The position numbers were made by a program, and so were the translations under genes. Source: Parcubacteria group bacterium (lineage in GTDB: Bacteria; Patescibacteriota; Minisyncoccia; 2-02-FULL-40-12; IGHO2-01-FULL-4-A). Taken from it: 52,908 bases of DNA. The notes beneath the pieces were generated by a model. It did not search any database. It saw only the letters and a list, made by a program, of their open reading frames with translations, and had not been told where the DNA came from. Where the stretch lies: assembly GCA_043821485.1 (NCBI GenBank), contig JBDRCU010000010.1:1-52908 (forward strand), written 5' to 3'. How positions within the stretch are numbered: position 1 is the stretch's first letter; the number at the start of each line of letters is the position of its first letter. Shown here one piece after another: positions 1 to 52,908 of this stretch.

Positions 1-104
1 GATACTTCACTACTAACTTGAGCCTCTTCAAGGTCAGGTGTTAAGTGATAACCTAATTCATAGGTTGTATGTGTATCCGAGGTTGTTTTTTCTGTATCTT
101 CCAT
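1..104 (-). CDS. rpsF: 30S ribosomal protein S6, 5' part (runs off the window edge)
   Basis: Hand translation of the reverse strand from ATG at 104: MEDTEKTTSDTHTTYELGYHLTPDLEEAQVSSEV; YELxYxLxPDL matches the S6 N-terminal motif. Not in the ORF track because it is truncated. Confidence 0.8.
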   Translation of the reverse strand, partial: MEDTEKTTSDTHTTYELGYHLTPDLEEAQVSSEV

Positions 105-240
105 AAGTTGGACTTTAGAATAACAAAGATGGGGATTAGAGTCAATCTAGTAGGACCATAGAGGGATATTGATAAATACCATATTTTAGTATCTCGTCAA
201 CCGTTTACAATTTCTCCCTATTTGATATAACCAAGATACT

Positions 241-621
241 ATGGACTTCAATAAACTAAAAGAATTTGCAAAAAAATTTGGCGGTGTTCTTGTGATGAAC
301 GGTAATGAACCTGATTTTGTCGTCATGGACTATAATAGATACCTTGAACTTGAGCGCGGTGCGAGTCATGGGAATAATGTAATTGACAAGGGAAACGATA
401 ATATAGATGCCGTATTCGAACAATTTGAGCCAGAGCATAGCGAGCCAGAGCATCACGAGCCAGCTGAACCTAAGCTTATAGCAGACACTCCGATGTTTGA
501 CCGAGGAAGTGAAGGTGATCAGGGTTTGATAGATAATCTGAATAAAGAGATTCAGGCTTTGAATGAAGAGATAAAGGACAGAGAGAAATCAAGCGGTATT
601 GCCAAGCCTGTGGAGGTCTAG
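241..621 (+). CDS. Hypothetical protein; N-terminus resembles a Phd/YefM-like segment, acidic linker, C-terminal coiled coil
   Basis: 126-aa ORF; VLVMNGNEPDFVVMDYNRYLEL resembles the Phd/YefM beta-hairpin-helix pattern; TGnTATAAC -10-like element upstream. Confidence 0.55.
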   Translation: MDFNKLKEFAKKFGGVLVMNGNEPDFVVMDYNRYLELERGASHGNNVIDKGNDNIDAVFEQFEPEHSEPEHHEPAEPKLIADTPMFDRGSEGDQGLIDNLNKEIQALNEEIKDREKSSGIAKPVEV

Positions 622-644
622 TCTCAGTATATCCCCTCAAACCC

Positions 645-672
645 TTGATTTCCAAATATTTTTTGCTATAAT
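645..672 (+). promoter_or_regulatory. Putative sigma70 promoter of tuf
   Basis: TTGATT (645-650), 16-nt spacer, extended TGcTATAAT (-10 at 667-672). Confidence 0.6.
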
Positions 673-751
673 ACTCTAACTTAATATTAAAGCATTAAAT
701 GCTGGGTTTTAGGCGCTTTCCAGGTGTCGTAACCAAGCAAAGCAAATTATT

Positions 752-1954
752 ATGGCAGAAAAATTTGAACGATCAAAACCGCACGTCAATGTCGGTACCA
801 TTGGACACGTCGACCATGGAAAGACAACGCTTACAGCGGCAATTTTACATGTTTTAGACTTAATGAAGGATGATGGTTATTCTTCTCGTGTTGAAGGAGT
901 AGACAGAATAGACAGCGCTCCAGAGGAAAGGCAAAGAGGTATTACTATTGCATTGCATCACTCTGAATACGAGACGCCAAATCGTCACTATGCTCACATC
1001 GACGCACCAGGACACGCAGACTATATTAAAAACATGATTACAGGTGCTGCGCAGATGGACGGAGCAGTACTCGTTGTTTCAGCACCAGACGGACCCATGC
1101 CTCAGACTCGTGAGCACATTTTGCTTGCACGTCAGGTTGGTGTTCCAGAAATTATTGTATTTCTAAACAAGATAGAGATGGTTGATGATGCAGAGCTCAT
1201 TGATCTTGTCGAAGCAGAAGTAAGAGAACTACTTACAAAGTATAAGTATGATGGCGATAATGCAGTTATTATTAAAGGATCAGCTTTGAAGGCACTTGAT
1301 ACAAAGAGTAAAGACGATGAAGCTGCAAAGCCGATTATAGAACTTGTTAATGCATTAGATACAAAGATTCCAGAGCCGGTAAGAGAAACTGACAAGCCAT
1401 TTCTTATGCCAGTTGAAGACATCTTCTCAATTGAAGGACGAGGTACAGTTGTAACAGGACGTATTGAGAGAGGTATCGTTAAAGTAAACGAGGAAATAGA
1501 AGTTGTAGGAATAAAGGATACAGTAAAGACTGTTGTTACTGGTATTGAGATGTTTAACAAGCAACTTGACGAAGGTATGGCAGGAGATAACGCTGGTATC
1601 CTACTTCGAGGCTTGAAGAAAGAAGACGTTTCTCGTGGTCAGGTTCTCGCACACGTAGGAAGCATTACCCCGCATACAGAATTTGAAGCAGAGGTATATG
1701 TCCTATCTAAAGAAGAAGGCGGACGACATACGCCATTCTTTAAAGGATACAAACCGCAATTCTATATGCGTACTACTGATGTAACAGGAGAGGTCACGCT
1801 TCCGGAAGGAACTGAAATGGTTATGCCTGGAGATACATCAACATTCAAGATTAAGCTCATTGCCCCTATTGCCATGGAAGAGAAGCAGAGATTTGCTATC
1901 AGAGAAGGAGGAAGAACCGTAGGAGCTGGAGTAGTAACCAAGATTATAGCGTAA
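752..1954 (+). CDS. tuf: Elongation factor Tu
   Basis: [27 protein letters not shown]-terminal [13 protein letters not shown]. Confidence 0.99.
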
Positions 1955-1960
1955 AACATA

Positions 1961-2006
1961 TTTGCCCCCTCGCTTTTGAGTAAGCACTCAAAAGCGAGGG
2001 GGCAAA
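1961..2006. repeat. Perfect 21-bp inverted repeat between tuf and rpsJ
   Basis: tttgccccctcgcttttgagt-aagc-actcaaaagcgagggggcaaa. Confidence 0.9.
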
Positions 2007-2042
2007 ACCTTAGATAGTAGACAGTTAAACACTAGAAATAGT

Positions 2043-2378
2043 ATGCCAGTAAAGAAGCCTGTTAAAAACGAAAAAGCACAGAGAATCCGTATCAAGTTAA
2101 AAGGATATGATAACAAGATATTGGATAAATCTGCTAAGCAGATAGTGGATACTATTGAGAGAAATGGAGGCAAGGTAATCGGGCCGGTTCCGCTTCCAAC
2201 AGAGAAGCATAAATATACAGTTAATCGTTCCCCGTTCATTGACAAGAATTCCAGAGAACAGTTTGAGATGAGAATCCACAAAAGATTGGTGGATATTCCA
2301 AACTATAATCCCAAGCTTATAGATTCATTAATGAATTTGAATTTGCCGGCTGGAGTAGATATTGAGCTGAAAATGTAA
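2043..2378 (+). CDS. rpsJ: 30S ribosomal protein S10
   Basis: [37 protein letters not shown]. Confidence 0.98.
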
Positions 2379-2540
2379 GGTAATAGATGCGACTATCTTA
2401 AGGATAATTACATTTGTTACTTTATGATTAAAATCATAACAATTAATTAAGTAACAACAGGATGTAGCCCCGACGATCCCGGTCGGAACTGACAGATGTC
2501 AGAATGTTTTTTACCGGCTATGTCCGGTCTTTGTTTTTTT

Positions 2541-3161
2541 ATGGCATTCATTCTAGGCAGAAAAATCGGAATGACGCAGATATACAAGGAAGATGGAACC
2601 GTTGTACCAGTAACGGTTATTGATGCTGGTCCGATGACAGTCGTACAAATTAAGAATGAGGAAGTTGACGGATACGATGCAATTCAATTCGGATCCGGTA
2701 ATGCTAAGAAAATGTTAATGCCTCAAAGAGGCCACGCAAAAGCATCAAAATCAGAACCGAAAGTTTTGCGAGAATTACGAATAGAAGATGCATCTGAAGA
2801 TATGAAAAATTTGAAGGTTGGAGACAAGATGGATATTTCTGCTTTTGCAGAAGGAGATAAGGTAAAAATATCGGGCATTTCAAAAGGAAAAGGATTTCAA
2901 GGAGTTGTTAAGAGACATAATTTTGCAGGTGCCCCTGCCAGTCATGGACATAAAAGTGTTTTGCGTCATGGAGGTTCAACTGGTCAGAGATTTCCCCAGC
3001 ATACGCTTAAGGGTCTTCGCATGGCAGGAAGAATGGGCAATGTAAATAGATCTGTACGAGGACTTGAGGTTATAGCGGTTAACAAGGAAGAGGATACCTT
3101 AGCAGTAAAAGGTGCAGTACCCGGACGCAAAGGAACATTGTTAGTTATTCGTAGTATTTAA
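2541..3161 (+). CDS. rplC: 50S ribosomal protein L3
   Basis: GRKIGMTQ, SKGKGFQGVVKRHNF, MAGRMG, KGAVPG; start set to ATG 2541 (MAFILGRK). Confidence 0.97.
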   Translation: MAFILGRKIGMTQIYKEDGTVVPVTVIDAGPMTVVQIKNEEVDGYDAIQFGSGNAKKMLMPQRGHAKASKSEPKVLRELRIEDASEDMKNLKVGDKMDISAFAEGDKVKISGISKGKGFQGVVKRHNFAGAPASHGHKSVLRHGGSTGQRFPQHTLKGLRMAGRMGNVNRSVRGLEVIAVNKEEDTLAVKGAVPGRKGTLLVIRSI

Positions 3162-3162
3162 T

Positions 3163-3810
3163 ATGGAAACCAAGCTATACAATCAGGAAGGGAAAGAAGT
3201 CGGATTAGTTGATTTGCCTGATGAAATTTTTGCAGTGCCTGCAAATGACGTTTTGATGCATCAGGTTGTGGTTTCACAAGCATCCAATCAAAGAAGTCCT
3301 ATTGCGCATACAAAAGGACGCGCAGAACAGCATGGAGGCGGACGCAAGCCATGGAGGCAGAAAGGAACAGGACGAGCAAGACATTCTTCGATAAGATCTC
3401 CTTTGTGGAAGGGCGGAGCAGTAACATTCGGCCCAACCAAGGATCGTAATTTTACAAAAAAGATAACAAAGAGTATGCGCCGTAAAGCATTGCTGATTGC
3501 GCTTTCATCCAAGGTAGCAGACAGCCAATATATTGTTGTAGATCAGATTAGATTCGAAAATGCAAAGACTAAGGAAATGCTTGGAGCATTAGAACGCATG
3601 GCAGTTAATTTTAAAGATTACAAAGACAAGGATACAGTATTGGTAGTTACCCCAAAGAAAAACAGAAGCGTTGAAACAGCATCTAACAATGTTAAAAGAA
3701 TTAATACGCTGCCGGCAAATAGTTTGAATGCAAGAGAGATATTATCAAAGAAGTTTTTGATATTAACAAAAGATTCAATTGGTATTATTGAAAGAACATT
3801 TAAAGTTTAA
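3163..3810 (+). CDS. rplD: 50S ribosomal protein L4
   Basis: GGGRKPWRQKGTGRARHSSIRSPLWKGG. Confidence 0.98.
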   Translation: METKLYNQEGKEVGLVDLPDEIFAVPANDVLMHQVVVSQASNQRSPIAHTKGRAEQHGGGRKPWRQKGTGRARHSSIRSPLWKGGAVTFGPTKDRNFTKKITKSMRRKALLIALSSKVADSQYIVVDQIRFENAKTKEMLGALERMAVNFKDYKDKDTVLVVTPKKNRSVETASNNVKRINTLPANSLNAREILSKKFLILTKDSIGIIERTFKV

Positions 3811-3811
3811 T

Positions 3812-4222
3812 ATGGGATTATTCAGCAAAAAAAAGGATAAAGGCGATAAGAGGAAAGAAGATGTAAAACCTACACCTAAGGATGATATTGTTGAGACTGA
3901 AGGTGAAGTTGAGAGAAAAGTTGAATTGCCTAAGATTGATGACGAAAGAGTTTATCAGATGATACTTGGTCCGCATGTTACTGAGAAGGCGTCATTTCTA
4001 GCAGCTGATAGAAAATATGTATTCCGCGTACATCCTAGTGCGAACAAGATACAGATTAAAGAATCAATCCAGAAGCTATACAAGGTAGATGTCACTGGTG
4101 TTCAGATTATAAACATTCCAGCCAAGCAAAGAAGAATGGGACGAAGAGTTGGATACAGAAGTGGATACAAGAAGGCTATAGTTACATTAAAGGAAGGTAG
4201 TCAAATAGACTTAGTTGCATAA
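3812..4222 (+). CDS. rplW: 50S ribosomal protein L23 with charged N-terminal extension
   Basis: PHVTEKA, ANKIQIKESIQKLY, YKKAIVTL; start set to ATG 3812. Confidence 0.95.
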   Translation: MGLFSKKKDKGDKRKEDVKPTPKDDIVETEGEVERKVELPKIDDERVYQMILGPHVTEKASFLAADRKYVFRVHPSANKIQIKESIQKLYKVDVTGVQIINIPAKQRRMGRRVGYRSGYKKAIVTLKEGSQIDLVA

Positions 4223-4223
4223 T

Positions 4224-5066
4224 ATGGCAAAGAAATACAAACCAACAACTCCAAGCAGACGACACATGATGGGATATGATTTCTCCAATCTTTCTAAGGT
4301 GGGGCCATTGAAGAGTCTAACAAAAGGAATGAAGAAAGTAGCTGGGAGGAATAATAAAGGGCGTATTACAACACGTCATCAGGGGGCTGGAGTTAAGCAG
4401 GCATATAGAATAATTGATTTTAAACAGGATAAACTGGATATACCAGCAAAGGTCTATTCTATAGAATACGATCCGAATCGAACTGCACGTATTGCGCGTC
4501 TTCATTACAAAGATGGAGCAAAAAGATATATCCTTGCGCCAGACGGATTAAAAGAGGGAGATATGGTAATAACTTCGGAGAAGACTAAGCTGGAACCAGG
4601 CAATAGGATGAAGCTGAAGAATATTCCGCAGGGTACAATGATACATAATCTTGAAGCTAAACCAGGGCGTGGAGGTCAGGTAATTCGTTCAGCAGGAATG
4701 GGAGCAACAGTTCTTGCGCATGATGGCAAGCACGTTCAGGTGACACTGCCGTCTTCAGAAGTTCGCAAATTTAGTGAAGATTCAATGGCTTCAATAGGGC
4801 AACTGTCCAATGCAGAGCACAGTTCTATAGTAATAGGAAAAGCAGGAAGATCACGATGGTTGGGTAAGCGTCCTGCAGTACGAGGTTCTGCAATGAATCC
4901 AGTCGACCATCCGCATGGCGGAGGCGAGGGAAGACAGGGAATAGGCTTGCGACGCGGTCCAAAAACTCCATGGGGCAAGCAGGCGCGAGGAGTTAAGACC
5001 AGACGCCCAAAGAATAAGTCAAACAAGTTCATAATTAGAAGGCGTAAAAAGAAAACTAGAAAATAA
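4224..5066 (+). CDS. rplB: 50S ribosomal protein L2
   Basis: IEYDPNR, VRGSAMNPVDHPHGGGEG; start set to ATG 4224. Confidence 0.98.
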   Translation: MAKKYKPTTPSRRHMMGYDFSNLSKVGPLKSLTKGMKKVAGRNNKGRITTRHQGAGVKQAYRIIDFKQDKLDIPAKVYSIEYDPNRTARIARLHYKDGAKRYILAPDGLKEGDMVITSEKTKLEPGNRMKLKNIPQGTMIHNLEAKPGRGGQVIRSAGMGATVLAHDGKHVQVTLPSSEVRKFSEDSMASIGQLSNAEHSSIVIGKAGRSRWLGKRPAVRGSAMNPVDHPHGGGEGRQGIGLRRGPKTPWGKQARGVKTRRPKNKSNKFIIRRRKKKTRK

Positions 5067-5075
5067 TAATCTACT

Positions 5076-5417
5076 ATGTCACGATCACTTAAAAAAGGAG
5101 CATTTGTCGATCCCAAGTTGCTTAAGAAATTAAGCAAGCTTCAAGCCGGAGACCCGACTATTATTAAGACATGGTCGCGTTCATCTACTATTATTCCTGA
5201 AATGGTTAGCTTTACATTTGGAGTACACAATGGCAGGCTCCACATTCCTATAAAAGTTACAGAAGATATGGTAGGCCACAGACTGGGTGAATTTGCTCCA
5301 ACAAGAACATTTAGGCGTCATGGAGGTAAAATGCAGAAAGAACTTGAAACAGCAGCTAAGCAAAGAGAGATAGATGCATCCAAGGCAGCAAAAGTTGAAG
5401 TTGAAAAGAAAAAATAA
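5076..5417 (+). CDS. rpsS: 30S ribosomal protein S19
   Basis: [26 protein letters not shown]. Confidence 0.98.
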
Positions 5418-5431
5418 ATATTAAATAAATC

Positions 5432-5947
5432 ATGCAAATCCAGGCAAAACTAAGTTATCTGCGAATCGCCCCACGGAAAGTGAGACTGGTTTCAAATTTA
5501 CTAAGAGGCATGGAGTATGAAGAGGCGCGTGAACATTTAATGCACTTGCCTAAACGCTCATCACATCCTATTCTGAAACTCATTGATTCAGTAGCTGCAA
5601 ATGCGCAAAATAATAAAGGGTTAGTTAAAAGCAATCTGTATATTAAAGAAATTCGCGTAGATGAAGGTCCTATACTGAAGAGATATAAGGCAAAAGGATT
5701 TGGATCAACAATGCCGATTGCAAAACGCACTTCTCATGTATTAGTAATTTTGGAAGAGCGTGTCGCTGGTTTGAAAGCAGAGTCGGGAAAGAAGCGCAAA
5801 GAAGAGGTTAAGGAAGTAGAAAAGGAAGTAGAAAAGAAAGAAGAAGTTATTGCTTCTAAAGAAAAGCATGAAGTAAAGAAAGAGATAGGGAAAAAAGGTT
5901 CGGGATTTAGTAATTTGAAGAGATTATTTAGACGTAAATCAATTTAA
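5432..5947 (+). CDS. rplV: 50S ribosomal protein L22 with K/E-rich C-terminal tail
   Basis: RIAPRKVRLV, VDEGP, KRTSH. Confidence 0.97.
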   Translation: MQIQAKLSYLRIAPRKVRLVSNLLRGMEYEEAREHLMHLPKRSSHPILKLIDSVAANAQNNKGLVKSNLYIKEIRVDEGPILKRYKAKGFGSTMPIAKRTSHVLVILEERVAGLKAESGKKRKEEVKEVEKEVEKKEEVIASKEKHEVKKEIGKKGSGFSNLKRLFRRKSI

Positions 5948-5957
5948 TAAGACTAAT

Positions 5958-6593
5958 ATGGGTCAGAAAATATCACCAACATCATTTAGACTTAGCATAA
6001 ACAAGGATTGGAAATCCCGCTGGTTTACCACGAAGAAATATCATGATTTTCTTATGGAAGATGTTGCTATTCGCGGATTGCTCGATAAGAAACTTCGTGG
6101 AATGAGCGTTCACCGTATTGAGATAGAGCGAAGCCCGGATATTTTGAATATAATCATATCCACGGCACGTCCAGGTTTGATAATCGGACGATCAGGATCA
6201 GGAGCAGAAGAACTGAAAAAAGAAGTCGCAAAACTTGTTAAGCGCAAGACTGCATTAAAGCTTGAAGTCCAGGAATACAAGAATCCGGAAACATCGGCAT
6301 CAATCATGGCTGAATCCATTGCAGAACAATTGGAGAAAAGAATGCCATACAGGCGCGTGATGAAACAAATTATGACAAAGATTTTGGCGAATAAAGGAAT
6401 TAAAGGTGCAAAGATAAATATTGCGGGAAGATTGAACGGTGCAGTAATAGCCAGAACAGAACATATAGAACAAGGAAGTCTACCGCTTCAAACATTGAGA
6501 GCAAATATTGATTTTAGGAAGGCAACAGCGCATACAACGTTTGGAACAATAGGAGTTAAGGTTTGGATATATAAGGGAATGAAATACGAATAA
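5958..6593 (+). CDS. rpsC: 30S ribosomal protein S3
   Basis: MGQKISP, ARPGLIIG, PLQTLRANID, GTIGVKVWI. Confidence 0.98.
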   Translation: MGQKISPTSFRLSINKDWKSRWFTTKKYHDFLMEDVAIRGLLDKKLRGMSVHRIEIERSPDILNIIISTARPGLIIGRSGSGAEELKKEVAKLVKRKTALKLEVQEYKNPETSASIMAESIAEQLEKRMPYRRVMKQIMTKILANKGIKGAKINIAGRLNGAVIARTEHIEQGSLPLQTLRANIDFRKATAHTTFGTIGVKVWIYKGMKYE

Positions 6594-6594
6594 T

Positions 6595-6999
6595 ATGTTA
6601 CAGCCAAAGAAAATACAACACAGAAAGATGCATAAGAATAAGAAAAAACGCAAAGCAGGGCGCGGACATTCTTTGAGCTTTGGTTCGTATGGTTTGAAAA
6701 GTCTTGAGCCGGCATGGATTACATCTGCACAGATTGAATCAGCAAGACGTACAGTTGCGCGAGCAGTGCAAAGAGGAGGAAAGCTATGGATAAGAATATT
6801 TCCGGATCAGCCTCGCACTAAGAAAGGCGCAGAAGTTGGAATGGGCGGAGGAGCAGGATCACTGGATCATTTTGTTGCGCCAATTGGAGCAGGCAGAATG
6901 TTGTTTGAGATAGACGGTGTGACAGAAGAACTTGCACGCAATGCTTTTCGTCTGGCTACACATAAGTTGCCCGTAAAGACTAAGTTTATTAAGAAATAA
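6595..6999 (+). CDS. rplP: 50S ribosomal protein L16
   Basis: MLQPK, QIESAR, WIRIFPD, KLPVKT. Confidence 0.97.
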   Translation: MLQPKKIQHRKMHKNKKKRKAGRGHSLSFGSYGLKSLEPAWITSAQIESARRTVARAVQRGGKLWIRIFPDQPRTKKGAEVGMGGGAGSLDHFVAPIGAGRMLFEIDGVTEELARNAFRLATHKLPVKTKFIKK

Positions 7000-7215
7000 A
7001 TGAAATACATTGATTTACAAAGGAAGAGTATGGATGAATTACAAACTATTCTTAAGGATACAAGGGTTCAGCTCGGACATTTACAATTTGAGCTTGCAAA
7101 CAAGGCATTGAAGGATACAAGTAAATTAAGAAAAGCAAAAATGGATATTGCTCAAATTATGACAGCATTGAATAGAAAAGTGACTGAGCAAATGACCGAA
7201 ACCAAAGAAGCATAA
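7000..7215 (+). CDS. rpmC: 50S ribosomal protein L29
   Basis: 71 aa, helical, DIAQIMT motif, position between rplP and rpsQ. Confidence 0.92.
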
Positions 7216-7235
7216 GATTTAATAATAGAAATAAC

Positions 7236-7508
7236 ATGGAAGACACAAATAAAAAAAGAAAAATGACAGGAATAGTATTGTCAGATAAGATGGACAAGAC
7301 TGTTGTTGTTGCAGTAACACGCTTGAAGAAGCATCCAAAGTATAAGAAATACTACAAGTCTACCCGTAAGTTCAAAGCACATGATCCAGAAGATATGTAT
7401 AAAAAGGGAGATAAAGTTGTGATAGAAGAGGCGCGTCCATTATCTAAGACAAAGAGATGGGCTGTAGTTAATAAAATTGTAAATAAAGATAAAGAAATAA
7501 ACGAATAA
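7236..7508 (+). CDS. rpsQ: 30S ribosomal protein S17
   Basis: [25 protein letters not shown]. Confidence 0.98.
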
Positions 7509-7509
7509 T

Positions 7510-7875
7510 ATGATACAGTCAGAATCAATATTAAAAGTAGCAGATAATACCGGAGCCAAAAAAGTTGGCGTAATTAGAATTTTGGGAGCTACGCGCAGAA
7601 GATATGCTCAGATTGGAGATATAATGGTAGTCTCTGTAAAAGAAGCAGAACCACGCAAACAGGTTAAAAAGAAGGATATTGTAAAGGCAGTAATAGTACG
7701 CCAGCGCAATAATTATAGAAGAAAAGATGGCAGCTATATCCGTTTTGATGAGAATGCAGTTGTTATTCTTGAAGGTAAAGAACCAAGAGGGGGTCGAATA
7801 TTCGGTCCTATCCCACGAGAGATCAAAGAAAGAGGATTCGATACAATAGCAAGCTTAGCCCCAGAAGTCATATAA
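7510..7875 (+). CDS. rplN: 50S ribosomal protein L14
   Basis: [26 protein letters not shown]. Confidence 0.98.
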
Positions 7876-7876
7876 T

Positions 7877-8197
7877 ATGAATATTAAAACAGGAGACAAT
7901 GTAATAATGTTGCAAGGCAAAGACCGCGGTAAAAAGGGGAAAGTTTTGAATGTTTTGCCACAGACCAAATCAGGATCTGCGCCCCGTATTATTGTAGAAG
8001 GACTTAATACGATTAAGCGCCATCAGAAAGCACGTAAGCAGGGGCAAAAGGGCCAGATAGTTGAGCGTGAGCGTGCAGTGAACATTTCAATCGCTCAGGT
8101 TATTTGTCCTAAGTGCGATAAGCCTTCAAGAGTCGGACATAAGAAGGATGGCAAGAAGAAATTACGTATTTGTAAAAAATGTAATGCAGAATTCTAA
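7877..8197 (+). CDS. rplX: 50S ribosomal protein L24
   Basis: KOW motif GDNVIMLQGKDRGKKGKV; CPKC...CKKC. Confidence 0.97.
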   Translation: MNIKTGDNVIMLQGKDRGKKGKVLNVLPQTKSGSAPRIIVEGLNTIKRHQKARKQGQKGQIVERERAVNISIAQVICPKCDKPSRVGHKKDGKKKLRICKKCNAEF

Positions 8198-8198
8198 T

Positions 8199-8753
8199 AT
8201 GACACCAAGACTTTACGAAAAATATAAAAAAGAAGTGATACCTGCAATGGTTTTAAAGTTTGGTTATGCTAGTGTTATGGCAGTTCCTAAGATTAGTAAG
8301 GTAACTGTAAATATTGGCGTAGGAAGATTCATAAAAGAAAAGAAAATACTTGAACACATAGAAAAAGATCTGGCTACGCTTACAGGGCAAAAGCCTTCTG
8401 TTAGAAAGGCGCGTAAATCAATTGCAGGGTTTAAGGTTAGAGAAGGAATGCCAGTAGGATATATGGCGACCTTGCGGGGGGCTCGTATGTATGATTTTAT
8501 AGATAGACTAATTTCGATAGCATTGCCAAGGTCTAGAGATTTTAGAGGGATTGAGTCTAAGAATATTGATGCTCAAGGCAGTCTAAATCTTGGGGTACGC
8601 GAGCATAGTATATTTCCGGAGATTTCATATGAATCTCTAAAAGATATTTTCAGCTTGCAGATCAATGTAACGACAACAGCGAAGACCCGCGGCGAAGGAC
8701 TGGAACTTCTTAAATTAATGGGATTTCCGATCAGGGAGCCCGAAGAAAAATAA
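8199..8753 (+). CDS. rplE: 50S ribosomal protein L5
   Basis: TGQKP, ARKSIAGFKVREG, LPRSRDFRG; start set to ATG 8199. Confidence 0.97.
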   Translation: MTPRLYEKYKKEVIPAMVLKFGYASVMAVPKISKVTVNIGVGRFIKEKKILEHIEKDLATLTGQKPSVRKARKSIAGFKVREGMPVGYMATLRGARMYDFIDRLISIALPRSRDFRGIESKNIDAQGSLNLGVREHSIFPEISYESLKDIFSLQINVTTTAKTRGEGLELLKLMGFPIREPEEK

Positions 8754-8754
8754 T

Positions 8755-8940
8755 ATGGCAAGGAAATCAACAATAGCAAAGGCAAAAAGAAAACCAAAGT
8801 ATTCAAGCAGAATAGTTCGACGTTGTTTCATGTGCGGTCGTAAGTTCGGATATATGAGAAAATTTGGTCTTTGTAGAATTCATTTTAGAGAGCTTGCAAG
8901 TGAAGGCTTGCTCCCTGGAATACAAAAATCAAGCTGGTAA
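8755..8940 (+). CDS. rpsN: 30S ribosomal protein S14, short (type Z) form
   Basis: 61 aa; RCFMCGR...GLCRIHFRE...PGIQKSSW. Confidence 0.96.
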   Translation: MARKSTIAKAKRKPKYSSRIVRRCFMCGRKFGYMRKFGLCRIHFRELASEGLLPGIQKSSW

Positions 8941-8958
8941 TTTAATTTAACAAATATC

Positions 8959-9357
8959 ATGAGTCCAATAGCAAATATGCTGACAATCTTAAAGAATGCA
9001 CAAGCAGTAGGAATAGAATCCGTAGCTGTTCCTTTTTCGCGTGTTAAATTCGATATTGCCAATGTATTGCAGGAAAAAGGTCTCATAAAATCAGTTGAGA
9101 AAAAGAAACGCAAAGGAAAGAAGGTTGAGCATGACTTTTTGCATATAGTATTGATGTATAATGATGGCGTTGGAGTAATTAATGGAATCAAGTTAATGTC
9201 TAAGCCATCACGAAGACTGTATGTTAAGAAAGGAGAACTTCATAAAGTAAGACAGGGATATGGAATAGCTATTGTGAGTACCTCTAAAGGAATCATGGAA
9301 GGCAATAATGCTAAGAAAGCAGGAGTTGGCGGAGAAATAATTTTTGAAATTTGGTAA
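8959..9357 (+). CDS. rpsH: 30S ribosomal protein S8
   Basis: PIANMLT, SKPSRRLY, STSKG, GVGGE. Confidence 0.97.
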   Translation: MSPIANMLTILKNAQAVGIESVAVPFSRVKFDIANVLQEKGLIKSVEKKKRKGKKVEHDFLHIVLMYNDGVGVINGIKLMSKPSRRLYVKKGELHKVRQGYGIAIVSTSKGIMEGNNAKKAGVGGEIIFEIW

Positions 9358-9366
9358 TAAATATAT

Positions 9367-9909
9367 ATGAGTAAGATAGGCAAACAACCAATAATAATAC
9401 CGAGCGGCGTCACAGTAACAGTTGGCGAGAATTCTATTACAGTTAAAGGTCCGAAAGGAGAACTTGTGCGGGATATCGTCCCGAATGTTGTAGTTGAGGT
9501 AGAAGGCGAAAGTGTGATCGTAAAGCCAAAGGACGGAGATATAAAACATTCTGCTTTTTGGGGGCTTATGCGTGCACTCATTGCAAATATGGTTGAAGGA
9601 GTAGTAAGTGGTTTTGAAAAAATACTTGAATTCACTGGCGTGGGATACAAAGCAATCGTTCAGGGAGATAATCTTGAGCTTAGTCTCGGATTTTCACATA
9701 CAATTAATGTAAAAGCACCGCAAGGCATAACATTTGAATCAGATAAGAGCAGTATTACAATACGAGGTATAGATAAAGAAGCTGTAGGTCAAATAGCTGC
9801 AGAAATAAGGTCATATCGCAAGCCAGAGCCATATAAAGGAAAAGGTATAAGATATAAGGGTGAGCATATTAGGCGTAAAGTAGGCAAGAAGGCAGCAGGT
9901 ACTGCATAA
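9367..9909 (+). CDS. rplF: 50S ribosomal protein L6
   Basis: MSKIGKQPI, GPKGEL, GVGY, PEPYKGKGIRY. Confidence 0.98.
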   Translation: MSKIGKQPIIIPSGVTVTVGENSITVKGPKGELVRDIVPNVVVEVEGESVIVKPKDGDIKHSAFWGLMRALIANMVEGVVSGFEKILEFTGVGYKAIVQGDNLELSLGFSHTINVKAPQGITFESDKSSITIRGIDKEAVGQIAAEIRSYRKPEPYKGKGIRYKGEHIRRKVGKKAAGTA

Positions 9910-9913
9910 AAAT

Positions 9914-10282
9914 ATGAAACAGACTAAACGAATAAAAAGATTAATAAGGCATAGAAGGGTAAGAGCCAAAATAACAGGGACAAAAGATCGTCCAAGAATT
10001 TGCGTATCCAGAAGCAATAGATATATGAGTGCGCAGATAATAGATGATTCTACAGGTAAGACTCTCGCAAGTACGCATGATATTCCTGCATCTAAAGATA
10101 ATAAGCGTCTAAAAGTAAAAGGAAATAAGTCAGAGCGAGCTAAGGAGGTTGGTGTTAATCTAGCAGAAGCTGCAAAAAAATTAGGAATTAAGAAAGTAGT
10201 GTTTGATAAAGGAGGACATAAATATCATGGCCGAGTCAAAGAGCTTGCAGAAGGATTAAGATCTGGCGGATTAGAATTTTAA
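9914..10282 (+). CDS. rplR: 50S ribosomal protein L18
   Basis: RPRICVSRSN, AQIIDD, VVFDKGGHKYHGRV. Confidence 0.97.
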   Translation: MKQTKRIKRLIRHRRVRAKITGTKDRPRICVSRSNRYMSAQIIDDSTGKTLASTHDIPASKDNKRLKVKGNKSERAKEVGVNLAEAAKKLGIKKVVFDKGGHKYHGRVKELAEGLRSGGLEF

Positions 10283-10286
10283 TATT

Positions 10287-10856
10287 ATGAAAAATCAAAG
10301 ACCACAACCAAATAAACAGCTAGGTAATCAATTAGATAAACAGTCTAATAAAAAGAATAGGTTTTCAAGCGATCGAAGAAGGTTTAAAAAACGACCACAG
10401 CAGAAGGCGGATTTTGAATCACGTCTATTGGATGTCGCGCGCGTAACTCGTGTTACAAAAGGAGGTAAAAGATTTAGCTTCAGAGCAACCATGGTCATAG
10501 GAGATGGTAAGGGAATGGTTGGAGTTGGAGTTGCACAAGGCAGAGACGTTGCCCAAGCCATGCAGAAGGCGACTCAACAGGCGCGTAAAGCATCAATTAA
10601 GATAAATATAGTCGATGGAACTATTCCGCATGAAACCACATACAAATATCACGGAGCTATTGTAATCATTAAGCCGGCTTCCCCCGGTAGTGGTATTAAA
10701 GCAGGCGGTGCAGTTCGTGTTGTTGCACGTCTTTCAGGTATTGAGAATTTAACTGCTAAGCTTATTAAAAGAACAAGTAATAAGATTAATATTGCACGTG
10801 CTACGATTGAGGCGCTTAAGAGCATGGAGGCGAAGAAGGAAGAAGAAAAAAAATAA
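10287..10856 (+). CDS. rpsE: 30S ribosomal protein S5
   Basis: RVTRVTKGGKRFSF, PASPGSGIKAGGAVR. Confidence 0.97.
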   Translation: MKNQRPQPNKQLGNQLDKQSNKKNRFSSDRRRFKKRPQQKADFESRLLDVARVTRVTKGGKRFSFRATMVIGDGKGMVGVGVAQGRDVAQAMQKATQQARKASIKINIVDGTIPHETTYKYHGAIVIIKPASPGSGIKAGGAVRVVARLSGIENLTAKLIKRTSNKINIARATIEALKSMEAKKEEEKK

Positions 10857-10857
10857 T

Positions 10858-11334
10858 ATGCAATTACATAATATAAAAATAGGAAACAAGAATAAGGCAT
10901 CCAAGCGCGTAGGACGCGGAGGCAAAAGGGGTGCTTATTCAGGACGCGGGATGAAAGGACAGCAGTCTAGATCAGGTTCGAGTATCAAGCCGGGTTTTAG
11001 AGGAGGAGACCAGCCATTGTGGAAAATATTTCCTAAGCTTAGAGGTGCCACCAAGAAAGTAGCAATCAGACATAGAACTTTTTCTATTACACGTCCTCAT
11101 CCTAATACTGTTAACCTGTCTGATCTTGAGAATCATTTTGATGAGGGTTTCACAATAACCAAGAGATCTATTGTTAAGCGAGGTCTTGTATCAATGGGCA
11201 AGAACGGAATCAAGGTACTTGGAACTGGCAATATAACCAAGAAATTTAAGTTTGACGGACTTTTGTTTTCAGATTCAGCACGTAAGAAAATAGAAGAAGC
11301 AGGAGGTACAATAATAGAGAACAAAGGGAAATAG
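10858..11334 (+). CDS. rplO: 50S ribosomal protein L15
   Basis: RVGRGGKRG, SGRGMKGQQSR, IKVLGTG, KIEEAGG; start set to ATG 10858. Confidence 0.97.
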   Translation: MQLHNIKIGNKNKASKRVGRGGKRGAYSGRGMKGQQSRSGSSIKPGFRGGDQPLWKIFPKLRGATKKVAIRHRTFSITRPHPNTVNLSDLENHFDEGFTITKRSIVKRGLVSMGKNGIKVLGTGNITKKFKFDGLLFSDSARKKIEEAGGTIIENKGK

Positions 11335-11352
11335 TATATAATAAGATCTAGT

Positions 11353-12609
11353 ATGAACAGATTATTAAAAGTATTCAAAATCCCAGAGCTCCGCAATAAG
11401 GTATTTTTTGTGCTTGCAATGCTTGTAGTATTTCGTGTAGCAGCAGCGATACCGATTCCCGGAGTTGCAATTGAAGATTTAAGCAGAATTTTGGATAACC
11501 AGTTTTTGATGCTCATCAGTACGTTTACTGGCGGAGGACTGGATAGTTTTTCTATTGTAATGCTTGGTCTTGGTCCTTACATTACTGCATCCATTATTAT
11601 GCAGCTTTTAACTATGATCTTTCCGCAATTGGAGCAGATGTATAAATATGATGGAGAAGCAGGGAAACGTAAATTCAATCAATATTCAAGAATGCTTACA
11701 GTTCCCCTTGCTATTATTCAGGGATTTGCATTTATAGTGCTTCTATCAAGAAACGGCGTACTTGGCGAACTTACCTTATCTGTTTGGATTAACTCCTTGA
11801 TAGTTATTGCTGCTGGTTCGGTATTTTTGATGTGGATTGGAGAATTGATTACGGAGAAGAACATCGGAAATGGAGTATCGCTTATGATTTTTGCAGGAAT
11901 TGTTGCTAATGCGCCGATTTCATTACAGCGAGCATTGACTGACTATACTCCAGAGCGACTCTTCCCTTATATAGCATTCGTTGTGATAGCCATTATTGTT
12001 ATTGCAGGAGTTGTATACTTGACCGAAGGTCAACGCAATATTCCTATTAACTACGCTAAGCGCGTTAGAGGCAATAGAATGTTTGGGGGGGTGTCTACGT
12101 ATTTACCTATGCGTGTAAACAATGCAGGTGTTATGCCTATCATTTTTGCTTTATCAATTCTGTTATTCCCTGGAATGATTGCAAGCTTTTTCGCTGGTTC
12201 GGGTAATAATTTTGTTGCGAGCGCAGGGACTGCAGTTGCCAATTTTTTGCAGAATGCATTTGTATATGGCGCTTTCTATTTTCTTCTTGTTGTTGTCTTT
12301 ACCTATTTTTACACTGCTATTACATTTGATCCCAAGTCAATTTCTGAAAATATTCAAAAACAAGGAGGCTATGTTCCAGGAATCAGGCCGGGCCATCCCA
12401 CTGCGCAATTTTTAACACATTTACTTAATCGTATTACTCTTGTAGGCGCGCTATTTTTGGGTCTCATTGCTGTACTTCCTCAAGTTGTTCAGGGATTTAC
12501 AAGTGTTACTGTATTTACAATTGGAGGTACTTCTATTCTGATTGTTGTTTCAGTTGTTTTGGAAATGATGAAGTCAGTTGATGCCCAGATCTCAATGTAT
12601 GAGTATTAA
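11353..12609 (+). CDS. secY: Preprotein translocase subunit SecY
   Basis: LGLGPYITASII, IGNGVSL, AGVMPIIFA, PGIRPG, GGTSILIVV. Confidence 0.98.
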   Translation: MNRLLKVFKIPELRNKVFFVLAMLVVFRVAAAIPIPGVAIEDLSRILDNQFLMLISTFTGGGLDSFSIVMLGLGPYITASIIMQLLTMIFPQLEQMYKYDGEAGKRKFNQYSRMLTVPLAIIQGFAFIVLLSRNGVLGELTLSVWINSLIVIAAGSVFLMWIGELITEKNIGNGVSLMIFAGIVANAPISLQRALTDYTPERLFPYIAFVVIAIIVIAGVVYLTEGQRNIPINYAKRVRGNRMFGGVSTYLPMRVNNAGVMPIIFALSILLFPGMIASFFAGSGNNFVASAGTAVANFLQNAFVYGAFYFLLVVVFTYFYTAITFDPKSISENIQKQGGYVPGIRPGHPTAQFLTHLLNRITLVGALFLGLIAVLPQVVQGFTSVTVFTIGGTSILIVVSVVLEMMKSVDAQISMYEY

Positions 12610-12611
12610 AA

Positions 12612-13301
12612 ATGGATACTAATAAGACTAAAGAAGTTGTAATTTTCATAGCACCCCCTGGTGCCGGCAAGGGAACCCAAACGAATATTATAGAAGATAA
12701 ACTGGGATATACCCATATAGAAAGCTCAAAGGTAATTGAGGGGAAATTTAATGATGGAGATCAGAAGGATCCTCGTATAATTGAAGCGCGTGAACAATGG
12801 CATTCAGGGGAACTGGTTAATCCGGAATCAGTTACTATGTGGATGACAGAAAAGATGAAGGAAGTTTTTAAAAGGGGTGAGAGTATAATCCTTTCTGGTT
12901 CTCCAAGAACACTTTATGAGGCAGAAGAGGAAGTACCACTTCTAGAAGAGCTATATGGTAAAGATAATATCAAGGTTTTTCATATAACTTTGCCGGAAGA
13001 GGAATCGATTAGACGCAATTCCAAGAGACGAATATGTAAAGCAGAGAGACATCCAATTCCGGACATTCCAAGATATAAGGATATTGATGGATGTCCATGG
13101 GATGGATCAGAAGTTACCACAAGAGCATTAGATAACCCGGAGGTTATTAAAGAGCGTCTTAAAGAGTACAAGAATAGAACAGAGCCAGTTATTAAATATA
13201 TGATAGATAGGGGATATTCAATTATAGAGATCAATGGAAATGAAAGTATCGAAAGCGTGTCTCATGAAATATTGAAATATTTTAATCATGATACAGATTA
13301 A
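12612..13301 (+). CDS. adk: Adenylate kinase family protein
   Basis: P-loop PPGAGKGTQ, GSPRT, LID-like segment; position after secY. Confidence 0.9.
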   Translation: MDTNKTKEVVIFIAPPGAGKGTQTNIIEDKLGYTHIESSKVIEGKFNDGDQKDPRIIEAREQWHSGELVNPESVTMWMTEKMKEVFKRGESIILSGSPRTLYEAEEEVPLLEELYGKDNIKVFHITLPEEESIRRNSKRRICKAERHPIPDIPRYKDIDGCPWDGSEVTTRALDNPEVIKERLKEYKNRTEPVIKYMIDRGYSIIEINGNESIESVSHEILKYFNHDTD

Positions 13302-14061
13302 AAATAAAAAAGAGCTGGAGCTCATGGCTGAAAGTGGGAGTATACTTGCAGGCATAATAAAGGAGTTGAGAAATATTGCAAAACCCGGAATGACAACAAA
13401 AGAATTAGATAGGCTCGCTTCCGAGCTTGTTTTGTTTCATGAAGTCAAACCCGCATTCTTAAAATATAATGGATTCCCTTCAACAGTTTGCCTTTCTGTA
13501 AACGAAGAACTTGTACATGGAGTTCCTTCAGAAAAAGTATTGAAAGAAGGAGATCTATTGAGTATTGATATGGGGGTTATCTATAAAGAATTTTATTCAG
13601 ATAGCGCAACTACATTTCCAGTGCTTGGAGTAATGTCATACGATGAATGGAAGGAAAAGAATCCCGAAGCACACAAGTTAATTTCTGTTACAGAAGAATC
13701 TTTGTACGCGGGTATTAAACAAGCTATAGTCGGCAATCACATAGGTGATATTTCCACGGCAGTGCAAACCATCGTCGAGCGCAATAACTTCAGTATTATT
13801 CGTGACCTTGTGGGTCATGGCATAGGAAGAGACTTGCACGAAGATCCACCTGTTCCGAATTTCAGCAAAGCAGATAAAGGCCCAGAGCTTCAATCCGGCA
13901 TGGTAATAGCAATCGAGCCAATGGTTGCAATAGGCGATAGGCATATAGAAGTCATGTCAGATGGTTTTACATATAAAATGAAAGACAATTCCTTGTCAGC
14001 TCATTTTGAGCATACAGTAGCTATCACAGAAAAAGGTCCGAAGATATTGACGAAAGCTTAG
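13288..14061 (+). CDS. map: Methionine aminopeptidase type I
   Basis: SVNEELVHGVP, IDMG, GHGIG...HEDP, AIEPM, SAHFEHT. Confidence 0.97.
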   Translation: MIQIKNKKELELMAESGSILAGIIKELRNIAKPGMTTKELDRLASELVLFHEVKPAFLKYNGFPSTVCLSVNEELVHGVPSEKVLKEGDLLSIDMGVIYKEFYSDSATTFPVLGVMSYDEWKEKNPEAHKLISVTEESLYAGIKQAIVGNHIGDISTAVQTIVERNNFSIIRDLVGHGIGRDLHEDPPVPNFSKADKGPELQSGMVIAIEPMVAIGDRHIEVMSDGFTYKMKDNSLSAHFEHTVAITEKGPKILTKA

Positions 14062-14065
14062 GGTA

Positions 14066-14241
14066 GGGGCTTTTGCGTTTTAACTCATGCGTTATATATA
14101 AATTTCGCGAGCCCAGTGTGCGAACTAAATTTTGTTCGTGCGGACTCTTCGCCGCCATCTCACAAAATTTGTTCGCACACTAGGTCCATAATAGCTTACT
14201 TAGCATAACGAGAATGCTAAACGCACAACGCAAAAGCCTCC
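14066..14241. repeat. Nested inverted-repeat element (REP/MITE-like)
   Basis: Outer arms ggggcttttgcgtt (14066-14079) / aacgcaaaagcctcc (14227-14241); inner arms cccagtgtgcgaactaaattttgt (14112-14135) / acaaaatttgttcgcacactagg (14162-14184). Confidence 0.75.
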
Positions 14242-14305
14242 ATTTTCTCGCTCATCATTTGATCAAATTATTAGAAAACCCTTTAAAATAAGGGTTTTAT
14301 TGGTA

Positions 14306-14335
14306 TTGACAAATGATAAAATAATATGGTATAAT
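14306..14335 (+). promoter_or_regulatory. Consensus sigma70 promoter
   Basis: TTGACA (14306-14311), 18-nt spacer, TGgTATAAT (-10 at 14330-14335). Confidence 0.85.
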
Positions 14336-14341
14336 ATAGTC

Positions 14342-14663
14342 ACAATTAAAATCTAGTTTAGGGTACTAGAAAGGCCGAAAGGCAAAAAGAGGAGAAAGCA
14401 ATAAAAGGCAATATGCGCTTTTTCTTCGAAAAATCACATATTGCCTTTTTAGATAGACCAGAAACACAGCAAAGAAAGATCATTAACAATTGAATAGCGT
14501 TTGCAAATAACATGACTTGTTTGCAGTCGCTAGCGCACAAATTTTAAGGTTTGTGCGTGTAGGTTATGCCCCGCGTCCGTTTTACAGACGGACATGTAGG
14601 GGACCGAATAGAGAGGATCGCGCATAGTGTGCGATTCAAATTCAAAACGATAGGAGAAGAAAA
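14342..14663 (+). ncRNA. Candidate structured RNA / long 5' leader with about seven consecutive hairpins
   Basis: Stems at 14352-14370, 14374-14383 (GAAA loop), 14403-14449, 14495-14532, 14533-14558, 14569-14602, 14616-14636. No family recognised. Confidence 0.45.
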
Positions 14664-15089
14664 ATGAAACAGAAGTGGAACGTTGTGGCTCTGAGGCGGA
14701 GACTTTCCAACCAGATATGTGTACTGCAGGGGTACTTGGTGCTCCCCCCAAGGTACACCTGGAGGATGAAGGAGGTTACCCGTCGCCTGGAAGAGGTTTG
14801 TATCTCCTCCGTGGGAGAGAAACTTCCGACCGTACAGGACGGGAGGGTCGTATTTCCGGCAGGCGAGGTGTTCATCTCGTCTAGCAGGAGGCCCAAGCAC
14901 CAGGGGTTCTTCTTGGAGCTACCGAAGGAAGTACCTCTCTACATCAATGTTCATACTAGTCCAACTTCCCCGGGAAGGGGAGATAAGGTGAGTTGGACGA
15001 CAAGCGACGGCGAAACCGGTGCCGGCATGATGATCTCCCATGAGACCATTCAGGAAGGTAGGGACGGGATCAAGGAATTGATCTTCTAG
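14664..15089 (+). CDS. Hypothetical GC-rich ORFan
   Basis: 141-aa ORF with AGGAG upstream; visibly more GC-rich than its flanks; no motif recognised. Confidence 0.55.
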   Translation: MKQKWNVVALRRRLSNQICVLQGYLVLPPRYTWRMKEVTRRLEEVCISSVGEKLPTVQDGRVVFPAGEVFISSSRRPKHQGFFLELPKEVPLYINVHTSPTSPGRGDKVSWTTSDGETGAGMMISHETIQEGRDGIKELIF

Positions 15090-15308
15090 TCATCCCATCC
15101 GGTGTCGCGCGTGGGTAGATAATACATCTTAGTTCATTCACCGGGAGACGATTTACAACAAGTAATACAACAGTCTCCCACCCACTTGAGTACTTGAAGA
15201 ATCGAGTGTTCAAGCGGGAGGTTAAGTGAATTTCACAGAGTTGGTTAGTGAGGAGTACCCTAAAAATTTTCTATTTTGACCTCACTGCCAGCTTTGTGGA
15301 ATTCATAG

Positions 15309-15340
15309 AAACTCTAGCTCATATATGCTAGAGTTTTTTT
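15309..15340 (+). terminator. Intrinsic terminator-like hairpin; overlaps a TGcTAGAGT -10-like element 6 nt before the next ATG
   Basis: aaactctagc-tcatatat-gctagagttt followed by a T run. Confidence 0.65.
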
Positions 15341-16051
15341 ATGCATCTTTCTGTCATAATTCCGGCTTTTAATGAATCCAAGCGCATTGTGGAGACTTTG
15401 CATTACATTGATACTTATCTTAAGAAACAGGACTATGACTATGAGATAATACTAGTAGACGATGGTTCTGCTGATGATACGGTTGAAGTTGTTAGAAATT
15501 TGAAAATTAAGAATCTTCGCATTATTGAGAATGAGGAGAATCGTGGCAAAGGCGTTGTTGTAAAACAGGGCATGTTAGAAGCCAAAGGCGAATTAAGGCT
15601 TTTTATGGATGCGGATAACTCAACAACGATTGATCAGATAGAAGCACTCTTGCCTCATTTGGATAAAGGCTATGATGTTGTCATTGGTTCGCGCCGTGTT
15701 TATGGAGCGCAGATTGAAATTCATCAGTCATGGATTAAAGAATTTCTTGGTAAACTCGGTAATCTTTGGATTAGATTTTGGGCAGTGTCTGGTATAAATG
15801 ATACGCAGGCTGGATTTAAACTTTTTACTGCAAAGTCTGCAAATACAATATTTGAAAGAATTACTATTGATCGTTGGGGACTTGACTTTGAAGCACTTGC
15901 AATTGCACGCAAACATAAATTTAAAATTAAAGAAGCACCAATCAAATGGTCCAACGATGAACGATCTAATGTAACAACAGGAGGATATATTAAGACACTT
16001 CTTGAAGCAGTGAAAGTTTGGTGGAATCTTTTAACAGGTAAGTATAAATAA
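15341..16051 (+). CDS. GT2 polyprenyl-phosphate glycosyltransferase (dolichyl-phosphate beta-glucosyltransferase/ALG5-like)
   Basis: SVIIPAFNE, VDDGS, NRGKG, FMDAD, DTQAGFKLF, RWGLDFE. Confidence 0.9.
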   Translation: MHLSVIIPAFNESKRIVETLHYIDTYLKKQDYDYEIILVDDGSADDTVEVVRNLKIKNLRIIENEENRGKGVVVKQGMLEAKGELRLFMDADNSTTIDQIEALLPHLDKGYDVVIGSRRVYGAQIEIHQSWIKEFLGKLGNLWIRFWAVSGINDTQAGFKLFTAKSANTIFERITIDRWGLDFEALAIARKHKFKIKEAPIKWSNDERSNVTTGGYIKTLLEAVKVWWNLLTGKYK

Positions 16052-16052
16052 T

Positions 16053-16682
16053 ATGGATATTGGAATAATTGATGCAGTTGTAGATTGGGGTACTACTATG
16101 ACAGAAACCTGGGGCTATCTTGGAATTTTTATAACTCAATCACTTGAAAGCGTAATGATACCGATTCCATCTGAAGTGGTTCTGCCTTTGGGGGGATTCA
16201 TGTCTTCAATCGGAGAAATGAATTTATGGATGCTTATTCTTGTAGCAACACTAGCAAATCTTGTAGGATCCATAGTTGCATACGTGATTGGCGTCAAAGG
16301 AGGGAGGCCGATTCTTGAGCGTTACGGTAAGTATGTCTTGATAACTCATCATGAAATTGAACGCATGGAGAATCTTCTTGAACATCATGGCAGAAAAGTT
16401 GCATTTATTGCACGTCTTCTTCCAGGAATCAGAACCTTCAGCTCATTGATAATCGGAAGCGTAAGAATGCGTTTTTGGACATTTTTTTGGTATACGCTTG
16501 CAGGATCAGTAATATGGAATGGCGTACTCGCATATATCGGTTTTGCTCTTGGAGAACAATGGGAAGATATACATATATATTTCAGAAAATTTGAGATAGT
16601 TATCCTCGTATTAGTTGTGATTGCTGTAGCGTGGTTTATCATCCATCGTATAAGAATTATACGTAAGGAGGAAAATAAATGA
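16053..16682 (+). CDS. DedA family membrane protein
   Basis: LESVMIPIPSEVVLP, ARLLPGIRT, several TM segments. Confidence 0.93.
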   Translation: MDIGIIDAVVDWGTTMTETWGYLGIFITQSLESVMIPIPSEVVLPLGGFMSSIGEMNLWMLILVATLANLVGSIVAYVIGVKGGRPILERYGKYVLITHHEIERMENLLEHHGRKVAFIARLLPGIRTFSSLIIGSVRMRFWTFFWYTLAGSVIWNGVLAYIGFALGEQWEDIHIYFRKFEIVILVLVVIAVAWFIIHRIRIIRKEENK

Positions 16683-18418
16683 ACCAAGAAACAAAAACTT
16701 GTCAAAACTGCAAAAACGAGTTCATCATAGAACCAGATGACTTTGGATTTTATGAAAAGATAGGAGTGCCTGTGCCAATGTTGTGTCCTGATTGCAGGTA
16801 TCAGAGGCGTATTGCAAATCGTAATGAATGGAACTTCTATCATAGGGAATGCGATTTATGTCACAAGAAGATGGTCTCAATCTATAATCCTTCATACAAA
16901 GGTCTAGTCTATTGTCAGCCGTGTTTTTGGTCAGATGATTGGGATCCCCTTGAATATGGGCGGGACTTTGATTTTTCTCGTTCGTTTTTTGAGCAGTTTA
17001 AAGAACATCGTTTCGGGATTCCAAGGATTGCTCTTGCGAATGAAGGGAGTATAAATTCTGAATACACCAACCAATCCAACAACAATAAAAATTGCTACAT
17101 GTGTGTTGCAACAAATTTGTCAGAAAATTCTATGTATGGTAACTGGATTCAAAACAGCAAAGAATGTGTTGATTGCTGGAACATGAAAGAGTGTGAAATC
17201 ATGTATGAATCTCTTGACTGCTTAAAATGTTACGGATCTGCGTTTTTGGAAACGTGTGTGAATACTCATAATTGTTATTTTGGATTTGAGTTGCATGGTT
17301 GCAATGATTGTTTTGGGTGTATCAACTTACGTAATAAATCGTATTGTTGGTTCAATGAGCAACTTACAAAGGAAGAATACAAGAAACGATTAGATGAAGT
17401 TGACTGGACGAATATTGAGATTAATAAATATAGACAGCAACTACAAAAATTGCAGAATAAACAACCAGTCAAATACTATCATGGAAATAGAATTGTTAAC
17501 TCAACAGGTGACTATATCGGTTTCAATCGAAATACTAGGAGCTCGTTTAATAGTTTTAAAAATGATAATTTAAGCTACGGACAGGATGCATGGGAGGCGC
17601 GAGACTGTAGAGATATGACAGAAACTCTTGATAATGAACTTGATTACGAAATGGAAGGGGCGGGATGGTCTTCTGGAAGCATTGTTTCTTGTAAAAACTG
17701 GTATTCTCCACGTGTATCTTACTCAGAGCTTACATTCTCCAGCTCTGACTTATTCGGTTGTGTTTCTATAAAGACGAAAAAGCATTGCATTTTTAATAAG
17801 CAATATTCCAAAGAAGAATACCTAGAGCTTAAAGATAAAATTATCAAACATATGAAGAAAACAAACGAATGGGGAGAGTTTTTTCCTATTGAAATTTCTC
17901 CATTTCCATACAATGACACTGTTGCACAAGACTATTTTCCATTGATCAAAGAAGAAGTCTTGAATAAAGGTTGGAGATGGTATGACAGACAGGACCGTGA
18001 TTACAAAATTACTAAGAGACATGATGAGATTGTAGGTACAATTGATGAAGTTACAGATGATATAGTAAATCAAGTCATAAGCTGTAAGAGTCAAGACAGT
18101 GAAGAATCAAAGAAGAGTCATATAAGCTGTGCAACTGCTTTTCGTGTAACCCCAGCAGAATTGCAATTTTATCGCAAGATGAAGTTACCCATTCCGGACA
18201 GATGTTTTCCGTGCAGATTGCGAGATCGTTTGAACCGTCGCAATCCTCGTAAACTTTATTCTCGCCAATGCGTATGTGATTATGAGATATACAAGAATAC
18301 CGCAGAACACAGTCATCACAAACAAGGGAGATGTCCCCATGAATTTGAAACATCATATGCTCCAGACAGGAAAGAAATAGTATATTGTGAGAAGTGTTAT
18401 CAGGCTGAAGTTGTATAG
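16679..18418 (+). CDS. Cys-rich zinc-ribbon/solenoid protein of unknown function, paralog 1
   Basis: CQNC...CPDC, CDLC...CQPC, Cys/Asn/Ser-rich middle, twin CFGC...N[EK]QxxKEEY units, C-terminal ETSYAPDRKEIVYCEKCY. Confidence 0.85.
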   Translation: MNQETKTCQNCKNEFIIEPDDFGFYEKIGVPVPMLCPDCRYQRRIANRNEWNFYHRECDLCHKKMVSIYNPSYKGLVYCQPCFWSDDWDPLEYGRDFDFSRSFFEQFKEHRFGIPRIALANEGSINSEYTNQSNNNKNCYMCVATNLSENSMYGNWIQNSKECVDCWNMKECEIMYESLDCLKCYGSAFLETCVNTHNCYFGFELHGCNDCFGCINLRNKSYCWFNEQLTKEEYKKRLDEVDWTNIEINKYRQQLQKLQNKQPVKYYHGNRIVNSTGDYIGFNRNTRSSFNSFKNDNLSYGQDAWEARDCRDMTETLDNELDYEMEGAGWSSGSIVSCKNWYSPRVSYSELTFSSSDLFGCVSIKTKKHCIFNKQYSKEEYLELKDKIIKHMKKTNEWGEFFPIEISPFPYNDTVAQDYFPLIKEEVLNKGWRWYDRQDRDYKITKRHDEIVGTIDEVTDDIVNQVISCKSQDSEESKKSHISCATAFRVTPAELQFYRKMKLPIPDRCFPCRLRDRLNRRNPRKLYSRQCVCDYEIYKNTAEHSHHKQGRCPHEFETSYAPDRKEIVYCEKCYQAEVV

Positions 18419-18424
18419 TGGTCA

Positions 18425-18453
18425 TTGACATGGTGATACACTTTTGATACACT
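18425..18453 (+). promoter_or_regulatory. Toxin-antitoxin promoter with overlapping direct-repeat operator candidate
   Basis: TTGACA-17-TACACT with extended TG; TGATACACT occurs twice (18434-18442, 18445-18453). Confidence 0.7.
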
Positions 18454-18490
18454 AAAAATGTAGTTAATAGTACGATAATTTGTTTTTAAT

Positions 18491-18712
18491 ATGCCTACAC
18501 TCAAAAGACGATTGAATATTTCACTTCCGAACTATCTCGATACGGCTATAAGATATCTGGCGAAGAGAGATCAGGTTCCTCAAGCAACCAAAGCAACTGA
18601 TTTGCTCGAACTTGCGCTTGAAATTGAAGAAGACGGAGTCTGGGATAAAATTGCAAGAAAACGCGACACCAAGGATGCCAAGTACATAGGACATGACAAG
18701 ACATGGTCATGA
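18491..18712 (+). CDS. Ribbon-helix-helix-type antitoxin
   Basis: RRLNISL beta strand followed by two helices, acidic LEIEED segment; ATGA overlap with the RelE-like gene. Confidence 0.8.
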   Translation: MPTLKRRLNISLPNYLDTAIRYLAKRDQVPQATKATDLLELALEIEEDGVWDKIARKRDTKDAKYIGHDKTWS

Positions 18713-18984
18713 GTTTTGATATCCTCTATCACGAATTAGTAAAAAAAGAAGATATACCAAAACTCTCCAAGCGAATGCGAGAGCGTATTCGTGGCGCAAT
18801 AGAAGATAAGTTGTATACGCATCCGGAAATATTCGGCAAGCCATTAAGAAAATCCCGCCATCCTTACAGAAAACTCCGCGTAGGAGATTACAGGGTTATT
18901 TTTAAAATGGAAAAAAGCATTGTTAAGGTGTTAATAATAGAGCACAGATCCGTGGTTTACAAACACCTTAAATTAAGGATATGA
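18709..18984 (+). CDS. RelE/ParE superfamily toxin
   Basis: GKPLR, YRKLRVGDYRVIF, IEHRSVVY; start set to ATG 18709. Confidence 0.92.
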   Translation: MSFDILYHELVKKEDIPKLSKRMRERIRGAIEDKLYTHPEIFGKPLRKSRHPYRKLRVGDYRVIFKMEKSIVKVLIIEHRSVVYKHLKLRI

Positions 18985-19003
18985 TTTAATAAATAAAGCA
19001 AGT

Positions 19004-20767
19004 ATGACACAACCAGAAACAAAAACCTGTCAAAACTGCAAGAAAGACTTCATAATCGAGGCAGAGGATTTTAATTTCTATGAGAAAATGCAGGTTCCGC
19101 CTCCTACATTTTGTTGGAAGTGTAGATATCAGAGGAGACTTTCATATCGTAATGAGCGTAAACCTTTTTGGGCTATAAGTGCAAAATCAGGTAAGCGTAT
19201 TATGTCTATTTTCCCACCTGAAGCTGGTATGACAGTGTATGATGAAAAGGAATGGCGTTCTGATGATTGGGAGGCATTGGATTATGGAATGGAATATGAT
19301 TTCTCTAGACCCTTTTTTGAACAATTTCATGAATTAGCAAAAAAGGTTCCACGAAATGGACCTCACACGGAAGATAATGTAAATTGTGAATTTTTGATAA
19401 ATTCTGGCTGGGGTAAGAATAACTATCTTGTATGTAATTCAACTGGAGCTGAAGATTCTGCGTACGGCAATGCGATGGATTGGTGTAAATTTTGTTTTGA
19501 TGGTTCACATATTACTAAATGTGAGCGTAGTTATGGATCGTTTTGGGCGTGGAATTGTTACCATGTCCATTTTTCAACACGATCAGCTGATAATGTATCG
19601 TCCTGGTTTTTGTTTGGATGCAAGGGTATGGTCAATTGTTTTGGTTGCGTGAACATGACTAATAAAAGTCACTACATTTACAATAAGCCTTATTCAAAAG
19701 AGGAATATGAAACCAAAATTAAAGATATGCAACTTAATACTTGGTCAGGATTATTAAAGGCAAAAAAAGAAGCTATTGCATTTGCAAAGAAATTTCCTTA
19801 TGCATATCTGAATGGACTTTTTAATACTGATGTCACAGGTGAATACGTAAGCGAATCAAGTAATGTACATTATGGATATTTAGTACGTGGAGGTAGAGAT
19901 TTGAAATATGTTCAATACTTACAGGTTCCGGGTAGTGAAGATTCATATGATCTTACTATTTGGGGTGAAAAGAATGTTCGTGCATATGAAAATTCAACAT
20001 CTGGTTTGGGTGTCTCGAATTCAAAATTTTTGGAAGGATGCTGGTCAGAAATTTTAGACTCTGAGTACTGTATTGCTTGCAGAGGCATTACGAGTTGTTT
20101 CGGAAGCGTGGGTCTTAGACATAAGCAATATTGTATTTTGAATAAACAATATTCAAAAGAAGAATACTTGCTGCTTAGAAAGAAAATTATTCAGCATATG
20201 AATGATATGCCATTTGTAGATAAGAGAGGTAGGATATATAAATATGGGGAATTCTTTCCAATGGAACACTCGCCAGTTCCATATAACATTTCTTTGGTAA
20301 ATGAACATTTTCCTTTGACTAAGGAGCAAGCATTAGAACAAGGATACGATTGGTATGAACCGGCAAAGAAAGAATACAAAGCAACTATAACTGCTAACGA
20401 TATTCCTGATGCAATTGAGGATATGAAAGATTCAATACTCAAAGAGATAATTGAATGCATGGATTGTAAGCAGGTATATCGTATTCTTGAAATAGAATTT
20501 GCTTTTTTGCGCAGTGAAAAAATTCCAATACCACGTACATGCATTGATTGCAGGCATAACGAACGTATTTCACAACGGGCTAAGGCATTTTTGTATCATC
20601 GTAAATGTAATTGTAATGGTACTAAATCAAGAGATGGTATTTATTCGAACTTCGGAATCCATAAACACGGAAACGATCCATGTTCAAATGAATTTGAAAC
20701 TGCTTATGCGCCTGATGACGATAGGATTGTTTATTGTTTAGATTGTTTTTATCGAGAAGTGGATTAA
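19004..20767 (+). CDS. Cys-rich zinc-ribbon/solenoid protein, paralog 2
   Basis: Same architecture as 16679-18418 (ETKTCQNCK...FETAYAP...IVYCLDC); second zinc ribbon degenerate (SAKSG...YDEKEW). Confidence 0.85.
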   Translation: MTQPETKTCQNCKKDFIIEAEDFNFYEKMQVPPPTFCWKCRYQRRLSYRNERKPFWAISAKSGKRIMSIFPPEAGMTVYDEKEWRSDDWEALDYGMEYDFSRPFFEQFHELAKKVPRNGPHTEDNVNCEFLINSGWGKNNYLVCNSTGAEDSAYGNAMDWCKFCFDGSHITKCERSYGSFWAWNCYHVHFSTRSADNVSSWFLFGCKGMVNCFGCVNMTNKSHYIYNKPYSKEEYETKIKDMQLNTWSGLLKAKKEAIAFAKKFPYAYLNGLFNTDVTGEYVSESSNVHYGYLVRGGRDLKYVQYLQVPGSEDSYDLTIWGEKNVRAYENSTSGLGVSNSKFLEGCWSEILDSEYCIACRGITSCFGSVGLRHKQYCILNKQYSKEEYLLLRKKIIQHMNDMPFVDKRGRIYKYGEFFPMEHSPVPYNISLVNEHFPLTKEQALEQGYDWYEPAKKEYKATITANDIPDAIEDMKDSILKEIIECMDCKQVYRILEIEFAFLRSEKIPIPRTCIDCRHNERISQRAKAFLYHRKCNCNGTKSRDGIYSNFGIHKHGNDPCSNEFETAYAPDDDRIVYCLDCFYREVD

Positions 20768-20773
20768 ATATTT

Positions 20774-22534
20774 ATGCAACCAGAAACAAAAACTTGCCAA
20801 AACTGTAAAAACCAGTTCACAATAGAACCTGATGACTTTGGATTCTATGAAAAGATTGGTGTGCCTGCGCCAATGTTTTGTCGTCTTTGTCGTTTACAGC
20901 GTCGGATGATGTGGCGCAATGAACGTACTTTCTATAAACGTATATGTGATTTGTGTAAGAAAAATATTATCTCTACGTACAATGAGGATGTTCCGTTCCC
21001 TGTTTATTGTCAGAAGTGCTGGTGGGGAGATGAATGGGACCCTAAATCATATGGTCGTGATTTTGATTTTTCTCGATCGTTTTTTGAGCAATATCAAGAG
21101 CTTCTTGATTCTACGCCTGCTTTGTCAATAATGAATGATAATGAAATAGCTAGTGTAAATTCGGAATATGCTTATGACTTTGCCTTTGCAAAAAATTGTT
21201 ATCTTACGGCTGCAGGATGGTATTCGGAATATATTTTTTATTCATACTATACATGCTATGACAAAGAAATTTTGGATAGTTATATGATATTAAATTCAGA
21301 ACTTTGTTATGAATGCGTTGATGCTGAGCGCGATTCGCGCTGTAAGTATTGTATTCAATGTTTTGATTGTATGGATTGCATATTCAGCTTCGATCTTAGA
21401 GGATGCAATGATTGTATTTTAAGCGTTAATTTGAGGAATAAGAGTTATTGCATATTGAATAAACAATATACAAAAGAGGAATATGAAATTAAGAAAAAGG
21501 AGATGCAATTTAATAGAAGAGATAAAGTAGAAGAGTATAAAAAGCAATTTAATGAACTTATTTTAAAATATCCTCGAAAATACGCATTAATACTCAAGTC
21601 AGTTAACAGTACGGGACATGTAATTGAAAATTCAAAAAATGCCAAAATGTGTTTTGGTGTCGGTGATATAGAAAATTCTAAATATTTGATGAGTGTAGAT
21701 GGGGCCAAAGATTGTTATGATGTAGGAAATACCGGTCAGTCGGAGCTGTCTTATGAAAGTGTTACCCCTGATCAGGCGAATAGGGATATTTTTACAATAT
21801 ATTGTTGGAAATGTACAAATGCATATTATTCTAATAACTGTCATTCATGTCAAAATATATTTGGATGTTCGAATATGAAGAGTTCTCAATATTGTATATT
21901 GAATAAACAATATTCAAAAGATGAATACGATAATATGACTAAACGTATAATTAGTCACATGGAAGAAACTGGAGAGTATGGTGAATTCTTTCCTGCTGAT
22001 TTAAGCCCATATGCATACAATGAGACACAGGCACATGAATATTTCCCGCTGGATAAGGAACAGGCTGTTGAGGAAGGCTATAGATGGAGAGATAAGATAA
22101 AAAAAGATTACAAGATTACCATAGAACCAAAAGATGTACCGTTTACTATTTCAGAGATATCAGAAAATATAACAGAAGAAGTGATTGGATGTGAGCATGA
22201 AGGAAAGTGTAATGAGAAATGTACGGTAGCATTTAAGATTCATCCTTATGAATACCAATTCTATAAGAAGATGAACGTTCCTTTGCCAGTACTTTGTCCT
22301 AATTGCCGTTTTTATAAAAGAATCGAACTTTATCGTAACCCACCGAAACTTTGGCGTCGCAAGTGTCAATGTGCAGGGCAGACATCAGGCAATGAATTGT
22401 ATAAAAACACAGCATTGCAACATCAATCGCATTCGCCAGACCAGCATTGTTCGGAAGAATTTGAAACGAGCTACTCACCAGACAGAAAAGAAATAGTCTA
22501 TTGCGAGAAATGTTATCAGGCTGAAGTGGTTTAG
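20774..22534 (+). CDS. Cys-rich zinc-ribbon/solenoid protein, paralog 3
   Basis: Same architecture; termini nearly identical to paralog 1. Confidence 0.85.
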   Translation: MQPETKTCQNCKNQFTIEPDDFGFYEKIGVPAPMFCRLCRLQRRMMWRNERTFYKRICDLCKKNIISTYNEDVPFPVYCQKCWWGDEWDPKSYGRDFDFSRSFFEQYQELLDSTPALSIMNDNEIASVNSEYAYDFAFAKNCYLTAAGWYSEYIFYSYYTCYDKEILDSYMILNSELCYECVDAERDSRCKYCIQCFDCMDCIFSFDLRGCNDCILSVNLRNKSYCILNKQYTKEEYEIKKKEMQFNRRDKVEEYKKQFNELILKYPRKYALILKSVNSTGHVIENSKNAKMCFGVGDIENSKYLMSVDGAKDCYDVGNTGQSELSYESVTPDQANRDIFTIYCWKCTNAYYSNNCHSCQNIFGCSNMKSSQYCILNKQYSKDEYDNMTKRIISHMEETGEYGEFFPADLSPYAYNETQAHEYFPLDKEQAVEEGYRWRDKIKKDYKITIEPKDVPFTISEISENITEEVIGCEHEGKCNEKCTVAFKIHPYEYQFYKKMNVPLPVLCPNCRFYKRIELYRNPPKLWRRKCQCAGQTSGNELYKNTALQHQSHSPDQHCSEEFETSYSPDRKEIVYCEKCYQAEVV

Positions 22535-22554
22535 AGATATGGTATACTATTGAT

Positions 22555-23325
22555 ATGGGAAAGATCATAATAGCTAATTGGAAGGCTAATCTTGGGAGTC
22601 TGGACGAGGCTCGTGGGCTATTTGAGGCTGAGAATAAGGCCTCGGGGGAGTATCCAAGCGTTGAGACTGTAATATGTCCTCCTTTCGTATTTATAGAGGA
22701 ATTGTCTGGGATGGCCGTGGATACTGGTTTGGCTGTTCTAGGGGCGCAGGATGTATCTCAGGAGGCTTCAGGGCCTCATACAGGAGAGGTAACGGTAGAG
22801 ATGCTTAAGGGTTTTGGCGTTAAATACGTTCTTGTCGGACATTCTGATAGACGGAGCCTTGGGGATACAGATGAGGTGATTAATAAGAAGATTAAGCTTT
22901 TGATTGAGGCAGATATTACTCCAGTGCTTCTGGTTGGCGAAGAAGAGAAAAATGATGCCATAAGCCAAGATACTCTTGTTGATCAATTATCCCGTGGATT
23001 GGAGGGTCTTGCTAAGGAGCAAGTAAAAAAAGTGATTTTGACGTATGAGCCTGTCTGGGCAATTAGTACCAGTAAAGATGCTGAAGCAGATACTTCGGAA
23101 GGTGCAGTAAGTGCAATTAAGATGATGCAGGATATTTTAGTTAAACTTTTTAATTTTGATTTAGATGATATGCCAAAGATTCTTTACGGAGGCAGTGTTA
23201 AAGAAACTAACGTTGGAGATTTTATGGCGAAGTCTGAAATTGCCGGTGCAGTTGTGGGTGGAGCAAGTTTGCGTCCGGAAGAATTTAAAAATATATTAAA
23301 GATTACAAATGAAAACTCTAGCTGA
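22555..23325 (+). CDS. tpiA: Triosephosphate isomerase
   Basis: ANWK, GHSDRR, YEPVWAI, LYGGSV, VGGASL. Confidence 0.95.
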   Translation: MGKIIIANWKANLGSLDEARGLFEAENKASGEYPSVETVICPPFVFIEELSGMAVDTGLAVLGAQDVSQEASGPHTGEVTVEMLKGFGVKYVLVGHSDRRSLGDTDEVINKKIKLLIEADITPVLLVGEEEKNDAISQDTLVDQLSRGLEGLAKEQVKKVILTYEPVWAISTSKDAEADTSEGAVSAIKMMQDILVKLFNFDLDDMPKILYGGSVKETNVGDFMAKSEIAGAVVGGASLRPEEFKNILKITNENSS

Positions 23326-24451
23326 TATTCCAAAAGCAGATTTAAAAGATAAGAAGATATTGATGAGGGTGGATTTTAATTTCCCCCTACAAGGCGGGGG
23401 GATAGGTGATGACTTTAGAATAAGGTCGCATATTGAGACTATAGATCATTTATCGGATAGTGGAGCTAAAGTGGTTTTAATTAGCCATATTAGCAAGTCG
23501 AGCAAGTATCAGAGCTTTGCTGAATTTACAGATGGTATCGGTAAGATTTTGTCCAAAGAATTATATTTTGGAGGAGAAGAATTGAAAGGTTGTGCTAGAT
23601 TACTTGATGAGCATGATTTGGTTCTAATGGATAATGTCAGGAAACATAAAGAAGAAATTGAAAATGATGATGGATTTGCTGGAGGCGTGGCGCACGGATT
23701 TGATATGTTTGTGAATGATGCTTTTGCAGTATCGCATCGCAAGCATGCGCTATTAGTTGCTATTACTAAACATCTACCGTCTTATGCTGGTTTTGTAATT
23801 GAACGCGAAGTGGCAATGTTGAAGAAAGCAATTGATGCGCCTCGTGACAGCAAAACACTTGTATTAGGCGGAGCAAAAATTAGAACTAAAATTCCTGTTA
23901 TTAAGAATTTTATAGATAATGCAGAAGACATGTTGATAGGAGGAGCTCTAGTTTATGATTTTTTAAGATATAAAGGGCTTGAAGCAGGGAAAATACCAGT
24001 TGAAGGAAAAGATATGGATATAGTTGGGGAGATTGATAATTCTGTAGTAAATCTTCCGCGTGATTTGGTAACTTCGCTTGAGCGCGACGGTTCAACTCCT
24101 GCAGAGATTCACCTGTATGATGACGTGCCGCCAGATCATATGGTTTTAGATATTGGCCCTGAAACATCTGCGCATTTTGCAGAAATTATTGAACATTCCA
24201 AAGTTGTTATCTGGAATGGTCCAATGGGTTTATCAGAAATTGATAAATTTGCACAAGGTACAAAGCGTATTGCAGAAGCTGTTGCAAAAGCCGGCACTGC
24301 CTTTATTGGAGGAGGAGATACGATCAATGCAGTCGATGATCTTGGGCTATTGGACAAGATAGAGTATGTTTCAACAGGAGGCGGAGCAATGCTGGCATTT
24401 TTAGGAAATGAGAAAATGCCCGCACTGGAAGCATTGGGATATTACGATTAA
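23309..24451 (+). CDS. pgk: Phosphoglycerate kinase
   Basis: RVDFN, VNDAFAVSHR, LGGAK, DIGPET, WNGPMG, GGGDT, STGGGA. Confidence 0.96.
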   Translation: MKTLADIPKADLKDKKILMRVDFNFPLQGGGIGDDFRIRSHIETIDHLSDSGAKVVLISHISKSSKYQSFAEFTDGIGKILSKELYFGGEELKGCARLLDEHDLVLMDNVRKHKEEIENDDGFAGGVAHGFDMFVNDAFAVSHRKHALLVAITKHLPSYAGFVIEREVAMLKKAIDAPRDSKTLVLGGAKIRTKIPVIKNFIDNAEDMLIGGALVYDFLRYKGLEAGKIPVEGKDMDIVGEIDNSVVNLPRDLVTSLERDGSTPAEIHLYDDVPPDHMVLDIGPETSAHFAEIIEHSKVVIWNGPMGLSEIDKFAQGTKRIAEAVAKAGTAFIGGGDTINAVDDLGLLDKIEYVSTGGGAMLAFLGNEKMPALEALGYYD

Positions 24452-24452
24452 T

Positions 24453-25424
24453 ATGGAATATCACCTTTATCATCATGATGACTTGGATGGATTGGCTTGC
24501 GGGGCTGTGATGTTGGAGTTTTTGAAGTCGCGTGGGGATAAATTTTCATCACATCATCCCATAACTTATGGTGCCGGAATTAGTTCTGAGAATTGGGTAG
24601 ATTTCAAATTTGAGCGTCCTTTTATGATTTTTGATTTTCAATACCATCCTGATGCTGAATGGTGGGTGGATCATCATGCTTCTTCTGCCTTTGAATTTAT
24701 TGGAGGGGACTATGAAGATAAGTATAAAAATGACAAACAGCATCATTTTGATGGAAATGCTCCTTCTGCTTGCGGTTTGATGGTGAGACTGCTGGAAGAT
24801 GAACATGGTTTTGATGTATCTAATATTATTCGCACTCTTGCACGTGAAGTAGATATTGTGGATTCGGCGGGATTTAAATCTATTGAAGAGGCGTTGGATT
24901 TTGATCGTCCAATTAAACAATTCGATCTTCTTTTGAGCGATATTGATATAGATCAGGGCAATGATGAGTATTATGATCTTCGTGTTGAATTAATGAATTT
25001 GTTGGCTGTGATATCTTTGGAAGATATAGTTAATGATACTAAGTACAAGGGCCGTATTATTAAATTGAAGAATATAGAAGAGCAAATTAATGAAGAGGTG
25101 GGGCAGAGAGGAGAATTGCGCGGAAAAGTGGTTTTTGTTGATGCTCATGATATGGAGCGAGTCGAAAATTATGCTGCATTATGGAAGCGTTTTCCAGATG
25201 CGCCTTATGCCTTTTTAATAAAGCCGGAGAATAAAGGTTTTGATAAATTAAGAATAATACGTAATAATTGGATTAAGCATGACAAAGAGGTCAATCTGGG
25301 AGATCTGGCATCTAAGCGCGGAGGAGGAGGGCATAAAGGAATAGGCGCTATATATGCACACGGCTTGGAAGAAGCATATAAAGTAGCTGATGAGATAATT
25401 GATTTTGTAAATAAGAATGGATAG
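24453..25424 (+). CDS. DHH/DHHA1 family phosphoesterase
   Basis: HHDDLDG, VDHH, C-terminal GGGGH; start set to ATG 24453. Confidence 0.88.
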   Translation: MEYHLYHHDDLDGLACGAVMLEFLKSRGDKFSSHHPITYGAGISSENWVDFKFERPFMIFDFQYHPDAEWWVDHHASSAFEFIGGDYEDKYKNDKQHHFDGNAPSACGLMVRLLEDEHGFDVSNIIRTLAREVDIVDSAGFKSIEEALDFDRPIKQFDLLLSDIDIDQGNDEYYDLRVELMNLLAVISLEDIVNDTKYKGRIIKLKNIEEQINEEVGQRGELRGKVVFVDAHDMERVENYAALWKRFPDAPYAFLIKPENKGFDKLRIIRNNWIKHDKEVNLGDLASKRGGGGHKGIGAIYAHGLEEAYKVADEIIDFVNKNG

Positions 25425-25442
25425 GGTCGTCTAATAGAATAT

Positions 25443-25895
25443 ATGTCAAACGTTTCTAATGAAAAATTCATAATCCATACAGATGGAGGATCACGTGGAA
25501 ATCCAGGTCCGGGTGCTATTGGAGCCGTGATTAAATCTGCCAACGGTACGCTCAAGAAAGAATACGGCGAATTCATTGGCAATGACGTTACAAACAATGA
25601 AGCTGAATACAAAGCAGTAATTTTTGCATTAAAAAAACTTAAGCAATTGATTGGAAAAGAAAAAGCAGCACATTCATATGTAGATATATTTGTTGACAGT
25701 GAATTGCTTGAGCGACAGATGAATAAAAAATTTAAAGTAAGCGATAGAGAAATAGGGCAGTTTTTTCTTCAGGTTTGGAATCTAACAATGGATTTTGGAG
25801 AAGTAACATTTAATCATGTTTTTAGGGAGAAGAATAAAGAAGCAGATAGATTAGTGAATGCAGTACTGGACAAGGAGGTTAATAAGTTATTGTAA
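25443..25895 (+). CDS. rnhA: Ribonuclease HI family protein
   Basis: TDGGSRGNPGP, TNNEAEY, DSEL, REKNKEADRL. Confidence 0.93.
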   Translation: MSNVSNEKFIIHTDGGSRGNPGPGAIGAVIKSANGTLKKEYGEFIGNDVTNNEAEYKAVIFALKKLKQLIGKEKAAHSYVDIFVDSELLERQMNKKFKVSDREIGQFFLQVWNLTMDFGEVTFNHVFREKNKEADRLVNAVLDKEVNKLL

Positions 25896-25904
25896 ATTAT
25901 TAGA

Positions 25905-25935
25905 ATCAAAAAATCGCTTAAAGCGATTTTTTGAT
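25905..25935. terminator. Bidirectional terminator between convergent rnhA and rnpB
   Basis: atcaaaaaatcgct-taa-agcgattttttgat. Confidence 0.8.
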
Positions 25936-26368
25936 CTCTTGGCACATAATAAGCCGAATTCTGTCTTTCCGTTTTTACACGGAGAGATAATCATTTATCT
26001 GGGACTTGCATTACTGCAAGCCTCGCGCGAGCTAACTTTTCGAACCTGATAATCTGATAAATCGGATCACAGGAACGCTGCTCTTGCACCAGGCGGGGTT
26101 TAGCACGCATCCATGTTGCCATGGAGCGATCTCCTTTGGAGAACTTTTCACCCGTGGTCCTCACCGCGAACGATGCGGACTCGGAATAGTCTCTGTGCCA
26201 CTTTCCCTAAGCTTTGATTAGCAACTCTTTTCTTAAGAGAAAGAGATTCCAACCTTATGCTCGGCGGCCGTTAACCGCTGCCTACTTCTGTGCATATTGC
26301 ACAGGGTGTTCGGACTTTCCTCTATATCTGCTAAAAGCAGATATAGCGATTATCTAATGTACCGAGAG
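25936..26368 (-). ncRNA. rnpB: RNase P RNA
   Basis: The - strand carries GAGGAAAGTCC near its 5' end and ACAGAATTCGGCTTA near its 3' end; termini pair as P1 (ctctcggtacat / atgtgccaagag). Ends approximate. Confidence 0.95.
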
Positions 26369-26374
26369 GCATAT

Positions 26375-26403
26375 AATTTAGCATATTTTACATAATTGTG
26401 CAA
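26375..26403 (-). promoter_or_regulatory. Putative rnpB promoter
   Basis: - strand TTGCAC-17-TAAATT with extended TG, 6 nt before the predicted RNA 5' end. Confidence 0.6.
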
Positions 26404-26422
26404 GCGTGGTATTGTAAACCAC

Positions 26423-27808
26423 ATGAAGAAAGGAGAGCTTGTTTTTAGCGTATTATCAGTACCAGTAGACTATTTTATGCTGATACTTGCAGGTATTGCA
26501 ACGTACATGCTTCGTACGAGGTTTTTAGATGTTTTGCGTCCTGTACAATTCGAACTGAATTTGCCATTTGAGAGATATATAATATTGGTTTTAATAGTTT
26601 CCCTAATTTTTATAGCAGTTTACGCATTGTCAGGTTTGTATAATTTACGAAGTACAAGAAGCGTTATTGAGGAGTTTTTCAGAATAATTATTGCTTCAAG
26701 CGCCGGCATAATGGCAGTAATAGTATATATCTTCTTAAGTCAGGAATTGTTTGATTCAAGATTCTTGGTTCTAGGCGCATGGATAATGGCAATAATATTT
26801 GTTTCAATCGGCAGATTCATTATGCGCAAAGTCCAGAAAGCACTTATTGCCAAATATGACATTGGAGCTCACAGAGTCATGGTTATTGGTCAGGATGATT
26901 TATCAAATGATATTGTTACTGAAATGGAGCGAAATCTTGCTGCTGGTTACAGAGTTGTAAAACAATTGGCAAATCCTGAAGTAGATGAAGTTAAAGCTGC
27001 GATAGGTAATCCAGGGATAGATGAAGTTATTCTTGCAAATCCAAATTATTCTAAAGATCGCGTTCAGGAAATTGTAAATTTTTGTCATGAAAATCATTTA
27101 ATATTTCGTTTTGTTCCGAACATTCACAATACTCTTACTACTAATTTTGCAATAGATACTTTTATAGGCGTACCACTTGTTGAACTTCAGCGAACCCGTC
27201 TTGATGGATGGGGCAGAGTTGCAAAGAGAACCCTAGATATTGGAGGCTCATTGCTTGGATTAATAATTCTTTCTCCAGTATTCGCAATCACAGCGTTTGC
27301 AATAAAATGGGAAACAGCAGGACCAGTATTCGTGCATCTTGATCGAATCAGTCAGAACAAAAAACTCAAACTCCATAAGTTCAGATCAATGATAAATAAC
27401 GCGGAGAAGTACAAGGAGCAATTGATGAAATTTAATGAAAGGAATGACGGCCCAATGTTCAAGATGAAGAACGATCCACGAGTAACTAAGGTGGGAAGAT
27501 TCATCCGCCGAACACGCCTGGACGAACTTCCACAACTATACAACGTTCTGAAAGGGGATGTGTCTCTCGTGGGCCCGCGTCCTCATCAGCCTGATGAAAT
27601 AGAGCGGTATCAGAAACATCACAAGAAGGTCTTAGCAATCAAAGCAGGAGTAACAGGTATGGCACAAATTTCCGGAAGCTCTGATCTGCCATTTGAAGAA
27701 GAAGTAGCACTGGATACGATTTACATAGAAAATTGGTCTTTTTGGCAGGATTTGAAAATTATTGTTTTTACAATATTGAAACTATTTAGAGATAGGTCTG
27801 CCGTGTAG
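26423..27808 (+). CDS. Undecaprenyl-phosphate sugar-1-phosphate transferase (WcaJ/WbaP family)
   Basis: N-terminal TMs; [45 protein letters not shown]; start set to ATG 26423. Confidence 0.95.
27725..27808 (+). repeat. Direct repeat copy A: last 84 nt of the sugar transferase
   Basis: Hand alignment to 28546-28629 gives 69/84 identical nt with no gaps. Confidence 0.92.
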
Positions 27809-27849
27809 ATGTTATTGTTTTAAGGACATTTTTGTGCTAAATTGACAAT

Positions 27850-28167
27850 ATGACTGATGAATCGCGTGAAAAAATTAAAGAAGTTACAGATAAAATAGTC
27901 CGTGAATTCAATCCTGAAAAAGTGATTTTATTCGGTTCGCATGCATGGGGGAAGCCCACGCAAGATAGCGACGTCGACTTCTTTATTATTAAGGATGTTG
28001 AGAATACAAGAGAATTTGCCTCGCTCATAGATGGAGCTATATTCCCGCGTCCATTTCCAATGGATGTGGTTGTTTATAAGCCTGAACAAGTGGCAAAAAG
28101 TGAGAGTGAAGGAGATTTCTTTATTAAAGATATTCTTTCTAACGGTAAAGTACTCTATGCCCGGTGA
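27850..28167 (+). CDS. Minimal nucleotidyltransferase (MNT) antitoxin
   Basis: ILFGSHAWG...DSDVDFFI motif, 105 aa, overlaps the HEPN gene. Confidence 0.92.
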   Translation: MTDESREKIKEVTDKIVREFNPEKVILFGSHAWGKPTQDSDVDFFIIKDVENTREFASLIDGAIFPRPFPMDVVVYKPEQVAKSESEGDFFIKDILSNGKVLYAR

Positions 28168-28549
28168 ATCAAACGGTTACAAAAAGTGGATTTTAAAAGC
28201 AGAGGAAGACGAACGCGTGATCAGGTCTCTGCTGAAGCATCGCGACGCCTCGCCGTCAGGAGCATGTTTTTTTGCGTAGCAAATGGCAGAAAAGTTTCTC
28301 AAAGCTCTCCTGATTTTTAATAATAAATCATTCCGCAAAGTACACGATCTTTTGGATCTTGAAACCAGTATTATGGAGTTCCTGACGGAGATCAAAGACA
28401 TTCATGAAGATCTGCTGCGTCTTAACAGATATTATATTCAGACAAGATACCCGGGAGACTATCCTGAATTCGAGTGGAAAGAAGCAGAAGAAGCTCTGGA
28501 ATCAGCCGTTAGGGTGAAGGATTTTGTCTTCAAATACGTGAAATTATAG
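28157..28549 (+). pseudogene. HEPN domain protein interrupted by an in-frame TAG
   Basis: One frame reads MPGES...WILKAEED...ACFFA*QMAEKFLKA...KVHDL...YIQTRYP; TAG at 28277-28279 replaces the first Q of the xQQxAEKxLKA motif. Confidence 0.85.
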
Positions 28550-28629
28550 AAAACTGGTCTTTTTGGCAGGATGTAAAAATCATCATCTTCACGATATTGA
28601 AGCTATTTAGAGATAGGTCAGCGGTTTGA
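28546..28629 (+). pseudogene. Direct repeat copy B: orphan 3' end of the sugar transferase ([27 protein letters not shown])
   Basis: 27 codons plus stop, matching the C-terminus of 26423-27808 at 25/27 aa; no start codon. Confidence 0.9.
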
Positions 28630-28708
28630 CAAATATCAAGATAGCTAACATTCTTCACCCCGCGTAGCCAGCTGGAATTAATTCGTAGATATTAGTATAA
28701 TAAGATTA

Positions 28709-29482
28709 ATGATTTATCTTATCCTATTGATCATAATTCTCTTAGCCCTCTATCTTTTGGTAGGAGCTTTGATTTTATTTTGGATTTCGAAATGGTTTAA
28801 TCTCCAACAGCCTACCTACAAGAAATCTTTGAAAATTTTGGTTCTACTAGAGATTGTATCAATCGGAGCAGGCATACTATTTCGTTTTGTAGATCTAGGG
28901 ATTCTATCAGTCATTCTTCTTGCGTGCGTATCATTCGGTGTCTTTCACTACCTTCTTACGAAGAATTATAATAATTCTTGGACGAAATCTTTGAAAATTT
29001 ATATTGTTTTCGCCATCATTCTTACTATACTTTCTATTGCTGTAGTTATACCAATGCGACTTTATATTATAGAACCTTTCTACGTAGAAGGAGATGCAAT
29101 GACCCCTACATATAATAATAATGATTATCTTCTTGTGAAAAAATACAATGAAGATTATGAAAGAGGTGATGTTATTGTCTTTCGATATGACTTGAACAAT
29201 TTCTCAATTAAGAGGATTATAGGTCTGCCTAACGAAACGGTAGAAATAATTGGGGGTACTGAAGTAAAAATTTACAGCAAGACATATCCAGAGGGTACAG
29301 TTCTTGACGAGTCAGAATATTTAGACCCAGGACGGGTAACAATATGGGGCAATGTTATAGAGCTGGGCGAGGATGAATATTTTGTTATGGGAGACAATAG
29401 GCAACATAGTTCAGATTCAAGAGTTTTTGGCCCTATTAAAGAATCAGAGATTGAAGGAGAAGCCTTTTATAAACTTCCGTGA
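28709..29482 (+). CDS. lepB: Signal peptidase I family protein with extra N-terminal TM helices
   Basis: EPFYVEGDAMTPT, RGDVIVF, IKRIIGLP, YFVMGDNRQHSSDSR. Confidence 0.85.
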   Translation: MIYLILLIIILLALYLLVGALILFWISKWFNLQQPTYKKSLKILVLLEIVSIGAGILFRFVDLGILSVILLACVSFGVFHYLLTKNYNNSWTKSLKIYIVFAIILTILSIAVVIPMRLYIIEPFYVEGDAMTPTYNNNDYLLVKKYNEDYERGDVIVFRYDLNNFSIKRIIGLPNETVEIIGGTEVKIYSKTYPEGTVLDESEYLDPGRVTIWGNVIELGEDEYFVMGDNRQHSSDSRVFGPIKESEIEGEAFYKLP

Positions 29483-29525
29483 TACTTTTTGCCTTTTAGT
29501 TCGAATCTGTTAGACTATTGCCACT

Positions 29526-30614
29526 ATGAAAGTGGCTCTTGCTCATGATTATTTAATACAATATGGAGGCGCTGAAAGGGTTTTGGAGGCCTTGTGCGAG
29601 GTTTTTCCTGATGCTCCCATATACACCCTCCTCTATGATGATCGTTCTACGGGTAAGGTCTTCAAGGATAGGGAAGTGAATACTTCATTCCTCCAAAAAC
29701 TGCCTTTTGTTAGATCTCATCACAGACTTTTTCCATGGCTTATGCCTGTTGCAGTGGAGCAATTTGATTTGTCATATTTCGACGTAGTTATTTCTGTTTC
29801 AGCTTCTTTTGCCAAAGGAATCATTACCAAGCCACATACCAAGCATATTAATTACTGCCTGACGCCACCCAGATTCTTATGGGATGACAGCCATAAGCAT
29901 ATTAGCGAGTTTAGGCTTCCATGGGGTTTTAAAAGATTGCTCCCATACCTCATAACCTATTTACGAATATGGGATAAGGATGCTTCGCTTCGCGTAGATG
30001 AATATGTTGGAATTTCAAATTTTGTTTTAAATCGAATTAAAAAATATTACAACAAGGACGCGAAGATGATTTATCCGCCAGTAGATACTTCGAAGTTCAG
30101 GATTTCACCTGCAATAGGAGATTACTTTCTCATGATTGGTCGTCTAGTTCCTTACAAGCGTTTTGATCTTGCAGTGCAAACTTTTACTGCAATGAATTTG
30201 CCATTAAAAATTGTAGGGGATGGACCAGAGCGTCAAAGGCTCGAAGACATGTCAGGAGATAATATTGAATTTCTGGGCCTGCAATCCGACTACAAACTTC
30301 CGGAACTCTATTGTCATGCAAAAGCAATTATTTTTCCGCAGGAGGAGGATTTCGGAATCGTTCCTCTTGAAGCAATGGCATCAGGCAGGCCTGTAATTGC
30401 ATATCGCGGAGGGGGAGCCTTGGAAACAATTGTAGAAGGGGAGACAGGCGTCTTCTTTGATGAGCAAACAGAAATCGAATTAGCCAAAGCAGTTGGACAA
30501 TGCGTTATGACTCAATGGAATTTTCAAGCGATCCGTGAACATGCTTTGAAATTTGATAAGGAACGTTTTAAAAAAGAAATTGCAGAATTGGTAACACAGA
30601 AAGAACTGTTATAA
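29526..30614 (+). CDS. GT4 family glycosyltransferase
   Basis: HDYLIQYGGAERV, GRLVPYKR, EEDFGIVPLEAMASG. Confidence 0.93.
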   Translation: MKVALAHDYLIQYGGAERVLEALCEVFPDAPIYTLLYDDRSTGKVFKDREVNTSFLQKLPFVRSHHRLFPWLMPVAVEQFDLSYFDVVISVSASFAKGIITKPHTKHINYCLTPPRFLWDDSHKHISEFRLPWGFKRLLPYLITYLRIWDKDASLRVDEYVGISNFVLNRIKKYYNKDAKMIYPPVDTSKFRISPAIGDYFLMIGRLVPYKRFDLAVQTFTAMNLPLKIVGDGPERQRLEDMSGDNIEFLGLQSDYKLPELYCHAKAIIFPQEEDFGIVPLEAMASGRPVIAYRGGGALETIVEGETGVFFDEQTEIELAKAVGQCVMTQWNFQAIREHALKFDKERFKKEIAELVTQKELL

Positions 30615-30621
30615 TATCCAT

Positions 30622-31635
30622 ATGTCCAAGGAATCCAAAATTCGTATAGGCGTCCTTTCTGGAGGCCGTTCTGCTGAACATGAGGTTTCGCTTCAATCAG
30701 CAAAGAATGTTATTGATGCTATTGATAAAACCAAATATGAAGTGGTTTCAATTAAGATTGATAAGAAAGGAAAATGGGATAAAAATTTAAAGTTCATTCC
30801 CCTGCTCGGGAAGGAGAGGGGTAGCGTCGCACAATCTGTAGACGTTGTTTTCCCAGTTCTTCATGGGACATTTGGTGAAGACGGTACCGTGCAAGGTTTT
30901 TTGAAATTAATGGATGTCCCCTACGTTGGCTGTGATATTTTAGGTTCTGCTGTCGGTATGGATAAAGATATAGCTAAGCGATTGTTACGGGATGCAGGTA
31001 TAGGAATAGCTGATTTCATAACAGTTAATCATGGAGATAAAGTAAATTTTGCTCAAATTAAAAAGAAACTAGGAATGCCCGTATTTGTTAAGCCAGCTAA
31101 TTTGGGTTCATCAGTCGGAGTAAGTAAAGCTAATAACAAGAAGGAATTTGAGAAAGCGCTCAAAGAAGCATTTAAATACGATCGCAAAGTTATTATTGAA
31201 GAATCAATCAAGGGACGTGAAATTGAATGTGCTGTATTGGGAAATGAAGATCCAAAGTCTTCCCTGCCCGGAGAAGTTATTCCAAAGCATGATTTCTATT
31301 CATATGATGCCAAATATATTGATGAGAACGGTGCAATACTTGTTGCTCCGGCCAAGTTGCCGAAGAATATGGTTAAAAAGATTCAACAGCTTGCAGTTCA
31401 GACATTTAAAACACTTGGATGCGAAGGAATGGCTCGTGTTGATATGTTTTTGACTCCGAAAGGCAAATTAGTATTGAATGAGATAAATACAATTCCAGGA
31501 TTTACGAATATCAGTATGTATCCAAAGCTTTGGGAAGTAACGGGTATTCCCCCTCAAAAATTAATTGATAAATTAATCCAGCTTGCACTTGCACGTTATA
31601 AGCGTGATGGTAAATTAAAGACAACTCACCATTAA
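30622..31635 (+). CDS. ddl: D-alanine--D-alanine ligase
   Basis: GGRSAEHEVSL, LHGTFGEDG, GSSVG, YSYDAKY, NEINTIPGFT. Confidence 0.97.
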   Translation: MSKESKIRIGVLSGGRSAEHEVSLQSAKNVIDAIDKTKYEVVSIKIDKKGKWDKNLKFIPLLGKERGSVAQSVDVVFPVLHGTFGEDGTVQGFLKLMDVPYVGCDILGSAVGMDKDIAKRLLRDAGIGIADFITVNHGDKVNFAQIKKKLGMPVFVKPANLGSSVGVSKANNKKEFEKALKEAFKYDRKVIIEESIKGREIECAVLGNEDPKSSLPGEVIPKHDFYSYDAKYIDENGAILVAPAKLPKNMVKKIQQLAVQTFKTLGCEGMARVDMFLTPKGKLVLNEINTIPGFTNISMYPKLWEVTGIPPQKLIDKLIQLALARYKRDGKLKTTHH

Positions 31636-32204
31636 TGAGTAGAGATTTTAAAATTCCTGAAAAAGCAAAAAGAGTTTTCAAAGGCGTTATGTTCGATATT
31701 TATCAATGGAAGCAAGATATGTTTGATGGGTCTACTGAAACCTTTGAAGCGTTAAAGCGTCAGGACACAGCTAATGTAATTGCCACCAAAGGTGACAAAA
31801 TATTATTGGCTTATGAGAAACAACCTTTGCTTGTAGAAGCGTATACGTTTTTTGGCGGAAGAATTGAAGATAATGAAGATTCTTTGGCGGGTGCTAAGCG
31901 TGAATTCAAAGAAGAATCAGGAATGGAATCTAATGACTGGGAATTGTTCAAGACTTACGAAATCATGTATCCAATAGAATGGAGGGTCTATACTTTCATA
32001 GCCAGGGATTGTATTAAAGTAGCAGAAATTGAACTTGAAGCAGGTGAGATCATAGTTATTAGAGAAGTTGGTTTTGATGAATTCGTAAACATAGCTAGTT
32101 CAGAGGATTTCTGGGGCAAGGAATTCAGTAGTGATATTAATAGGATGAAGCAGGAGCCAAAGAAACTAGAGGAGTTCAGGAAATTAATTTTTGGAAATAA
32201 ATAG
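31635..32204 (+). CDS. NUDIX hydrolase
   Basis: Nudix box GGRIEDNEDSLAGAKREFKEESG. Confidence 0.9.
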   Translation: MSRDFKIPEKAKRVFKGVMFDIYQWKQDMFDGSTETFEALKRQDTANVIATKGDKILLAYEKQPLLVEAYTFFGGRIEDNEDSLAGAKREFKEESGMESNDWELFKTYEIMYPIEWRVYTFIARDCIKVAEIELEAGEIIVIREVGFDEFVNIASSEDFWGKEFSSDINRMKQEPKKLEEFRKLIFGNK

Positions 32205-32228
32205 AAAGGGTAATATAATAATTGCATT

Positions 32229-32636
32229 ATGGGACGCAAAAATAGACAAGAAAATATTCCGAATCCAGAGAAATCAAAGAAGCTAAGCGAAGTGATAATG
32301 ACTGTTCGTAGCGTTACTGAACTTAGGAGGCTTATAAAACAAAGACTTACTAAAGAAGATAAGGCTATTTTGGGTAAGGATGGAGAAGAGTTTATCTCTT
32401 CATTATGCGAGGTTATTAATGAATCTGGTGAACTTCAGCTTTCTCAATTGCCACATTTAGAGAAAGCATATAAATCATCTAAGAAGGTTAGAGCCAGTAT
32501 TGAATTTCTTGTTAGGCATGGAATTTTAAAAAAAGTCGAAATAGCTATATCGTCTGAAGGAAAGCCCATAGAAGAAGGATATAAGATTGCATCTTCAGAA
32601 ATTTGGCATCATATGCGTGAAATTCCACTTACCTGA
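32229..32636 (+). CDS. Hypothetical protein, possibly with a winged-helix C-terminal half
   Basis: 135-aa ORF in operon orientation; VRASIEFLVRHGILKKV resembles a wHTH end (weak). Confidence 0.6.
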   Translation: MGRKNRQENIPNPEKSKKLSEVIMTVRSVTELRRLIKQRLTKEDKAILGKDGEEFISSLCEVINESGELQLSQLPHLEKAYKSSKKVRASIEFLVRHGILKKVEIAISSEGKPIEEGYKIASSEIWHHMREIPLT

Positions 32637-32706
32637 TTGTTCGAAGTTGAATTATATCTATCAACAGGGTCAAATGCCCTGTTTTTAGTTATAATATATA
32701 CAGACA

Positions 32707-35364
32707 ATGAAACAATCAGAAAAAGGCAACTTAAGGTTGGCGATGTTTGACATTAAGCCAGTGGATAGTTCTGGTCGTATTGATGTTGGAAAAATGCAGA
32801 TTGATTCGGATATTGATTTACGATCAATGGATACCCTGCCCATTACCGCTTCTGTTGTTGAGGATGAGATTGTCATGCCAGCACCTTTTGAATCCGTTGA
32901 ACCAAGGGCTAGTCTTGTGGCGATTCAAGAGCCGGAAGAAGAGAGCAAACCAGAACCAATACCACCCCCAGAACCTGTCCGCCCACAACCACGTGAGGCA
33001 AGTCTTACATTTGCTGACCATATTAAAAATATGTCCCCCATTGCGGATAGTAGAGAATTGATATTTAAGGAATTTGAAGAGAGTCTTTACAATGCAGGAG
33101 ATCCGGAAATTGAACTTATTAGTATGGGGGGTGCAAAAGTTGATCCGTCCACGGAATTACAGAATAAGATAGATCTTAGCGAAGAGATTAAAGCACTTGG
33201 GTCATTCGATCCACCAATTAAAATAGAGCCAGAACGACCTGTTGAACCTAAGCCCATTGACTTACCCAAGCCCGTAGTTGAACCAAAGCTACAAGCGTAT
33301 GCATCTCCTGCTGTACTTGAAATGGATAGTATTATTGAGAAATATAAAAGTGGAAAAGAATTCGAGCCACAGGCAAAATTCGTATCACATTTAAGCCCGA
33401 TTAGAACTACAAAGAGGAAGATAAGGGTGGGTCGTAAGCTGGGCGTGCTTTTGGCAGGCATTATTTTTGTAGGAGCTTCCTACATGCTTGTTAATAAAGG
33501 TGAAGTTGTAATAAGGCAAAGTCTTGAAGAAAATAGTGAAAGTGCTTTATTAAATTTGGAATATGCAAAGGCGAATTTATTAGAACTAGATTTCTTAGGC
33601 GCATCTGAAAACTTTGCTCTTGCATATGATGATTTTGATGCAGCTTCTGGAACACTTGATAAATTTGGCGCATCCATTGCTTCGGCATTAAGTTCTTTGC
33701 CGGGATTTTCCAAGGTAAATACTGCATCCAATTTGGTTGAGGCAGGTCAGAGTATCTCAAAAGCCGGTGAAAGTCTTTCTAATGCCTTTGCAACGATTTC
33801 TGAAACAAATGTATTTGCAATGCTTGATCCTTCTGCTGATACAGGCAATACTTCACTGGCCCGCATTGTAAAAGATTTTAAAGAATCTCTTGTTTCTGCA
33901 GATAAGAATATTAAGAAGGCGGAGCGTTTGTTATCTGACGTTGATACAACTTTGATACCAGAAGGTAAGCAGGAAATGTTTCTTGACTTTAGATCGCAGA
34001 TTCCTGAATTCCAGCAATACATAGGTGGAGCAGTAGACTATTCTGATTTTCTTCTTGATTTTATAGGGGAGAAGGGAACTAAGCGATATATTTTGTTACT
34101 ACAAAACAATACAGAACGCAGAGCTACAGGGGGGTTTCCAGGGACATATGGCATTGTGACTTTTGAAGATGGATATTTGAAAGAGGTTTTCATAAATGAC
34201 ATATATCTTATCGATGGGCAAATTAAGCAGAATATTATTCCACCTGAACCTTTGGCGCATATAACTGCTAATTGGGGGATGCGGGATGCGAATTGGTTTG
34301 CCGACTTCCCTACTTCTGCAAAAAAAGTTGAGGAGATGTATATGCTTGATGGTGGAGGCGAAGTTGATGGTGTACTCGCAGTAACTCCTTATGTGATAGA
34401 ACGACTGCTTGATATTGTTGGTCCTATTGAGATGCCCGAATATAATGTGACACTGACTTCGGAAAACTTTCTTGATGAGATTCAGAATGAAGTAGAGTAT
34501 GAGGCAGATAGGTCAGCTCCTAAACAAATAGTTTCAGATTTTCAGCCGAAGTTTATGGAAGCTCTTGCGGAGCAAGAAGGCATGGAATGGGTGGAAATAT
34601 TTAAGATTCTTCTTGAGTCTGTTGAACAGAAACACGTATTGGCATATTTTGACAATTCCCATTTACAGGAAACTGCAGAGATAAACAAGTTCAGCGGGGA
34701 AGTAATAGATGTCCCCCACGACTATATCCAAGTTGTCATTTCAAATATCAAAGGAGCAAAAACAGATGCAGTAACAGAAAATGCTTATCAATTAGATAGT
34801 GTTTTGAATGAAGACGGTTCTGTCGAACATACTTTGATCATAAATAGAGTTCACAATGGAGGTCATTCCAAGTATGGATTTTATAATCAAACAAACAATG
34901 CATATATCAGAGTCTATGTTCCGGAAAATGCACAAATCATTTCTGCTAAAGATGTAACATCAAATGATCATGAGCCATTGGTTGACTATGATGCATTAGG
35001 ATTTAAGATGGATCCTGATCTTGCTGAAATTGAGGATAGTAAAACCAGTCCAATTGAGGACTTAGAAGTATTCACTGAATCAGGTAAGAGAGTATTTGGC
35101 TTTTGGCTTGATACGGAGCCTCAAGATAGTTCTGTAGCGAGTATTACGTATAAGATTCCAAATGCTCTTGAGAATAGCAAGGACTATAGGTTGTTGTGGC
35201 AGAAGCAATCAGGGAGTGTCGCTGATAATATGCATGTAACCCTGCGATTGCCAGACGGCAGACATGTTCTCAATGTAAGTCCAAATGTACAATCAATAGG
35301 GAATAACCTTATCTACCAATCTGACCTTAGTATTGACAGGGGCATCTCTATAACGTTGAATTAA
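32707..35364 (+). CDS. DUF4012 domain membrane-anchored protein
   Basis: Pro/Glu-rich N-region, one TM, LLLQNNTERRATGGFPG and RDANWFADFPTSA motifs. Confidence 0.88.
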   Translation: MKQSEKGNLRLAMFDIKPVDSSGRIDVGKMQIDSDIDLRSMDTLPITASVVEDEIVMPAPFESVEPRASLVAIQEPEEESKPEPIPPPEPVRPQPREASLTFADHIKNMSPIADSRELIFKEFEESLYNAGDPEIELISMGGAKVDPSTELQNKIDLSEEIKALGSFDPPIKIEPERPVEPKPIDLPKPVVEPKLQAYASPAVLEMDSIIEKYKSGKEFEPQAKFVSHLSPIRTTKRKIRVGRKLGVLLAGIIFVGASYMLVNKGEVVIRQSLEENSESALLNLEYAKANLLELDFLGASENFALAYDDFDAASGTLDKFGASIASALSSLPGFSKVNTASNLVEAGQSISKAGESLSNAFATISETNVFAMLDPSADTGNTSLARIVKDFKESLVSADKNIKKAERLLSDVDTTLIPEGKQEMFLDFRSQIPEFQQYIGGAVDYSDFLLDFIGEKGTKRYILLLQNNTERRATGGFPGTYGIVTFEDGYLKEVFINDIYLIDGQIKQNIIPPEPLAHITANWGMRDANWFADFPTSAKKVEEMYMLDGGGEVDGVLAVTPYVIERLLDIVGPIEMPEYNVTLTSENFLDEIQNEVEYEADRSAPKQIVSDFQPKFMEALAEQEGMEWVEIFKILLESVEQKHVLAYFDNSHLQETAEINKFSGEVIDVPHDYIQVVISNIKGAKTDAVTENAYQLDSVLNEDGSVEHTLIINRVHNGGHSKYGFYNQTNNAYIRVYVPENAQIISAKDVTSNDHEPLVDYDALGFKMDPDLAEIEDSKTSPIEDLEVFTESGKRVFGFWLDTEPQDSSVASITYKIPNALENSKDYRLLWQKQSGSVADNMHVTLRLPDGRHVLNVSPNVQSIGNNLIYQSDLSIDRGISITLN

Positions 35365-35443
35365 CTGTTTAATATAGATTTTGAATAAAAATTCGTTGAT
35401 AAGGAATCTTTTTATGTTAGCACAATGTGATATAATATATTAT

Positions 35444-36268
35444 ATGTCGAGAAAAAAGATATCAATAAATTCAGGCGTACTTGAGGATCTTTATCTAAGA
35501 CGTAATTTATCGCCATATAAGATTGCCGGTATATTGAACTGTAGTTTTACAACCATAAGTAATCGCTTAAGGGAATATTCGATTCCTCTAAAGAGTCCAT
35601 CTTTTGCTAGGATGAGATATGCTAAATATGATTTTGATGAAGATTTAGTGAATAAAGCATATATTATAGGTTTCAGGATAGGTGATTTAAATGTTTATAA
35701 ACCAACAGAAAATTCTGAGACAATAATTGTAAGATGTCATACTACTCAATATGAGCAAGTAGAAGTTATGAAATCGTTATTCGAATCATTCGGGCATGTG
35801 CAAATTTCTTGCAACAAACAACATTTTCATGTAAATTGCTATCTTAATGGATCTTTCGATTTCTTATTAGATAGTGTTGATGATATGCTAGGTTGGATTA
35901 AGAAAAGATCTCATTCTTTAGCATTTATTGCAGGGTACGTAGATGCCGAGGCTAACTTGATAATTAATCAAGGAAAAGCACGATTTAAAATAGATGCATA
36001 TGATAAAGAAGTATTGCAGTGGATCTCAAATTGGCTTTCTGAAAATAATATTGAGAATAAACTTGGAAAGATATATAAACGAGGGCAGATATTGAAATGG
36101 AGGAAACCGTTCAGAAAAGATTTATGGCGCTTGAATATAAATCATGGATCCTCTATTGAACGATTTCTATTAGCTTCTTTGCCATATTTGAAGCATTCAA
36201 AAAGAATAGCGGATGCTAAATTATGCCTTGAGAATGTAAAGACAAGAAGGAAAAATGGAACAATTTAA
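35444..36268 (+). CDS. Free-standing double-motif LAGLIDADG homing-endonuclease-like protein with N-terminal HTH
   Basis: LSPYKIAGILNCSFTTISNRLREY (HTH), AYIIGFRIGD and AFIAGYVDAEA motifs; ATG 35444 follows TGaTATAAT; overlaps the lepA start. Confidence 0.85.
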   Translation: MSRKKISINSGVLEDLYLRRNLSPYKIAGILNCSFTTISNRLREYSIPLKSPSFARMRYAKYDFDEDLVNKAYIIGFRIGDLNVYKPTENSETIIVRCHTTQYEQVEVMKSLFESFGHVQISCNKQHFHVNCYLNGSFDFLLDSVDDMLGWIKKRSHSLAFIAGYVDAEANLIINQGKARFKIDAYDKEVLQWISNWLSENNIENKLGKIYKRGQILKWRKPFRKDLWRLNINHGSSIERFLLASLPYLKHSKRIADAKLCLENVKTRRKNGTI

Positions 36269-38036
36269 TATTAAAAATTTCTGTATAATTGCGCATATTG
36301 ATGCAGGAAAATCCACATTGGCGGATCGGTTTTTGGAATTGACTAATACTCTGGATAAGCGTGTTTTTAAGGAGCAATTTTTGGATAGCATGGAACTTGA
36401 GCGTGAGCGGGGTATTACTATTAAGCTTCAGCCTGTGAGGATGAAGTACAAGTTGGATGGCAAGGAATATATTCTTAATCTCATAGATACTCCCGGACAT
36501 GTAGACTTTTCTTATGAAGTTTCTCGTTCTCTTGCTGCAGTTGAGGGTGCTGTGCTGCTGGTGGATGCAACTAAAGGAGTGCAAGCGCAAACTCTTGCTA
36601 ACTTGCATTTGGCGCGCGAGCAGAATTTAACAATAATTCCTGTTATTAATAAAATTGATTTGCCGAACTCCAGAGTAGATGAAGTTGAAGAAGAAATAGT
36701 TAATCTATTGGCAGTTGATAGGAAAGATATTCTTAAAATTTCAGCAAAGACAGGGGAAGGCGTTGAGGAAATATTGAAGGCAATCATTAAAAATGTTCCA
36801 TCTCCGGGAGAGAAATCAGAAAACAATTTTAAGGCATTAATTTTTGATTCACAATTTGATACATATAAAGGAGTGCTTGCATACGTTCGTGTCGTTGAAG
36901 GGAGTATAAAAGGAGGGGAAGAGGCAATATTGTTTGCGTCAAAAAAGAAATTTGATGTTATTGAAGTAGGATACTTCAGTCCCCAACTCAAAAAAGACGA
37001 GATACTTGAAAGCGGTCAAATAGGATATATTGCAACGGGACTTAAAAATTTGGGACAAGTGAGAGTAGGAGATACGGTTGTGAAGAGCGATGCTAGTCCC
37101 CTGCCAGGATATAAAGAACCTAATCCCGTAGTGTTTGCAAGTTTCTATCCGGAAGACGGAGAGCAGTATGATGAGCTTCGCGATGCACTTGCCAGACTCA
37201 AGATCACCGATGCATCACTCACCTATGAACCAGAATCATCTCCGGGACTGGGGCGAGGCTTCAGATTAGGATTTCTTGGGATGCTTCATACGGAAATTAT
37301 AAGCGAGCGCTTGCGCAGAGAATTTGATTTAAAGCTTGTTATCTCAACTCCATCTGTTGAATATCACGTGAAAACCAAGACAAATAAGACCCTTGTAGTC
37401 AGATCTGCCGCATTTTTGCCTGATGCAGGTATGATTGAGTCCATTGCAGAACCTGTAGTAAATATAGAGTTATTAAGTCCAGTGGCATATATGGGGCCGA
37501 TTATGACTCTTATGTCAGAGATAAGAGGCCAGTATATAGACACTGATTATTTGAGTAAAGAGATAGTTTTATTAAAATACAAAGTTCCTTTGGCAGAAAT
37601 TGTTACTGATTTTTATGACAAGTTGAAATCAATCAGTTCAGGATATGCCTCAATGAACTATGAACCGGCAGAATATATGGTTTCTGATCTTGTGAGACTG
37701 GATGTATTAGTTGCAGGGGATTTAGTTGAACCTTTTTCAAGAATTATCCCAAGAAAGTCTGCTCTTTATGAGGGCCGTCGTATTGTTGAGAAACTTAAAA
37801 CAGTAATCCCCCGTCAGTTATTTGCAGTAACCCTGCAGGCCGCAATTGGAGGCAAAATTATTGCGCGGGAGGACATTAAGGCTATGCGCAAGGATGTTAC
37901 GGGATATCTTTATGGCGGAGACGTAACGCGTAAAAAGAAACTTCTTGAAAAACAAAAGAAAGGCAAGGCTAAAATGAAAGAACGCGGAAAAGTAAATATT
38001 CCGCAGGAAGCGTTTTTGGAGATGTTGAAGAAATAG
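36255..38036 (+). CDS. lepA: Translation elongation factor 4 (LepA)
   Basis: NFCIIAHIDAGKSTLADR, IDTPGHVDF, GFLGMLH, YGGDVTRKKKLLEKQKKGK. Confidence 0.98.
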   Translation: MEQFNIKNFCIIAHIDAGKSTLADRFLELTNTLDKRVFKEQFLDSMELERERGITIKLQPVRMKYKLDGKEYILNLIDTPGHVDFSYEVSRSLAAVEGAVLLVDATKGVQAQTLANLHLAREQNLTIIPVINKIDLPNSRVDEVEEEIVNLLAVDRKDILKISAKTGEGVEEILKAIIKNVPSPGEKSENNFKALIFDSQFDTYKGVLAYVRVVEGSIKGGEEAILFASKKKFDVIEVGYFSPQLKKDEILESGQIGYIATGLKNLGQVRVGDTVVKSDASPLPGYKEPNPVVFASFYPEDGEQYDELRDALARLKITDASLTYEPESSPGLGRGFRLGFLGMLHTEIISERLRREFDLKLVISTPSVEYHVKTKTNKTLVVRSAAFLPDAGMIESIAEPVVNIELLSPVAYMGPIMTLMSEIRGQYIDTDYLSKEIVLLKYKVPLAEIVTDFYDKLKSISSGYASMNYEPAEYMVSDLVRLDVLVAGDLVEPFSRIIPRKSALYEGRRIVEKLKTVIPRQLFAVTLQAAIGGKIIAREDIKAMRKDVTGYLYGGDVTRKKKLLEKQKKGKAKMKERGKVNIPQEAFLEMLKK

Positions 38037-38067
38037 GGTTATACTGAATGTATTTGGCGTACGAAAT

Positions 38068-38184
38068 CTAGAATCCTCCGCTTTGCATGAGAGGGATGAC
38101 AAGGAAAATCAGCATTGAAAGTATGACCAATGCTGCAACAACGATTGTTATAGCCCGTGTGGCTTTCTTGTTTCCAATTAGCAT
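38068..38184 (-). CDS. Small single-TM protein (38 aa)
   Basis: Hand translation MLIGNKKATRAITIVVAALVILSMLIFLVIPLMQSGGF*; fills the intergenic gap; below the ORF-track cutoff. Confidence 0.65.
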   Translation of the reverse strand: MLIGNKKATRAITIVVAALVILSMLIFLVIPLMQSGGF

Positions 38185-38217
38185 TTGACGAAATTATTAA
38201 AGTAAAATAATAGTATC

Positions 38218-38583
38218 ATGTTGAGGCGCATTCTACAATCATGGATATTTACAGTGGCGATCCTTCTTATTGTCTTTTTCATTTTGAGCGGACTTCTCGA
38301 TCGTTTTAATAAGTTGGAAGACGTGGATAAGGAAATCGTTGTGCTTGAGGAGAAGATCGCTGACCTTGGTGTATCTTCAAATACTGAAATAAGTGGGGGT
38401 GGAGCAAGTGAAGTAGATGAACGCAATCTTGAAAAGCAAGCACGTCTTACATTGAATTATCGCGATCCGGATGAGAAGGTAGTCTATGTTTACAGGAATA
38501 AAGAAAAAAATACAGAAAAACCTGATCCGTATGCAGATATGAATAATTTAGAAAAGTGGGTGCGATATTTGTGGAATTATTAA
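38218..38583 (+). CDS. Septum formation initiator (FtsB/DivIC-like)
   Basis: N-terminal TM, coiled coil, LEKQARLTLNYRDPDEKV motif. Confidence 0.8.
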   Translation: MLRRILQSWIFTVAILLIVFFILSGLLDRFNKLEDVDKEIVVLEEKIADLGVSSNTEISGGGASEVDERNLEKQARLTLNYRDPDEKVVYVYRNKEKNTEKPDPYADMNNLEKWVRYLWNY

Positions 38584-38605
38584 AACACTTTGTGCGTGCT
38601 TCAAT

Positions 38606-38676
38606 GCGGGTGTAGTACAGTGGTAGTACATTAGCTTCCCAAGCTAAAGATGAGAGTTCGATTCTCTTCACCCGCT
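38606..38676 (+). tRNA. tRNA-Gly (CCC), CCA not encoded
   Basis: Acceptor GCGGGTG/CACCCGC, anticodon arm TTAGC-TTCCCAA-GCTAA, T arm GAGAG-TTCGATT-CTCTT. Confidence 0.96.
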
Positions 38677-38853
38677 CAAAAGAAAGCATTCAGTGAATGC
38701 TGAACTGTTTTTGTTATAGGAAAAGCAAGTTAGAACCGAAATAATAGTAAGTAGTGGCGTGGGAATGAATTTTCTTGACGTACCCTGTAATTCATAGTAC
38801 GGTACTATTTAAGTTCTTTTCAATCAGAATCTGCCTCAAGGAGGGCATAAATT

Positions 38854-39339
38854 ATGTACATCGACCCTAACAGCTGGCACGCCAAGCTGTTCTTCATGTG
38901 TCTAAGCATTTGGAGCAAGTTCAAGACAGGTGACAAGAGGATTCCCCGTCGCTACGAGAGAGGAACGAACCTCTGTTTTTACGTTCGGACCATCACGGTC
39001 TGGGCACCACTCGTCATCTTACTACATCTTGCTTTCGTGGTAGCGACCGTCTGGACGTTCACCCTGTTACCCATCAGTCTGTTCGGGTTTCTGGGTTTTG
39101 CCAAGACGGGTGGCTACATCATCGTGCTCTGTCTGCTGGCTACCGGTATTGTGTACGGCATCAACCTTGCTGGTCCGAGAGTCAAGGAGGTAGGTGAGTC
39201 GATAAACCGTCGCACGCAACCTACCGTGGACAATGCTGTAGAAAAAGGATCTTCGGCAATCGAGGTCGCCGTGGAATGGTTTAAGGCTCGGAAACAGCAA
39301 ATTTGCCCCTTCATCAGTTTCCAAGGAGGTGCTTCGTGA
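38854..39339 (+). CDS. Hypothetical GC-rich membrane protein
   Basis: 161 aa, 2-3 TM segments, AGGAGG upstream. Confidence 0.75.
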   Translation: MYIDPNSWHAKLFFMCLSIWSKFKTGDKRIPRRYERGTNLCFYVRTITVWAPLVILLHLAFVVATVWTFTLLPISLFGFLGFAKTGGYIIVLCLLATGIVYGINLAGPRVKEVGESINRRTQPTVDNAVEKGSSAIEVAVEWFKARKQQICPFISFQGGAS

Positions 39340-39674
39340 GCAAGTACATCCAGAGTTGGTGGCGTCTGCTCCTGTTCACGGTGGTACTCCTGGTCATCAT
39401 CGGGTTCCAGTTCCTCATTCAGGATGAGATACTTGCTTCTCACGAGACTTGGGAAGGGACGTGTACCATCAAGACGTGGGAGTACGATAACTGGAACGGT
39501 TTTCAAGTTCGCCTTCTTTGCAACGATGAAGAGGTCGTTTTTCACGACAAAGAGGTGCTCGTCAGATTTCTCAATGTCTCGGCCGCGGTGATCCGTTGCA
39601 AGGTCGCTAAGAACAATGACGCGAACTGTGTCATCGTGGTCGCGGCCAGAAAGAGAAACGCCGAAGCCAACTAA
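39336..39674 (+). CDS. Hypothetical GC-rich exported/anchored protein with four Cys
   Basis: GTG at 39336 overlaps the upstream TGA and follows AGGAGGT; N-terminal hydrophobic helix. Confidence 0.65.
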   Translation: MSKYIQSWWRLLLFTVVLLVIIGFQFLIQDEILASHETWEGTCTIKTWEYDNWNGFQVRLLCNDEEVVFHDKEVLVRFLNVSAAVIRCKVAKNNDANCVIVVAARKRNAEAN

Positions 39675-39725
39675 TCCCCTTTGTGAGCAGTATGTGGCTG
39701 GTGGGGATACACGCCACGCACTTTC

Positions 39726-39764
39726 GTTCTGGTGACCCGCCTCACCAGAACAGACTTTTTTTTT
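39726..39764 (+). terminator. Intrinsic terminator of the GC-rich islet
   Basis: gttctggtga-cccgcc-tcaccagaac followed shortly by a 9-T run. Confidence 0.7.
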
Positions 39765-39882
39765 GAGTAATTTATTTATTGTACAATTTGATTATTTAAA
39801 GATACAAACATTATGCACTATCCTGCTCATTTTTTATTTAGGATTTGCGTAATATCTTCAAATCCTGTAGCATATAACAACT

Positions 39883-40578
39883 ATGAAAGATAAAACTTTT
39901 TGGATTACAATGATCCTAATAATTGCAGTCGCCATCGTGGGCCTTTTTTTCTTGGCTAAAAGTCTTGAGACTGACTCTGGACAGTTAAGTCTTATGAGAC
40001 CAGTGAATGATCAGGATCACAGTAGAGGACCGGTTGATGCCGAGGTAGTACTTGTTGAGTATGCAGATTTCGAATGTTCTGGATGTGCAGTTATAAAACC
40101 AATCATAGACGAAGTATTTAATGAATTTGATGGCCAGGTAAGACATGTTTTTAGACATTATCCTTTGCTATCAATACACGAAAAAGCTTTGATTACAGCT
40201 CAGGCATCTGAAGCTGCCTCTGTTCAAGGTAAGTTCTGGGAGATGCATGATATCCTTTTCGAGAACCAAGAATTATGGGTAGTAATTATAGAAGAGCAGG
40301 AAATGTTTGATATCCTTGCTTTCTTTGCACAGGAGATTGGACTGGACGTTGATCAATTTAATGAAGATTTGAACACCGATGCGATAGTTGATGAGATAGG
40401 TACTGATTTGCAGGGAGCCCTTGAAATGGGACTTACCTCTACGCCTACGATATTTATTAATGGAGATATGCTTCGATTGAATACTCAGGATGATATAAGA
40501 GATGCTGTTGTGGATATCCTTTCTCCACTGGAGATTGGAGGCAGTGTAGAATTAGAAGGAGAAACAATACTAGAATAA
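39883..40578 (+). CDS. DsbA-like thioredoxin-fold protein, membrane anchored
   Basis: EYADFECSGC, FRHYPL, QGKFWEMHD, STPTIFING. Confidence 0.93.
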   Translation: MKDKTFWITMILIIAVAIVGLFFLAKSLETDSGQLSLMRPVNDQDHSRGPVDAEVVLVEYADFECSGCAVIKPIIDEVFNEFDGQVRHVFRHYPLLSIHEKALITAQASEAASVQGKFWEMHDILFENQELWVVIIEEQEMFDILAFFAQEIGLDVDQFNEDLNTDAIVDEIGTDLQGALEMGLTSTPTIFINGDMLRLNTQDDIRDAVVDILSPLEIGGSVELEGETILE

Positions 40579-40588
40579 TACCTCTACT

Positions 40589-41008
40589 ATGAGCCCTAGG
40601 GTTCTAAAATGGATACTGGTATTAGTGAGTTTTGGAGGCATATTGGATGCCGGATATTTGACTATGCAGCATTATATTGGATTTAGTCTATCATGCTCTG
40701 TATTGGAAGGCTGTAATGTGGTCACACAAAGCTCCTATTCTGTAGTCTTTGGCATACCATTAGCCCTTGCGGGTTTAATATACTATATCGTGGCATTCTT
40801 TTTTGCTGTTGGATATGCGAGACATGGGAGCCCAAATGTATTGTATCTTTTGTATATTTTGACAATGGTGGGATTCGTTTTCTCTCTGATATTGGTTTAT
40901 CTGCAATTATTTGTAATTGATGCGGTTTGTATTTATTGCATGATGTCTGTTGTCTCAACAACAGTTCTTCTTTTGACCGCAATTACACTTCGCAAAAAGA
41001 TTTCTTAA
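40589..41008 (+). CDS. Vitamin K epoxide reductase (VKOR) family protein
   Basis: CSVLEGCNVVTQSSYS, CIYC, four TMs; adjacent to the DsbA gene. Confidence 0.93.
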   Translation: MSPRVLKWILVLVSFGGILDAGYLTMQHYIGFSLSCSVLEGCNVVTQSSYSVVFGIPLALAGLIYYIVAFFFAVGYARHGSPNVLYLLYILTMVGFVFSLILVYLQLFVIDAVCIYCMMSVVSTTVLLLTAITLRKKIS

Positions 41009-41074
41009 TGACCGAAGTCCGGTTTTAACCGTTTCGACTTGTTTTTTGTCCGGCTTTGTAGTAGAAATTTATTA

Positions 41075-41635
41075 ATGGAGACTAATGTCCAGTTTTTAAA
41101 ATCTATATACAAAGTCGTTTTTAAGATACAAAATTCATTTTATGAGAGGCTATTGCTTGATGAATTAGACTCTTTACTTCCAGATATTGCAAAAATTACC
41201 AATAGGTCAGAGAATAGACTGATAGCAGAGACGATTGTTAGACTTGATTATCTTTTGAAGATTGTTGCCATAATTCGTTATCAGGATGAATTGCCAATTA
41301 ACGACTCATTGCTCCTTGAGCGTGATATTTTGTGTTTTAAAGCATCTCTATTAAGGACGAATGGAGTGGTGACAATTAAAGAGTCTCAAGCTCAGTCTTC
41401 TGAAATGAGTCAGAAAAGTGGGAAGAAAAAGCTTTCTAAAAAAACAGTTATTACTAAAAAGCATGAGAATATTATGGATATAATAAAGAAGCAGGGAACG
41501 GTAAGGGGTTCAGATATGGCACGTCAGCTTGGGATTAGTGAGCGGACTTTTCGCAGACAGGCTAATGATCTCGTGAATATGGGGATTATAGAAAGAATCA
41601 TTGATGGTAGGAGGGTCCATTATAAAAATAAATAG
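41075..41635 (+). CDS. HTH (DeoR/HTH_11-like) DNA-binding protein
   Basis: C-terminal MARQLGISERTFRRQANDLVNMGIIER winged HTH; start set to ATG 41075. Confidence 0.8.
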   Translation: METNVQFLKSIYKVVFKIQNSFYERLLLDELDSLLPDIAKITNRSENRLIAETIVRLDYLLKIVAIIRYQDELPINDSLLLERDILCFKASLLRTNGVVTIKESQAQSSEMSQKSGKKKLSKKTVITKKHENIMDIIKKQGTVRGSDMARQLGISERTFRRQANDLVNMGIIERIIDGRRVHYKNK

Positions 41636-41735
41636 TGGACAAAGGTGGACAAATTGTGAATAAATACCGGACAAAATATTTTGTCCGGTATTTATTCATT
41701 TTGTCCGGTATTTATCCGGTGTCTGTCCGGTATTC
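41636..41735. repeat. TGTCC(GG) motif array containing a perfect 42-bp palindrome (41657-41698)
   Basis: gtggacaaa twice; tgaataaataccggacaaaat|attttgtccggtatttattca; then further ttttgtccggtatttat and tgtccggtatt copies. Confidence 0.9.
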
Positions 41736-41946
41736 CTAAACCCTTTTTAGTATATTTCGACTATCAAATATGAAACACTAAATTGCTGAATGTTGGAGAC
41801 TAGACAGCATTATATGTTTTTTGTCAATATGTAATAATAGTCACGAATCATCGTCCAAGAATGTAGTAGTATATAGGCAAGATTATCCACATTCTGCTTT
41901 GTTTACAGATGAGTTGTCTGATAGAATTCAGAGACTAAGAAGTTGT

Positions 41947-41975
41947 TTGACGTAGCGTGTCAGTTTTGCTAGTAT
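41947..41975 (+). promoter_or_regulatory. Putative promoter of the S-layer-like gene
   Basis: TTGACG-17-TAGTAT with extended TG; a second TGaTAGAAT lies at 41919-41927. Confidence 0.6.
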
Positions 41976-42076
41976 TTCTTGAATGAGAGGCCTGTTTTTG
42001 GGGTTCTTTTGGATACATAGGAAAGTTGTGTTTCGGTGCTATTTATGGAATTTATAGAAAATTCATAAATAACACT

Positions 42077-42352
42077 GGCATGCAACAGCATCCAGCCTGA
42101 ATAGCCGAATATATCTTTGGGTATTTTTGGCGACACAGGTGAGTATTATAAATAAAGAGATGCCTTGGGTCTTCCAAATTTTGTTTCTTCAGATATAAAC
42201 AGTATCTGGAAACAGAATTTGGGAGATCTAGCATTGTTATTTAAAGACTTGTACGGTCGATTGGTACATTACGTGCTAAGCGGGTCTTTCCTAAAAGAAA
42301 GTAGGAAAATTGACTTGTTATGTTCCTGGTCTTTAGACAAGGAATGTAGCAA
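42077..42352 (+). promoter_or_regulatory. Long structured 5' leader of the S-layer-like gene
   Basis: Stems including 42167-42229 (21 pairs, 4 G-U) and 42315-42352. Confidence 0.6.
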
Positions 42353-42368
42353 AAATTGATTAATAATT

Positions 42369-45300
42369 ATGAGTACAGCTTTAGTGCAGGTATCGGTCAA
42401 AAAGATCGCTCCTGCAATTATTATAGCAGCAGCTGTAGTGCTCGTAGCAGGATTGTGGTTTTCAGTTCAACAGGCTGAAGCAGTCGCACCTGCAGACTTT
42501 GGTTTGACAGAGGGGGATACAATCAGCGCAGCTGGTTCAAATGACCCTGACGTCTACATTGTTAACGAGCATGGATACAAGAGATTATTCTTGAATCCAG
42601 TTATCTTTAGCTTCTATGGCCACCTTGGTGGTTTTGCGAATGTTAAAAGCGTAACACCTGCAACCCGAGATGCATTCGGTACTTCAGGCCTTTATCGATA
42701 CGTAGACGAACAAGCAGTCTACTGTGTTGAAGTAACAGGTGAAGATACCGCTACATTCCACTGGGTAAATACTACAGGCGATCAAGCTGTTGCAGATGAT
42801 GCAGACTTCTTTAAGAAAGTCTTCACCATCAACTTAAATGAAAAGAACTGGTATCAAATGGGTAGTAACTACAGTTCGCCAAATGACTGCCCAGACTATA
42901 GTCGAACTCCTGGTACGACCCCGACTCCATCAGGTCCTCTATCAGTAAGTCTTGCTCCTAACAATCCAGCAGCAGCAACAGTCACCACTAATGCGCAAGG
43001 TGTTGACATGTTAAAGGTTCGCTTCTCTGGAACAGGAACAATCACAGGAATGACTGTAAAGCGCGGTGGAGCAGGTACAGTTGGAGATATTACTAATGTA
43101 TACCTGTATGATGGCGCGGAGAGACTTACTTCTGGTAAGTCCATATCGTCTTCAACAGGCGAGGCAAAATTCATTAGCCTTGGTATTAGCGTTAATGGAA
43201 CAAAAGACATAACTGTTGTTGCTGATCTTAGCGGTAATGCAGGAAATGTACACAACTTTACTCTTAATAATGTTGTTGCATCAGGCACTGTAAGCGGATT
43301 ATCCGTAACCGGTAATGACTTCACAGTTTCCGGTGCTACAGGGGGTACAGTTACGCTTGCTAAGACAGGTACTGTCAGTAATGCAACTGTAGGATCAAAG
43401 GCAGTAAAGATGTCTGACTTCAAGCTTTCTGCTGCAACTGAAGCAGCACTGGTTAAGAGAATTACTCTTATTCAGGGAGGTACGATGAAGCCAGGAGACT
43501 TCGAAAACGTTAAGTTGGTATCAGGAACAACCGAATGGATGGGTACTGTAAACTCGGAAGGGTATCTGATATTCGACCTTGGCAGTGGAATTAGCATAGC
43601 TAAGGGAGGGAATGCAATATTCAAAGTATACGGTGATGTAAATGGTAAGAAGGACGAAACCGTTAAGCTATACTTTGAGTCTGCAACTGATATCCTTGCA
43701 ATAGGCGATCAATTTAACTTTGGCATGGCTGTAACCCTTACTGCAATGGATACCTCGGCAGAAGCTCACAGTATAACCCTTCAGGGCGGTGTACTTACTA
43801 TTACATTTAATGGTCCTGACGCTTCAACCATAGGTACAACAACTGATGACTCGGTACTATTAAGACTTACCTATGTTGCAGCGAACGACATTGAGATAAA
43901 GAAAACAAGGTTCAATCTTTGTAAAGATGACACCAACAACGGTACTTACAACGATGCTTACCACGCAAGCGGTTGGGCAGACTTAAATGATTTCAGAATG
44001 GTTGATGAAGATACAAGCGAGGAAGTTCTTGGATCGCAGGATGGTTCTGCCTTTACAACGGATGATGCAACAGCATGTCCAGGCAGAGTAGGCGGTGGAC
44101 AGAAAGTGTTCACTGACACTATTGACATAGCAGCAGGCCAGACCAGAAACTTCAAAGTAACTGCTGACCTTGCGGGTGACGACACTGGAACTGGTGTAAC
44201 ATTAGCAACAGGAGATGCAATTAAGATTGAGTTGAATAACTATGCAGATGCAACACCTGATGTGGCAGAAATGAAATATACAGGTACTACAACATCAGTT
44301 GCCGATGCTGATATTGTTCCAAATGCAGACATCTCAAGTAATAAGTTCACATTGAGTTCCGCATCATTAACATTGGGTCTCGCAGGTACTCCTCCAGACA
44401 CAACAGTTGTTAAGGGAACAAAGAATGTAGATGTTGTCGCAATTACATTCCTAGCATCACAAGCATCATCCTTGAAAGTTACTGACATAACTCTTACAGG
44501 TTATGTAGAGGATGAGTCTGGCGATACGCACAATGAAGGTGTCGACACCAATGATAGTGGTGTAACTGTTGCAAATGCATGGACCAATTTCCGCTTGTAT
44601 GAGCAGGAAACAGGAAATATGATTGCTTCTGCAGGAAATATAACAAGTGATCAACTTGCAACAATTAATGTCGGTACATTGGCTTTCGCAATTCCTTCAG
44701 ACAATGAAACAGGAGGAGTAGGCGATTATTGGACAATTCCTGCAGGCGAGACACGAACATTGTTAGTTCGCGCCGATGCCTCAACAAATGACGCATCCGG
44801 TTCAAACGGTGATCGTTATGCATTTGACATTAATGCAACAAATGAAGTAACGGCTCTGGATGATTCAAGTAATACAGTTAATTCATCCAATGCTGATCCT
44901 AATGGCGCAACCGTGCCAACAGTTGACATTACTGTTAAGAATGCAGGAACGCTTGCTGTTGCAGCAACTCCAAATACAGCAGCCAAGAAAGCATTGTATT
45001 GGGGTCAAAGCGGTGAAGAAGTTGCAAGCTTCAGGTTCACTTCAACAAATGAAGCAGTCCTTCTTGAAACCGTGAACATTCAGTACAAGAATGGTACTGA
45101 TACTGCCGCTGACTGGACCACCAATGTTAAGAGTGTAACTCTTGCGTATAAGAACCAGGCAGGCAACACGCTTACTAAGACTTCAACAGTAGCAAGCACG
45201 GGTTCTGCAACGTTTGGCTGGACAGGAAATGACGACTCTACGAAGCCTTACATACCTAAGGATTCTTCAGCTGACGTAACAGTTAAGTTGAATATGACTA

Positions 45301-46052
45301 CCAGAGCAGAAGGTGCAACTTCTACAGCCGCAGGAGATGCAGTATCTCCAACGTTCTCTGTAGAGCTCAATATGGGCGATGCAGCTTCCTTCCAGGCCAA
45401 AGGTTCTGGATCAGGATACAAGATCACCGGCGCTGACAATGGTGACGGAAGTACGAACCTGACAGATGTAAATGGTAATGCCATGTATGTCTACAGAGTC
45501 TTCCCAAGATTTACTAAGATCACAGACTCTTCTTACTCTGCTAACTCAAACACATTGATTTCAGCAGCAGATCAAGAGGTATTGCGATTCACCATTGAAG
45601 CTATTGGTTTGCCAGATTCTAATCTATTCTTCGATAATGTAGGTGCCGCTTCAGGTACTCTTAAATTCGAAGTAATAGCATCCGGAGAGCAGGGCGATGT
45701 TGACCCAGCATTCAAGTTCTACAAAGTAGTTGGTGGAACTGAAACATTGGTTGATAATGCAACCATTGATGACCCAGGGGCACTTGCACCTAATGCATCC
45801 ATAACCATTGATTTCTCCAGCATGGATATTGAAATTCCAGGAGGATCTTCAATGAACTTCTTGCTTAAAGTTGACCTAACTAACTTTAACGATAACGGTG
45901 ATTTCTTCACTGTGTACATGCGGGATGATGAGAATGGACTGGTTAAGTTTGTTGACAATTATGTCAGCGCTGCCAGTGCAGACGTATCATCAATTCTAGG
46001 TGTATTCAAGAATCTTGAACTCGTTAGCACCACAAAACTAAGAGCTATCTAA
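42369..46052 (+). CDS. Large secreted S-layer-like surface protein
   Basis: Signal peptide ending AEA; 1227 aa rich in T/S/G/A/D/N with repeated beta-sandwich-like units; long leader and strong terminator. Confidence 0.75.
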   Translation: MSTALVQVSVKKIAPAIIIAAAVVLVAGLWFSVQQAEAVAPADFGLTEGDTISAAGSNDPDVYIVNEHGYKRLFLNPVIFSFYGHLGGFANVKSVTPATRDAFGTSGLYRYVDEQAVYCVEVTGEDTATFHWVNTTGDQAVADDADFFKKVFTINLNEKNWYQMGSNYSSPNDCPDYSRTPGTTPTPSGPLSVSLAPNNPAAATVTTNAQGVDMLKVRFSGTGTITGMTVKRGGAGTVGDITNVYLYDGAERLTSGKSISSSTGEAKFISLGISVNGTKDITVVADLSGNAGNVHNFTLNNVVASGTVSGLSVTGNDFTVSGATGGTVTLAKTGTVSNATVGSKAVKMSDFKLSAATEAALVKRITLIQGGTMKPGDFENVKLVSGTTEWMGTVNSEGYLIFDLGSGISIAKGGNAIFKVYGDVNGKKDETVKLYFESATDILAIGDQFNFGMAVTLTAMDTSAEAHSITLQGGVLTITFNGPDASTIGTTTDDSVLLRLTYVAANDIEIKKTRFNLCKDDTNNGTYNDAYHASGWADLNDFRMVDEDTSEEVLGSQDGSAFTTDDATACPGRVGGGQKVFTDTIDIAAGQTRNFKVTADLAGDDTGTGVTLATGDAIKIELNNYADATPDVAEMKYTGTTTSVADADIVPNADISSNKFTLSSASLTLGLAGTPPDTTVVKGTKNVDVVAITFLASQASSLKVTDITLTGYVEDESGDTHNEGVDTNDSGVTVANAWTNFRLYEQETGNMIASAGNITSDQLATINVGTLAFAIPSDNETGGVGDYWTIPAGETRTLLVRADASTNDASGSNGDRYAFDINATNEVTALDDSSNTVNSSNADPNGATVPTVDITVKNAGTLAVAATPNTAAKKALYWGQSGEEVASFRFTSTNEAVLLETVNIQYKNGTDTAADWTTNVKSVTLAYKNQAGNTLTKTSTVASTGSATFGWTGNDDSTKPYIPKDSSADVTVKLNMTTRAEGATSTAAGDAVSPTFSVELNMGDAASFQAKGSGSGYKITGADNGDGSTNLTDVNGNAMYVYRVFPRFTKITDSSYSANSNTLISAADQEVLRFTIEAIGLPDSNLFFDNVGAASGTLKFEVIASGEQGDVDPAFKFYKVVGGTETLVDNATIDDPGALAPNASITIDFSSMDIEIPGGSSMNFLLKVDLTNFNDNGDFFTVYMRDDENGLVKFVDNYVSAASADVSSILGVFKNLELVSTTKLRAI

Positions 46053-46081
46053 ATCTTAGTTAAGTGATTTGCTAAGTAAGG

Positions 46082-46121
46082 AAACCTACCCCGCTTCCAT
46101 CTGGAAGCGGGGTTTGGTTTT
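46082..46121 (+). terminator. Intrinsic terminator after the S-layer-like gene
   Basis: accccgcttcca-tc-tggaagcggggt followed by ttggtttt. Confidence 0.8.
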
Positions 46122-46152
46122 AGGGATATTATGCTATAGTAGAAATCAATAT

Positions 46153-48096
46153 ATGACCTTGCGCAGGCTTACAATTTTATTGCTATTTATTCTTCTTGGT
46201 TTTTTGCTGTTCCATAGTTTTGCTTCAATAGCAATCGACATTGGGCGACATTTGACGCTAGGAGAAATAATATGGGATACGAAATCAGTCCCTGATACGA
46301 ATATGTTTTCATATGTTGAGCCTGATTTTGAATTTGTTAATCATCATTGGTTAAGCGAGGTAGTTTTTTACGGGATACATGCATTGTCGGGATTTGAAGG
46401 GATTATCATATTTAAAGTGATACTTCTGCTTTTGACTTTCGTATTTGCATTTTTTGCAGTGAAAAAGCGTTATTATTGGCCGTCTCTGATTGCTCTAATA
46501 TTATCCCTTCTGATCTTTATTGAGCGTTCTGAAGCCCGGCCGGAGATATTTAGTTTTGTAATACTAGGATTCTATTTATTTGCTCTATTTAGAGCTAAAT
46601 ACAATGGACAGATGAAGTTTCTCTGGATTCTACCTGTCTTACAATTACTCTGGGTTAACTTTCATATATATTTCTTCCTTGGCCCATTCCTATTCTTGAT
46701 ATTCTTTTTGGATTTCTTAATGAATAGAAAAAATGCAGATAGGAAGACACTTTACAAGTTATTTGCAATAGGCATTCTTATAGGCATAGCTACATTGATC
46801 AATCCAAATGGTTTTTCTGGTGCATTTGAACCGCTTAATATATTTGAAGAATATGGCTATAGCGTGGTTGAGAACAGAGACCCGTTCTTTATATGGAGCT
46901 ATGTTGGATTCAATTTATCAATATTGTTTCTACTTATCTCATCGTCAGTATTGATGCTTGGTCTATTGGTAACTATAGGGAATATTAAAAAGAGATTTTT
47001 TGAATTTATTGTTTCTGCATTTCTGATTTTTGCTGCATTTAAGATGCTTAGGAATATACCCATATATGCTATAGGGACTCTGCCTATTATGATGATTGTT
47101 CTTTCTGATGTCAGAGATAAGTTTGTGCCAGCTCTTCGTAGATTATCATGGAGGAAAACAGCAGTACGGATCATATCTTATGTTACTGTATCTGCGGTTG
47201 TTGTCTTAATTTTTGTTGCTGTTTCAGACAGATTTTATGGACCGCTTGGATCTCCAAAGGAATTTGGTCTTTCAATTCCAAACAGTGCTTTTAGGGCGAT
47301 GGATTTTGTTAAAGAAAACGAAATAAAAGGACAGGTGTTTAATAATTTTGATATAGGGGGGTTTCTTAGCTGGCAACTTTGGCCCGAGGGGCAGGTATTT
47401 ATTGATAATAGGCCGGAGGCTTACTCGATTTCATTTTTTAAGGATATCTATATAGAGTCGCAACGTGATCAGGGTTTGTGGGAAGAACTTGTAGATAAAT
47501 ATGATATCAATTATGTTTTTTGGAATCATAGAGATCTGACTGAATGGGGTCAGGACTTCATTAAACAAGTCGGGCGCAATGAATCGTGGACTTTTGTATA
47601 TGCGAATGAAAGTATATTGGTATTTGTAAAAAATACACCTGAAAATAGTGATGTCATTTCTAAATACGCAATAACAAAGGAAAATGCTATTGAGCATATT
47701 GAGAGTGACTTGGAAGAGTCTAATGAAGACGTAGTAGTGGGGCTCTTAAGAATGGGTAGAGCAATGTGGCGGATAGGGTACTTCGAGCCTTCTATATATT
47801 TTAGTCAGAAAGCTATTGAAATGAATCCGGATATTCCTCATGGATATCATGTATTGGCTCTTTCTCTCGCTACAAGGGATACCCAAGAAGCATACAATGA
47901 AGCAATAATGAACATGGAACATGCGATAGAACTTGGTTTGGACGGTATAGATAATTATGTTATCTTAGCTATGCTGAATCTCAATGCAGGTAGGACTGAA
48001 GAAGCTCTGGATATTATGAGGCATGTTGAGAAGGAGGATCCGGGAAACCCTGAAGTTCGGAAGCTTATGAATGCGCTTAAAATTGATTCATTATAG
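46153..48096 (+). CDS. Polytopic membrane protein, GT-C-like glycosyltransferase with C-terminal TPRs
   Basis: DIGRHL, NHHWLSEV, RPEIFS, LWVNFH, VFIDNRPEAY; many TMs; TPR-like tail; start set to ATG 46153. Confidence 0.7.
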   Translation: MTLRRLTILLLFILLGFLLFHSFASIAIDIGRHLTLGEIIWDTKSVPDTNMFSYVEPDFEFVNHHWLSEVVFYGIHALSGFEGIIIFKVILLLLTFVFAFFAVKKRYYWPSLIALILSLLIFIERSEARPEIFSFVILGFYLFALFRAKYNGQMKFLWILPVLQLLWVNFHIYFFLGPFLFLIFFLDFLMNRKNADRKTLYKLFAIGILIGIATLINPNGFSGAFEPLNIFEEYGYSVVENRDPFFIWSYVGFNLSILFLLISSSVLMLGLLVTIGNIKKRFFEFIVSAFLIFAAFKMLRNIPIYAIGTLPIMMIVLSDVRDKFVPALRRLSWRKTAVRIISYVTVSAVVVLIFVAVSDRFYGPLGSPKEFGLSIPNSAFRAMDFVKENEIKGQVFNNFDIGGFLSWQLWPEGQVFIDNRPEAYSISFFKDIYIESQRDQGLWEELVDKYDINYVFWNHRDLTEWGQDFIKQVGRNESWTFVYANESILVFVKNTPENSDVISKYAITKENAIEHIESDLEESNEDVVVGLLRMGRAMWRIGYFEPSIYFSQKAIEMNPDIPHGYHVLALSLATRDTQEAYNEAIMNMEHAIELGLDGIDNYVILAMLNLNAGRTEEALDIMRHVEKEDPGNPEVRKLMNALKIDSL

Positions 48097-48098
48097 AT

Positions 48099-49850
48099 AT
48101 GTCTAATAAAACAAAAACACTATTTGCAATCATATTGATCGTGATTATAGGTTTTTTTGTATACTCATTTAATCTTGGTAATGATTTATTTTGGGATGAC
48201 CTTGATTGGATTGTTAACAATCCTTTTGTCCATAGTTTGTCGTGGCATAATATGTCTTCGCTTTTTACGTCGAATGTTCTTGGGGGCATAGGACTATCTG
48301 ATAATTATTATAGGCCGTTTTTATTCCTTACATTTGCATTCAATTATGTTGTTTCAGAAGCAGAGCCGTGGACTTATCATCTGATAAGCAATGCACTGCA
48401 TATATTGAATGGATTGCTGGTATTCCTACTCTTTAGCTTATTGACCAGGAGGAGATTAATAGGATTAATTGCTGCCTTGGCATTTGTATTGCATCCCATT
48501 GCAACTGAAGCAGTAACCTATATATCTGGACGTGGAGATCCCTTGCATATCTTTTTCATGCTTGTTGCCATGGTTCTCTATGTACGAAGTGAACAGAGAC
48601 TACTTCCATGGAAAAGCTGGCAGAGAATTCTTTCCCTAATAGCCCTTGTATTTGCTTTGCTTAGTCAGGAGAAGGCAATTGTATTTCCGTTTTTATTGAT
48701 GGCTGTGCATATGGGATTTTTGTTTGATGGTAGATTTTTACAATCGCTCAAACGTGCATTTATAAAAGCATTGCCGTATTTTGCAATAGTGCTTGTATAC
48801 GGAATACTTAGACTCACTGTTCTTAATTTTGCGAATACTTTGGATTTCTATACTGTATCTAATATTTATTCAGAGAATTTGCATGTTAGGCTGTTTACCT
48901 TTCTGCACGTGCTATTGGTCTATTACGGAGTACTTATTGCACCAACAGGGCTTCATATGGAACGAAGCATCGATATACACCTCTCATTCTTTGATTCTCC
49001 GGTTATGGGATCTTTTATTATTTTGATTGCCATAATAGCACTGCTTGTATTCCTCTATCGCAGGAAATCACCGGCATTTAAAATTTGGTTTTTTGGTCTT
49101 GCATGGTTTTTCATAAGTCTTGCTCCGGTTTCTGGCATCACACCAATCAGTGCAGTGCTTTATGAGCATTGGCTATATATTGCATTAATCGGTCCGGTAA
49201 TTATTGTTGTATGGTATATTGTCAGACTTTTTGACTATTTGCGAGAGGGTTCAATTAAATATTTGTATTGGGTTTTGATTGTTGTGCTACTTGGATACGG
49301 CAGTTTTCTTGGATATCAATCCATCCAAAGAAATATTCTTTGGGGTAATCCAATAGAGTTTTATCAGGATATACTTCGCTATGAGCCCGATAGCGTTAGG
49401 ATTAATAATAACTTAGGGAATCATTTTTTTAATGGGGGAGATATTGATCAGGCAGAAACATATTATCGCAAAGCAGCAGAGCTTACTATCAATTTCCCTC
49501 AGCCGTACTTCAATATTGGAGCAATCCTTGAGGACAAAGGAGATATTGAGGGAGCCCTCGAAGTATACAAGAAGTCACTGGAAATAGATCCTACTTTTTA
49601 CTTTGCAACGCAAAATATTATTAATCTGTATGCTAATGCCAAAGATTGGATGAATGCACGACAGTATATGGAAGAGCTTAAGGTCTTAAGACCGTCTGAT
49701 CCAAGAGTATTCTATAACTCTGCAATACTTTATGCACAAGTTGGTGATAATGACTCTCTATCTGTTGATTTAGGCAAAGCATTGAGGTTTTCCGAACATG
49801 ATCCGGAAGTACGCAATCTTATAGAACAATTCATAGAAGCATTGCAGTAA
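48099..49850 (+). CDS. TMTC-like GT-C protein O-glycosyltransferase with TPRs
   Basis: FWDD acidic loop after TM1, YYRP, HPIATEAVTYISGR, LSQE, EHWLY, C-terminal TPRs. Confidence 0.8.
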   Translation: MSNKTKTLFAIILIVIIGFFVYSFNLGNDLFWDDLDWIVNNPFVHSLSWHNMSSLFTSNVLGGIGLSDNYYRPFLFLTFAFNYVVSEAEPWTYHLISNALHILNGLLVFLLFSLLTRRRLIGLIAALAFVLHPIATEAVTYISGRGDPLHIFFMLVAMVLYVRSEQRLLPWKSWQRILSLIALVFALLSQEKAIVFPFLLMAVHMGFLFDGRFLQSLKRAFIKALPYFAIVLVYGILRLTVLNFANTLDFYTVSNIYSENLHVRLFTFLHVLLVYYGVLIAPTGLHMERSIDIHLSFFDSPVMGSFIILIAIIALLVFLYRRKSPAFKIWFFGLAWFFISLAPVSGITPISAVLYEHWLYIALIGPVIIVVWYIVRLFDYLREGSIKYLYWVLIVVLLGYGSFLGYQSIQRNILWGNPIEFYQDILRYEPDSVRINNNLGNHFFNGGDIDQAETYYRKAAELTINFPQPYFNIGAILEDKGDIEGALEVYKKSLEIDPTFYFATQNIINLYANAKDWMNARQYMEELKVLRPSDPRVFYNSAILYAQVGDNDSLSVDLGKALRFSEHDPEVRNLIEQFIEALQ

Positions 49851-49859
49851 TCTATAAAC

Positions 49860-51653
49860 ATGGAACGACTCAAGAATAGTTCCTGGCTGACTTTCTTAAT
49901 AATCTTAGTTTTATCTTTTATTGTATTTGGTAATAGTATTGCTGGGGATTTTGTTTTTGATGATACAGTTATCATCCGCGATAGAGGAGATGTTAGGTCG
50001 CCGGATAGTTATCTGAATTTTTTTGTTAGTCCTTATCATCAAAATACTCCTGAATCAGGACTTTATCGCCCTTTGACCGTAGTAAGTTATGCATTGAACT
50101 TTGCTGTATTTGGAGAATCTCCTGTAAGCTTTCATGTGATAAATATTCTTCTACATGCGTTAAGCGGATTGTTGGTTTTTTATCTCGTAAGATATCTCTT
50201 TTCATCTGACAGGCTTGCGTGGATTTCAGCTTTAATATTGATAGTTTTGCCTATACATACTGAAGCAGTTGCATCGATTGTTGGCAGAGCGGAGCTTTTT
50301 GCTTTTGCAGGAAGTCTTGGTTCCATAATGCTTTTTGTAAAAGAACAGAAAAAATTAGCTGCCTTTCTGTTTTTTCTTGCATTGTTGAGCAAGGAAACAG
50401 CAATAGTAACACTTCCAATACTATGGTATATCCTCTGGGCTAAAGAGAATGTTAATCCGTGGCAGTCTATAAAACGATTATTTGTCTTTATACCGTCAGC
50501 TGTATTGTATGTTTTGATGAGATTTGTAGCATTAGGTAAATATTTTATCAGTGATGCAGTTGTGACTTACGTTGAGAATCCTTTGAGATTTGAAGATTTT
50601 GGAACAAGAATTTTCACATCATTGAAAGTTCTCGCCATGTATATGGAAAGAATATTTTATCCCTTACATCTTTCAGCTGATTATTCATTCAATACCATTA
50701 AACTTGTTGGTAATTTTTTCACTACACCTTTAGTAATATTGGGAGGATTGATTCTGGTTGTGTTTTTTGTAATGATTTTTTATAAAAAAACAAAAGGTAA
50801 AGAACTTGGCTTTGCTGCGGTGATATTCATACTTCCGTATCTTCTGATTTCTAATTTGATATTTTCCGTGAGTACCATAATGGGTGAACGTTTGATGTAT
50901 TTTGGTTCCTTTGGGATTGTATTGATAATTGCGTATGTAATTAATAAGGCAATGAGTTTGGGGAATACATATAGGAAGATTTTTATTGGAGTCACTGTGA
51001 TGCTTGTTATTTTTTACGGAATCATAACCATTGATCGCAATAGAGACTGGGCAAGTAATCAGGCGATCTTTGATGCAGCACATGCAGAGTCTGAAGACGG
51101 AGTGATCACAAAATCCAATGTTGCAGCGTTATACATGATGGAGGATAGATGGGATGAGGCAAAAATTGAACTTGAGGCTTCATATAATATTTATCCTGAT
51201 TATCCATATACAATTCATCTTATGGCGATTATTGCCCATAATGAGGGCGATCTTGCGCGCGCGGAAGAATTATATAAAAAGTCTATAAAATTAGGTACGA
51301 ATCCAATTGATCAGTATATCAATCTGTCGAATCTGTATATACAGCAGGACAGAAAAGAAGAATCTGCAGAAATATTGCTGAAGATTATAGAGTTTTATCC
51401 AACAGCAGAACGCACAGCGAGCTATGCATATATACAAATATCAATAGGGAATTCGCAAGCCGCAATCGATGTAATTACGAAATATTTTGGAGAAAGTCCT
51501 GTTGATGCTGAATTGAATGCAGCGCTTGGTACAGCATATTTCACAATAGGAGATTATTTAGCTACGCTTAGGTATCTTGAGACATCTAAGTCACTAGGAG
51601 CAAATGCTGAACAGATTGAGACAATGATCAGGGTTTCGAAAGAGAGTATTTAG
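49860..51653 (+). CDS. TMTC-like GT-C protein O-glycosyltransferase with TPRs
   Basis: FVFDD, LYRPLT, HTEAVASIVGRAE, LSKE, ENP, LSADYS, ERLMY, RNRDW, TPRs. Confidence 0.85.
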   Translation: MERLKNSSWLTFLIILVLSFIVFGNSIAGDFVFDDTVIIRDRGDVRSPDSYLNFFVSPYHQNTPESGLYRPLTVVSYALNFAVFGESPVSFHVINILLHALSGLLVFYLVRYLFSSDRLAWISALILIVLPIHTEAVASIVGRAELFAFAGSLGSIMLFVKEQKKLAAFLFFLALLSKETAIVTLPILWYILWAKENVNPWQSIKRLFVFIPSAVLYVLMRFVALGKYFISDAVVTYVENPLRFEDFGTRIFTSLKVLAMYMERIFYPLHLSADYSFNTIKLVGNFFTTPLVILGGLILVVFFVMIFYKKTKGKELGFAAVIFILPYLLISNLIFSVSTIMGERLMYFGSFGIVLIIAYVINKAMSLGNTYRKIFIGVTVMLVIFYGIITIDRNRDWASNQAIFDAAHAESEDGVITKSNVAALYMMEDRWDEAKIELEASYNIYPDYPYTIHLMAIIAHNEGDLARAEELYKKSIKLGTNPIDQYINLSNLYIQQDRKEESAEILLKIIEFYPTAERTASYAYIQISIGNSQAAIDVITKYFGESPVDAELNAALGTAYFTIGDYLATLRYLETSKSLGANAEQIETMIRVSKESI

Positions 51654-51698
51654 TCAGTTCTTGAAAATGTAGGGAATTTATCATATAATCCTTTTACT

Positions 51699-52274
51699 AT
51701 GAATACAAAAACAACGATATTATTGGGCATATTAGTGTTATTAATCTTGGGGTTTGTAGTGTTTTGGGATAATGGCGAGTCAGTTGAAAGTCCGTCTCCA
51801 GAAGTCTCGGAATCAGTAAGTCCGGAGCCTAGTGATACAGCTGAACCTACTGCGAGTCCGATAGGGGGCGTAATACCAGCGCCAACAAAAGAAACAAGTG
51901 TACTTCCTCGTCCGCCCGCAACGGATTTTGCTCAATGTTCACTAGGGGGCGAATTAGTTTTTAAGGAACAACATCTGGCAGTTAATAAGAGTGCTGTATT
52001 AGAATATTCTGACGTAGACAGTATTTCTCGGCATATCATTTGGAAAATTACTCCTGATTCAGGAGAGGAGATTGATATAGGGCCGAATCTTTTTGCAGGA
52101 CTTGTGCTCCCTGACGGGGAGGAGAATATAACAGTCGTATTCTATGATGAGCCTAAGCATGATAGCTATAAGCTTACAGCAAAGGTGACTTACGGTGTAC
52201 TTGTAAATGGCGAGGATGTAGAAGTTAGAGAAGCTGATTGTAGTGGAAAGACATCCATAGATATAGACTATTAA
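51699..52274 (+). CDS. Hypothetical membrane-anchored exported protein with Ser/Pro/Glu-rich linker
   Basis: N-terminal TM, SPSPEVSESVSPEPS linker, beta-rich domain with two Cys. Confidence 0.75.
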   Translation: MNTKTTILLGILVLLILGFVVFWDNGESVESPSPEVSESVSPEPSDTAEPTASPIGGVIPAPTKETSVLPRPPATDFAQCSLGGELVFKEQHLAVNKSAVLEYSDVDSISRHIIWKITPDSGEEIDIGPNLFAGLVLPDGEENITVVFYDEPKHDSYKLTAKVTYGVLVNGEDVEVREADCSGKTSIDIDY

Positions 52275-52284
52275 ATATATAGAT

Positions 52285-52908
52285 ATGACATTAAAGAGTA
52301 AAATTATACTTCTTGTAATAGTTTTGCTTCCGGTTGGAGGATATTTGTATTTTTCTGATTTTAATTTAATCGGTCCCGATACTACGCCCCCTCCAATTGG
52401 TGGACTAGTCAACTTCTTAGAAGTCCCGGATAATTATACAATCTCTGTTTTTGCCCGTGGATTGGAAGACCCGCGCGTTATTGCATTCGATCCCAAAGGC
52501 AGAGTGCTTGTGAGTGAGACTAAAGCGGGTAGAGTAACCATGCTTGAAGATTTGGATAATGATGGTTTAGCAGAAACTAAGACTACAGTTATTGAAGGGT
52601 TAAACAACCCTCATGGACTTGCCTTCTACGAAGATTCAGAAGATAACAATTATCTATATATTGCAGAGACAGATAAGGTTTCAAGATATCTATACAATGC
52701 AGACGGGGGTGCTTTAACTGAAGAGATAAGGGAGGATATTATAAGTTTTCCTGAAGAATTTGGGAAACATTTTACGCGTACAATAATTTTTGGACCTAAT
52801 TATCAAACAACTTCTTTGCTTTCAGGCGGGGGCTATGAACGTTTTACATTTGCAGCGGAGAAGCTGTATATAAGTGTTGGCGCTCCTTGTGATGCATGTA
52901 TTGATGAC
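52285..52908 (+). CDS. PQQ-dependent sugar/sorbosone dehydrogenase family beta-propeller, 5' part (runs off the window edge)
   Basis: Hand translation: N-terminal TM, VFARGLEDPR, GLNNPHGLAF, HFTRTIIFGP, KLYISVGAPCDAC. Confidence 0.85.
   Translation, partial: MTLKSKIILLVIVLLPVGGYLYFSDFNLIGPDTTPPPIGGLVNFLEVPDNYTISVFARGLEDPRVIAFDPKGRVLVSETKAGRVTMLEDLDNDGLAETKTTVIEGLNNPHGLAFYEDSEDNNYLYIAETDKVSRYLYNADGGALTEEIREDIISFPEEFGKHFTRTIIFGPNYQTTSLLSGGGYERFTFAAEKLYISVGAPCDACIDD

Follow-up and report, generated by a model that had tools for sequence, protein, structure and literature searches.

Does the densely folded stretch at positions 14306 to 15340 of this Parcubacteria contig encode a large RNA in its own right, or is it a protein-coding unit whose messenger is unusually structured? 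The window considered here, meaning the whole 52,908-nt stretch of DNA that was analyzed, comes from a draft genome of 877 kb in 63 contigs, with 39% GC and an estimated contamination of 4.4%. The host is a tiny groundwater bacterium, and foreign-looking DNA of 1.3 kb lies between two of its housekeeping genes. An earlier note, made from the sequence alone, had offered three readings of the transcribed part of this DNA: an unrecognised large non-coding RNA with an embedded open reading frame (ORF), an RNA-protein module, or a mobile expression cassette.

The genomic setting provides the first part of an answer. On the 5' side the DNA in question follows secY, adk and map, at the end of the ribosomal-protein/secY/adk/map cluster, and on the 3' side it is followed by a GT2 glycosyltransferase (GT) gene that starts at 15341 and then by a DedA/UptA-type gene. 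For comparison we retrieved map loci from 24 further genomes in the family and were able to examine 23 of them. The GT gene lies 3' of map in 18 of these, at a distance of 4–32 nt in 10 genomes, 101 nt in one and 379–1056 nt in seven, while in the available DNA of the other five loci (one with only 62 nt) it was not found. Because the gap measures 4–32 nt in 10 of the 18 relatives and 1279 nt here, positions 14062 to ~15325 represent an insertion of about 1.26 kb. The longer gaps of the relatives hold unrelated small genes, which encode a zinc-finger protein (DksA/TraR) or a ParE toxin, the latter preceded by a small ORF, or are ORFans; the map-GT slot is a variable insertion site.

What the insert does not display is a means of moving. 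A repeat search of the insert region returned no terminal inverted repeat with a target duplication framing the insert, there is no mobility gene within it and no second copy in the genome, and the single tyrosine recombinase of this genome is encoded on another contig. Thus, of the "mobile expression cassette" proposed in the earlier note, the cassette stands, being inserted DNA of foreign composition with its own promoter and terminal hairpin, and for the mobility neither machinery nor a second copy was found. A direct repeat at the border, AGCTTAGGGTA (14055) versus AGTTTAGGGTA (14355), was rejected as evidence, since chance alone would yield ~0.2 matches of this kind at a fixed junction.

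The 3' border bears on how the downstream gene may be expressed. The short map-GT spacers of the relatives contain a TGnTAnAAT-like box that ends 6 nt 5' of the ATG, and this distance implies a leaderless glycosyltransferase mRNA. In the genome studied here the spacer reads TGCTAGAGT plus six T, followed by the GT start codon at 15341. One reading of this arrangement is that TGCTAGAGT (15326–15334) serves both as the -10 box of a leaderless GT gene and as the 3' arm of the terminal hairpin of the cassette.

At its 5' end the unit carries a sigma-70 promoter with an extended -10 element on the + strand (14306–14335), composed of TTGACA (14306–14311), an 18-nt spacer and TATAAT (14330–14335) preceded by TGg. 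The TTGACA/TGnTATAAT promoter noticed earlier is therefore present, with 12 of 12 matches together with the TG. Perfect sites of this type number six on both strands of the 877-kb genome, this one included, and the spacing predicts a transcription start near 14342. Directly 5' of the promoter, a terminator scanner called a + strand hairpin, AAAACCCTT-TAAAAT-AAGGGTTTT, at 14275–14298. Among 105 genomes of the order, 32 have a hairpin of this type (AAACCCTY-N3-9-RAGGGTTT), compared with 3 for the reversed control pattern, and the present genome has two copies only, each located 5' of a strong promoter and a GC-rich ORF. Across the order, a promoter-like sequence lies within 50 nt at 10 of the 32 sites (5 of them with at most one mismatch), and GC-richer DNA lies downstream at 9 of the 28 sites that could be evaluated. 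The hairpin was rejected as a cassette signature on these two counts; given how few sites have a promoter or GC-rich DNA, it is for the most part a common kind of terminator, found in some cases as part of a terminator-promoter module. Eight examples of such modules were found in the order, and the ORFs downstream of them are mostly without a Pfam family.

Predicted secondary structure is found in three parts of the insert. The first is a block upstream of the promoter (14066–14240), in which a 14-pair outer stem surrounds a 21-bp hairpin (14112–14184) and a small hairpin. Its minimum free energy is -65.8 on the + strand and -71.4 on the - strand, and the region 14062–14305 folds better than dinucleotide shuffles with z-scores of -8.0 (+) and -6.5 (-). 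Unlike the transcribed part, this block folds symmetrically between the strands. The second part is the leader of the transcription unit, where the earlier note had counted about seven stems and where the predicted fold of the + strand has seven hairpins within 14352–14637: 14352–14370, 14374–14383 (with a GAAA loop), 14403–14449, 14497–14530, 14533–14558, 14562–14605 and 14615–14637. The third of these has 20 pairs followed by U5 and looks like an intrinsic terminator or attenuator. A Shine-Dalgarno sequence, AGGAG (14652–14656, + strand), lies 7 nt 5' of the ATG at 14664 and is unsequestered in the predicted fold. The third part follows the ORF and contains stems at the three places described in the earlier note, which in the predicted fold are 15143–15179, 15181–15218 (here with 16 pairs, 3 of them G-U) and 15226–15306 (here with 32 pairs, 5 of them G-U), together with a terminator-like hairpin at 15307–15338 whose T-run extends to 15340, all on the + strand. 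A simple terminator scanner called neither the 14403–14449 nor the 15307–15338 hairpin, and the U-runs of both are partly paired with an upstream A-run.

The excess of structure in the transcribed flanks is large and depends on the strand. Compared with dinucleotide shuffles, the leader has z-scores of -6.5 to -7.05 on the + strand and -4.4 on the - strand, and the 3' part has -9.65 and -4.8, respectively, so that folding energies far better than those of shuffled controls, a comparison that the earlier note had asked for, were indeed obtained for both flanks (-6.5 and -9.65 on the + strand). The ORF region between them shows no excess structure (z = -1.0). To place these values, 411 windows, each of 200 nt, were folded along the + strand of positions 1–41200 with 15 shuffles per window, and the background mean z was -0.32 (sd 1.56). 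Of the 11 lowest z-scores, seven fall in 14001–15400, and the lowest of all (15201–15400, -8.6) is just ahead of that of the RNase P RNA (-8.5). Overall, predicted RNA structure accounts for 60% of the transcription unit, at a strength like that of RNase P RNA. The earlier argument that G-U pairs point to folding of the + strand RNA also holds: the hairpins of the transcribed unit contain 18 G-U pairs when folded as the + strand versus 6 as the - strand, and the z-scores are stronger on the + strand.

Some sequence elements recur within this structure. The 11-mer UUUAGGGUACU (14357–14367, + strand), in the apical part of leader hairpin 1, is the perfect complement of AGUACCCUAAA (15254–15264, + strand), which lies within the loop at the tip of the long 3' hairpin, and these are the only two genomic copies of the 11-mer. 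By simple arithmetic, a perfect 11-mer inverted match anywhere in 1.28 kb is expected ~0.2 times by chance; the position of both copies in loops makes chance less likely, though this count was made after the fact and its significance is uncertain. A second motif, AGTGTGCGA, has five genomic copies, three of which are in hairpin arms of the insert (14115 +, 14173 - and 14626 +). In addition, TGTGCG occurs six times in the insert, compared with a genome rate of 0.25 per kb.

Between the two structured flanks, positions 14664–15089 on the + strand encode an ORFan of 141 amino acids that is net basic, GC3-rich and predicted to be all-beta, and that has an arginine-rich N-terminus (ALRRRL). The foreign composition attributed to this ORF by the earlier note is evident: its GC content is 0.54 and its GC1/2/3 values are 0.51/0.43/0.68, whereas native genes have a GC3 of ~0.3 in a genome of 39% GC. 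The ORF also has a coding signal. When scored with the codon usage of 20 other GC-rich island ORFs, its frame reaches +13.1 nats over background, and the remaining five frames range from -3.4 to -54.5; the score of the ORF frame has a z of 4.8 against shuffles and is 48 nats better than under the native codon table. As the 20 table ORFs were picked for high GC3, this test mainly captures frame-specific GC3 periodicity.

The encoded protein has few echoes in existing collections. It has no match in Pfam (E ≤ 10), NCBIfam or PADLOC (E ≤ 10), its best hit in PHROGs has an E-value of 0.17, and a search against 401 genomes of the class gave chance-level matches only (E ≥ 0.003 per genome). Among 5.8 billion proteins searched by word index, the ORF matched only itself, and scans at the protein level of contigs from metagenomes, viruses and genomes found no relative. 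A full HMMER (phmmer) search of 1.84 billion representatives returned nine multi-PKD or Ig-repeat proteins with E-values of 2.7e-9 to 8.8e-4 that are inflated by the repeats. The best stretch of these matches, about half a domain, lies within residues 86–136 for eight of the nine and at residues 24–76 for the ninth. Residues 90–135 show a weak likeness to the first half of a PKD domain, with no Pfam PKD match at E ≤ 10. Structure prediction adds an all-beta AlphaFold2 model from the single sequence at low confidence (pLDDT 43); the ESM Atlas contains no match at or above 0.9, and its own model of this protein is likewise of low confidence (pLDDT 0.37).

Searches for relatives of the RNA were similar in outcome. 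Rfam gave no match in the cassette region at the gathering score when the whole window was scanned, and at E ≤ 10 the segment 14000–15450 gave chance-level hairpin matches only, the best being a plastid 3'-UTR hairpin model at E = 0.01; this agrees with the earlier impression that no recognisable tRNA, tmRNA, SRP or intron motif is present. ARAGORN reported only a tRNA-Gly at 38606 in the window. At the DNA level, no homolog of the cassette was found in 40 relatives, and a search of 105 genomes of the order gave short matches only, most of them over 14252–14350, where the terminator hairpin and promoter lie. One exact 24-nt DNA pattern had no match among metagenome contigs, and the hairpins of the insert are single-copy in their own genome. 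Homologs of the ORF or of either untranslated region (UTR) were thus absent from every collection searched. In the parts of the literature available to us, neither work on CPR cassettes nor work on comparable structured RNAs describes such a unit.

Sequencing data from elsewhere do contain pieces of the cassette. Two runs labelled groundwater metagenome contain small shares of the stretch, as compared over 13900–15500. In the DNA run, a 163-nt contig is identical to 14605–14767, across the leader-ORF junction, and in the metatranscriptomic run, a 169-nt contig with a word depth of 5.2 is identical to 15072–15240, across the junction of the ORF and the 3' UTR. Two internal joins of the cassette are thereby confirmed in other data. 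The second contig is also a weak hint that the 3' part is present as RNA, bearing in mind that RNA-library contigs can contain DNA and that one 169-nt piece gives neither strand nor ends.

We consider the most probable reading, at roughly 60%, to be that this unit was acquired laterally as a self-contained "moron-like" ORFan cassette and is expressed as an mRNA with heavily structured UTRs. In such a scenario, the ~1.26 kb of foreign DNA inserted between map and the GT2 glycosyltransferase gene would have come in by lateral transfer, and the terminator hairpin at 14275–14298 would insulate the cassette from the upstream operon. The consensus promoter would drive an mRNA whose 320-nt leader folds into seven hairpins, whose Shine-Dalgarno sequence is accessible and would serve the translation of the 141-aa ORF, and whose 3' end has three long hairpins plus a terminal hairpin with a U-run at which transcription would probably stop. 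The hairpins would be features of the + strand transcript, most likely acting as mRNA stabilisers and insulators rather than forming a separate RNA gene, and the third leader hairpin could be an attenuator. The cassette would accordingly be of an ordinary acquired kind with an unusually elaborate predicted mRNA fold, and an independent large-ncRNA family is not supported. If this reading is true, the cassette is a clean example of how ultra-small CPR genomes acquire single orphan genes at a few permissive slots, which helps the annotation of CPR genomes but is unsurprising. With 60% of the unit predicted to be structured at the strength of RNase P RNA, it is therefore a good test case for the insulation and stabilisation of foreign genes in genomes with almost no spare DNA, and it is a candidate attenuator or RNA-binding autoregulator. 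To our knowledge, no regulation has been studied experimentally in the lineage of its host.

Readings that give the RNA a larger role have to be weighed against this one. The unit might be a new large structured or dual-function RNA, with ~14342–14455 and/or the 3' part existing as stable RNAs and the ORF being secondary. Such an RNA would fit z-scores equal to that of the RNase P RNA encoded in this window, the + strand preference in folding, the coverage of only the 3' structured part by the RNA-library contig, the perfect 11-nt complementarity between two apical loops, and the arrangement of a promoter, ~110 nt and a hairpin with U5, which resembles a small-RNA gene. We nevertheless hold it to be improbable, because the ORF has a clear coding signal, no relevant Rfam match exists at E ≤ 10, the 105 genomes of the order gave matches to the promoter region only and 40 relatives gave none, and a perfect 11-mer inverted match is expected ~0.2 times by chance in 1.28 kb. 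Known ornate RNAs have irregular helices, unlike the long, near-perfect stems seen here. The large non-coding RNA with an embedded ORF offered in the earlier note is not supported: the ORF has a z of -1.0 and a frame-specific coding signal, and neither an Rfam match nor a homolog was found. An RNA-protein regulatory or conflict module, in which the basic protein would bind hairpins in the mRNA that encodes it (to regulate itself, or to bring about antitermination at leader hairpin 3) or the unit would work as a toxin-antitoxin or defence system, is also unlikely in our estimate. The arginine-rich ALRRRL N-terminus, the GAAA-loop hairpin 5' of the terminator-like hairpin, the presence of three of the five genomic AGTGTGCGA copies in hairpin arms of the insert together with six copies of TGTGCG, and the ParE toxin gene that occupies the map-GT slot of one relative are all consistent with a module of this type. 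One copy of the AGTGTGCGA motif is upstream of the promoter, however, the RNA lacks tandem repeats like those of type III toxin-antitoxin systems, and searches with the protein in Pfam, NCBIfam, PADLOC and PHROGs (lowest E-value 0.17) gave no match. A more elaborate proposal would make the unit an RNA-centred device belonging to an unrecognised class of promoter-bearing cassettes in Parcubacteria, with a AAACCCTT...AAGGGTTT hairpin and TTGACA-17/18-TATAAT at the 5' edge in several genera, an 11-bp loop-loop closure between the 5' and 3' parts, and an arginine-rich protein that would bind AGUGUGCGA hairpins and control read-through of the leader terminator; we give it little credence.

Other readings place the explanation in the DNA itself. 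The inverted repeats could be what is left of the ends or recombination sites of a mobile element (MITE-, attC- or IS200-like), or products of template switching in unconstrained foreign DNA. Their length and near-perfect pairing, the status of the map-GT slot as an insertion hot spot and the equal folding of block 14066–14240 on both strands would fit such palindromes. Against this stand the strand asymmetry of the transcribed part, the single-copy status of all hairpins in the genome, the lack of a terminal inverted repeat plus target duplication around the insert, and an ORF without a Y1-transposase match in a genome with one tyrosine recombinase, which together leave a DNA-level origin improbable. 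That the stretch is an assembly chimera, or decaying DNA without function, seems very improbable. The genome is a draft of 63 contigs with 4.4% estimated contamination and the ORF has no relatives, but syntenic native genes flank the insert on both sides within one contig, contigs of two other runs match internal junctions exactly (14605–14767 and 15072–15240), and the promoter, Shine-Dalgarno sequence and ORF are intact.

Comparison with known systems supports the acquired-cassette reading in some respects and marks its limits in others. In the available part of the source, a moron is defined by its own promoter and terminator, deviant GC content and position as extra DNA between conserved neighbours (PMC3594210). 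As far as that part goes, the cassette is like phage morons of the HK97/HK022 type in being extra DNA that separates genes found side by side in relatives, with deviant GC and a single gene of unrelated function, and, by sequence only, in having its own promoter and terminator. It differs in lying in a bacterial chromosome between housekeeping genes and not within a prophage (the best PHROGs match of the ORF has an E-value of 0.17), and its 320-nt leader of seven hairpins and 250-nt 3' UTR of four hairpins go far beyond what a moron needs. Because it is not in a phage, it is not a moron in the strict sense. Integron gene cassettes likewise combine a small orphan gene with a following long, imperfect hairpin (attC) that folds better on one strand, while the unit here has its own promoter and is single rather than part of an array. 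By eye, against the known consensus, no attC R''/R' core sites were seen, and no integron integrase was identified, the one tyrosine recombinase being on another contig.

Type III toxin-antitoxin systems of the ToxIN kind share with the cassette the succession of a promoter, a structured RNA, a terminator-like hairpin and a small protein gene. Here, Tandem Repeats Finder returned 0 rows at a minimum score of 30, no direct-repeat family longer than 24 nt was present, and no ToxN-like protein, known endoribonuclease or other defence family was recognized (Pfam and PADLOC, E ≤ 10). The large RNAs OLE, GOLLD, HEARO and ROOL and dual-function RNAs are similar in being GC-rich, highly structured and ~1 kb long in an AT-rich genome. 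The cassette differs from OLE, GOLLD, HEARO and ROOL in having no Rfam match, no conservation in the genomes searched and a middle 426 nt that is unstructured and coding. Rfam families, including these four, tmRNA, introns and riboswitches, were rejected for want of a covariance-model match at the gathering score. An IS200/IS605 element was also rejected, as there is no Pfam match to a Y1 transposase (~150 aa) and the insert is single-copy in the genome.

Other GC-rich islands of the same genome place the cassette in its local context. Merging all 400-nt windows with a GC content of at least 49% gave 59 intervals, of which 46 were looked at (the 13 with the lowest peaks being dropped) and 20 regions were fetched, 3 of them with 16S rRNA, 23S rRNA or tmRNA. 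No Pfam family was found for 17 of the 19 island ORFs scanned (one of the 17 is spurious, lying inside the 23S rRNA), and the remaining two match PKD/beta-helix and AbiGi models; most island ORFs have a GC3 of 0.5–0.77. By DNA search of the genome and an all-against-all protein comparison, no island ORF or flank resembles the 141-aa ORF or its UTRs. Among the 21 cassette-like ORFs of the genome, the flanks of the 141-aa ORF are the most structured: flank z-scores lie between 0 and -4 for most of the rest, and the few downstream values below -5 come from flanks next to tmRNA or the rRNA operon. Its leader and 3' UTR are far beyond those of the other 20 cassette-like ORFs, and a plain stabiliser role leaves this elaborateness without an explanation. 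The other GC-rich ORFan cassettes have no sequence in common with this one, and they are likewise built of a GC3-rich orphan gene with its own Shine-Dalgarno sequence and terminator, placed between native genes. The perfect TTGACA-18-TATAAT promoter recurs in two of them, and the terminator-promoter module in one.

The junction between map and the gene for the GT2 glycosyltransferase (GT), where our genome carries the cassette, is a variable slot within the family (map loci L004, L010, L013, L017, L009 and L019 of relatives). Its occupants are a gene for a DksA/TraR zinc-finger protein at L004, a ParE toxin gene at L010, preceded there by a 63-aa ORF, and otherwise ORFans of 103-289 aa. A TGnTAnAAT-like box lies upstream of the GT gene in relatives (L006, L007, L008, L012, L014, L016, L018, L021, L025 and L026), with 6 nt (5 nt in one) between the end of the box and the ATG, a spacing which implies that the GT gene would be transcribed as a leaderless mRNA and that this arrangement is conserved across relatives. 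The same box geometry is retained in our genome at 15326-15343, where TGCTAGAGT is followed by six T and the ATG, within the terminal hairpin of the cassette.

The hairpin pattern AAACCCTY-N3-9-RAGGGTTT was found in 32 of the 105 genomes of the order, with 1-2 copies per genome (loci L065-L094), and the reversed control pattern in 3 of 105. Its loop is often A-rich (e.g., ATAAAAC or GAAAAT). This hairpin is a predicted lineage-typical terminator that is sometimes joined to a near-consensus promoter. The 9-mer AGTGTGCGA occurs five times in the genome, including three copies in the insertion (14115, 14173 and 14626), which also contains the related palindrome GCGCACAAA/TTTGTGCGT (14533-14558). 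All of these elements of the insertion fall within hairpin arms, and they could represent a protein-binding site or the remnant of a local duplication.

Other GC-rich ORFs and cassettes occur in the same genome. At 74342-75434 of contig C37 (L031), the terminator hairpin and strong promoter module of the cassette recurs ahead of a 220-aa ORF that has a GC3 of 0.71 and a signal-peptide-like N-terminal start; the 16S rRNA gene follows this ORF after only ~300 nt. Two more perfect TTGACA-18-TATAAT promoters, ~82% identical to the cassette promoter across 33-34 nt, lie on contig C57 at 54425 (L029) and 66188 (L030) and would drive GC3-rich ORFans, of 127 aa for the first, which adjoins the tmRNA gene, and of 225 aa for the second. 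Within the window, a second GC-rich cassette (38680-39770) immediately follows tRNA-Gly (38606-38677) and contains two overlapping ORFs, of 161 aa (membrane-like) and ~112-123 aa. It also carries a strong SD and, near 39728-39765, a GC-rich terminator; the 200-nt segment at 39701-39900 had a z of -8.1 in the structure scan.

The longest gap without an ORF in the window, an AT-rich stretch of 733 nt (41636-42368), lies upstream of the gene for a 1227-aa surface-protein-like product and had no Rfam match at the gathering score. The class A RNase P RNA (25935-26365, minus strand, 172 bits) served as the reference for the structure scan, in which the 200-nt segment at 1901-2100, within the ribosomal-protein gene cluster, had a z of -5.4 and may represent a ribosomal-protein leader or autoregulatory structure.

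Follow-up and report, generated by a model that had tools for sequence, protein, structure and literature searches.

What do three long, Cys-rich paralogs, alike at their ends and divergent in their middles, do side by side in a bacterial genome of 877 kb? The trio lies on a 52,908-nt contig of a Parcubacteria group bacterium (the window, meaning the whole stretch analysed). An initial annotation had read it as a candidate polymorphic sensor or defence family, in which a specificity region is exchanged by recombination between conserved ends.

The insertion between dedA and tpiA

All three ORFs are intact. Together with a ParE-type toxin–antitoxin (TA) cassette, they form a 5.9-kb insertion between dedA and tpiA, both of which were named by sequence reading:

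16053..16682, + strand: dedA, DedA-family membrane protein gene, left border
16679..18418, + strand: p1, 579-aa ORF, Cys-rich family member
18425..18453, + strand: promoter-like TTGACA-N17-TACACT with a GATACAC direct repeat, 5′ of the TA cassette (consensus match only)
18491..18712, + strand: antitoxin-like ORF, 73 aa, overlapping the toxin start
18703..18984, + strand: ParE/RelE-superfamily toxin, 93 aa (PF05016, E 4.1e-7, 30.9 bits, cut-off 23)
19004..20767, + strand: p2, 587-aa ORF with the p1 architecture, except that its second N-terminal ribbon lacks its four Cys
20774..22534, + strand: p3, 586-aa ORF, sister orthogroup to p1
22555..23325, + strand: tpiA, triose-phosphate isomerase gene, right border

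In two family-negative relatives (G002 and G005), 8 and 20 bp separate the dedA homologue from tpiA. The stop codon of dedA and the start codon of p1 overlap (ATGA), and the last codons of dedA contain an AAGGAGG Shine–Dalgarno sequence. Since p1 is translationally coupled to dedA and the trio is far from any ATPase gene, these proteins are, at least, made independently of the motor operon described below. Contigs from an RNA library matched p1 (17510-17661) and p3 (21406-21733 and 21876-22066) exactly, and another spans 18534-18716, over the antitoxin-like ORF. Five further full copies and one fragment are located on a second contig, C30, for a total of eight full copies (about 13.9 kb, 1.6% of the genome). 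The main array is the one on C30, inside the motor operon; the window trio is a satellite array.

The TA cassette (18491-18984) splits the window array between p1 and p2. We infer an antitoxin role for the 73-aa ORF from its position and its overlap with the toxin gene; it had no matches in Pfam, NCBIfam or PADLOC. Promoter-like sites are not enriched in the region (25, against a shuffle mean of 27.7). Two PF05016 matches exceed the cut-off genome-wide, each within a family array. More broadly, all three ParE/RelE-type matches above Pfam cut-offs and the single Phd match fall inside arrays, which make up 2.4% of the genome, while both PIN toxins of the genome lie outside them. Four of the seven genomes examined have TA and mobile-type genes scattered through their arrays. 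In Vibrio superintegrons, TA cassettes reside within large cassette arrays and are thought to prevent large deletions. The likeness here is that repeated genes of similar termini have ParE/RelE-type and Phd-type genes between them, although the family arrays contain neither an integron integrase nor attC sites. That TA cassettes might stabilise the family arrays is, by this analogy, only an idea.

Architecture of the family proteins

The annotated design of three 579-587-aa paralogs with zinc-finger ends and a duplicated Cys-rich core was confirmed by the ORFs, by profile comparison and by pairwise identities. Searching the genome with p1 returned p3 (E 1.9e-154) and p2 (E 6.1e-101), with protein identities of 46% and 37%, respectively. 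In p1, two N-terminal zinc fingers are followed by two Cys-rich β-solenoid blocks, each ended by a capping helix; next come an acidic FFP/YNET stretch and a C-terminal pair of zinc fingers. According to hhalign, the internal blocks are a true duplication (probability 99.6%, E 1.8e-24, 109 columns), a repeat of the N-terminal finger lies close to the C-terminus (99.0%, E 7.6e-18), and the protein's very end repeats the second ribbon (93%, E 3.5e-7). We found no transmembrane or signal-like segment in p1-p3 (maximum 19-aa Kyte–Doolittle mean 0.76-1.22), and a 19-aa window of at least 1.6 is absent from 71 of 72 family members, which bears out the proposed cytoplasmic location.

The zinc-finger assignment of the ends is likewise supported, with finger Cys 76-100% conserved within the p1 orthogroup. 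Both the N-terminal finger and the repeat of it towards the C-terminus resemble zf_Tbcl (PF13451), which is also present in the precomputed annotation of some database relatives. The last ribbon resembles zf_Tbcl_2 (PF23477) and TIGR04272, the CxxC-x17-CxxC “probable treble clef” small proteins. Within the trio, these matches fall short of the curated cut-offs (20.9, 16.6 and 15.9 bits versus 24, 24 and 27), and p3 has none of them. The models cover about 90 of 580 residues, leaving the solenoid and FFP parts without a model.

A narrow β-solenoid-like core is supported by an AF2 model (pLDDT 85), although solenoid 1 reaches only 61-74 and the fold matches, all β-helices, are weak. The top structural matches to solenoid 1 are the Cys-rich β-solenoids of the spruce budworm antifreeze protein CfAFP (1m8n; VIA Z 5.8, the best), TmAFP (1ezg; 5.0) and the Lolium ice-binding protein (3ult; 5.4), with 77-93 residues aligned and Z scores in the range that VIA itself labels a common arrangement. 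Regularly spaced Cys occur in both groups, with lags of 3, 9, 12 and 15 in the family solenoid. No sequence relation between them was found, and the antifreeze proteins, unlike the cytoplasmic family proteins, are secreted and disulfide-bonded.

So many Cys (19-49 per protein, mean 35.3 across 72 members), along with 9-15 His in p1-p3, might point to a zinc or iron buffer, store or redox scaffold that works independently of any ATPase, its capacity set by copy number. Arrays do contain metal-related neighbours of family genes (CutA1 in the present genome, G000; VIT1, Nramp and MsrA in G006), albeit in just two of the seven genomes examined. We consider this role improbable. Strong conservation is confined to the finger Cys, while solenoid Cys positions differ among paralogs. 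Within the p1 orthogroup, solenoid Cys conservation is just moderate (0.05-0.96), so a “cysteine-lined, metal-stapled” core is not established. Metal storage also leaves unexplained the old, subfamily-specific cores and the tight link to one ATPase paralog.

Orthology, recombination and distribution

Exchange of cores through conserved ends was suggested by the DNA itself: p1 and p3 agree at 95 positions among the opening 110 nt and at 52 among the closing 60 nt and share the C-terminal end PDRKEIVYCEKCYQAEVV, whereas mid-protein amino-acid identity drops to 17-40% in sliding windows. Even so, the longest exact word common to p1 and p3 is 17 nt, and the window copies share no exact tract longer than 17-23 nt. 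Each of the three has a one-to-one ortholog in G006, from a related genus (60%, 63% and 51% identity for p1, p2 and p3; SH-aLRT 100 each), and the p1 and p3 orthogroups are sisters (SH-aLRT 97). Database orthologs of p1 reach 65% identity over their full length. In 22 of 22 comparisons the core was nearer to its ortholog than to any paralog from its own genome, and solenoid identity is 48-53% across 55 members of the p1 orthogroup. Family-wide, the ends are best conserved, and the cores have diverged more between paralogs than inside orthogroups. An exchangeable, polymorphic core is thus not borne out; the stable one-to-one orthology that the annotation had set against its own proposal is what p1, p2 and p3 display relative to G006.

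Recombination at the ends fared better, in part. In G000/G006 quartets, identity over the first 50 residues is 0.60 within a genome versus 0.51 across (10 of 10 quartets), and the same codon is used at the same residue at 0.52 versus 0.36; the core gives 0.36 versus 0.35. This mild homogenisation is limited to the extreme ends; concerted evolution was slight in two other genome pairs, and no long identical tracts were found. Purifying selection accounts for most of the similarity of the ends, some gene conversion at the very termini adds to it, and core swapping is not its source.

The family is large and uncharacterised, with 3702 representatives at 50% clustering (E ≤ 1e-3), and our literature search found no paper describing it. 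“Common in Parcubacteria” is correct in absolute numbers but not by frequency: of the 401 Patescibacteria genomes sampled, 23 carry the family, usually in many copies (3-39 first-look candidates per positive genome), and among 20 close relatives 1 does. To date the family has been seen in Patescibacteria, and p1, p2 and p3 are intact members of it that diverged long ago.

Several of these observations would fit the proposed polymorphic sensor or defence family, with recombined cores providing variable specificities against phage or other invaders. The G000/G006 ends are homogenised at synonymous sites as well, all three ParE/RelE-type matches above Pfam cut-off in this genome sit inside arrays, TA and mobile-type genes are scattered through the arrays of four of seven genomes, and the distribution is patchy, all or many. 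In addition, the ATPases introduced below are weakly similar to the PADLOC mad8 and HerA models (E 2e-11 to 4e-13). Against this, the cores are orthologously stable (0 of 22 favour a paralog), end homogenisation is almost nil in the two other genome pairs, the family has no PADLOC match, and in the type C ATPase tree the genomes of one GTDB family cluster, which looks like vertical descent with losses rather than island hopping. A defence role is not supported by these data, and we regard it as very unlikely.

The type C ATPase and its operon

Family genes are essentially confined to genomes with an extra, dedicated ATPase paralog, type C. Among the 401 sampled genomes, 21 carry both, 376 neither, 2 the family only and 2 the ATPase only, counts in which the positive genomes are kin, so that the number of independent events is overstated. 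The family-only genomes are G323 (a 250-contig assembly) and G397 (family gene fragments only); both ATPase-only genomes, G295 and G404, belong to genus g31. Type C was scored as absent without a tree where the best match was worse than E 1e-135, and nine of nine near-threshold matches from family-negative genomes fell outside the type C clade. That clade is separate (24 rows, SH-aLRT 100), and 22 of its 24 rows are from family-positive genomes. ATPase types A, B and C were present in five of five positive genomes checked. Among relatives, A and B occur in 21 of 21, and C only in G006 (82% identity).

The association might instead reflect co-location without function, with arrays accumulating in a recombination-tolerant spot beside a duplicated ATPase operon and the family acting independently, for instance as a rod with a cytoskeletal or scaffolding role. 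The arrays are indeed dotted with unrelated accessory genes (TspO, CutA1, NYN, Fic, ABC transporters, GGDEF), the window trio sits away from the operon, and two genomes have type C but lack the family. We nevertheless judge this account unlikely. Co-occurrence spans about 15 GTDB families, and within one of them (f23) the same 5 of 13 genomes carry the family and type C. A family gene lies within 10 kb of type C in 15 of 22 genomes with both (smallest gaps 50, 54 and 182 bp), and adjacency at 50-250 bp recurs in several distant lineages; in the other 7, none of the three family matches scored per genome was near the ATPase, which is not a firm absence. Co-occurrence and adjacency together suggest physical or functional coupling.

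The operon in this genome encodes a regulator (sigma-r4/HARE-HTH), a protein termed X, and the VirD4-like ATPase. The plain regulator–X–ATPase operon is found in the family-negative genomes G002 and G005; in G000, X and the ATPase gene are separated by a family gene and a ParE-like toxin gene. Three genomes (G000, G006 and G365) encode X in a gene of its own adjoining type C, and four others (G418, G051, G101 and G213) have X fused to type C. The AF2 model of X (pLDDT 91.8) aligns with residues 33-434 of TrwK/VirB4 (VIA Z 15.3, rmsd 4.3, 263 residues; next best Z 7.4), and TrwK/VirB4 fills every one of the first 11 Foldseek rows (best E 5.3e-5). X is a membrane-anchored protein whose modelled fold is that of the VirB4 N-terminal domain. 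The ATPase exceeds the Pfam cut-offs for T4SS-DNA_transf, TrwB_AAD_bind and TraG-D_C, its matches to the TraD, VirD4-like CD1115 and CedD models are all below cut-offs, and type C has no transmembrane segment and is soluble.

These matches to coupling-protein and DNA-translocase models, though below cut-offs, raise the prospect of nucleic-acid handling: treble-clef-type fingers at either end would bind DNA or RNA, the rigid solenoid would serve as a spacer or DNA mimic, and the ATPase would translocate DNA, e.g., in processing DNA that was taken up. Consistent with this, the second zf_Tbcl-like finger, at residues 469-530, is highly basic, with a mean net charge of +6.5 across 72 members and +10 in p1, and the type A ATPase adjoins pilin-like genes in G000 and G006. 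The proteins are, however, acidic overall (mean pI 6.3; FFP region −7), they have no sequence-level match to known nucleic-acid-binding families, and the need for 8-21 different cores is unexplained. This role seems to us quite unlikely.

Type IV coupling proteins (TrwB/VirD4/TraD) offer a closer parallel, as a VirD4/TraD-like P-loop ATPase is here genetically tied to a set of signal-peptide-free cytoplasmic proteins, with one ATPase paralog dedicated to that set. The Legionella coupling protein DotL works with the adaptors IcmS/W, LvgA and the zinc-binding DotN. Unlike coupling proteins, type C is soluble and is partnered or fused with a VirB4-NTD-like domain instead of the T4CP transmembrane domain; relaxase and channel genes are absent nearby, and the putative clients, 8-21 in number, are paralogs that all share one 580-aa zinc/solenoid architecture. 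The regulator–X–ATPase operon can be likened to the split or fused VirB4/VirD4-hybrid module of Patescibacteria (a TrsD-like protein plus an “orphan” T4CP) described in PMC12102498. Relative to that description, an additional paralog, type C, is present here and in about 6% of sampled genomes, together with the solenoid family. The same paper reports 5,713 VirD4-type homologues in 2,918 Patescibacteria genomes, only 148 of them near virB4, and leaves open an exaptation of VirD4-type genes to another function.

Our tentative answer, which we hold as a serious possibility short of an even chance, is that the paralogs are clients of the dedicated type C motor. They would form an interchangeable set, either cargo handled or translocated by the motor or adaptors presenting different cargo. 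The zinc-finger ends conserved across the family may provide a common docking or handling module, and the old, subfamily-specific solenoid cores may provide differing binding surfaces. The motor itself would be type-IV-secretion-like and in two pieces, membrane-anchored X and the soluble VirD4/TraD-like ATPase. In the genomes sampled, a separate, dedicated copy of a secretion-type motor ATPase accompanies the family.

Architecture and predicted fold of the paralogs

The array comprises three complete paralogous ORFs, split by an antitoxin-like ORF and a ParE/RelE toxin that are absent from the initial annotation:

16679-18418, + strand: p1, complete ORF, 579 aa
18425-18453: promoter-like site, TTGACA-N17-TACACT with a GATACAC...GATACAC direct repeat, just upstream of the toxin-antitoxin (TA) cassette
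18491-18712: antitoxin-like ORF, 73 aa, upstream of the toxin
18703-18984: ParE/RelE toxin, PF05016 at 30.9 bits, above the gathering score of 23
19004-20767, + strand: p2, complete ORF, 587 aa
20774-22534, + strand: p3, complete ORF, 586 aa

At 46% (p1-p3) and 37% (p1-p2) protein identity, the three are clear paralogs, and a search of their own genome with p1 recovered p3 at E 1.9e-154 and p2 at E 6.1e-101. Five further full copies and one fragment, also absent from the initial annotation, lie on another contig of this genome (C30), and the eight full family genes occupy ~13.9 kb of the 877-kb genome (1.6%). The near-identical ends described for p1 and p3 were confirmed at the DNA level (95 of the first 110 nt and 52 of the last 60 nt), with PDRKEIVYCEKCYQAEVV as the common end. 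The divergent middle was borne out as well, at 17-40% amino acid identity in 30-residue windows, as was the lack of a signal peptide: no hydrophobic segment is present in p1-p3, nor in 71 of the 72 family members examined.

The two Cys-rich blocks are a genuine internal duplication (hhalign 99.6%, E 1.8e-24, 109 columns). A second copy of the N-terminal finger is located near the C-terminus (hhalign 99.0%, E 7.6e-18), followed at the very end of the protein by a second copy of the second ribbon (hhalign 93%, E 3.5e-7). Together, these repeats give the order finger A, ribbon B, solenoid, solenoid, acidic region, finger A', ribbon B'. Charge sets finger A' (mean +6.5, strongly basic) apart from the acidic stretch before it (-7); that the paralogs handle nucleic acid is one reading to be weighed beside these charges and the absence of any informative family match reported below, and we judge it quite unlikely. 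A point missed by the initial annotation is that p2 is without the four Cys of ribbon B: Cys 58, 61, 79 and 82 of p1 are Ser, Ser, Asp and Glu in p2. This ribbon is missing from p2 and from the clade of its ortholog in G006, a related genus carrying the family, so the second N-terminal ribbon is dispensable in one subfamily. A free-standing 83-aa ORF (C30:14775-15026), between NYN and TspO genes, corresponds to the family N-terminal zinc-finger module alone (E 2.4e-32 against the family profile) and is a remnant or else an independent end module.

In Pfam and NCBIfam, p1, p2 and p3 have no match above cut-off. The zf_Tbcl model (PF13451, gathering score 24 bits) is missed at 20.9 bits by p1 and 16.6 bits by p2, with no match in p3. 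The p1 match (E 3.4e-4) joins residues 5-45 to model positions 4-45 of 48, and this near-complete coverage, along with the CxxC...CxxC pattern, suggests that the N-terminal finger is a divergent zf_Tbcl relative. The cut-offs of zf_Tbcl_2 (PF23477, 27 bits) and TIGR04272 (36 bits) are likewise missed, with a sub-threshold match in p2 only (residues 560-583, 15.9 and 14.7 bits, respectively).

A word-indexed search returned more than 6,124 relatives, for which all source names given are Patescibacteria lineages; the closest are 65% identical to p1 over the full length, above the identity of p1 to its own paralogs. Among representatives clustered at 50% identity, searched exhaustively, 3,702 proteins reached E <= 1e-3 and 1,440 reached E <= 1e-30. 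The longer relatives are two proteins of 1727 and 1114 aa, in which tandem copies are read through as a single protein, and no fused foreign domain hinting at function was found among them. The family profile had 0 matches at E <= 10 against all PDB chains, and the ESM Atlas held nothing beyond the family's own unnamed clusters.

The AlphaFold 2 model of p1 (58 sequences) reached pLDDT 85 and pTM 0.88, with the first Cys block at 61-74. Foldseek returned no match at E <= 1e-3, and its weak rows were all left-handed beta-helices. The top VIA-align matches were small Cys-rich solenoids, namely the spruce budworm antifreeze protein (Z 5.8), a Lolium ice-binding protein (Z 5.4) and the Tenebrio antifreeze protein (Z 5.0), where VIA-align itself grades scores at this level as a common arrangement only. 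Lags of 3, 9, 12 and 15 recur between Cys residues, and a lag of 12 between hydrophobic ones. Strong Cys conservation is limited to the fingers, and the solenoid Cys differ between paralogs. We take a narrow beta-solenoid to be the likely fold of the Cys-rich blocks, and claim nothing beyond that.

Orthologous cores and similarity at the ends

The initial annotation proposed a candidate polymorphic sensor or defence family with exchangeable cores. In an ML tree of 72 full-length members from seven genomes, p1, p2 and p3 instead each pair one-to-one with a G006 gene (SH-aLRT 100), at 60%, 63% and 51% identity, respectively. Such a partner is present for five of the eight own-genome copies, and p1 and p3 form sister orthogroups. 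Core swapping also fails over 11 ortholog pairs from three genome pairs: in every one of the 22 members, residues 116-468 resemble the ortholog more than they do the closest paralog of the same genome. Across the 55 sequences of the p1 orthogroup, identity to p1 is 48-53% in the solenoids and 60-64% in the ends, compared with 25-37% and 40-65% between the window paralogs. Taken together, the ortholog-stable cores and their conservation within the orthogroup indicate that the cores are old, constrained and subfamily-specific. Stable one-to-one orthology, which the initial annotation had named beforehand as refuting its model, is what the tree contains. Furthermore, p1, p2 and p3 match none of the PADLOC-DB v2 families at E <= 0.01, and we regard the polymorphic defence model as highly improbable. 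Deeper in the tree, copies cluster by lineage, with all 10 G365 copies in one clade (SH-aLRT 100) and the 21 copies of this genome and G006 in another (SH-aLRT 99), which points to separate expansions in the major lineages or to homogenisation long ago.

Recombination at the conserved ends, the other part of the proposal, survives in reduced form. We relied on a quartet test of within-genome paralog pairs against cross-genome non-orthologous pairs, and it supports exchange in the first 50 residues only, and for one genome pair only. Between this genome and G006, identity over these residues is 0.60 within and 0.51 across genomes in 10/10 quartets, which were built from five gene pairs and are non-independent; identical residues use the same codon at 0.52 within and 0.36 across. 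The corresponding core values are 0.36 vs 0.35 for identity and 0.50 vs 0.47 for same-codon use, and the last 35 residues give 0.53 vs 0.49 (6/10 quartets). The G418/G051 and G418/G101 pairs show little effect. Over the first 40 residues of p1 and p3, the codon is the same at 22 of 30 identical residues, against a prediction of 14.1 based on genome codon usage (z about 3); at the C-terminus, 12 of 18 against 8.3 expected on the same basis is not significant. The longest exact word common to p1 and p3 is only 17 nt, so there has been no recent exchange. A separate comparison of the ends between the best same-genome paralog and the ortholog (17/22 and 18/22) was discarded as biased, the maximum being taken over many paralogs. 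We read the end similarity as mostly purifying selection, with modest 5'-end gene conversion in this lineage. Stable old subfamilies with mild end homogenisation thereby take the place of a hypervariable defence picture.

Insertion site and neighbours of the arrays

Homologues of dedA and tpiA, the genes left and right of the trio, are 8 and 20 bp apart in the family-negative relatives G002 and G005. In the window they are parted by the 5.9-kb block p1-TA-p2-p3. The abutting genes in G002 and G005 identify the trio as an insertion into a housekeeping junction. The start of p1 overlaps the dedA stop, and dedA contains a Shine-Dalgarno sequence. In G006, the p1 and p2 orthologs are neighbours in the main array beside a VirD4-like ATPase (type A, below), and tpiA is elsewhere. 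Upstream of the trio, the 1.3-kb stretch 14062-15340, from map to a glycosyltransferase gene, holds only overlapping short ORFs on both strands, has no Rfam match at gathering score and is slightly raised in GC (0.416, 14001-16000 window).

Within the inserted block, the antitoxin-like ORF and the start of the toxin gene share 10 nt. The promoter-like site with its GATACAC repeat could be an autoregulated operator; promoter-like sites are not enriched (25 vs 27.7 in shuffles), and Rfam gave no match over 14000-23000. In one groundwater metatranscriptome run, four contigs (152-328 nt) match p1, the antitoxin and p3; the match is exact for three, and that of the antitoxin contig has a single gap. 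No matching contigs came from two sister runs. These data are weak evidence of transcription, given possible DNA carry-over.

A survey of the arrays in six other genomes covered 95 non-family ORFs. The type C ATPase, another VirD4-like paralog, recurs in 6/6. TrmB-type regulators occur twice each in G051 and G418 and once in G101, and TPR proteins adjoin the ATPase in G418 and G213. Genes of TA or mobile type are present in three of these genomes, G006 (NYN, KilA-N, DUF559), G051 (Fic, Bro-N) and G101 (HicB-like and a sub-threshold MazE); none were found in G418, G365 or G213. The HTKP motif was found in 0 of 16 array-neighbour ORFs checked. The own-genome arrays make up ~2.4% of the sequence and hold both above-cut-off PF05016 matches, the sole above-cut-off PF15781 match and the sole Phd antitoxin; both PIN toxins lie outside them. 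We read the arrays as settling places for small selfish cassettes. By analogy only with superintegrons, where TA cassettes may act as stabilisers, those here might protect the arrays from deletion between similar ends.

Metal buffering by the paralogs is a further reading. VIT1, MsrA and Nramp genes sit between family genes in G006 (C11, L063:3789-6974), and CutA1 lies in the array of this genome, an anecdotal link to metal handling; among the neighbours in the six other genomes, metal transporters appear in G006 only. We consider this role very unlikely.

A family-linked VirD4-like ATPase

The main own-genome array lies on C30 with two of the ATPases and X, a membrane protein encoded beside type C:

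C30 7619-8665, + strand: sigma-r4/HARE-HTH regulator
C30:8712-10010, + strand: X, 432 aa
C30 10072-11763, + strand: family gene
C30, between the family gene at 10072-11763 and the type C ATPase, + strand: ParE-like toxin
C30 12600-14081, + strand: VirD4/TrwB-like ATPase, type C, 493 aa
C30, after the type C ATPase, + strand: NYN, TspO, Phd and ParE genes
C30, after the NYN/TspO/Phd/ParE genes, + strand: four more family genes, interleaved with CutA1 and HTH-Fic
C30, after the array, - strand: VirD4-like ATPase, type A, 591 aa, beside pilin-like genes

Of 20 close relatives, only G006 has family profile matches (18). Across 401 genomes sampled evenly from the phylum, 23, this one included, carry the family, as do 22 of 355 high-quality ones, with 3-39 first-look candidates per positive genome; those fully scored have 21, 17, 10, 5 and 2 matches. 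Among the relatives, ATPase types A and B occur in 21/21 genomes and type C only in G006, at 82% identity. Across the phylum sample, 32 genomes have a type C match at E <= 1e-135. A tree of 56 ATPase rows places 24 in a type C clade (SH-aLRT 100), and 22 of these come from family-positive genomes. The other two, G295 and G404, gave no family match at a cut-off as loose as E <= 1e-3 and share a genus with G268, which has a single family copy. All nine near-threshold ATPase matches from family-negative genomes fall outside the clade.

Co-occurrence over the 401 genomes, with those lacking a match at E <= 1e-135 counted outside the ATPase tree and kin genomes counted one by one although not independent, gives 21 with both, two with the family only, two with type C only and 376 with neither. 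The family-only genomes are G323, a 250-contig assembly, and G397, with family fragments only. Within one GTDB family (f23), the same five of 13 genomes carry both, and types A, B and C are all present in 5/5 positive genomes that were fully checked. Of 22 genomes with both, 15 have type C and a family gene no more than 10 kb apart, only three family hits per genome having been scored in the other seven; four distant lineages have gaps of just 50, 54, 182 and 232 bp. The largest expansion seen is in G418 (C1:60563-120342), where 21 copies form two opposed arrays within 60 kb that begin ~1 kb from the type C ATPase.

From this genomic co-occurrence and adjacency, we regard the paralogs as putative clients of the type C motor, a reading that is quite possible and the best rated of those weighed. 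Alternatively, family and ATPase may be co-located without a functional tie. Type C without the family in G295 and G404 favours this alternative, and the co-occurrence and short gaps speak against it; we find it unlikely.

No transmembrane segment was found in the type C or type A ATPase. X has no Pfam or NCBIfam sequence match in local scans, and its precomputed protein-database label is PF26449.1. Its AlphaFold 2 model (pLDDT 91.8) aligns with TrwK/VirB4 of plasmid R388 (7o42_A, residues 33-434) at VIA Z 15.3, the next match being 7.4, over 263 residues with an rmsd of 4.3, and TrwK/VirB4 takes every one of the top 11 Foldseek rows. With a structural match clear of background, the predicted fold of X is that of a VirB4 N-terminal domain. 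This agrees with PMC12102498, which remarks that many Patescibacteria have a TrsD-like protein with remote similarity to the VirB4 N-terminus.

The X domain is fused ahead of ~750-aa type C ATPases in G418, G051, G101 and G213; in G006 and G365 it is encoded by its own, adjacent gene. It is also fused to the universal ~815-aa type B ATPase. The family-negative G002 and G005 have the plain regulator-X-ATPase operon. In this genome (97.7% complete), the VirB4 N-domain model PF03135, which may miss monoderm-type VirB4, has no match, and the fold was found in X and the type B ATPase. A fourth VirD4-like copy of ~524 aa (C54:2553-3848) clusters with G418 and G257 genes (SH-aLRT 100) on the type B side of the tree. 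In this genome and G006, the direct neighbours of the type A ATPase are a PilC-like gene and pilin-like genes whose N-termini are of prepilin type (C30:26113-33468 and G006 C11:20000-26100), and no X gene adjoins it.

In the client reading, the paralogs would serve as cargo or cargo adaptors of an ATPase that is tethered to the membrane and akin to type IV secretion components. The zinc-finger ends would form a common handle and the solenoid cores specific surfaces. A bolder version, which we rate improbable, would make the paralogs the cargo still missing for the orphan coupling-protein ATPases of Patescibacteria. A motor composed of the VirB4-N-domain membrane piece and the type C ATPase would then export them as rigid rods lacking signal peptides, bound for the cell surface or the host cell, with a different host structure as the target of each old paralog.

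PMC12102498 describes thousands of Patescibacteria VirD4-type ATPases away from secretion loci, with their role left open. Neither the full-text literature searched nor the main-text portions of PMC12102498 and PMC6744442, supplements apart, describe the family. New here are the separation, with counts, of universal and family-linked ATPase clades; the all-or-many distribution; the empty-site proof of insertion; and ortholog-stable cores with mild homogenisation at the extreme ends only.

We see in the family and type C together an ATPase of type-IV-secretion-like kind and a putative new class of partners for it. Patescibacteria genomes are tiny, yet family-positive species hold 8-21 copies of one uncharacterised protein. 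An ATPase clade gained and lost with the family offers a concrete, testable partner set for orphan VirD4-type ATPases, and sets a universal motor (types A and B) apart from an accessory one (type C with its arrays). If the bolder export version were true, episymbiotic bacteria would have a previously undescribed route of protein export, along with a new class of effectors or adhesins.

Follow-up and report, generated by a model that had tools for sequence, protein, structure and literature searches.

The sugar transferase end and its second copy

The question raised by this locus is how a small pair of MNT and HEPN genes came to lie between two copies of the 3' end of a sugar transferase gene (ST). 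The window, i.e. the whole stretch of 52,908 nucleotides that was analysed, is a 52.9-kb contig whose host is an ultra-small groundwater-type bacterium. The features of the locus, from ST to the family-1 glycosyltransferase gene (GT) that usually follows it, are listed in Table 1.

Table 1. Features of the ST-GT region, with positions counted in the window
Feature	Position	Strand	Basis
Sugar transferase ST (polyprenyl glycosylphosphotransferase type), intact, ends with copy A	26396..27808	+	Pfam Bac_transf 3.6e-60, CoA_binding_3
Copy A, functional last 27 codons of ST and TAG stop	27725..27808	+	sequence comparison
AT-rich spacer, 41 nt, 24% GC, from ST stop to MNT start	27809..27849	+	sequence
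MNT-type nucleotidyltransferase, antitoxin-like, intact, 105 aa	27850..28167	+	Pfam Polbeta 6.4e-10, NTP_transf_2 4.7e-9
HEPN (PF05168), pseudogene, overlaps MNT by 8 nt	28160..28549	+	Pfam HEPN 1.5e-23 with the TAG read through, profile 1-114/117
In-frame TAG nonsense codon, HEPN codon 40	28277..28279	+	sequence; CAG-to-TAG
Copy B, orphan second ST 3' end, TGA stop, now non-coding, abuts HEPN end	28546..28629	+	sequence comparison; no upstream start in frame
Extra signal peptidase I, ~100-aa membrane N-extension, second accessory unit in the ST-GT gap	28709..29482	+	Pfam Peptidase_S26 1.1e-32
Family-1 glycosyltransferase GT, usual downstream neighbour of ST	29526..30614	+	Pfam Glycos_transf_1

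Comparison of the whole window showed that copy A recurs as copy B without gaps, with 69/84 nucleotides and 25 of the 27 encoded amino acids identical. The similarity begins exactly at ATAGAA and stops at the stop codon, and the sequences upstream of the two copies are unrelated (8/39 positions match). A repeat search of the window recovered the same pair (80 nt, 85%, spacing 821), as did a self-BLAST of the whole genome (E=1e-17). The differences are distributed over codon positions 1, 2 and 3 as 2/1/12, so that 12/15 are at third positions, and between the copies dN is 0.031 and dS is 1.86. The original prediction had described this anatomy, including the third-position bias and the different stops, and it was reproduced by the alignment and both searches. 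Copy B has no start codon upstream in its own frame, and its reading as an orphan small ORF was rejected.

Neutral drift of one copy was simulated in 200,000 trials each for 15 and for 11 substitutions. No more than two amino acid changes together with a kept stop were seen in 0/200,000 trials with 15 substitutions and in 5/200,000 with 11. Since the simulations almost never reached the observed conservation, A and B are not a fresh target duplication that later drifted and, as judged from their sequences, they diverged as coding sequence in separate lineages. The dN and dS values and the simulations thus agree with the original prediction, in which synonymous-biased divergence had been taken to mean that both copies evolved as coding sequence and that no fresh target duplication is involved. 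The copies share no exact run longer than 18 nt, and this run lies inside a near-identical first block of the repeat (26/27 nt). Third-position differences number 1/9 in the first nine codons and 10/18 in the rest (Fisher one-sided p=0.033, n=27 codons only), and the same comparison in pairs of relatives gives fractions of 0.54 and 0.62. This unevenness may reflect a crossover within the near-identical 27 nt. The GC content at third positions is 0.32 for copy A, equal to that of ST overall, and 0.46 for copy B, which is not a significant difference over 28 codons; mean nucleotide identity to relatives is 0.648 for A and 0.664 for B, i.e. the two copies are equally distant from them.

An ST orthologue was found in 60/61 genomes searched (this genome counted). 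For an empty-site alignment, the best ST is 73% identical in these genomes and 83% in the protein collection (P0002, the closest ST protein anywhere among 5.8 billion proteins searched), and scanning metagenomes with a degenerate IENWSFWQD pattern returned only distant genes, at 3 loci. The C-terminus of P0002 is intermediate, sharing an L with A and an I with B, and is therefore silent on which ST end is resident; a mosaic break was not visible in a sliding identity comparison of ST with P0002. The 60 GTDB relatives searched included no same-genus relative, and neither a module-free (empty-site) genome nor a donor was found among these relatives, the 5.8 billion proteins or the metagenome pattern scan. 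The insertion event is therefore reconstructed from one genome.

The MNT-HEPN pair and the ST-GT gap

MNT carries a GSx10DxD-like stretch, GSHAWGKPTQDSDVD, and its best homologue anywhere is 72% identical. The stop of the HEPN gene (TAG, 28547-28549) falls within copy B. The two genes are adjacent and co-oriented, as expected of an MNT-HEPN pair, and the toxin gene is not intact, being interrupted by the in-frame TAG at a position where intact HEPN homologues in related genomes have a conserved QQ and the window reads a stop followed by Q. This nonsense codon is an addition to the original prediction, which had missed it. One public sequencing run contains an identical 159-nt contig (28196-28354) that spans the codon. 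Recoding or suppression of TAG was rejected, with TAG ending 125/417 long frames and suppressors making up 0/40 tRNAs. The HEPN protein of type VII HepT/MntA systems is of the DUF86 type with an Rx4-6H RNase motif and is AMPylated by MntA. The Rx4-6H motif is absent from the HEPN protein of the window, whose C-terminal half reads ...LNRYYIQTRYPGDYPEF... with no His after the Arg, and the family matched is PF05168, not DUF86. Because of the missing motif and the family, the pair is a TA pair by analogy only, and it may be taken to act as a toxin-antitoxin on that footing. A promoter and terminator scan of 27400-29000 gave nothing above shuffled expectation.

Downstream of copy B lies the extra signal peptidase, which was found at the ST site in 0/29 relatives. 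This genome has a second LepB on contig C57 with 48% identity to it, and the relatives have one strong signal peptidase match each where matched, with 2/30 giving no match at the threshold used. In 12/29 related loci GT is no more than 40 nt away from the ST end, and 11 related loci carry unrelated inserts between ST and GT (8 gaps >300 nt in the first flanks and 3 gaps of 2.5-4.9 kb in longer stretches). The ST-GT junction is an insertion hot spot. One ST-GT insert (L089) consists of a further nucleotidyltransferase pair, on either side of which the GT 5' end is present as a 79-nt duplication with 88.6% identity; the small partner ORF of this nucleotidyltransferase, searched with the E cutoff relaxed to 10, still matches nothing in Pfam and is not called HEPN here.

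Recurrence beside other genes, and the recombination machinery

The same layout occurs on other host genes. In an Acidobacteriota MAG (L060), a LysR gene is followed by MNT and by a HEPN gene that breaks off at profile position 90/117, where another LysR tail is fused on; the LysR ends form a repeat of 146 nt with 79% identity, 21/31 differences are at third positions, and dN and dS are 0.086 and 1.36. In another CPR genome (L083), a CTP synthase gene is followed by MNT and by a HEPN gene that breaks off at profile position 94/117 and has another CTP synthase tail fused to it, with a repeat of 38 nt and 92% identity. A fixed att site is disfavoured because the host gene, the repeat length and the position of the joint in HEPN all differ between the window and these two loci. 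Direct repeats around the MNT gene were present in 9/61 related MNT loci, which come from related, non-independent genomes, and in 2 of the 40 control loci, one of which itself flanks a hot-spot insert. Non-coding repeats of 39-156 nt with 80-100% identity flank further MNT-HEPN modules (L046, L074, L079, L115). Left out of the count were L076, with a weak repeat (E=0.003), and L108 and L113, which were rejected as orphan-end cases, their modules lying between two full tandem paralogues. At L109 the repeats are not colinear.

No ST end was seen beside a module in the MNT loci whose neighbours were read (6 loci and those with repeats, of 61), and therefore the gene end is not intrinsic to the module. 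In each of the three orphan-end cases from this MNT family, it is the HEPN (toxin) end that the orphan copy adjoins, and at L089 that copy is found past the small partner ORF. Such positions agree with a filter in which insertions persist only if their joint harms the toxin and spares the antitoxin.

A Pfam search of the 58 ORFs of the contig found no recombinase, transposase or integrase, in line with the original prediction that none lies nearby. Other contigs of the genome carry one tyrosine recombinase gene and at least two serine-recombinase genes (3 Resolvase matches, one of them weak), whose products could act in trans on the insert. RecA (contig C14) and ComEC (contig C37) are present, i.e. 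the recombination and DNA-uptake machinery expected for homology-facilitated illegitimate recombination (HFIR). The synonymous divergence between A and B is saturated, and ordinary RecA recombination between such partners is inefficient. Given the saturation, any exchange between the two must have crossed a wide phylogenetic gap.

Origin of the insertion

The evidence points to insertion by the cell's own recombination rather than by a dedicated integration enzyme, which is a known kind of event. On balance, we consider it probable that the locus is a recombinase-free, homology-anchored recombinant of two diverged haplotypes of the ST-GT hot spot. One haplotype would have given ST end A with the MNT-HEPN pair and the other ST end B with the extra signal peptidase, and the general recombination machinery (RecA, probably after DNA uptake) would have joined them without an integrase or transposase. 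One crossover would lie in homology in or near the gene end, and the second joint would fall 84 nt ahead of the ST stop, where HEPN reaches its extreme end. The complete ST frame with copy A would thereby be kept and copy B pushed downstream as a non-coding relic. Three routes may lead to this arrangement. In HFIR one side would be anchored by homology and the other closed by an illegitimate joint; alternatively, a circle carrying the gene end and the module could have integrated by a single crossover, or a pre-existing insertion with long target duplication could have been passed on through one crossover inside the repeat. The module would be cargo and not agent, with MNT intact and HEPN inactivated by the nonsense codon. 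The original prediction had envisaged integrase-free capture, for example by HFIR, of which the first part stands with no recombinase on the contig, but HFIR is only one of several recombinase-free routes. As for the direction of the exchange, which we infer as we do the route, an incoming piece made of the gene 3' end and the TA module had been predicted, and the same layout at L060 and L083 speaks for it; however, the peptidase block is equally foreign to the site (0/29 relatives), and copy B with the peptidase could be the newcomer instead of copy A with MNT-HEPN.

Several known systems resemble parts of this locus. Insertion of restriction-modification genes with long target duplication was reportedly described by Nobusato et al. 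2000. The criteria of Furuta, Abe and Kobayashi 2010 are an insert of <20 kb with the whole module, a flanking direct repeat of >30 bp and no mobility gene (PMC2853133); in the window the insert at 27809-28545 is 737 nt, the repeat is 84 nt, and mobility genes are found in 0/58 ORFs. The paper places these insertions mostly in naturally competent species, with repeats that are 93-100% identical and validated against an empty site (PMC2853133). Like them, the unit in the window is small, of addiction type and chromosomal, has no mobility gene, and is bounded by direct repeats of the kind described there, tens to hundreds of bp long and in some cases overlapping the 3' end of a neighbour gene (PMC2853133). 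Unlike them, the cargo is an MNT-HEPN pair, no empty site was found, and the repeats are only 82% identical with almost all differences synonymous, which argues that the repeats come from two lineages and not from one duplication.

In HFIR, homology anchors one side of the added foreign DNA and the other side is joined illegitimately, without a recombinase; its occurrence in natural transformation was reportedly shown by de Vries and Wackernagel 2002, Prudhomme et al. 2002, and Meier and Wackernagel 2003. The likeness lies in the presence of RecA and ComEC in this genome and in the proposed anchor and illegitimate joint. HFIR experiments usually yield an insertion together with a deletion of recipient DNA, whereas recipient sequence is duplicated here. 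C-terminal displacement in Rhs loci was reportedly described by Jackson et al. 2009. In Rhs/CDI/T6SS effector loci such displacement leaves orphan 3' ends, HFIR has been proposed for it and an integrase is not known (Kirchberger et al. 2017, PMC5361080). There, as proposed for the window, an incoming new gene 3' end with a small gene shifts the old 3' end downstream. In those loci, however, the displaced end is a variable toxic tip and its companion the cognate immunity gene, whereas the displaced end here is a conserved housekeeping-type ST tail and the companion an unrelated TA pair.

Integration into a gene end by a site-specific enzyme would produce a similar picture. Phage 21 and e14 integrate into E. 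coli icd, and integrase-less att-flanked elements are known as CIME. As with phage 21 and e14, the insert would have brought a synonymously diverged spare 3' end, leaving the target gene whole and the original end orphaned. The locus could thus be the remnant of such an element, with a spare ST 3' end in attP, the core in the first ~27 nt of the repeat and an integrase since lost or acting in trans. A near-identical 26/27-nt block with its 18-nt exact run followed by divergence is what a core and an arm would give, and the genome does have tyrosine and serine recombinases elsewhere. But phage 21 and e14 use a tyrosine integrase and a fixed core, whereas no integrase lies beside this unit (0/58 contig ORFs), which would measure merely 821 nt (0.8 kb). 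Moreover, in the loci whose neighbours were read, related modules do not share an att site: the same MNT family adjoins LysR and CTP synthase ends (repeats of 38-146 nt) or lies between non-coding repeats (38-156 nt overall), with variable joints in HEPN. We therefore regard such an element as quite unlikely. Also unlikely, if a shade less so, is an old insertion with long target duplication, in which one of two identical 84-nt copies was later overwritten by a diverged allele through homologous recombination or gene conversion, or in which a diverged relative received the whole unit, one crossover falling within the repeat on the right. Restriction-modification genes do insert with target duplications of 30-420 bp and no mobility genes, as documented in that survey (PMC2853133), the non-coding repeats at L046, L074, L079 and L115 are in keeping with this, and a crossover within the repeat would account for an opening 27 nt that are nearly identical with divergence beyond them. 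Against it, two events are required instead of one, no genome with identical repeats at the ST site was found, and plain drift after duplication is excluded by the simulations.

The other explanations carry far less weight. Copy B might be the last remnant of a tandem ST paralogue whose remainder was deleted together with the HEPN end, and modules between repeat-sharing tandem paralogues do occur at L108 and L113. But no ST-like sequence lies upstream of B; the flanks are non-homologous and HEPN extends to profile position 114/117 right at the repeat, which means that copy B did not originate as the end of a decayed tandem paralogue. No further ST end was found within 1.5 kb in any of the 29 related loci, and the relatives have one ST orthologue each, the second ST-family match being a distant paralogue elsewhere (26-31% identity); such a remnant is very improbable. 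An assembly chimera, in which contigs of two co-occurring strains were stitched via the shared gene end, is suggested by the 63-contig metagenome-type assembly with 4.4% estimated contamination, yet an 18-nt longest exact match is too short to mislead k-mer assemblers, and a chimera would swap one end rather than keep the two as tandem copies with 737 nt of unique sequence between them. That independent assemblies (L060 and L083) show this layout too makes this reading still harder to believe. The public run mentioned above, which contained 6% of the sampled words, gave 9 short contig pieces, one of them the identical 159-nt contig and none across a junction. Finally, A and B could be the variable and template repeats of a diversity-generating retroelement (DGR), and the genome has two real DGRs (C44, C47) in which a gene 3' end is repeated ~430 nt downstream. 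However, the contig lacks a reverse transcriptase and bAvd, and the mismatches lie at A in 4/15 positions (taking copy B) or 3/15 (copy A), whereas in the two real DGRs 22/22 and 13/15 mismatches fall on adenines of the template. This mismatch spectrum refutes the DGR reading, to which we give practically no credence.

Chromosomal TA modules have a patchy distribution and are clearly mobile, most of them without a transposase or integrase. In the literature search, reviews ascribed recombinase-free insertion with long duplications to restriction-modification genes only, and no report for MNT-HEPN was found. If the recombinant of two haplotypes is the correct reading, the locus and its look-alikes L060 and L083 would be a concrete, datable footprint of a recombinase-free route for a TA pair. 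It is conceivable, though we hold it rather doubtful, that MNT-HEPN modules and perhaps small addiction or defence modules generally spread across diverged lineages in this manner without a recombinase of their own. A unit made of a conserved neighbour-gene end and the module would loop out or be released and then be taken up, re-entering where the conserved gene end meets a short identical stretch; the target gene would be rebuilt and its old end left orphan. Only insertions with the ragged joint on the toxin side would survive, and thus the orphan copy would always abut a damaged or terminal HEPN. For TA pairs, such a cycle would correspond to the virus-like life cycle that has been proposed for restriction-modification genes, and it would explain in general terms the mobility of chromosomal TA modules in tiny CPR genomes without mobile-element enzymes. 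A practical consequence for annotating CPR genomes is that an orphan gene tail next to a small accessory gene may be read as an insertion joint rather than as a small ORF or an assembly error, and in this same genome such tails need to be distinguished from DGR repeat pairs.

The duplicated 3' end of the sugar transferase gene

Going by the source names of its closest proteins, the source genome (G000; 877 kb in 63 contigs) is a CPR genome of the Parcubacteria/Paceibacteria and is placed near Yanofskybacteria; the window is one entire contig of it (C10). The original prediction held that a nucleotidyltransferase (MNT, antitoxin-like) and HEPN (toxin-like) pair is enclosed by two copies of the 3' end of the sugar transferase gene (ST), and this was confirmed. 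Copy A, the end of ST itself, and the orphan copy B agree without gaps at 69 of 84 nucleotides and 25 of 27 amino acids and close with different stop codons; 2, 1 and 12 differences fall at first, second and third codon positions. The pair was recovered independently by a repeat search and by genome-wide self-BLAST (E=1e-17). ATAGAA is the exact start of the likeness and the stop codon its end; the flanking sequences are unrelated, and the first bases of copy B supply the HEPN stop codon (28547-28549).

Features of the sugar transferase locus
Feature	Position	Remarks
ST	26396-27808	Bac_transf 3.6e-60
Copy A, ST 3' end	27725-27808	stop TAG
AT-rich spacer, 41 nt	between copies A and B	
MNT nucleotidyltransferase	27850-28167	intact, 105 aa
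HEPN gene	28160-28549	PF05168; 8-nt overlap with MNT
In-frame TAG in HEPN	28277-28279	
Copy B	28546-28629	stop TGA
Extra signal peptidase I	28709-29482	3' of copy B; ~100-aa membrane N-terminal extension
GT (family-1 glycosyltransferase)	29526-30614	

The dN/dS between A and B is 0.031/1.86, with synonymous sites saturated and the protein 93% identical. When random substitutions were simulated on one copy, an outcome with at most two amino acid changes and the stop kept arose in 0 of 200,000 trials with 15 substitutions and in 5 of 200,000 with 11. Copy B, which lacks a start codon in its frame, no longer codes for protein. Together these data indicate that A and B gained their differences as functional gene ends in separate lineages and were joined later, recently relative to that divergence; the original claim that this is not a fresh target duplication thus stands. 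Nucleotide identity between A and B (0.82) exceeds that of either to any of 29 orthologues (maxima 0.75 and 0.74), so both belong to one narrow group. Of the first nine codons of the repeat (27 nt), one differs at its third position, against 10 of the 18 that follow (one-sided p=0.033), and the third-position difference in pairs of relatives is 0.54 and 0.62; this hints that a crossover took place at the repeat's left end.

HEPN carries its in-frame TAG where intact homologues of related genomes read QQ. TAG closes 125 of 417 long frames in the source genome and is an ordinary stop, and no suppressor tRNA was found among its 40 tRNAs; therefore, the window HEPN is a pseudogene. One public groundwater run yielded a 159-nt contig that matches the window identically across this codon, which lends slight support to its being real. 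The only other PF05168 HEPN gene of the source genome (G000:C27:231-566, minus strand), which follows an SSF transporter gene, also has a single in-frame TAG, at a different codon, and the toxin was likely inactivated independently in the two genes.

Insertions at the ST-GT junction and around related MNT modules

GT, the usual downstream neighbour of ST, starts at most 40 nt from the ST stop in 12 of 29 related loci. The gap measures 100-200 nt in three loci and holds 0.3-1.1 kb of unrelated small ORFs in eight; no GT lay inside the fetched flank in six, and longer stretches for five of these placed GT 2.5-4.9 kb downstream in three. Inserts in relatives include PaaX_M/Cas2-like, EF-hand, DUF5317 and HTH_38 (IS30-like) ORFs. 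Given these varied gaps and inserts, the ST-GT junction is an insertion hot spot. In the window, two accessory units occupy the gap: MNT-HEPN and, 3' of copy B, signal peptidase I (LepB). The latter is an extra copy, the other LepB of the source genome being on C57 (48% identity); relatives gave one strong match each where matched (2 of 30 had no match at the threshold used), and none of 29 relatives has a signal peptidase at the ST-GT site.

In a locus from another genus (L089; G021:C10), the ST-GT gap contains another nucleotidyltransferase gene (NTP_transf_2, 2.4e-14), whose 61-aa partner ORF has no assigned family. The pair is enclosed by a duplication (79 nt, 88.6% identity) that spans the GT promoter plus the first 19 codons of GT (reverse-complement 2256-2945), and the orphan is the upstream copy, on the far side from GT, beyond the partner ORF. 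A PaaX_M/Cas2-like ORF of 180-192 aa was also seen in the gap of two genera (L019, L010), and in L019 (G013:C11) this insert lies between the two copies of a 38-nt direct repeat, 87% identical (850-887, 1425-1462).

MNT matches were present in 7 of 105 order genomes (the source genome included), 14 of 401 phylum-sample genomes and 21 of 401 class-sample genomes, and 61 loci encoding MNT relatives were compared (7 from the order, 14 from GTDB contigs, 13 from the phylum sample and 27 from the class sample). Direct repeats of at least 30 nt flank MNT in nine (L046, L060, L074, L079, L083, L108, L109, L113, L115), a weak repeat in L076 being left out. Among 40 control loci chosen for ST or LepB such a repeat occurs in two, one of them flanking the ST-GT insert of L019; 9/61 and 2/40 are descriptive counts drawn from related genomes. 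Only L060 and L083 have the exact window layout. In L060, an Acidobacteriota MAG, a LysR regulator gene is followed by MNT and a HEPN cut at profile position 90 of 117, which runs in frame into a second LysR tail (146 nt, 79% identical; 21 of 31 differences at third positions; dN/dS 0.086/1.36). In L083, from another CPR family, CTP synthase is followed by MNT and a HEPN cut at position 94 of 117, which is fused to another tail of CTP synthase (38 nt, 92%). The repeats of L046, L074, L079 and L115 are non-coding or in promoter regions, L108 and L113 hold the module between full tandem paralogues, and L109 has a complex repeat arrangement. G021 has two MNT-HEPN copies of the window's family (L046/L047 on C54; L040 on C61), with 79% nucleotide identity in the 5' part of MNT. 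A non-coding direct repeat of 39 nt, 90% identical, flanks one of the two modules (C54 3142-3180, 3958-3996), and the upstream copy of this repeat also precedes the other module.

Proposed joining of two haplotypes and its alternatives

Host gene (ST, LysR, CTP synthase), repeat length (38-146 nt) and HEPN joint (end, profile 90, profile 94) all vary; the gene tail is thus acquired from context and is not a built-in attachment site of the module. The best-supported reading is that two diverged haplotypes of the ST-GT hot spot were joined at an anchor of homology, without a recombinase. As the original prediction stated for the module's surroundings, no integrase was found, nor any transposase or resolvase, among all 58 contig ORFs, 13 of which have no family; RecA and ComEC are encoded in the source genome. 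A recombinase may nonetheless have acted in trans: other contigs encode one tyrosine recombinase and carry at least two genes for serine recombinases. An assembly chimera seems improbable, since the longest exact A/B match is 18 nt and independent assemblies (L060, L083) have the same layout. A decayed tandem ST paralogue was rejected because the HEPN sequence reaches profile position 114 of 117, abutting copy B; a second ST tail within 1.5 kb was seen in 0 of 29 related loci. The A/B pair is also not the variable and template repeats (VR/TR) of a diversity-generating retroelement (DGR), since its mismatches show no adenine specificity and no reverse transcriptase is encoded on the contig. The source genome has two true DGRs (G000:C47:4428-6317 and G000:C44:14900-16841), whose gene-end and template repeats resemble the A/B pair at first sight. 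In each, the VR is the 3' end of the target gene, the template repeat follows ~430 nt downstream, and genes for bAvd and for a reverse transcriptase (RVT_1) are adjacent; 13 of 15 (C47) and 22 of 22 (C44) mismatches are at template adenines.

A homology-anchored joining could have come about by homology-facilitated illegitimate recombination (HFIR), by a single crossover with a circle of gene tail and module, or through an older insertion with long target duplication that was passed on, with one crossover inside the repeat; all three fit the locus. As to direction, copy A with MNT-HEPN may have displaced end B, or, equally, a resident ST-MNT-HEPN may have received end B with the peptidase. The closest ST (83%) shares an L with A and an I with B, relatives are as far from A as from B, and no mosaic break was seen in ST. 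Neither an empty site nor a donor or junction-spanning read was found in the relatives, protein collection, metagenome and run data searched. The orphan adjoins the HEPN end in three cases of the window's MNT family (window, L060, L083), where HEPN is terminal or truncated; these three loci and L089 together suggest survivorship, whereby a ragged joint may cost the toxin its end, never the antitoxin. The icd/e14 case and CIMEs are further comparison cases for the locus.

The locus is closest in form to insertion of restriction-modification (RM) genes with long target duplication. According to PMC2853133, such insertions have repeats >30 bp and no mobility genes, occur mostly in competent species, and some repeats overlap gene 3' ends; the window likewise has an 84-nt repeat and no mobility gene. 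One review (PMC3874152) ascribes them solely to RM systems. HFIR-type C-terminal displacement that leaves orphan 3' ends, as copy B is here, is proposed for Rhs and T6SS loci in PMC5361080. Among the papers listed by full-text literature searches, no report was found of MNT-HEPN or other toxin-antitoxin pairs inserted with long target duplication, and no listed paper combined HEPN, MNT and direct-repeat flanking. The original interpretation is partly supported: it is borne out on the absence of a fresh duplication and of a nearby integrase, and the direction and exact route that it gave are candidates among those above. We regard the event as a recombinase-free insertion of a known kind, with a duplicated or displaced gene end, and its cargo here is a toxin-antitoxin pair. 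Its importance would rise if the toxin-side rule and a loop-out/re-entry cycle prove general.

Other gene-end copies and unusual genes in the source genome

A search of 30 relatives found no match to the C27 SSF transporter. Its last 24 codons are a 71-nt fragment (94% identity) of the hybrid histidine kinase 3' end present on the same contig. This kinase/receiver end occurs four times on C27 (locus L092; 611-683, 7022-7153, 9323-9441, 15534-15665): in two paralogous kinases, in the transporter just upstream of the HEPN-MNT pair, and as an orphan (7022-7153) 2.2 kb downstream of one kinase, with cupin and M10 peptidase genes between.

Within the window, a 73-aa ORF and a ParE-family toxin gene (18491-18984) lie among three paralogous ~580-aa genes of no family (16679-18418, 19004-20767, 20774-22534) that share diverged end segments. 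A LAGLIDADG_3 domain (homing-endonuclease-like) occurs in a 295-aa ORF (35381-36268) that is directly 5' of lepA and overlaps its start. A small island at G000:C38:38576-41581 holds a putative HicA/HicB-like pair, named by reading the sequence, and another nucleotidyltransferase gene; an intergenic repeat of 80-121 nt occurs there three times (85-93% identical), each 5' of a small membrane-protein gene. At G000:C14:233-2371, the RecA profile is split (1-67, 65-262) by ~1.3 kb inside one 808-aa open frame, which looks like an intein-type insertion.
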